From NCBI RefSeq assembly GCF_006345805.1, contig NC_043000.1, positions 10,478,001 to 10,542,000 on the forward strand: DNA of 64,000 nucleotides, read 5' to 3'. Position numbers and translations under genes: made by a program. The notes under the pieces were generated by a model. That model saw only the letters and a list, made by a program, of their open reading frames with translations. It made no database searches and was not told the DNA's origin. Origin of the DNA: Octopus sinensis (lineage: Eukaryota). Of the stretch, positions 1 to 64,000 are shown in pieces; positions within the stretch are counted from its first letter, which is position 1, and each line of letters starts with the position of its first letter.

Positions 1-171
1 TCCCAACCATGTGGCTGGGTTCGGTCCTACTGTGTGGCACCTTGGGCTAGTGTCTTATACTATAGCCCCAGATATATCAAAGCCTTGTGAGTGGATTTGG
101 TAGACAGAAACTATAAGAAACCCAATGTGTGTGTATGTGTATGTATGCGTTCATACATACAAATAGATATA

Positions 172-684
172 CTGTAAATCCTCGAGTATAATCTGCACTT
201 TTTTTCCAAAATTTAAAGGTCAAAATCCAAAATCCCTAGTGCGTACTATATGCGAGGTTAAAAATGAAAATTATTTTCTAAGTAATGTCCGCGTCTCTTA
301 TTTGCTGTCTGGCAGTGTTTATTCAGACACATTTTGTGATGTTGGGTGCAAAAATACCTTAAGCTAAGCCTGAAAGCAATGAAGTCATAAAAGAATCATC
401 CATAACTTGCAGTAAGCAACATTTACTAAAATAAAAGTATTCAGAACACAGAATAACATGTAACAAAAACAATTTGCAAACATATTTACATTCCCATATA
501 ACAGTTAAGAACATAACCATTATTGTATTACACATGCGTGGAAGTGTTTGTTCGACTAGGTGCTGCTGGCTTAATTACGCACGTCTCAAGTTAGAGAAGG
601 GGTGCGTATTATGCACAAGGTTTAGCTTTTTCAGAAGTACAGCCCCCTAAAAATCCCCTGCGTATTATACTCAAGGATTTACAG
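172..684. mobile_element. Tc1/mariner- or pogo-type MITE
   Basis: TIRs CTGTAAATCCTCGAGTATAAT / ATTATACTCAAGGATTTACAG, flanked by TA on both sides. Confidence 0.8.
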
Positions 685-885
685 TATGTATATTTGTCAA
701 CAGAGTTGGTATATTATAGTGTGTTCTATCATGTTAGCAGTGCTATTAAATCACCTTTTAAGGTTATCTTTACAGATTTTTCTATAGAAACTATAGCCAT
801 CACTGATTTGTTAGTGTTTCATATCTGAATACATCTAATGTAAACAACAATGCAATTGAAGTTAGGAAAATAGGTAATGGGTGTA

Positions 886-1268
886 TACTCTTTTACTTGT
901 TTCAGTCATTTGACTGTAGCCATGCTGGAGCACCGCCTTTAGTCGAGGAAATCGACCCCAGGACTTATTCTTTGTAAGCCTAGTACTTATTCTATCGGTC
1001 TCTTTTGCCAAACCGCTAATTTATGGGGACGTAAACACACCAGCATCGGTTGTCAAGCGATGTTGGGGGACAAACACATACACACACATATATATACATA
1101 TATACGACGGGCTTCTTTAAGTTTCCGTTTACCAAATCCACTCACAAGGCTTTGGTCGGCCCGAGGCTATAGCAGAAGACACTTGCCCAAGGTGCCATGC
1201 AGTGGGACTGAACCTGGAACCATGAGGTTCATAAGCAAGCTACTTACCACACAGCCACTCCTACACCT
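886..1268 (-). mobile_element. tRNA-derived CORE-like SINE (family A), full length
   Basis: Same family as 26054-26432. Other copies lie at about 1-160, 1630-1795, 3700-3870, 13085-13250, 13700-14300, 21405-21800, 22465-23120, 34955-35330, 36915-37140 and 38125-38290. Confidence 0.85.
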
Positions 1269-1862
1269 ATGTATATGCATATTTCAGGAGTTCTTGCTCC
1301 GTCTTCAGTACCACATCCAACCCATTAACCATCCACAGAATCATTGCTTAAACAGCTACTAAATATAGCAGTTACACCCCCATTACCTATTGTTCCACCT
1401 TCAGTTGCATTGTTTACATTAGACATATCTGGATACAAAATATCGTAACAAATCAGTTGTAATTTCTATAGAAAATCTGTACAGCTAACCTTAATCAATG
1501 ATTTAACAGCACCACTAACACTGTAGGACACAGTATTGACTTAAAGTGTTTAATATACTTTGTAGTACAGTATTATAAACCTATTACTTTAATACATCCA
1601 CTCTGTTGACACATATAAGAGTACCTATTTGTATGTATACACACACATGCACATATATACATTGGGTCCCTTTCAGTTTTTGTCTACTAAATCCACTGAT
1701 AAGGGTTTGATATATCTGAGGCTATCATAGAAGACACCAGCCCAAGGTACCAAGTAGTAGGGCTGATCCCAACTATATGGTTGGGAAGTGAACATGCATG
1801 CATCAAAGAATATGGTAGTATAGATCCATTATTTAAATACACCCATTCTGTTGAGAAATATA

Positions 1863-3160
1863 TCAGGTCATCCCATAAGTTCTGTCAAGTCATCCCATAA
1901 GTTCTTTCTGAATTTTGAATAAAGAAAACAAGTGATCAAATATTATATTTAATTGAAATTTAATCATCAATGTACTTTCCCTGATTATCTATGACTTCCT
2001 TCCATCAATTTACAAGCTTTTTAATCCCATCAATGTAAAACTCTTTTGGTTTCAAAGCAAAGAACTCTGAAATGTCAGTTTTGACTGCCTCCTGGCTTGC
2101 AAAAGTTATGTCCCCCAAATGATTCTGTAAACTATGAAACAAATGGTAGTCTGAAGGAGCAAGGTTGGGAGAATAAGGTGGATGAGGAATTTTTTCCCAA
2201 CCAAGCTCTTCGATCTTCTGTGATGTGATCTTTGCAATGTGAGGTCGCTCATTGTCCTGACGAAACATCACTCCTTTTTGATTCACTAAAGCAGGTCTTT
2301 TTTCCTTCAAAGCTTGGTTCAAATGCCCTAACTGCTGACAGTAGACTGGAGCATTGATTGTTGCATTAGGTGGTAACAATTCAAAGTGAATTACTCCTTT
2401 GCAATCCCATCTGATAGAGAGAACCTTTTTCCCATGAAATTCCCTTCTCGATTGTGGTTGAGCTTTTTCCCTTTTACCAAGTCACTGTTTATGACATTTA
2501 ATATTTCGATAGAAGACACATTTTTCGTCACCAGTCACAAATCTATCGAAAAAGGGTGAAATAAGTTCGCGAGAATGGAGAGAAGAGCAGATGTCAACTC
2601 GGGATTTGCGGTTGCTTTCGGACAATTCATGAGGCACCCATTTTCCAAGTTTAGGAACCGTTCAAGTTGTTGAAGACGATGATGAACAGTTATATGGTTT
2701 GAACTTAGCTTTATTGCCAATTCTTCGACTGATAATGCAGGATTTTTTTCAAGTAATGTCTCAAGGAGCTTATCATCAAACTCAACTGGACATCCTGTTC
2801 GATCTTTATCTTCAAGATTGAAATCTCCACTTTTTGATTTTGCAAACCATCTTCTACAAGTTCTTTCATTCAAGCATTCTTTCCCAGTGTATGTTTCGAG
2901 TCGCTTCGACTGCAGAGTTTCCTTTTTTGTACTCATGAAGCATTATGTGCCTCAAATGCTCTTTGGATACTTCCATGTTAGAAAGGGTTTTAATCAAGGA
3001 AATTTTAATTCTATTATTCTGTAAAATAATATTTAATTAGTTTAAATGTACACAAATGCATAATAGTAATTTTTAATTCCATTAGACATTCTAAAATACT
3101 ATTAAATTTAATTCTATTTTAAAAAAGGTAAAATCCGATAGAATTTATTGCATGACCTGA
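1863..3160 (-). mobile_element. Defective mariner (DD34D-type) transposon
   Basis: TA-flanked TIRs TCAGGTCATCCCATAAGTTC / GAATTTATTGCATGACCTGA. The broken transposase runs from ATG 2976 (MEVSKEHLRHIMLHEY) through QDNERPH and HPPYSPNLAPSDYHLF to about 1961, with frameshifts and stops. Confidence 0.9.
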
Positions 3161-3516
3161 TACAAGTACATGTTTTATCTGACTTATAGATTCATAGATG
3201 ACTGTGTGGGTCTGTATATGTATGCATGTTTTACTTTGTGCTTCCATGTCTTGACATTACACGTTAGTTGTAAACGAGTGTCACCATCATACAAGCAGTG
3301 TCTGTTATATTTCTAACATCTTTATATACTCAACTAGAACAGAATTTACAAAACATCAGTATCTATCTTTTACAGAACATAGAGCTCTGTTAAATCTTTA
3401 CAACTAATTTTCTACTGTGAAATAACCAATACAAATACTTATTTTGCTTGTAGTCAACTACAAACTGATGGTTTCAATCATGATTTCATTTTGTGAACAT
3501 TTATCTTGTTATTTAG

Positions 3517-3632
3517 ATTGTGAAAACACAGATATACCAATTGAACGAAGTGGACATCGAATTATTGTTACAGCCAACCACATATTTGTTATCGGTGGAT
3601 TTAACCCAACCTACTCAGAATTGTTTAATGAG
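3517..3632 (+). CDS. KLHDC10: KLHDC10 coding exon (first visible)
   Basis: ttag|AT..GAG|gtaaaa; encodes [38 protein letters not shown]. Confidence 0.9.
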
Positions 3633-3853
3633 GTAAAATAGAAGCAAGTAAAATGATTTATCATTGTTTTATATCGTTTAATTTAAACATTTAATAAGAG
3701 AGTGTATGTGTGACTGTCTGTTTAAGAAGATTGCTTCCCAACCACATTGCTTTTGGTTTGTTCCCACTGCATGGCAAGTGTCTTCTATTATAGCTCAGAG
3801 CTAATCAAAGCCTTCTGAGTGGATTTGGTTGCTGAAAACTGAAAGAAGCCCAT

Positions 3854-3911
<58 letters not shown>

Positions 3912-5072
3912 CATATGCATATATATAAACATATATGTACGTACCTACCTCTACATGTACATATACATGCATATATGAGTACAGGACACCAAAAAGACGT
4001 CGAACACAATGAGAAACGAAAACATAGACACAAACCCAAGGAACCGGACATTTTTTTAAACAACAAAAAAATAGAGTACAGGACAATTAACACAAAGAAA
4101 AAACCCTTCTTCAGTTGCTATGGTTTCATCTACTCATGTATTGGCTTATGTTTTTCACTGATTTGCCTAATAGTGGTTTTATCTCTAATTTAATATAATA
4201 TAATATAATGTATTTATACTATAAAATTGGATTTAATCCTAAATCTCATTTTTCCCTGTAAGTTTGGATTTATTCCCTAATATTATTATTATATATATAT
4301 TAAAATAAAATAATACGCCCTTTTAAAGCCTAGCCAGGCTCATGGGCTCGGTTTCAATGGTGTGTGTGTTCCCCAGCTGGATGGGACGCCAGTCCATCAC
4401 AGCGTTACTCATTTTTGCCAGCTGAGTGGACTGGAGCAATGCGAAATGAAGTGTTTTGCTCAAGAACACAACGCGTCGCCCGGTCCAGGAATCAAAACTA
4501 CAATCTTACAATCATGATGCTGACACCCTAACCACTAAGCCACGTGCCTCCACATATATATATATATAGAGTGGTAATATTTATCCCCACTTAAACATGG
4601 ATGTTCTGTTAGAACAGATTATACTGCAGTAGATACCATGAGAGAAACTCTGATATTGGCTTTCTTAGTTTGTTCTAACAGATCATCCACTAGGCTTTGG
4701 TTGGCCCAAGGCTATAGTAAAAGACACTTGGCCAAGGTGACACACAGTGGGACTGAACCTAGAGCCTTGTGGTTGGGAAGCAAGCTTCTTATTGCACAAC
4801 CATGCCTATATCTATATATATATATATTTCTTTATTGCCCACAAGGGGATAAACATAGAGGGGACAAACAAGGACAGACAAAGGGATTAAGTCGATTACA
4901 TCGACCCCAGTGTGTAATTGATACTTTATTTATCGACCCCGAAAGGATGAAAGGCAAAGTCAACCTCAGTGGAATTTGAACTCAGAACATAACAGCAGAA
5001 GAAATACCACTCACCATTTCGCCCGGCATGTTAACGTTTCTGCCAACTCGCCTTATATATATATATATATAT

Positions 5073-5104
<32 letters not shown>

Positions 5105-5133
5105 CATATACATATATATATATATACATATAC

Positions 5134-5164
<31 letters not shown>

Positions 5165-5165
5165 C

Positions 5166-5216
<51 letters not shown>

Positions 5217-8200
5217 GTGTGTGTGTTACCTTGTCTTGATAACATGCTGTAGTTGTAAAATGAGCATCACCATCACACATGTGGTGTCCTTAATTTTTAA
5301 TCTTCCATAGAAACATGTTGAGCCACAGGGAAATATTACCAAGAAAAATTTCAATTGGCCAAATTACATATGGATGGAAGGAAATTATTTTTGATATAAC
5401 ATGTTAAATTACTAACAGCAGAAAAAAGATTAAAAAAAATTACATTATAAAATCTAGTTAGATGGCACTTTTGCTCTCCATGTTCTGGGTACCATGGAAC
5501 ATGACTTACTCTCAGTTCACATAAACATATATTATTATCATCATTTTAATGTCCACTGTCCTGCTGACAGAATTTGTTGGGGCAGATTTTCTGCAGATAG
5601 ATGCCCTTCATGTTGCTAACCCTCCAACAGCTATGGGAAGATATTACCTTGCTTGGAAATAGGAGAGGGTTAAAGAGGGGAGGGCCATCTGACCTTAAAA
5701 AATCTGCTTCAACAGATTCCATTTGACTCATGCAAGCATAGTCAAGTGGATGCTAATTGATGATAATGATGGTGATGAATAGCTTTGAGAGCTGCATTAT
5801 GGCCACCTTTGCTACAGATCATTTGTAAAAGATAGAATGCAGTTTTCTTTTCTATCTAAATTATGCTTTTTATTCTGATTTTGTAATTAATGGTGTAGAT
5901 TATAAATTCTTTTCTTTAGTCAAGGTTTTTTTTTTTTTTCTCTCTTTCGAAACTTTGTATAATTTCTTCATACATCTGAAATATTTTTTTCTATTTTCAC
6001 AGGTTTGGTCCTTCAACATATCAACAAATGTTTGGACAAAGTTAAAAACAACAGGCCCAGCACCAACGCAGGTTGCTTCTCATTCAAGTAAGTCAAACAA
6101 TAGCATTTTGGAAATCATCTGCCTTTATTTTATATTTGTTTCTATGTTAAAATCACCTAAGAATTTAACTGCTTTGTCTTTGAGCCTGTTTGCAACAATT
6201 GGCAAATCACCCTCAAATCAGTGTTTAGAAATTAAAAAATGAACACAGTAAGCAATATACAAAAAGGCAGGATGGTTTTAGCTGGAATGTTTTTGATTCT
6301 AGATCTACTTAATCAGCCCTGGCCTGGTGCTAAACAACAACTGCTGACATTGTATCTTTAATAATAAAACTCAGTGAATATTTTATTGGATTAAAATGTC
6401 CAGCCATTTATATAATCTTATAGTGGCTATATATATATGTATGCATAATTGTCATCACCATTTAACATCTGTTTCCCATGCTAGCATGATGAGTGGGATG
6501 TTTTAACTGGAGGTTGCAAGCCAGAGGACGGCACCAAGCTCCAGAATCTGCTCTGGCATGGTTTTTATGACTGGATGCCCTTCCTAATACCAACCACTTT
6601 ACAGAGTGTACGGGGTGCATTTTACATAGCACCAACACCTGTGAGGTCACCAAGTAACATGCACAACAAAACCCTTCAACTGAGGTGGGATTTAATATTA
6701 AGGGAGATGGCTTGGTGCCTGGTGATGAGAAGTTAAAATATGATGGAAGGGAAGAAGCATGTGTCAAGCAATAGAAAAAGCAGAGAGAGGAGACAGTGTA
6801 ATTGCGGGTCAGAGATTGTAGGGTATCTGAGACTGACTTTATGTCCTTCAGCCTCCATTCTGGGAAGAGGGTGTTTTCAAGTTAAAGGAAAGATGGAGAC
6901 GCATTGTGCAACAAAATGGTTCATATTTGGTTGATTAAAAATGTAATGGCAAGTATTTATTGACCTCTTTCTTTCCTTTAAAAATCGGCACAAACTTTCC
7001 GGACAACCCAATATATGTGTGTGTGTGTGTATCTGATAATTGTGATACATCTACATGTGTGTAGGTGTGTGTTTTTGAAGATTTATATGTATCATCATCA
7101 TCATCGTTTAACACCCAATTTCTATGCTGGCATGGGTTGGACAGTTTGACATGGCAAAGCTGTCCTGACTCCAATTCTCTGTTGTGGCAAGGCTTCTACA
7201 GCTGAATGCCCTTCCTAATGCCAGCCACTTAACAGGGTGTACCAGGTGCTTTTAACATGCCACCAGCACAAATGTGTTTACACAGCACCGGCACAGGTGC
7301 TTTTTAAGTGGCACCAGCACCTATATATTTATGTATGTATACTCTTTCTTTCTTTCTTTCTTTCGATAATGATATTAATGAAATCAAACCAAAAAGTGAT
7401 ATTTTGAAATAATTTTATATGTACATTTCTGGTCTGTGTAATATATGTTAGTTAGTTAATTTTTTGGCTCAAAAAGCAAAAAGCAAGGCCATGTAAGGGG
7501 ACATGGAGTTATGTACAGGGTGGTGTTCATGTAAAGAGTTCAGGCCACTTGAGGTCAAGGGAGACTTTGAACCGAGCGGTCGTCGGCATCTTCACCATCT
7601 CGTCTGGTAGCTTATTCCACGGATCCGCAACCCAGACGGAGAAAGCCCCTCTCCTTCGATTGAGATGAAATCGTCGCAGATAGAGCTTTTCGGAATGACC
7701 CCGCAGCCGACGCTCTGGAGCAGGAGTGAAGAACAGCTCTTTCGAGAGGTTACACTTTCCGCTTATGATGTTGTGAGCAAGAATGAGATCTCCACGGCGT
7801 CGTCGTTTTTCTAGAGAATAAAGGTCGAGCATCTTCAGCCTTTCTTCATAAGACAAATTCTTGAGACCAAGAACCATGCGGGTAGCCAGCTTCTGGACTC
7901 TTTCGAGATGCTGTATGTCTTTGAGGAGATAAGGAGAAGAGGCTTGAATCCCGTACTCCAATATGGGTCTCACCAGCGTGACATAGAGCGGTAGGAATAT
8001 GGCTGCTGTGAGCATTCTGAATGACAGTAATGCATTTATAATGTAAGACCACTAAATATGTATGTGTATGTGTGTATCCATGAATTGTATGAGTTAATTT
8101 TCTTATATTAAATTAACCCTTTTACTAAATGCATCCCTAAACAATGATGATCTGTTCTCGTTTAAGTGTGTCTTCTTGGAAACAGCATAATTGTGTTTGG

Positions 8201-11200
8201 TGGATCAGGCCTGCCATTTGGCATGAACAGTAGCAATGACATTTATCAACTCGATCTTCTCAAGCAAGAATGGCAACTTATTCCCTGCCAACCATTAAAT
8301 GGTGATGCTGCAAATTTCCCTTCAAAGAGATATGGACATGTAAGTCTTGTGTATAATTTCATTGTTTGGCCATTTGTTTAATGTCTGATTTTTCCATGCT
8401 TGAACGGGTTTGGTTGGAGAGTTACTGGATCTTTACCTTTTGACCTACAAATTTAAAAAATAATTTTTTTGTAACTAAACACTTTCAAACTTCAGACACT
8501 GGTAGAATGTGTCATATAAAACATGTTTTACTCTTAGCATTTTTGAGAAAAACTTATATTTACGAAGATATTTCACCTTAAATTTCTCATATTTCGGTAA
8601 TTTCAACCAATCAATGACGTGTATTCAGCTGAATAAAATTACTACTGTTGTTTGTCAACAAAAACTTCCGGCGGTGTATTTTTCGTTTGTCACTGTTGTT
8701 TATGACAACCCTAACCCTAACACCTTAAAACCAGTACAAACGCACAAATGATGTCATAAATAACAGTGACAAACGAAAAATACACTGCCGATAGTTGTTG
8801 TTGAGAAACAACAGCAGTGATTTTATTCAGCTGAATACACGTCATTGATTGGTTGAAATTGCCAAAATATGAGAACTTTAAGGTGAAATATCTTCGTAAA
8901 TACAAGTTTTTCTCAAAAATGCTAAGAGTAAAAGATGTTTTTTATGACACATTCTACCAGTGTCTGAAGTTTGAAAGTGTTTAGTTACAAAAAATTATTT
9001 TTTAAATCTGTAGGTCAAAAGGTAAAGGTCCGAGTTACTTGCGGAGCAGGATTTTACAGTTGAATGTTCTTGTTGTCAACCCTCACCTGCTTTGCCAGCA
9101 TGGTCACAGTCCAATAACTAAAACAAGTGAAAGATATTGTAAGGTTCTGAAATTTTGAGTTTGGGATATTCTTATTGTCTTCTGTATATCTGATAGGAGG
9201 AAAGAGTTGACAGCATGATCTACTTGACAAGTTCATCTTGCATTTTGTATTTCTATTGTGTAATTGTGTTATACAATCGTGCTATACAAATATGAAGGCG
9301 GCGAGCTGGCAGAAACGTTAGCACGCGGGGCGAAATGCGTAGCTGTATTTCGTCTGCTGTTACGTTCTGAGTTCAAATTCCGCCAAGGTCAACTTTGCCC
9401 TTCATCCTTTCAGGATCGATTAAATAAGTACCAGTTATGCACTGGGTCGATATAATCAACTTGATCCGTTTGACTCTCCTTGTTGGTCCCCTCTGTGTTT
9501 AGCCCCTTGTGGGTAGTAAAGAAATAGCTATACAAATCTGTGTTATATAATTGTTTGTCTTTTTTTCCAGACTATGCATCCAATTGACAATTACATATAC
9601 ATCTGTGGTGGTACAGAAGGTACAATTTACATGTTGGATCTTTACCGTCTTGAACTTAACACAAAATCTTGGGAATATATTGAATGTAAAAACCCGCCAG
9701 AACCAAGGTCAGATATTGATCTTCTGTACAGTTTTGTATTTATGTTGGTTTTACTGAACAATTACTTTATTGCTAAATTCATTAAATGGCCATTTTTTTT
9801 TTTGTGCAATTTAACCAGGCTATCAACATGTTGTTGGCTTAACTTTACAATTACTCTTTTCTCGATTTATGCTAATTTCAGTTGTTGATCATCAGTTCTC
9901 CTTAAACATCATTTTCATTGTTGACTGTAACAGCTATAATAATAATAATAAAAATAATAATAATAACAGTTTCAAATTTTGGCGCAAGACCAGAGATTCC
10001 AGGGAAGGTGGCGGGTAAGTCAATTATACAGATGAAATGCCACTAAGCATTTTGCCTGGCATTGTAACAATTCTGCCAGCTTGCGATAAATGATAATGAT
10101 AACAACAATAGTAATAACAATAATAATTATAGAAATAATAATTAATAACGATTTCTTTATTATCTATATACCACAAGGACAATGGATGAGGGCCATTGCA
10201 AGGGAAAAGAACTACTGAAATAATAGAGGTTTACATAGAAAGGACAGCTACCTAAAGCCAATCAAAGAGACCCACAGACCTAGGATTACTCTTACTACAA
10301 ATTTAAACTGCTCTTTCTCTCAGCTGTATTCTCTAGCCTATAGCCAGATGCTAAGAGTAAGCTTATTCCTCTGAGCCATACTTGTTACTATCATCCACTT
10401 TCCAACAAATTTACAGTAGGGCAGTACCTCTCTCTTTACCATAACCTTTCTCCACATGGTTCTTGAAGACATTCATGACAGCTCAGTCAAAGAGGAACAT
10501 CTCAGTCTTCAGTCCTTTCAGTTTTGTCCTGCATACAATGTTTTTTGCCGCAGTCACAAATCATAGAAAACTATCTACCCTTCTTGATCAAAGGAAAGTG
10601 GAAGGGTGATCTTCATTTTTGACTCAGCTGCTAGCCAGATATGTCCTACGCATAACAACACCTGCTCAACATAACTCCTTAACTTTGCATTATTTGGACA
10701 CTTATAAAGTGCATGCAACTATTTTCTTGCTCTATATGCATCTCAAACAGGTCTGGCTGATAACACTATTGCACCTATAGAGTTAATCCTGAACAGGCAA
10801 TATCACCCCTTTCAACAGCCAAATTAGTGATTTCTAGAAGTTCTCTATAGTCTTCAAGTTGAAAGTTCTTCAGATTAGATTGTTCAGTTGATTTTAGCAT
10901 GTCCAATGTTTTCCTAAGAATGTTGTTTTTGTCCATTACTGATTCATCATCATCATCGTTTAACGTCCGTTTTTCGTGCTAGCATGGGTTGGACGGTTCG
11001 ACCGGGATCTAGGAAGCCAGGAGGCTGCACCAGGCTCCAGTCTGATCTGGCAGTGTTTTTACAGCTGGATACCCTTCCTAATGCCAACCACTCCGTGAGT
11101 GTAGTGGGTGCTTTTTACGTGCCACCAGCACAGGGGCCAAATGAGGCTGGCAAATGGCCACGATCAGTTGGTGCTTTTACATGTCACCGACATGGACGCC

Positions 11201-14200
11201 AGTCAGGCGGCGCTGGCAACTACCACGTTCAGATGGTGCTTTTAACGTGTCACCAGCACAGGTATCTTAACTACAATTTCCATTTGATTAATTCAAGAGT
11301 TAACATACCACCTGCTGAATTTCCAAAATGATGGAGAAATGTGAGTGCCTAAATTACATTCTAGTACCAGATACTCAAGCTTGGTTTTCACTTGACCCAG
11401 GAATGCAGCTCTATCAAAAGATAAACAGTAGAAAAATGTGACTTACAAATGGCAACCATGCCTCACTGTCCGGCAATCTTTGTAGATGCAGCACCTTTAG
11501 CTCATGTTTGTGCATTATTAACCAACCACAATAATAATAATTGTTTCTAATTTAGACACACAATCAGCAGTTTTGAGAAGTGAGGGCTGATCAATAGTAT
11601 TGACCCCAGTACTTGACTGGTACTTCATTTTATAGACCCCAGAATGATGGAAAACAAAATTGACCTTATGAAAATTTGAACTCAGAATGTAAAGAATCAA
11701 AACAACTACCTCAAGGTATTTTGACTGATGCCCTAACAATTGTGCCAATTCTCTTTCCATTCATTTTTTCCAGTTGTAAGTGGAAAAGATTTTGTTAGGG
11801 TAATGATGTTTAAAGTTCTATCAATTTGCATTAAATTGCAATAGGATTTCATCACCTCTACAATATTTCACTTACACAACACTGCACTAAGTTACTATGA
11901 TCAGTCCTTTATCCTTTGCACAGCAACATTAGTGATGCTTGTTTAGTCAAGGGTCCACAGCAAAACCCAAAGTCTTAGTAAGTAGGAAAGCAGACAAATC
12001 ACAAATCTCTTCAAATAGATGTCCCTGCTCATTCTGTAGAAAAGGCATAGGTAATAACTCCTTAAGATGTACCTGGTGTAAGCTATGGACACATAAGAGG
12101 TGCAGCAATATCAGAAGAAGGTTAACAGGGAAAATAGTTTTTGTGTGTGAAAGGTGCACAGGTACAATTAATACCAAAATGTACAGAAAATAGACTCCAT
12201 CAAATGCCAGGTGGGAAAACTAATAGTTGATAGCTTCCGTTACCTAAGTGACCAAGTCAGAAGTGGAGGTAGATACTCTGAGAATGTAGCTGCTTGAATA
12301 AGAATAGGCTGGGCAAAGTTCAGAGAGCTCCTACTCCTGTTGGTAACAAAGGACCTTTCCCACAGAGTGAAAGGCAGATTGTACAGATGCCTGTATGCGA
12401 ACAGCTATGCTCCATGGCAGTGAAACATGGGCTGTGATCGCCAAGGACATGCAAAGGCTTGAAAGAAATGAAGCTCGTGTGCTTCGCTGGCTGTACAATG
12501 TCAGTGTGCATGCACAATAGAGTGTAAGCGTCTTCAGATAAAAATTGGTCATGTGATGCGATTGGACGAGGACAGCTGTGTAAAGAAGTGCTGATCTCTA
12601 ATGGTGGAGGGTAGACCCAGGAAGACATGGGATGAAGTGGTAAAGTGTGACCTTCAAACATTGGACCTCACAGAGGCAATGACTAGCAAATGAGACATTT
12701 GGCAATATGCTGTGCTTGAGAAGACCTGTCAAGCCAAGTGAAATTGTAATCGTGGCCAATGCCAGTGTCCTGTAACTGGCTCATAAAAAGTACCCCTTTG
12801 AACTTTGGATCTCACTGAGGTAGTGACAAGTGACCATGACTTTTGGCAATGTACTGTGCTTGAGAAGACCTGTCAAGCGAAGTGAGATTGCAGTAGTGAC
12901 CAATGCAGGTGTTTCATAACAGGCACCCATGCTGGTGGCACATAAAAAGCACCCACTACACTCTTGGAGTGGTTGGCATTATGAAGGGCATCCAGCTGTA
13001 GAAACCAACTTACCAGTTTTCAGTCAAACCGTCCAACCCATGCCAGCATGGAAAACAGACGTTAAATGATGATGATGATGATATGTGATAGGCTTCTCTT
13101 AGTTTCCGTCTGCTAAATCCACTCACAATGCTTTGGTTGACCCAGATCTATAGTAGCAGACACTTACCCAATGTACTGTGCAATAGGACTGAACCTGAGA
13201 CCACATGTTTGGGAAGTAAGTTTCTTAACCACACAGCCATGCCTGCTTCTAAATTGCTTCTGTTTTTTACTGAGAATATCACTGATTGTAACCGTTTTAC
13301 TACTGAATATTAATGACTGAATCTTACTTATTTTTATTTATTATATTTGATGAAATTCATTTGTCTGGTGAAGGAGCTGAAATCAATTAAATATGCCATG
13401 AATTTATTAATGACTGAATCTTACTTATTTTTATTTATTATATTTGATGAAATTCATTTGTCTGGTAAAGGAGCTGAAATCAATTAAATATGCCATGAAT
13501 TTTTTAACATGAAATTTTATATACATATTTTAAAAAAATCTTTTCATGTTTACATTGTAGATACCGGCATGAAACTGTAGTTGAGAGCAAAAAATTATAT
13601 ATTTTTGGAGGAGGTACCAATTTTTCTGTTTTTGATCTGATTAAGGTAATAGTTAAAATTAATAAATTTTTCTCCCCTATTCATTTCAGCTTTTTTTTTT
13701 ATTTCATTCATTGGATATACTGGGGCATTGCCTTGAAAGGTCTTTAATCAAACAAATCAACCCCAGTTCTTATGGGTTTTTTTTTTTCAAATCTGGTACT
13801 TGTTCTGTCAGTCTCTTTTGCTACAGAGTTGTAAACAAACCAGCCCTGGTTGTCAAGCAGTGGGAGATGGTCGCATACACACAAACACACACACAATGAT
13901 AGATTTCTGCACTGTTTCTTATTTCTTTACTGCCCACAAGGGGCTACACACAGAGGGGACAAATCAGGACAGACAAACGGATTAAGTCGATTATATCGAC
14001 CCCAGTGTGTAACTGGTACTTATTTAATCGACCTCGAAAGAATGAAAGGCAAAGTTGATCTCGGCAGAATTAGAACGCAGAACGTAGCAGCAGACGAAAT
14101 ACCACTAAGCATTTCGGCCGATGTGCTAACGTTTCTGCCAGCTTGCCGCCTTGTTTTCAGTGATTTCTGCACCGTTTCTTTCTACCAGATTCACTCACAT

Positions 14201-17200
14201 GGCATTGGTCAGCCCAGGACTATAGTGGAAGACTCTTGCCCAAGGTGCCATAGGACTAAACCAGAAAGCACATGGTTGCAAAGGGAGGTTCTTAACTACA
14301 CATACAGATGTTTTATATATTTTTATATAGACTTGGTTTATACAGGTGTTAAGTGTTATAGCTTTGGGACAAACATTAGAGTATTGAAGTAAATGATTTA
14401 TTCTCTCTATTCCACCTTCTCACCTGTCATTAGTCCAAATATCCACTGGATCAACTTCAGTCTCATCTTTCCAGAGTCATCATCATCATCATCATCATCA
14501 TTTAACGTCTGTTGTCCATGCTGGCATGGGTTGGACAGTTTGACTGGGCTTGTACGATGGAAGGCTATGCCAGGATCCAGTTTGATTTGGCATGGTTTTC
14601 TACAGCTGGATGCCTTTCCTAAAGCCAACCACACCAAGAGTGTAATGGGTGCTTTTACATGCCACTGGCACAGGTGCCATTTGCATGACACTGCTATCTA
14701 CCACAACTGCAATTTTGCTCAGTTTGATGGGTCTTCTTCTCAAACACAACATAATGTACCTACAAAAATACTGAAGTTGATTTTATTTTATTTTCTTTTT
14801 CTTTTCTGAGTTTCAGTCATTGACCTGTGGTCATGCTGGAGTACTGCTTTCTAGGATATTGGCAATTATATCAATACCAGTATTATTTTATTGACAAGTC
14901 AATTGCGTCTAGTAACCTATCTGAAGAGTTCATGATTGGTTACACTGCAAACTACTTCTTGCATTTACCATATCTGTATTCACACTTCTCTGTCGGTCTA
15001 TTAAAGACTCCACTACATAGTTTGTGGTCCCATTTCTTTCACTAATTATTCTGTCTTTAGTTTCTAACTGCTCCCTTCTTACTTATTGAGTATGGTCACT
15101 CCTGTATAGTACAGTAATGCCTTTATATATGAGTTAATTTGTTACTAGAGATTGCTCGTAAAGTAAAAACTCGTAAAGCAGAGCAGTAATTTCCCATAGT
15201 AGCAATGAAATTTTATGCCGTCGCTGTGCAGATACATCAGAACCAGTGTTTCCACACACAAAATGGTTGTTTAACCCTTTTATGTTTATTATAAAATAAA
15301 ACTCGTAAACCTGAGGTCTCATAAAGTGGGTCCTCGTGAAGTGAGGTATTACTGCATTGTGTTGTATACCCTCTGCCGAAGGCGCATGGCTCAGTGGTTA
15401 GAGCGTCGAGCTTACGATCGCAAGGTTGTGAGTTCAAATCCCAGACCAGGCTGCGTGTTGTGTTCTTGAGCAAGACACTTTATTTCACGTTGCTCCAGTT
15501 CACTCAGCTGTAGAAGTGAGTTGCGATGTCACAGGTGCCAAGCTGTATCGGCTGTTGCCTTTCCCTTGGGTAACACTGGTGGTGTGGAGAGGTGGGGGCG
15601 GTATGCATGGGCAGCTGCTGGTCTTCCATAAAAACAACCTTGCTCGGACTTGTGCCTGGGAGGGTAACCTTCTAGGTGCAATCCTACAGTCAGTCATGAC
15701 CGTTGGGTTGTTTCAGCTGCTACTTAATACTTGGGTCATCTAAAATCTGTTCTACGTGTTTCACAATGAAAACTGAAAGGTATCTTTCTAACCTTAAATT
15801 TCTGTATTAATATTTTGAGAACTATAATTAATACAAGGAAGCTAAAAACAGAGTTTTTGTCACACTTAACTGTACACTAAATTCTCATTGAATTTGCTGC
15901 TGATTCTTTCCTTGCTAACAGCATTCAGTTCCATCATTTGTGATTTTTCACTGTTCACACAAGTGATACATGTACATTTAGATTCGTTAAGGATCCATTA
16001 GACTACAAAGTATGGAGTTTTATCTAAAGTCATCTCCAGATAAATTACTACATTGTAGGAATTTTTTGCATGAGATAAAAACCAAGGCTGTGTAGATATT
16101 AGAACATTTATAGATAAAAGGTCTTACAGCTGTTTCTAGGATATTTATTAATTATATCCCTTCATCAGAGACGGTGTGTGAGGATGGTTAAGTCATAATT
16201 AGTTTAGATGTGATACAAAATAGAAAGTAGGAAGTAAAATGGTTTCTTTTGAAGAACTTCTCTTGTTGATATCTTATTTTTAGGCATAAATAATTGTTAG
16301 TCACTGGTGTTTAAATAAAATTTAATTTAGTTTAAATGTCATTTAATTTGTGATAGCTACAAGATTCAAAGGTAACTGTTTATGTTAATTGTTTGTTTCT
16401 TGATGATTGATTCATTCTGTTTTAATTTTTCATTAATTAGTTAGTCTGTGGGAGAAGGGAAAATCATTGCACCCTAATTAATCCTTTTGTCTTTTGTCTG
16501 TTTCAGATTCCAGTTTTAGACTTTGACACATTCTGTTGGTCTTACATCACAAGCTCTAGAGATATTAAGAATGGTCAGTATAGATTTTTGATTCACCATA
16601 AATAAATTGATATTCCTCATTAACTCATATCAATCTAATTGGAAATTAAAGATTGACATTGCTACAAATCAAATTCTTTCCCACAAAATGGTAACTTTTG
16701 AAATCTTTGTCCTAATATCATTTTCTATTTCAGGTTTGCCATTAGATAGGAAATGCCATGGCTGTGTTCATTATAAACATTGTAAGCTACTTTTTATTAT
16801 ATTTCTCTTCACTTCATTAGTAAGTCAGTATTTATTGATCTAAGTTCATTATCACATGGTCAATGTATGCTACCATATACACACATTGCTTTAACCCTTT
16901 TCATATCAGCCTACCTGAGACTACACCTGGTTCTGTGATACTCTCTCTTTCTCTTTGGTTACACTGCTTTCACAGATTCCCATGACTTTCTGTTGCCATC
17001 CAATTCCATTATTATGAATCAGAATTGGGAGCTTGCATCATAGTGAATCTTTTATTACCTGATTACACAACCATGGATGTTACCCCTATGGATGTGTTGC
17101 ATTTACTCTCTTGACGGAGCATGGTAATCCTGACCATTAATCTTCTAGGATTCTTCCACTCAATATGTAAGAAGCACCATTGGCTCAGTTGAGCTCTTTC

Positions 17201-20200
17201 ACTACCTCTTCACAATCTGCCATGCTGCATTCCCATGACTGCACTATATCCTTGACAGGGTGGCTGAATGGGTGCTATACTTTGCCAAAAGCGACCCTTA
17301 ACTATGAGGTATTTTCAGAATATCTGCATACTCAAGACAGAAAATTCCCATTTTAAATCTTAAAGCATTTAAACCAGCCATATCTGGCCCTACCTGTTTT
17401 TTTGTTTTGGCCACATCCAGCCTCTCACATGACCTACACTGTTATTCTAAAAATAAAGTCACATCATTGAAATATCAAAGCTTAATTTAACATAAGGTGA
17501 ATAAATAAACATTACATTTGACAGAGTGATCTGAATGCTAAAATGTTAAACTAATCAAGATTAAAACCTTCCATCAAAATTTCTTGTTACTTTCCAAACA
17601 GCAGCTTAATAACGACAGTTATTTTACTAAATTCTTCATTATTTTAAAAATTAACTGAAACAAAGACAGCATATTTCAACAGAAATCATCATCATCATCA
17701 TTATCATTTAACGTCCATTTTCCATACTGGCATGGGTTGGATGGTTTGACTGAGGACTGGCAAGCCAGAAGGCTGCACCAGGCTCCAATCTGATCTGGCA
17801 AGGTTTCTACAGCTGGATGCCCTTCCTAATGCCAACCACTCTGAGAGTGTAGTGGGTGCTTTTTACATGCCACCAGCACAAGAGCCAGTCAGGTGGTACT
17901 GACATCGACCACACTCGGATGGTGCTTTTTACGTGCCACCGGCACAGGAGCCTGTCAGGCGACACTGGCAACGACCACGCTCAAACGATGCTTTTTATGT
18001 GCCACTGGCACGGGACCAGTCAGGCAGCACTGGCAGCAACCATGCTCAAATGGTGCTTTTTACGTACCACCAACACTAGACCAGTCAGGTAGCACTGGCA
18101 TCGACAGTCATGCAACACTCTAGTAAGAAAAGGATTAAACTTCTTATCTATGCCTTTGTTTTGTTTGATTCTATTCTAAGTGCTATTATATTTCTAAAAG
18201 ATTGAAATAGCAATATCACATTGATAATATAATGTAATTATTGTTCTAGTTGTATATATTTCTAAAGGAATGAAATATGTTGATATGGTAATATCATTCC
18301 ATAATATAAAGTTAATATCATCTACTTGTTGATATTGTTACAGATGTATATATTTGCGGAGGTACGAAAAACAAAATTATTTTCAAAGATGTTTGGAGAT
18401 TCTCTTTAAAATCCCATAGATGGACATATGTTGGAGAAATGCCTAAGAATTTATACTTCCATGGATCTGCTGTATCACCTGTAAGTAGTTTTCTCATTAA
18501 CCATTTTCTTTCAGTTTATAGCTTCTCATTATTTTAACCTATTATTTACAATCCACCTCATTATCCCCTCTTTCTTTCACACTAACCCCTGACATTACTC
18601 TTCCCCTCCATCTTCCTCTGTCTCCTCTACCCCCATCATCATCATCATTATCATCATCGGTTAACGTCTGTTTTCCATGCTGGCATGGGTTGGACGGTTT
18701 GACTGGGGGACTGGCGAGCCAGAAGGTTGCACCAGGCTCCAATCTGATATGGCAAGGTTTCTACAGCTGGATGCCCTTCATAATGCCAACCACTCCAAGA
18801 GTGTAGTGGGTGCTTTTTACGTGCCACTGGCACAGGAGCCAGTTATGCGGCACTGACATCAGTCACATTTGGATGGTGCTTTTTACATGCCAATGGCACA
18901 GGAACCAGTCGGGGGGGGGGGGGGTACTGACCACATTCAGATGGTGCTTTTTTATGTGCCATGGGTACAGGGAGCCAGTCAGGCAGTACTGGCATCGACC
19001 AACGATTGAATGGTGCTTATTATGTGCCACCAGCTTGAGTGCCAGTCAGGCGGCACTGGCATTGGCCACAACTACAATTTCCATTTTGATTTGAATTTTG
19101 ATTTCAACATTATTCTCTTTATTATTCTCTCCATTACTCTCCGTTTGCAGTTCCTTGCCATCAAGGGGAGCACTCTTGTTTTGCAAGCTACACTCCAGCC
19201 CCTACTCCCAACAATCCCAGTGTCACAAAAAACACCCAGTACACTCTGAGTGTTTGGTAATTAAAATCAGACGCTAACAATACAAGGCTTGAAAAGGTTC
19301 TTTAGTCTTGCTGATGGCAAACCAACCACTGTAGTGCTGGTACCATGAAAAATGCACCCAAAGCGTTGCCCTTCCTAACACCAACCACTGTAAAGGACGG
19401 ACACCCAGCCATAGGAACTATGGCCTAAATGAGATATTGTTGGAAGGTGTGGTCCTCTAACACATCGAATCCTGTCAAACCTATAACAGCAAGGAAAGCA
19501 GGTATAAAATGATGGTGATGATAATGACATTGGCGATGGCAGCAGCAATAGCTGTTATTACTGCTACTGCTGCACTTGCAAACATCTTGGGCAGCATCCA
19601 GAAAAGGCCACCCACAAACTGTTCCGGTCTCTGGCCAATGGGCATGCTGTCTCCTCTTTCTGTTTTTTCCATAGTTACTGTAATGGCCTGTGCTCCTTGT
19701 TGTTGTTGTTGTTAAGCAACAAGACGGGTAAGGATGATTAGGTGATGGTCTAGGGCTTAGGGGCAGGAGACCCCAGACCTTGGGGAAAAAAAATTTGGTC
19801 ATCTTGTTGTAGTCGAGGGCTCTTCATTGGCGCCCAACACCACTGGGAGGTGGCCCTCGAAGTCACTGGAAATGGAGATCTCCAGGTCCAAATTCTTGAA
19901 CGGCTGTGCTCCTTGGGGGAAGCTGGGTTCATATGACTGCAACTCAGGCACACCCTTCCGATTTGTCTCCCATCCTCTCATCACCTCCATTCTGTCCCAA
20001 CTTTGCTGGCTTCACACCAATTACTACAGCCAGTCCTTTCTTCCCAGAACGTCACTCATCCCTATAGAATTCCCTTCTGGCTTACATCTTTCCTGCACGC
20101 ATTAATTTATAAAGGGTGCCTGCAAGCAAGAGATTTGTAAAGAGTGCCATTAATGGCATCAAACTCGATCTAGGAAAGCCTGCAAAAAGCTATGGACACT

Positions 20201-22328
20201 GCCTGCAGTCGCTGATTCCTATTTTCCTCTATTTCTTTCTCTGTATTCCCCATGTTAAGCTGTCAGTGGTTTTTATCTTTGTGCGGTAGGCAACTGGAAG
20301 TAGCATCTTATTGAGGAGACAACTATGTGGTTTATATCTAAATGTGGTGCATGTAAGCTAGGCAACTGATGGTGATATCTTAGAGGGAGACAACTGGTGC
20401 GTTTACGCGTGCGTGTAAGGGGAGACAACCGTCTATTTTGTGTGTCTGTGTGTTTGCGCGCGCAAGCACAACCAATTATATCTTCTAGTTATAGTTTACT
20501 TGAGTTGAGGAGGCGCAATGGCCCAGTGGTTAGGGCAGCGGCTCGCGGTCATAGGATCGCGGTTTCGATTCCCAGACCGGGCGTTGTGAGTGTTTATTGA
20601 GCGAAAACACCTAAAGCTCCACGAGGCTCCAGCAGGGGATGGTGGTGATCCCTGCTGTACTCTTTCACCACAACTTTCTCTCACTCTTACTTCCTGTTTC
20701 TGTTGTACCTGTATTTCAAAGGGCCGGCCTTGTCACTCTCTGTGTCACGCTGAATATCCCTGAGAACTACGTTAAGGGTGCACTTGTCTGTGGAGTGCTC
20801 AGCCACTTACACGTTAATTTCACGAGCAGGCTGTTCCGTTGATTCGGATCAACCGGAACTCTCATCGTCGTAACCGACGGAGTGCTTCCACACACTTGAG
20901 TTGAATCTGAATGAAGCTCAACTGAACTGAAACCGGAACCATTTGGTTATCAAACCTCTATGTTCTCTTCCCATAAGATATAACCTAATGTATGTTCTCT
21001 CTCCAGTTTATAGCCTCATGTGTTTTGCAGCTAGGTGTTTATCACCATCACCACCATCATCAGTTAACGTCCTTTTTCCCATGCTAGCATGTGTTGGACG
21101 TTTCAACTTAAACTGATGAGCTAGAGGGTTGCACCAAACTCTGATGTCTGCTTCAGTATGGTTTCCACAGCTAGATGCCCTTTCTGATGCCAACCACTTC
21201 ACAGAGTGTACTGGGTACTTTTATCATGGCTCCAGCATCGGTCGGGTCAACAAGTAACTTTCTAGGCAAGATCCCTCAACTGAATGGGGTACAGTATCGA
21301 TGGTTATGAAAGGGTGATAGTTTATAACCTCAAAATTGTTTCTTAGAGCAATACTCGAGATTTATTCTGATAGAGAATTAACATTTAATAATGGTCTTAA
21401 ATACGTCTTTTATCTTTTACTGGTTTCAATCATTAGACTACAGCCATGCTGGGACACTGCCTTACTGAACTTTTAGTCAAATGTATCGACCTTAGTACTT
21501 ATCTTTTTAAAACCTGGTACTTATTCTACCAGTCTCTTTTGCTGTACTGCTAAGGTACATAGACATAAACACAACACCGGTTGTCAGGCTGTGATGGGGG
21601 ACAGCCTCAATCACAACACACACACACTTATATATAATGCAACAGGCTTCTTTCAATTTTCATCTGTCAAATTCACTCACAAGGATTTGGTCATCCCAAG
21701 GCTATAGTTGAAGACACTTGCCCAAGGTGCCATGCTGTAGTATTGAACCGAGAACCATGTAGTTGGGAAGCAAGCTTCTTACCACAGCCATTCCTGTTCC
21801 TATATGTTATTTAATATAAAATAAGGCGGCGAGCTGGCAGAAACGTTAGCACACTGGGCGAAATGTTTAGCAGTATTGCGTCTGTTGTTGCGTTCTGAGT
21901 TCAAATTCCGACGAGGTCGACTTTACCTTTCATCCTTTCGGGGTCGATAAATTAAGTACCAGTTACACACTGGGGTCGATGTAATCGACTTAATCCGTTT
22001 GTCTGTCCTTGTTTGTCCCCTCTATGTTTAGGCCCTTGTGGGCAATAAAGAAACATATATGTTATTTAATCATATTTTCTTTTCTTTTCTTTATTTCTCT
22101 CTTTTTATTCAGAATGGTTGCATGTATTTATTTGGTGGTGTTACTGAAAATGAACAAAGAGTTAACACACTATTTAGAATGCAACTGGATGTACCAAGCT
22201 TACAAGAAATGTGTTGGAGATATATTTGTCATTATAGTTCTCATTTATACTTGAAGAAAGCAAGTGAACTTCGAGAAATTGGTATTCCTTCACACCTGAT
22301 CAAGAGAATGACTAATTGTCTACTATAG
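3517..22328 (+). CDS. KLHDC10: Kelch domain-containing protein 10 (CRL2 substrate receptor), 5'-partial; join(3517..3632,6003..6087,8167..8339,9571..9707,13561..13645,16507..16573,16734..16781,18344..18480,22113..22328)
   Basis: Spliced ORF with kelch repeats ([72 protein letters not shown]) and a C-terminal BC-box/Cul2-box ([16 protein letters not shown]). All introns are GT-AG and phases are consistent. The start codon lies upstream of the window. Confidence 0.93.
4312..4553 (-). mobile_element. tRNA-derived SINE with V-domain-like tail
   Basis: A box TGGCTTAGTGG and B-box-like GTTTTGATTCC, then GATGGACTGGCGTCCCATCCAG; the tail is related to the copy at 22631-22919. Confidence 0.7.
4826..5053 (-). 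mobile_element. SINE family B (core GACTTTGCCTTTCATCCTTTCGGGGTCGATAAA)
   Basis: Other copies at about 9296-9526, 13921-14151, 21825-22053, 29445-29625, 41560-41765, 44150-44358, 47750-48500 (three copies) and 53980-54211. Confidence 0.85.
5054..5213. repeat. (TA)n/(TACATA)n microsatellite
   Basis: Direct observation. Confidence 0.95.
6003..6087 (+). CDS. KLHDC10: KLHDC10 coding exon
   Basis: cag|GTT..TCAA|gtaagt; [28 protein letters not shown]. Confidence 0.9.
7448..8020 (-). mobile_element. 5'-truncated CR1-clade LINE (ORF2 C-terminus and 3' UTR)
   Basis: Open frame [58 protein letters not shown], typical of CR1 ORF2 ends; short (TAAC)n tail. Confidence 0.88.
8167..8339 (+). CDS. KLHDC10: KLHDC10 coding exon
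   Basis: aag|TG..CAT|gtaagt; [31 protein letters not shown]. Confidence 0.9.
8427..9031. mobile_element. Foldback/MULE-like MITE with about 285-bp TIRs
   Basis: Long inverted arms beginning GGA(T/C)CTTTACCTTTTGACCTAC; exact 8-bp TSD GAGTTACT at 8419-8426 and 9032-9039. Confidence 0.9.
9296..9526 (+). mobile_element. SINE family B, full length
   Basis: GGCGGCGAGCTGGCAGAAACGTTAG..GAGTTCAAATTCC..GTAAAGAAATA. Confidence 0.85.
9571..9707 (+). CDS. KLHDC10: KLHDC10 coding exon
   Basis: ccag|ACT..CCAAG|gtcaga; [34 protein letters not shown]. Confidence 0.92.
10150..10940 (-). mobile_element. Degenerate L1/Tx1-like LINE 3' fragment
   Basis: Broken minus-strand translation resembling the C-terminal zinc-knuckle region (..LPVQD..TCLRC..MH..CP), followed by an (ATT)n-like tail. 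Confidence 0.4.
10944..11290 (-). mobile_element. RTE-type LINE 3' end or derived SINE (family C) with (GAT)n tail
   Basis: Matches the 3' end of the RTE at 11950-13083. Other copies lie at about 6450-6700, 7090-7320, 14477-14750, 17686-18110, 18636-19095, 21050-21300, 35540-35750, 37735-37945, 42320-42730 and 53210-53460. Confidence 0.8.
11950..13083 (+). mobile_element. Degenerate RTE-clade LINE 3' portion with PHD-like zinc finger
   Basis: [35 protein letters not shown], then [35 protein letters not shown]; 3' UTR ends in (GAT)n. Confidence 0.8.
13308..13502. repeat. 97-bp tandem duplication (2 copies)
   Basis: tattaatgactgaatc..gccatgaatt starts at 13308 and at 13405; one substitution. 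Confidence 0.92.
13561..13645 (+). CDS. KLHDC10: KLHDC10 coding exon
   Basis: gtag|A TAC CGG CAT GAA..AAG|gtaata; [28 protein letters not shown] (too short for the ORF track). Confidence 0.9.
15112..15354. mobile_element. Tigger/pogo-like MITE
   Basis: TA|CAGTAATGCCT ... AGGTATTACTG, with internal CTCGTAAA repeats. Confidence 0.65.
15378..15700 (+). mobile_element. tRNA-derived SINE
   Basis: A box TGGCTCAGTGG, B box GAGTTCAAATCC, then TTCTTGAGCAAGACACTT core shared with the 4312-4553 copy. Confidence 0.75.
16121..16172 (-). ncRNA. Minimal type I hammerhead ribozyme motif (Penelope-associated)
   Basis: Minus strand reads GTCT-CTGATGA-AGGGATAT(loop)ATATCCTA-GAA-ACAGCTGT-A-AGAC. It has an intact core, 4-bp stem I, 7-bp stem II, palindromic stem III and a GUA cleavage triplet. 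Confidence 0.72.
16507..16573 (+). CDS. KLHDC10: KLHDC10 coding exon
   Basis: tcag|ATT..AATG|gtcagt; [22 protein letters not shown]; phase fits both neighbours. Confidence 0.85.
16734..16781 (+). CDS. KLHDC10: KLHDC10 48-nt coding exon
   Basis: tcag|GT..CATT|gtaagc; [16 protein letters not shown]. Confidence 0.88.
18344..18480 (+). CDS. KLHDC10: KLHDC10 coding exon
   Basis: acag|AT..CCT|gtaagt; [37 protein letters not shown]. Confidence 0.92.
20509..20893 (+). mobile_element. Young tRNA-derived SINE with 11-bp TSD
   Basis: A/B boxes TGGCCCAGTGG / GTTTCGATTCC, CpG-rich; TSD ACTTGAGTTGA at 20498-20508 and 20894-20904. Confidence 0.85.
22113..22328 (+). CDS. KLHDC10: KLHDC10 terminal coding exon with BC/Cul2 box
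   Basis: tcag|AAT GGT TGC ATG TAT; [39 protein letters not shown]. Confidence 0.92.
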   Translation, partial: NGCMYLFGGVTENEQRVNTLFRMQLDVPSLQEMCWRYICHYSSHLYLKKASELREIGIPSHLIKRMTNCLL

Positions 22329-22630
22329 ATTTATAAATTTATGATATTAATTGTTACTATTTATTTACTATTAATTATTTGTGAAGAATCTGTTCACAAA
22401 TTATTAAAACAATTTCCAAAAAATTTGTTAGTCATTTTATTCTTGTCTTTTGGTTTTATTTATCATTTACTTGTTTCATTCATTAGGATGTGGCCATGTT
22501 GAGGCACTGCCTTGAAGGCTTTAGTTGAACAAATCAAGTTCTGTACTTATCCTATCAGTCTCTTTGGCCCAAACCACTAAGTTACAAGGATGTAAACAAA
22601 CCAACACTGATTGTTGAGCTGTGGATAGGT

Positions 22631-22919
22631 TCCTTCTCAAGCCATATCTGGCTCATAAGGGTCGGTTTCCTTGGTGTATAGGTTCCCCACCTGGACGGGA
22701 CGCTGGTCTGTCACAGGTGAGCTGCAAGATGCAGGAGGACAGAATGAGAGAAAGTTGTGGCGAAAGAGTCAGCAGAAGTTCGCCATTACCTTCTGCCGGA
22801 GCCACGTGGAGCTTAGGTGTTTTGCTCATAAACACATACATCGCCCGATCTGAGATTCAAACCCGCGATCCCTCGACCACAGGTCCGCTGCTCTAACCAC
22901 TAGGCCATGTGCCTCCACA
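22631..22919 (-). mobile_element. tRNA-derived SINE nested in a family A SINE just downstream of the KLHDC10 stop
   Basis: 10-bp TSD GTGGATAGGT at 22621-22630 and 22920-22929; head resembles the 20509 SINE and tail resembles the 4312 SINE. Confidence 0.8.
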
Positions 22920-23396
22920 GTGGATAGGTGGCAGGAGACCTACAGAAAGACACATGTGCACACATACACACACATGTATGATAGGCTTTTTCACTCAATT
23001 TCCATCAACCAAATCCATTCACAAGGCATTGGTTGGTATCAGCCCAGGGCTGTAATAGAAGACACTTGCTCAAGGTGCCACACAGTGGGACTGAATCTGA
23101 AACCATGTGGTTGCAAAAAAATTAATATTCTATTTCACCTCTGAATTTCATTTTCCTCTTATGTGATTCATCATAGAAGGCAAGCTAGCAAAATGAGCTG
23201 AGTATTGCTAAACTAGAGTGCTAGTCCAAGAGAGTAGAATGGTGGAATTGTTAGTGTTAAAGGTGATTCCTTGCTGTTGATGTTAGCCCCTTGATTTGAA
23301 AAGAAGAAAATCATAGATTCTTTGAATTCAAAAGGTTTATTGAATCTATTTATATGGAGAATATAATTAAGAATATAAAAAGTATAAAACAAATGC

Positions 23397-23407
23397 AATA
23401 AAATAAA
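23397..23407 (+). promoter_or_regulatory. Candidate KLHDC10 polyadenylation signal (overlapping AATAAA hexamers)
   Basis: aataaaataaa about 1.07 kb after the stop. The sequence is AT-rich, so this may be chance. Confidence 0.35.
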
Positions 23408-24295
23408 TTAATATCCTCATTATGAAAGAAAAGGATTTTTCTAGAAACTTTTCCACTTCAGGTTTTGGAGAAATGAATGTTTCATTTTTGTTACAGTTAC
23501 ATCAAAATTGGGGCATTTTGATGCCAGAGAAATTTGGATACAGTCTTTTGGGATCCAATCAATTACTTGGCTTTGTTTTTATGTTCATTAGAGTGGAAAA
23601 TCCTTGTTCGCAAAGGTAGGTTGTTGCAAAAGGCAGCAACTTTTTGACTGCCTCCTCATGCCAGGAGAAAAATTTCTATCATAACAAGGAACACATTTTT
23701 AAATATAATTTCACTTAAGTCTAATGAGTCTTCATTTTTACACCCACTTGGGGTAATTTACCCCTGGTCCAAAGAATCTCTCAACTCAAGACTTGCAGTT
23801 CATACTGTAGCTGGCAGTTCACTCTCTTCAAGATATTTGCCAATGAGGGACTATTTTTTAAAATAAAAATCAGTGCTAGGTTGTCATGTTGGCTTTTTTG
23901 ATACTTATTGTTCCTCATATAGTATGTCTTCTATCAAGCTTTTCTGGAGATTATATACTAAAGGTGCTGAGAACTGGATGGTAAACATGCACAGAAAATC
24001 ATAGCAAAGAGGGGCTCCTCATCTAGCTTGGACAATGTGAAACAAAAGGACAAACAACTTGTGTGTGTGTATGTGTTCATAGATGAACAAGAGGAAGAAA
24101 AAGGAGAAAAGTACTCGGTGCATGTAATAGAGTTTATTCATTAATTCTGGAGTAAAACTTTACCATTTCAGTTACCTTGAAGTATATATAAGAAATAGTG
24201 GATGAGGGCAAACTTACTGTAGAGATGGATATTTAGTTGCTATTTCTAGCAGGTCAAGCAACCACATAAATGGTACTTTATTGTTGATTACAATA

Positions 24296-25929
24296 TCTCT
24301 TATTATAAAAGGCAGATTTTATCTGCCTCCCTTTGTAACTTATAGAAATCTACAATATAGGATTTCTTCAATTACAATTTACCTAGCACTTTTTAAGAGT
24401 AGAATGCATCAGGTCATGCCAGGCCCAGTTTTTAAAATTTAAACTCCAATTAAGCAAAATTTACAGAAAACTCACATTCTGGTGTGTATGTCAAATGCTT
24501 TTCTTAATGTGGTTTACACCACACGCACACGCACACACACAGTGTGCAACGAATAAAATGAAAGTAAATAGCGACAGAGTGATTTGAGGAAGACTAAACT
24601 GAAAGTATTTAAACCACTACTCAAAAAATAAAAAAACACAGCAAACAGAAACAAATAAATACATAACGATTTACTCCTCACACAATTTCTTCAATTAGAG
24701 TGTACCCATGATTTTTCAGAGTACTTCAGTGGGTGATGCCATAAAAAATTTCTTTCAATTTTACCACCAATTAAGACAAAATTCGAGAAAACTCAATATT
24801 TTAACATTTCACTCCGAAAGCATTGATGTACATGTGTGCGTGCGTGAGTGTGTGTGTGTCATTCCTCACACACACGCATACACATACATATATGAGAGTG
24901 GCAAACACAAACGTTTCAAACAACTACATACAAACACGTGTGTGTTTGTTATTAGTAAAAAAGGCGCCAAAACACAACTCACTTATCATTCCAACACATT
25001 TGCAAAGACACATGGACGGTGGAATTGCTATAACAATACAGAAAAGGTAAATTGGTTTTTATTTTACTCTGTATATATTTTATTATATAATATTATATAT
25101 AGATATATGTATATATAATTGCAGTATGAAACAGTGTTTATGTATAAACAGACGACACTTATATATAGTTATTATAATAAGAGATTAATAAATGTATGCA
25201 TCCGTTTAACCCTTTCGTTACCAAGCCGCCCGAATTTACCTATTCATATTTAAATGAGAATATCAGAGTAAATCTCTTTAGTACATTCGTGAAAACACGT
25301 ATTATACTTCGTAAACACTTCAACTACAGTTTTGTACAAAAATCGAAGTGTAATTTTAATTCCGTGAATTATGGGAGATTTTTTTCCGAAATTTGTTCCT
25401 ATTGTGTTTTCAAAATTTGTAATTCTGACAAAAAATGGATACGAATTTCATTATATCAAGCAGCGAGTCAGAATTCAAAGGATTTTCTACTGAAGACCTT
25501 CATAAATCTAACTCTATGACTGAAAAAAAAAAGCATCTTTATATAAGAGTGAAGTTGTGTGTCTGTCTCCTACGATTTAGATTCCTAACTACTCCCACAT
25601 TTTGCGGTGCAGTTTAACCAAAACCGGGTATCTTATAGTCGTGATTCATATCGAGCCCTTCTGGGTATTAGCGTGTGTCTACAATGAGTCTACGATTTTA
25701 AAAAAATTTACCATCATATTTTTCCATTTTAATGCATTTTTTTCGCTTTTATATAAGGGAAGTAACTCTCTAAAAATATCTACGATGTGTCAACAATTAA
25801 AAAAAAATTTACCTTAATTTTTTTTCAATTTTTAATGCATTTTTTTGCTATTTTTTGGCTATAACTCTCTAAAAATGCTTATATAGTTATTTCCCTTACA
25901 ACCCGAGCAACGCCGGGCGATACTGCTAG
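24296..25929 (+). mobile_element. Non-autonomous Helitron, copy 1 (1634 bp)
   Basis: A|TC 5' end; 3' hairpin CCCGAGCAACGCCGGG then CGATACTG CTAG|T; inserted at an AT dinucleotide with no TSD. Confidence 0.85.
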
Positions 25930-26053
25930 TCCTCTAATAAATATGAATTTCTTTAATGTTTTACTTCAAGGAAAAGTTTCCTATATTGTACCTGCAATTA
26001 ACAACTTCACTTTTGTCTTAGCCAAAAAGTCAATTAATACAAATTCTACTTAT

Positions 26054-26432
26054 AGGCGCAGGAGTGGCTGTGTGGTAAGTAGCTTGCTAACCAACCACAT
26101 GGTTCAGTCCCACTGCGTGGCATCTTGGGCAAGTGTCTTCTGCTATAGCCTCGGGCCGACCAATGCCTTGTGAGTGGATTTGGTAGATGGAAACTGAAAG
26201 AAGCCTGTTGTATATATTTATATATATATATGTGTGTGTGTGTTTGTCCCCCTAGCATTGCTTGACAACCGATGCTGGTGTGTTTACGTTCCCGTCACTT
26301 AGCGGTTCGGCAAAAGAGACCGATAGAATAAGTACTGGGCTTACAAAGAATAAGTCCCGGGGTCGATTTGCTCGATTAAAGGCGGTGCTCCAGCATGGCC
26401 GCAGTCAAATGACTGAAACAAGTAAAAGAGTA
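26054..26432 (+). mobile_element. SINE family A, full length
   Basis: GGCGCAGGAGTGGCTGTGTGGTAAG..TTGGGCAAGTGTC..(TG)n..GACTGAAACAAGTAAAAGAGTA. Confidence 0.88.
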
Positions 26433-26462
26433 TAATATTAGTATTTAAAGTATTATAATCCA

Positions 26463-28077
26463 CTAGCAGTATCGCCCGGCGTTGCTTGGGTTGTAAGGGA
26501 AATAACTATATAAGCATTTTTAGAGAGTTATAGCCAAAAAATAGCAAAAAAATGCATTAAAAATTGAAAAAAAATTAAGGTAAATTTTTTTTTAAATCGT
26601 TGACACATCGTAGATATTTTTAGAGAGTTACTTCCCTTATATAAAAGCGAAAAAATGCATTAAAATGGAAAAATATGATGGTAAATTTTTTTTAAATCGT
26701 AGACTCATCGTAGACGCACGCTAATACCCAGAAGGGCTCGATATGAATCACGACTATAAGATACCCGGTTTTGGTTAAACTGCACCGCAAAATGTGGGAG
26801 TAGTTAGGAATCTAAATCGTAGGAGACAGACACACAACTTCACTCTTATATAAAGATGCTTTTTTTTTTCAGTCATAGAGTTAGATTTATGAAGGTCTTC
26901 AGTAGAAAATCCTTTGAATTCTGACTCGCTGCTTGATATAATGAAATTCGTATCCATTTTTTGTCAGAATTACAAATTTTGAAAACACAATAGGAACAAA
27001 TTTCGGAAAAAAATCTCCCATATTTCACGGAATTAAAATTACACTTCGATTTTTGTACAAAACTGTATTTGAAGTGTTTACGAAGTATAATACGTGTTTT
27101 CACGAATGTACTAAAGAGATTTACTCTGATATTCTCATTTAAATATGAATAGGTAAATTCGGGCGGCTTGGTAACGAAAGGGTTAAACGGATGCATACAT
27201 TTATTAATCTCTTATTATAATAACTATATATAAGTGTCGTCTGTTTATACATAAACACTGTTTCATACTGCAATTATATATACATATATCTATATATAAT
27301 ATTATATAATAAAATATATACAGAGTAAAATAAAAACCAATTTACCTTTTCTGTATTGTTATAGCAATTCCACCGTCCGTGTGTCTTTGCAAATGTGTTG
27401 GAATGATAAGTGAGTTGTGTTTTGGCGCCTTTTTTACTAATAACAAACACACACGTGTTTGTATGTAGTTGTATGTAGTTGTATATGTATGTGTATGCGT
27501 GTGTGTGAGGAATGACGCACACACACTCACGCACGCACACATGTACATCAATGCTTTCGGAGTGAAATGTTAAAATATTGAGTTTTCTCGAATTTTGTCT
27601 TAATTGGTGGTAAAATTGAAAGAAATTTTTTATGGCATCACCCACTGAAGTACTCTGAAAAATCATGGGTACACTCTAATTGAAGAAATTGTGTGAGGAG
27701 TAAATCGTTATGTATTTATTTGTTTCTGTTTGCTGTGTTTTTTTATTTTTTGAGTAGTGGTTTAAATACTTTCAGTTTAGTCTTCCTCAAATCACTCTGT
27801 CGCTATTTACTTTCATTTTATTCGTTGCACACTGTGTGTGTGCGTTTGCGTGTGCTGTAAACCAGACTAAGAAAAGCATTTGACATACACACCAGAATGT
27901 GAGTTTTCTGTAAATTTTGCTTAATTGGAGTTTAAATTTTAAAAACTGGACCTGGCATGACCCGATGCATTCTACTCTTAAAAATGCTAGGTAAATTGTA
28001 ATTGAAGAAATCCTATATTGTAGATTTCTATAAGTTACAAAGGGAGGCAGATAAAATCTGCCTTTTATAATAAGAGA
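26463..28077 (-). mobile_element. Non-autonomous Helitron, copy 2 (1615 bp), inverted relative to copy 1
   Basis: Reverse complement of 24296-25929 with the same TC..CTAG ends and an AT target. The mirrored ORFs in the track are identical or nearly so. Confidence 0.85.
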
Positions 28078-28114
28078 TAATGTTGTAAGTAGTATTTCAC
28101 GCCGCACACAGTAT

Positions 28115-28760
28115 TTAACCCTTTTGTTTCCATATTTGTATTGAAATATACTGCTTTGTTTCAGTTAATTTCAAAAATAATGAAGAACTAGCACTATGAC
28201 TCAGCGTTGCCGTGTCTAGTGCTAGTCAAGCATATTTGTTCTTTCATGAAAATCCCGCTCTCTTGTCATTCACTTGGTCTAACTCGTTAATTATTCCCTG
28301 GATTTCTCAAATCAAAAAAGCGTGCACCTTTGAAAGCCAAAACACATGATAATGTGTCTTTGCAAAACACAAAAATGCACTGAGTCATACAGACTGTCTG
28401 CAAATATGCACGCGCATTCAACTGTTGGGCATAAGGGGTCGGTTTATTGATTTTTTAATGGCTTTCTCGGGTGACTGGGGAAATGAAAAAAACTTCATGA
28501 CCACCCTCAGACAGTTTTGAAAGCCCATAGAAAATGCAAGCCTTTTACGTGAAAAACTGTGGATTTGTATAAAGGACACAGATACACGGACATTTTGCCG
28601 TTTATAGATATAAAGATTTAGTAAAATAAAAATTGGCATAAATCTGGTGTTTGGAATATGAATTACCATGAAATTTTGGTTCAAGGTTTTAATTTAGATC
28701 TCTTTAAAACAAAATCTGTATCATAGAGTTAGTGGTGGCAGGTTGATGCCAAAAGGTTAA
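28115..28760. mobile_element. piggyBac-like MITE (TTAA-CCCTTT .. AAAGG-TTAA) hosting the short Helitron
   Basis: TTAACCCTTTT at the left and AAAAGGTTAA at the right; related fragments at about 17550-17685, 39900-40175 and 50490-50712. Confidence 0.55.
28188..28616 (-). mobile_element. Short non-autonomous Helitron (429 bp) nested in a TTAA-flanked MITE
   Basis: Minus strand A|TCTTTATATCTATAAAC .. GACACGGCAACGCTGAGTC ATAGTG CTAG|T. It splits the host repeat at GAAGAA|TTTAGTAAAA, which is contiguous (in reverse) at about 17620-17645. Confidence 0.78.
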
Positions 28761-30587
28761 AAGAAGCAAGTTGAAAAACAGTCAATAAATATTCCTAATA
28801 TAAAAATAACACAGATATTACTGGTTTGTGAAATGAAAGTTTATTTGTTGAAATACAGAAAGCAGATCTGGTAAAAGTGGAAAACTTATATATAAATTGC
28901 TTTTAATCATCACACAATTTTGGAATGTAATAGAATTCTATAAAAGTGAAATATTTGCACAATCCTACACATATGTGTACAATACAAATTAAGATCCATA
29001 TAACCAGCTGTTGCTATAGATCTTCCATATCACATCTATTTCAATAAAATTTATTCATAAAAATTGATAAGCAGTTTAAAAAAAAATATCCACAATATAT
29101 TTGAGGGAAAGTACCTCAAGGAAACATTCTGCAAACTAAATACTCATATAGTAGGGACTTACCTATGTAATATAGGAATTATTTTAATAAATTTTAATGG
29201 GATTATGTATGCAATTAATAGATTAAAAATCCTTCATGGGGTGGGGGAGTGCCTACATTCTAACAATATGAAACAAGGAAAATAAATCCATCAACAGCAC
29301 TAACAGAAGATTTTGGAAAATAAAGTCGATGCAGAGGGGAATGAATTCTTTTGTCTTTAAAGTGAATTGCTGTTTTAATCTTAGAGCTCCTCAGTAAAAT
29401 ATATTCTACTCAGTTTGCAAAACAAACATGATCAATAATAATAATAATCTTTTCTACTATAGGCACAAGGCCTGAAATTTTGGGGAGGGGTATAAGTTGA
29501 TTACATCGACCCCCAGTACTCAACTGGTACTTATTTTATTGACCCTGAAAGGATGAGAAGCAAAGTCAACTTTGGCGGAATTTGAACTCAAAATGTAAAG
29601 ATGGACGAAATGCCACTGAGCATTAATAACAACACCAGCAACAACAATAATAATAATGATGATGATAATAATTAATAATAATAATAATGACTTCTTTTAC
29701 TTACCACCAGGGCAAATAATAACAATAAAATCTCTCTCAAAAAATATCACTATGTATTGATTGTTCAAAGTCACAAGTATACATGTATACATGTCTATAA
29801 ATCAGATGCTAATTAGTATCGTCATCTTCATCATTATAGTTTTTGCTATTGAATAAAAATAATTGACATTTGTAAAAATTATGAAATATATTTAGGATTT
29901 GTTATAACCAAATAAGAATTGGACGGATTATATTTTGGTGTTCTGAGTAACTTCAGAACACTTGTAGCATTGTTAATCTTTTAATACACACACACACACT
30001 GTTTTATTTATATATTTGATTTTGATTTTTTTTAGTGTAATTATTGTTTCTTTTCACCATATGTGCCTATAAATTATTCCTAGAATGTTAATTACTGAAC
30101 TGTATAATCTAGCAAATAATAATTGGAGTTAAATAATCACTGTCAACTGCAGATAGCAATATTAATTATCTGATTGCTTAGTTTAATCATGAAAACATTA
30201 TTAAAATTTATATAAATTCACATATGTGTACATACATAAATGAATACACTTATATTCACTCACAGACAAATGAACACACACATATGTATGTATGTATGTA
30301 TGTATGCCTGCCTGCATATATATAAGTATACACAGACATACCTAAACATATGTAAAGATATTATAAACAAATAATTTCACACTACATCCTCCTGTCTTGT
30401 AGCCAACAAACCTGTAACATGGACTTATGTGTATTATAACACAAATTTTTTTCCCGAACATCTGTTTTGGGGTATAATAGAACATATAGTGTTCTAACTT
30501 AATAGTTATATGTCATGTGCTTTTTTATAGGTACTTTATAAAACATTATATATATGTGTGTGTGTGAATACATATACCCACACAATA

Positions 30588-30675
<88 letters not shown>

Positions 30676-30984
30676 GCATAAAATTTAACAAATTTGAATA
30701 TGCATACAAAGTAACATACATACAAACTAGCATACATATGCACATAAAACTAATTTTCATACAAAGTCTATCTATTATTGGTTAATTTATTGGAATATTT
30801 TTAATTTTCCACTACCTTTCTTTTCTATATAATTAAACTATGACTACTGTTTTATTTATTTTCACAACATTCACTTTTATCAAAATATATCTCTGAAGTC
30901 TTCACCAATTTTTCAATTATCAGCATGATTTAAAATATTTCCTGTTATCAAAGAAATATCACAAAGTACTAACAAAAACAATTG

Positions 30985-31319
30985 CCACATAACAGTCACC
31001 TGTTCACATGCTCACATAATAATTACTTGTTCATATGTTCACATAATAATCACCTGTTCACATAACAATCACCTGTTCACATGTTCACATAACAGTCACC
31101 TGTTCACATAATAATCATCTGTTCATATGTTCACTTAATTATCACCTGTTCACATAATAATCACCTGTTCACATAACAATTAGCTGTTCACAGGTTTACG
31201 TAATAATCACCTGTTCACATGTTCACATAATAATCACCTGTTCACATAGTCACATAATAATCACATGTTCACAAAATAATCACCTGTTCACATAATAATC
31301 ACCTGTTCACATGTTCACA
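30985..31319. repeat. Minisatellite, about 14 units of AATAATCACCTGTTCACAT with optional GTTCACAT
   Basis: Direct observation of alternating 19- and 27-bp units. Confidence 0.92.
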
Positions 31320-34132
31320 GCATCATCTTTGTTTTCCAGGCATGCAGCATCCATGCAATGTATTACACATCATGTCCTATGTATATATCCTATATTACAT
31401 TTGTCAAATATTTCATGCAAACAGAATTTTAGTATCAAATACCTAAATATTTCAATGTTCTCATTTACCTTAAAATAAAATATTTAATGGCAATCAGGGA
31501 TCAATCTGACTGAGACACAGTGTTTGTATAATTAATAAAATATCATAATTCTAAAGATGTGGTCAACAGTCAAGAAAATTATGATCTTACAGTTAAAGCA
31601 TTTATCTTCTATATGACATACAGTCAATTATTCTATACCCTACACAACTCTTACACGGCAACAGTTTTCATCACTTTGGCTACCATCATTTCTTATCTTA
31701 TGTAACACAGTCAAATTATACATCTGAATTGAATAATCAGTAAACTACAAGAGTTAAGGCAACACTACTATGCATTGGTGACAATGATACACAACAGTAG
31801 TTCTCACTTTTCTTCTTTTTTTTTGGGCAATATAATTATATAAATAACATCCAAGTGAAATGACAATGATGAACTATTAATAAAAAAGGAAACAAAGAGA
31901 AAAACCATGATAAAAATCATAAAAAGAAAACAAACAAATAACAATAGCTAGTTAGAGAAACAATATTGTCTGTCTACATGAAACCTACTCTAAATAGTTC
32001 ACAACACTAATGACATTGAATACTCACTCATAAAACTGATAATTAATGAATTTGAATGGGAAAAAAATTAAAGTGAGGAATTCATCAGAAGAACATACAG
32101 GATACATGTTTGCTGGGTTTTGATTGTTCATATAATACAACTGAATATATAATTATTTGTTATATCTGAAAAAAAAAATTATGGGGTTCAATAAACTCTT
32201 TTTTTTTTCTCATATACAATTTAATACTGGCTGCTTCCCACCATCTCTCTTTTCTTCTAATTATGTCATTTTGGTGTCTGGAAACAAAATTGATTATGCA
32301 CATACACTGAAAAGTACATGCATGATTGAATTGATGATATATAATTTTTTTGATTCTCAAAATTTCTTTATAGATTCAATTAATCTTGTTGTTTGTATAT
32401 ATTTTGTAAGGAGGTAAGTTATATGTAGTAGAGGTACATAATTTCCTTGTAAGCTATGTCTAATTAGATTTCAATTCACAGTTGGTGATATTTCACTTCA
32501 TTTATATTACCAATGTCCTTTGGAAAAGGCATTCATGGTTCAACATCGCAACTCAACATACACAGACACTGCTTCACTTCTGTATTGATATGAATAGTAT
32601 TTCCTGGATTTGATAGAGGAAAATGATTCCTCAATCAAGTATATAATTTTAATTTGGTCATGAGTATTATCACAGAATTATATAAGTTTTCCAGTGGAGA
32701 GATCAAGTTGATTCGGTTAAATATAGTATACTACTAGTACATATTTTATTGATTGTAGAGAAATTAATGGCAGTCTCTCTACTCTTATGGCCTTCTCCAT
32801 CATTTAGATGCTTAAAATTAGGAATTTTCTAAAAAATACCTGGCATATTGTAGTGACAAGAAGAACAAAATTTATAGCGTTTATACCTTTACCAAAGGTA
32901 TTAAAGATATAAGGAAGCAGTTCCAACAAGAAAACAATTTAATTTACTGAGAATTACTCATTCCCACCACAAAAATTTTAAATAATAATTTACTATTGAC
33001 TAGGCACAAAGATTTTAAATGTTGCAGACCATGAATTTAATTTAATCCTGCCGTCATAAAAGTTAATGTTTACCTAGCTTCAGTTTCAAGTTCCTTACAA
33101 AAATTTAAACTCAAAACTGAATGGAGACAAATTTAGATACTGCAATGCATATGAATTAATACCTCCTACATAGGGATTTACAATACTCAAAAGTTTCATT
33201 TAAATAATGTCAATTTGAAATCTACTGACATTTTGACTTGAGGTATATTTGTGTTAAATCTTCCCTGTTATCTCAAAAGACAGGAAATATTCATTCTCAA
33301 TATTTCAGATACATCATCATTTCACACATAATGAAAAATAATAGTTGTTGTCCAGAACCAACAGACTTATAATCAAAGGCGTTTTAGCCAAGACCATCAC
33401 ATTTTTTTTTATTCAGGCAGTGTATCTAAGACTACATTATCCAATGTGTCCTTTTTAAGATGATAGAGTGTGGCTTAAGAGAGATTAGCTGATATTTCTT
33501 GCAGATCAAAAGAATATATAGAGGCTATCTTATTAACTCACATGATTACAGTTCTTAGATAAATGATTTATGATACTTTATAAAACTAAATATCAACAAC
33601 TAACCTCAAACAATTCTTTTTACAATGTAAAATATTCAGGATTTTTGTTTAAAGATATAGGAAAGAAATTATGAGAACAGCACAGCAACAAATACCTCAG
33701 CTAATATATTAATATTATAATATAATTCAATCTGTGTAGTCTTTAACAATCATGGTATTTAGAAATTGTAAGAAACAAAATGGTAAGAAAAATTACCCAA
33801 AAATACATCCATCAAAAACTGATCTAAGTGATCTATAGCACCAAAAACACTGGTATAACACCTTTACATATTCAGCAAATGTGATTCTATGTTTAAGTAA
33901 AATACTTCAACAACAACAGAATGGCAACAACAGACAGAAGTAAATGTATACATACTGAGATTATAGAAGTGCTACTGTAGTATAATCTGGTTATACTCAT
34001 TGAAATAACAGTAATGATACCATATAACTCTGACTCAAGTGCAGAAACAACAAACCTTCTATGCTGTGGAGATCATGGAGATCAGAAAGAAGCATATTAT
34101 AATAAATTCTGTCTTTGGTCTTTAAGAAGATT

Positions 34133-60648
<26,516 letters not shown>

Positions 60649-61898
60649 TTAAGATTAGTCAAAGGTTATATGACAACTTAGTGAAAATATACACAATAAA
60701 TAACTGCATATGATTCTGTAATTCTGTTTCTCTAATCTTAATTTTATATTGCTTGAATTGTTATCTGGAATGAGGTATATTTGTTATCAGTATTTTATGT
60801 AGTATTATATAGTAGTATATAATATTGGTTATAGTTTTCTATCAAACATTTTATGAGTAAATAAAGACATAAGATTATCCATATATGATATACAAACAAC
60901 TCCAATGAATGACATAACTTATATTGTTCTAGGTGAATTAACTATTCAGTAACCAATAAATGAATTGATATAAAGGAAATAACTTGAGTGGAACAATGAC
61001 ATGAATTTAAATAAATAAGTTAAAGGTGTTTTACTAAATACCATTCACAAAAAAAATTCTTAATTATTTAAAATTTACCTTTTTTTAGGAAAAAGAAAAC
61101 AAAAACAAATAGCAATTGTTAGCAAGTCTCAAAAATAGAGAGAAAATTTCAAAAGATTCAGAATTAATCTCATGTAATAAATTTGTGTGCCTAGGAGAAA
61201 GTCTGCTCTTTGTTCACGGGCTACAATTTGTATGGCTTCATTAACATAGTTTAGTTAATTGAAGCTCACCTGATAATGTGACAAAAATTTTCAGTACACC
61301 AAAAGTTCAGGTTACAAATTTGGCTAGAACTTCTATTACAATATCCATTGTTGTCTCTTGCCCACAAAGATCAGGCTTTCCTTCCTTAAAGCATATAGAC
61401 TAAGAAGTTTTGTCAATTCCTGTAGCTTATACTAAGCTTGATCAGTTGATAAAAATTAATCCACCATATTGACAATGTTTGATAAGACTAAAACATATTG
61501 TACTGTTTGAGTTACCAGAGTAAATGTTTGATCTACAAATGTAAATGTCTGGAGTTGGCGTATTGTGGAGAAGAGTGAGAATGAAGTGTACCTTGGAAGG
61601 AATGACTGATATTTAAAAATATAACCTGCCCCTACCTTTTCTCTATTTTATAATAGAACTTAGAAGGATGAATTATGGACAGAAAGGTCAAGAAAGTGCA
61701 GAGCAATACTTCTGATTGCTCAATTCCAAATTTAAAAAAAGGACTTTCCAATTGTGACCTTACACTCAAAAAATAATTCTATATTAAAAACTAAAACAAA
61801 ATTGAGACAAATGTTTAGCCCTTATTTATTTCATATAACTTACTAAACTTTAGATGACATTGCCCAAGTACTTAAATAAATATTGTTTGGTATAACTA

Positions 61899-62200
61899 CA
61901 GTAGTGTGTCCCACTCCCAACTTTGTTTCCCCATAACTTTCTTTAAAATGTTTTTCTAATGAAATTTTTCAGAGATACATTTTAGATTGTGTCAATTATG
62001 ATTGTTTGTTGGGGAAAAACTTAGAAAAAAATTTGCTTTGGAGGATCATTCCCTGCCCCCACTGGACATCTTTTAGTTAAATGCACATCTTTTAGTGAAA
62101 TTTTCCAAAGGTATGTTTTCAATAGTGTAGATTACAATTATCTACATAAAATTTGAAAAAAAATTGCTTACAAGAGAAAAGTTGATGGGGCACACTTTTG
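61899..62200. mobile_element. TA-flanked MITE
   Basis: Imperfect TIRs CAGTAGTGTGTCCCAC..CAACTTT / AAAGTTGATGGGGCACACTTTTG. Confidence 0.55.
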
Positions 62201-62516
62201 TAGACACTTAATGAATGCCTACACGAATATGGCTTGACCAATCAGCATTGACTGACTTGTTACAGTTGATCAGATGAATTTCAAAGGAAATGAGTGTGTT
62301 TTTCTACCAAATAGTTTAGTTGAAGGTTCTGGAAACTTTTGCTTGCAGTCATAAAAAGTCGGTGCATTTCATCTCAGACTAGAACCATTCAGCAATCCAC
62401 ACAAAGCTGTCTCTCTGCTAAAGTAAGTTGATCTTTCTCCCACTTTCATTTTTCTTACTTAACATGCTAGTATTGTATTCAATAAAAATCTACCAACCTT
62501 GACTATAGTGTCAAAT

Positions 62517-62550
<34 letters not shown>

Positions 62551-62926
62551 TACAAGCATACACATTGCTTAAATACAATAATTTAAACTCTTTCTATTTA
62601 TTTTGTTATCAATAACTATGAACTACTTTCATAATATCATCTCACCATAATATTATAGAAGTAATATTAAAGAAAATTCGTTCCACTCTATTATTTTCTT
62701 TATTTCATGAATGTTGTTTCATTAAATTCTTGTTGTGTACAAATACAAATATAAATGATGTGACGTAATAAAAATGTAAGAAAATTTAAATAAAAATTAA
62801 TGTAGTTGTTCTTATTATCATATACAGTCTACTTAAAACTGTGTACTACCAATGAAGAATTAATGAATAAAACTCTGCACTAAAGTATTAGTCCTTCTGA
62901 CTCTCCTGTTTTCTTAATGCGACATT

Positions 62927-63626
62927 GGGATCTTTTCTGTTTGACTGTGCCTGTGGAAATTTTAAAGTTTGGTAAAAATTTTTAAATTTGGTGTATTGAT
63001 GTAATTTTCCACGCTGAATCTCAGAGGCTAATTCACTTTTTCCAGAAAATTAAAAAAAAAAGTTACAGAAGTTTAAAGTTTGATTATTTTTACCCAGTTG
63101 GAAAACAGGATTTGGAAGCTATCATTTTGTGTCTGACTGCACATGTTGTCAACTGTAAACAAATGAAATATTGGCAGAATTCTGCTTTATGCACGCCATA
63201 TATTTAATTTTTGGAATTTTCAGAAAATTTTTGTGAATTTGTATTCTATACGCGAGAATTCATACGATTATGCAAAAACTAACTAAAAATATCTTGGTGT
63301 GTGATATAAGGCTTATTTAACTATTAATTTTAACACATATCACGGTCCCTGTGTTTTATGCATTTTATAAGCGAAGAACGACCATGTGGGTAAGCAGCTC
63401 CGTAACAGCTTGGCTTGTTACTATGGACACAGGCAGCTATATGTCTGTGGCTTTCGACTGGCTAGAATTACCCAAAATTCCCAAACTTTAAAGTTATAAA
63501 CTTGTTATTTATAGATTTATAACAAAAATTAATTCCATACAAAACTACATCAACACATCAAATATGAAACCAATTGGAACAAAAATCGAAGAAATCGAAA
63601 AGTGGCAGCCAAACAGAAAGGATCCC
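62927..63626. mobile_element. 700-bp non-autonomous DNA transposon
   Basis: TIRs GGGATCTTTTCTGTTTGACTG / CAGCCAAACAGAAAGGATCCC; imperfect flanking duplication GACATT/GACACT. Confidence 0.65.
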
Positions 63627-64000
63627 GACACTACGTTAATGAATTGAAGACACTTATTCTGCGACCCTATAAATCTCGCGTGTATATTAATATTCAAACA
63701 ATGAATGTAACAACCTGAAAGAAAACCGTAGCTTTGTACAATTTTAACGGAGAAATTTTTAACTCGATGGAAAATGGGATGATTGAAAGTTACCCATAGG
63801 GCGGGAAAGGTGGGTTTGCAATACAATATCTTTTATTTATTAAAAGCACGTCGATCTAATAGTTTTTACAGCAAAAATTCGTGAATGTTCTTTCCTAAAC
63901 AATAAATTCTTTTCATGTACAAGCATTTATTAACAGAATAAAGTTGAAAGTTTCGTATTATGTTCAACTAGTATGTAAAATTCAAACTGAAGTTCTTTGC

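What the first reader, a model, noticed from the sequence alone, without database searches (positions are those of the whole stretch)
24296..28077. Tail-to-tail Helitron pair forms a 3.8-kb near-perfect fold-back between two convergent 3' ends
Seen: two 1.6-kb copies of one element in opposite orientation with a 533-bp spacer. They differ only by scattered substitutions and a few indels. Identity stops exactly at the TC and CTAG termini, and each copy sits in its own A|T site, so these are two independent insertions rather than a segmental inverted duplication. Established: TC..hairpin-CTRR ends with AT targets define Helitrons, and coleoid cephalopods have extensive ADAR A-to-I editing of dsRNA. 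Inference: local hopping created the pair. Read-through from either KLHDC10 (+) or NAMPT (-) would give a 1.6-kb RNA duplex, a potential hyper-editing or endo-siRNA source, or a termination barrier between the genes.
Basis: partly seen in the sequence, partly recalled or inferred. Interest (0 to 1): 0.72.

Follow-up and report, generated by a model that had tools for sequence, protein, structure and literature searches.

The report
Facing Helitrons that patch each other
Between two octopus genes, two copies of a common rolling-circle transposon face each other 533 bases apart; they carry the marks of two different subfamilies yet share a patchwork of letters found in none of 120 other copies, likely because they overwrote each other in short patches after inserting separately, a known kind of DNA upkeep, with no RNA role shown.

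Summary
The repeat is real in the assembly: arms 24296-25929 (+) and 26463-28077 (-), 97.6% alike, 533-bp spacer, each A|TC...CTAG|T. Both are non-autonomous Helitrons of a dispersed family (21,996 exact 3' ends; 453 copies with this middle module; Rep-helicase elements share both ends).

A simple local hop is not supported. Over the first 560 bases the arms fall in different subfamilies (AU p=0.001), and distant copies match better over the full length. The middle is different: both arms carry one interleaved mix of the two subfamilies' letters, seen in 0 of 120 other copies; the 930G+974T pair is in 3 of 453 copies genome-wide.

Best reading: two separate insertions, then two-way, short-patch gene conversion between the arms. 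An assembly artefact is not excluded. Close Helitron pairs are common here (8 of 99 gaps under 1.5 kb, about 1-2 expected).

The pair lies 2 kb past the KLHDC10 stop and 6 kb past the NAMPT stop; an RNA duplex is untested. Conversion between neighbouring transposon copies is known (Alu), and this scan noted it before in other genomes.

The parts
24296..25929 (+). Arm A: non-autonomous Helitron, 1,634 nt, A|TC...CTAG|T; 5' half of subfamily S1a type
26463..28077 (-). Arm B: non-autonomous Helitron, 1,615 nt, A|TC...CTAG|T; subfamily S2 marks at element positions 212-233 and 598-624
25930..26462 (.). 533-nt spacer between the two 3' ends
26052..26434 (+). Dispersed short repeat in the spacer, 76-90% like other copies in the window; SINE label recalled
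   Evidence: 884-1270, 34950-35329
25020..25674 (+). Homogenised middle of arm A (element 725-1379): shared sites at 25020-25037, 25225, 25269, 25477, 25585, 25624, 25674
26718..27372 (-). Matching homogenised middle of arm B
24507..24528 (+). Unconverted subfamily-diagnostic cluster (element 212-233): A is S1 type, B is S2 type
24893..24919 (+). Unconverted structural block (element 598-624) that differs between S1 and S2
25536..25929 (+). Inner ~394-nt module with its own TC start; occurs alone as a small Helitron at other loci
   Evidence: hits starting at element 1240-1245
25902..25917 (+). Subterminal hairpin 12 nt before the CTAG end; weak, and arm B has one stem mismatch (25905 equivalent)
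22032..22328 (+). Open frame holding the last coding exon and stop of KLHDC10, 1,968 nt before arm A
34133..34237 (-). Likely last coding exon and stop of NAMPT, about 6.06 kb before arm B; placed by a recalled motif
   Evidence: upstream exons
28187..28616 (-). Helitron-like element of another family; its CTAG end lies 110 nt from the 5' end of arm B, same orientation

Best explanation
Two non-autonomous Helitrons with the marks of two different subfamilies face each other across a 533-bp spacer and share an interleaved mix of both subfamilies' letters, likely because they inserted separately and then overwrote each other in short patches, in both directions, by gene conversion between the inverted arms. 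Shown: the termini, the AT targets, the dispersed family, Rep-helicase elements with the same ends, the subfamily split at the 5' side and the shared mosaic. Inferred: arm A began as an S1a copy and arm B as an S2 copy; the second likely landed near the first because this family tends to insert beside its own copies; pairing of the arms (fold-back or repair-coupled) then homogenised most of the differing sites. The exchange was likely early or has slowed, because most later point changes are private to one arm. The pair is likely a neutral passenger; an RNA duplex would need read-through of 4-6 kb past the KLHDC10 stop or 6-8 kb past the NAMPT stop.
For: Different origins: element 1-560 rejects a sister pair (AU p=0.0013); whole-length tree joins them in 0 of 200 bootstraps; arm B is 8th for arm A and arm A 3rd for arm B among 40 scored each. 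Shared middle: B is A's best non-self hit over 25195-25675 (859 vs 850 bits; 40 of 1,389 candidates scored). 930G+974T occurs in 3 of 453 copies genome-wide: A, B and one short-type copy that lacks the other shared sites. The haplotype 930G-974T-1182A-1290C-1329C-1379T is in 0 of 120 other copies (two duplicate rows dropped). Of 10 blocks that separate 5 S1a from 31 S2 copies, 8 are the same in both arms (5 S1a letters, 3 S2 letters, alternating at 930/974/1290/1329/1379) and 2 still differ. One S1a plus one S2 parent (L002 or L007 with L031) leaves only 4 letters unexplained over 304 informative columns in both arms. On six sites, 119 of 122 copies are within 1 change of a subfamily type; A (2), B (3) and L103 (2) are not. 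Private differences sit 2 and 7 bases from homogenised sites (1381 next to 1379; 718 next to 725), which a plain collapse of the arms would not leave (inference). Conversion between neighbouring Alus within about 10 kb is reported (PMC8230782, passages).
Against: All haplotype evidence comes from one assembly; no read spans two diagnostic sites. The sister grouping over 660-1378 has 87/88 support, is not starred, and that interval was chosen after seeing the matrix; over 660-1634 the tree neither joins nor rejects the pair (p=0.34). Distance alone is weak: 200 of 7,376 random pairs are as close (2 or fewer changes) over 913-1380. Some sites recur by chance: 1182 and 1379 are CpG changes (1182A in 4 of 120 others), 1329C is in 2 of 31 S2 copies, 513T in 2 of 31, and 41-42 in 3 of 31, so the firm minimum is about four tracts (725-742, 930, 974, 1290-1379). 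Other mosaic copies exist without a known partner (L005, L016, L052). Arm A shares 1381T and 1388A with distant L022, unexplained. Two other close pairs (L092 inverted, L094 direct) show no sharing. Only 122 of at least 453 copies were read.
Confidence: 0.66

Rival explanations
1. Local hop: one arm was copied next to its parent, and the 5' side of one arm was later replaced from distant copies or by end-swapping.
For: Neighbours in this family are often kin: L093 (direct) is identical over 913-1380; L208 (head-to-head) shares 2 variants absent from 120 others, against 4 of 7,376 random pairs. Close pairs are enriched.
Against: It needs arm A to be a rare mosaic first, then two or three more tracts in arm B, all from S2 donors, a minority type (33 of 120 others carry 930G). 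Helraiser showed no clustering near donors in 701 re-insertions (PMC4778049 section 10).
Confidence: 0.12
2. Assembly or polishing artefact: the insertions are real, but reads of the two arms, or of two haplotypes, were mixed into a mosaic consensus.
For: A random per-site mix of two parents is what mixed pile-ups give. No read-level check of the middle was possible. Only one junction was touched by independent data, with 25 bases on the element side, under the tool's 31-base rule.
Against: Private differences persist 2-55 bases from homogenised sites. The inverted pair L092 in the same assembly keeps a pure S1a arm. A contig of run X4 (organism B) matches 24246-24320 with no difference.
Confidence: 0.13
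3. One-step fold-back at insertion: the incoming single strand of the second Helitron pairs with the inverted resident copy on the same strand, and short-patch mismatch repair fixes each mismatch one way or the other.
For: Donor direction alternates at 39-50 bp (930/974; 1290/1329/1379). Most old differences are homogenised (8 of 10 blocks) while about 9 later substitutions are private. Helitrons move by a rolling-circle, single-strand route (PMC4778049, passages).
Against: One locus only. Repeated ordinary conversions give the same picture. The inverted, different-type pair L092 shows no mosaic.
Confidence: 0.06
4. Functional RNA element: read-through from KLHDC10 or NAMPT folds into a 1.6-kb duplex that is edited, diced or ends transcription, and is kept for that. 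The listed confidence is for a selected function; incidental editing of rare read-through would be unremarkable.
For: The arms would pair at 97.6%. Octopus CNS has over one million hyper-edited sites, and nearby inverted repeats are the usual ADAR targets in animals (PMC5625713, passages).
Against: The pair is intergenic; AATAAA lies at 23397 and 23862 before arm A and several minus-strand signals lie before arm B. The arms are young, ordinary copies of a very large family, and similar inverted pairs occur elsewhere.
Confidence: 0.03

Closest known systems
Canonical Helitrons (Helraiser/Helibat1; PMC4778049, passages and section 10 read)
   Same: 5' TC, 3' CTAG, AT target, subterminal hairpin about 11-12 nt from the end; composite build with an inner 5' start.
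   Different: These copies code for nothing; the hairpin is weak. The family clusters beside its own copies, whereas Helraiser showed no clustering near donors.
Non-allelic gene conversion between neighbouring Alu elements (PMC8230782, passages; Aleshin and Zhi 2010 only as cited there)
   Same: Neighbouring copies of different subfamilies become hybrids; the effect is strongest at short distance.
   Different: A rolling-circle DNA transposon in a mollusc. Both arms appear changed, and the donor alternates every 40-50 bp instead of one block or monomer being replaced.
Arm-to-arm conversion in human Y palindromes (PMC3723533, search listing with start of abstract only)
   Same: Inverted arms homogenised by conversion.
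   Different: Arms here are 1.6 kb, arose from two insertions, and are drifting apart (97.6%), not held above 99.9%.
Helitrons inserting near or inside other Helitrons in maize (PMC3288121, passages)
   Same: Clustering, nesting and multiple termini.
   Different: That passage concerns nesting and termini, not tail-to-tail pairs or exchange between neighbours.

Membership tests
Canonical Helitron (non-autonomous) | 5' TC and 3' CTRR termini | tested here: met
   Both arms TC...CTAG; 38 of 38 family loci end in CTAG
Canonical Helitron (non-autonomous) | Insertion between A and T, no target duplication | tested here: met
   A|...|T at both arms; 38 of 38 followed by T, 34 of 38 start A|TC (2 start in TA runs, 1 T|TC, 1 truncated)
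Canonical Helitron (non-autonomous) | Subterminal hairpin | tested here: inconclusive
   CCCG/CGGG stem at the expected place, -4.5 kcal/mol, but 61 of 200 shuffles fold as well
Canonical Helitron (non-autonomous) | Ends shared with a Rep-helicase element | tested here: met
   4 of 20 PF14214 loci match arm A's first 520 nt at 79-89%; 3 of them (L191, L202, L203) also show a matching 3' end after the frame. L191's 1,556-aa frame has Helitron_like_N and PIF1
Canonical Helitron (non-autonomous) | Dispersed copies with the same boundaries | tested here: met
   21,996 exact 3' ends; 453 with the middle module
Canonical Helitron (non-autonomous) | Empty target site at this locus | tested here: inconclusive
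   No listed contig of 4 runs showed the empty site; the output was cut
Non-allelic gene conversion between neighbouring transposon copies | Copies of separate origin outside the tract | tested here: met
   AU p=0.0013 for element 1-560; blocks 212-233 and 598-624
Non-allelic gene conversion between neighbouring transposon copies | Shared haplotype inside the tract, absent from distant copies | tested here: met
   0 of 120 others; 3 of 453 for two sites
Non-allelic gene conversion between neighbouring transposon copies | Unconverted state seen in an orthologue or another haplotype | not testable with these tools
   No relative genome is held; contigs break inside the repeat
Local hop (daughter next to donor) | The two copies are each other's nearest relatives over the full length | tested here: not met
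Inverted-repeat ADAR or endo-siRNA substrate | One transcript covers both arms, with A-to-I clusters or small RNAs | not testable with these tools
   No listed holder on record as RNA; only contigs of guessed RNA runs were offered

The most novel reading that the evidence does not exclude
Helitrons of this family pair with resident copies while they insert: the incoming single strand anneals to a nearby inverted copy, lands beside it, and short-patch repair of the fold-back heteroduplex rewrites both copies at once. This would be one homology-guided mechanism behind the clustering of Helitrons, their mosaic subfamilies and this letter-by-letter two-way patchwork.
Probability: 0.1. Interest if true: 0.7.

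Novelty: new member of a known kind. Interest (0 to 1): 0.33.

Why it matters
As it most likely stands, this is a well-resolved but ordinary case: subfamily marks let each patch be assigned to a donor arm, showing that neighbouring Helitrons exchange sequence in both directions. That distorts dating and subfamily trees of these elements, and it warns that near-identical neighbours are no proof of local hopping. With about 22,000 copies of the 3' module and frequent close pairs, this genome allows a direct test of whether orientation and distance drive such exchange. If the fold-back-at-insertion reading held, it would add a homology-guided step to rolling-circle transposition. Three paper searches (listings only) showed no title or abstract on conversion between inverted Helitron neighbours; the library lacks most subscription papers.

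Tried and rejected
Segmental inverted duplication: rejected, since identity stops at the termini and the flanks differ.

Simple local hop: rejected on full-length ranks and the 5' tree.

Spacer inversion by crossover between the arms: considered because of sites 1404 and 1442, but these are homopolymer-length variants with no subfamily signal. The old repeat at the left flank ends before the junction and gives no orientation. Left open.

L068 as parent of arm B: rejected, 34 substitutions.

RNA: no RNA holder listed. One guessed-RNA contig set (X16) had no cover of the unique left flank 24115-24212 and held family pieces from other loci; this is no evidence either way. Runs X4 and X7 also lacked cover there. 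Only 391 bases around arm A's 5' junction were laid, so the spacer, arm B's junctions and the middle sites have no read or contig check.

No genome-wide count of tail-to-tail pairs was obtained; clustering rests on the first 100 listed ends and 60 loci.

Open frames inside arm A have no Pfam match (3 of 3); a piggyBac-like origin of element 913-1240 is recalled only. No earlier notes near this place.

Full report
Observation. The window holds one long inverted match, 24290-25930 against 28083-26462, 97.56% over 1,642 columns. The arms are 24296-25929 (A, +, 1,634 nt) and 26463-28077 (B, -, 1,615 nt), with a 533-nt spacer, 18 substitutions and 5 gaps; both read A|TC...CTAG|T and the flanks differ.

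What the element is. Searches of the window's genome with each arm gave full-length copies on many contigs (4,610 and 5,349 candidates, 40 scored each). Of 38 loci, all end CTAG|T and 34 start A|TC. The last 20 bases occur exactly 21,996 times, and 453 copies match a two-motif pattern in the middle. Of 20 loci fetched from 150 scored PF14214 matches, 4 match arm A's first 520 bases at 79-89%, and 3 of these also show a matching 3' end. One has a 1,556-aa frame with Helitron_like_N and PIF1. The element is composite: its last 394 bases have their own TC start and occur alone. The hairpin sits where expected but folds no better than shuffles. It is a non-autonomous canonical Helitron.

Is it a local hop? 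Not over the full length. Arm B is the 8th non-self match of arm A and arm A the 3rd of arm B. The full tree joins them in 0 of 200 bootstraps, and positions 1-560 reject a sister pair (p-AU 0.0013). Arm A has S1a marks at 212-233 and 598-624; arm B has S2 marks there.

The middle is shared. Over 25195-25675 arm B is arm A's best non-self hit (40 of 1,389 candidates scored). The combination 930G+974T is present in 3 of 453 copies: A, B and a short-type copy on C13 that lacks the other shared sites. I added 60 copies taken in positional order from the 100 listed. Among 122 distinct copies (two duplicate rows of A and B dropped), the haplotype 930G-974T-1182A-1290C-1329C-1379T is in both arms and 0 of 120 others. 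Comparing 5 S1a with 31 S2 copies gives 10 diagnostic blocks. Eight are the same in both arms: S1a letters at 41-42, 513, 725-742, 974 and 1329, S2 letters at 930, 1290 and 1379. Two still differ. One S1a and one S2 copy as parents leave 4 letters unexplained over 304 informative columns. So each arm likely took letters from the other, with the donor alternating at 39-50 bp.

Limits of that reading. The sister grouping for 660-1378 is 87/88, not starred, and the interval was chosen after the fact; 660-1634 is undecided. Of 7,376 random pairs, 200 are equally close over 913-1380. Several sites recur at a few percent, so about four tracts are firm. Other mosaics exist in the family, and arm A's 1381T and 1388A match distant L022. 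Everything rests on one assembly. Against a collapse artefact, private differences lie 2 and 7 bases from homogenised sites, and the inverted pair L092 keeps a pure S1a arm. A contig of run X4 matches arm A's 5' junction exactly over 75 bases, but only 25 lie in the element, below the tool's bridging rule.

How unusual is the arrangement? Among the first 100 listed 3' ends, 8 of 99 gaps are under 1.5 kb, against 1.2 expected at genome density or about 1.8 at local densities; 2 of the 8 are tail-to-tail. Of 60 positional copies, 8 have another family 3' end within the 4.1-kb locus: 6 in the same and 2 in the opposite orientation. Of 5 close pairs with the full 913-1634 core, 3 show a link (this pair, L208, L093) and 2 do not. 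Maize Helitrons insert near or inside each other (PMC3288121, passages), while Helraiser showed no clustering near donors (PMC4778049 section 10). Helitrons are among recently active families in Octopus vulgaris (8 families, 178 insertions; PMC13282606, passages; supplement not read).

Genes and RNA. KLHDC10 stops at 22328, 1,968 bases before arm A. NAMPT's likely last exon stops at 34133, about 6 kb before arm B. Poly(A)-type hexamers lie before both arms. A duplex needs one transcript through both arms, that is read-through of 4-6 kb or 6-8 kb. Octopus hyper-editing is extensive, and nearby inverted repeats are typical targets in animals (PMC5625713, passages), so such RNA would likely be edited if made. 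Nothing here shows that it is made.

Mechanism and verdict. Shown: Helitron anatomy, two subfamily backgrounds, a shared interleaved middle, family-wide clustering. Inferred: separate insertions, then two-way short-patch conversion between the arms (0.66). Rivals: assembly artefact (0.13), local hop with later replacement (0.12), one-step fold-back repair at insertion (0.06), selected RNA function (0.03). Conversion between neighbouring transposon copies is known from Alu (PMC8230782, passages), and earlier scan notes describe inverted L1 and other pairs homogenised in this way (unchecked). This is a new member of a known kind. The fine two-way alternation is the one feature worth a genome-wide test. 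Interest 0.33.

Noticed in passing
window 8453-9006: Self-contained palindrome (255-nt arms, 93%, 44-nt loop with two CCCTAA units) between KLHDC10 exons at 8166-8378 and 13508-13744. As an intronic hairpin it is likely a surer ADAR substrate than the Helitron pair.
   Followed up: no
window 28115-28760: TTAA-flanked element with short CCTTTTG inverted ends (piggyBac-like, recalled) holding a 430-nt Helitron-like element of another family, 28187-28616 (-), whose 3' end is 110 nt from arm B.
   Followed up: partly
L093 (G000:C1:198859500-198865000): Direct pair of short-type copies identical over element 913-1380 but with 10 differences in the last 250 nt.
   Followed up: partly
L208 (G000:C1:52174300-52179500): Head-to-head pair separated only by a TA run of about 160 nt, sharing two variants absent from 120 other copies.
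   Followed up: partly
L092-L217, neighbour pairs: In 7 of 18 neighbour pairs both 5' ends are of one subtype whose exact haplotype makes up 36 of 135 ends; neighbours tend to be kin in this family.
   Followed up: no
L001-L038 flanks: Many copies sit in TA runs or directly after another Helitron 3' end (L013, L022, L033).
   Followed up: no
window 25206-25535: Module starting TTAA-CCCTTT with a short frame MDTNFIISSSESEFKGFSTED, resembling a piggyBac 5' end (recalled); no Pfam match.
   Followed up: partly
window 2008-2942 (-), 54372-55148 (+), 7530-8051 (-): Broken frames that read like Tc1/mariner transposases and a reverse-transcriptase tail, in introns; labels recalled.
   Followed up: no
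L191, L203: Rep-helicase frames with N-terminal STPR repeats and ends related to this family.
   Followed up: partly
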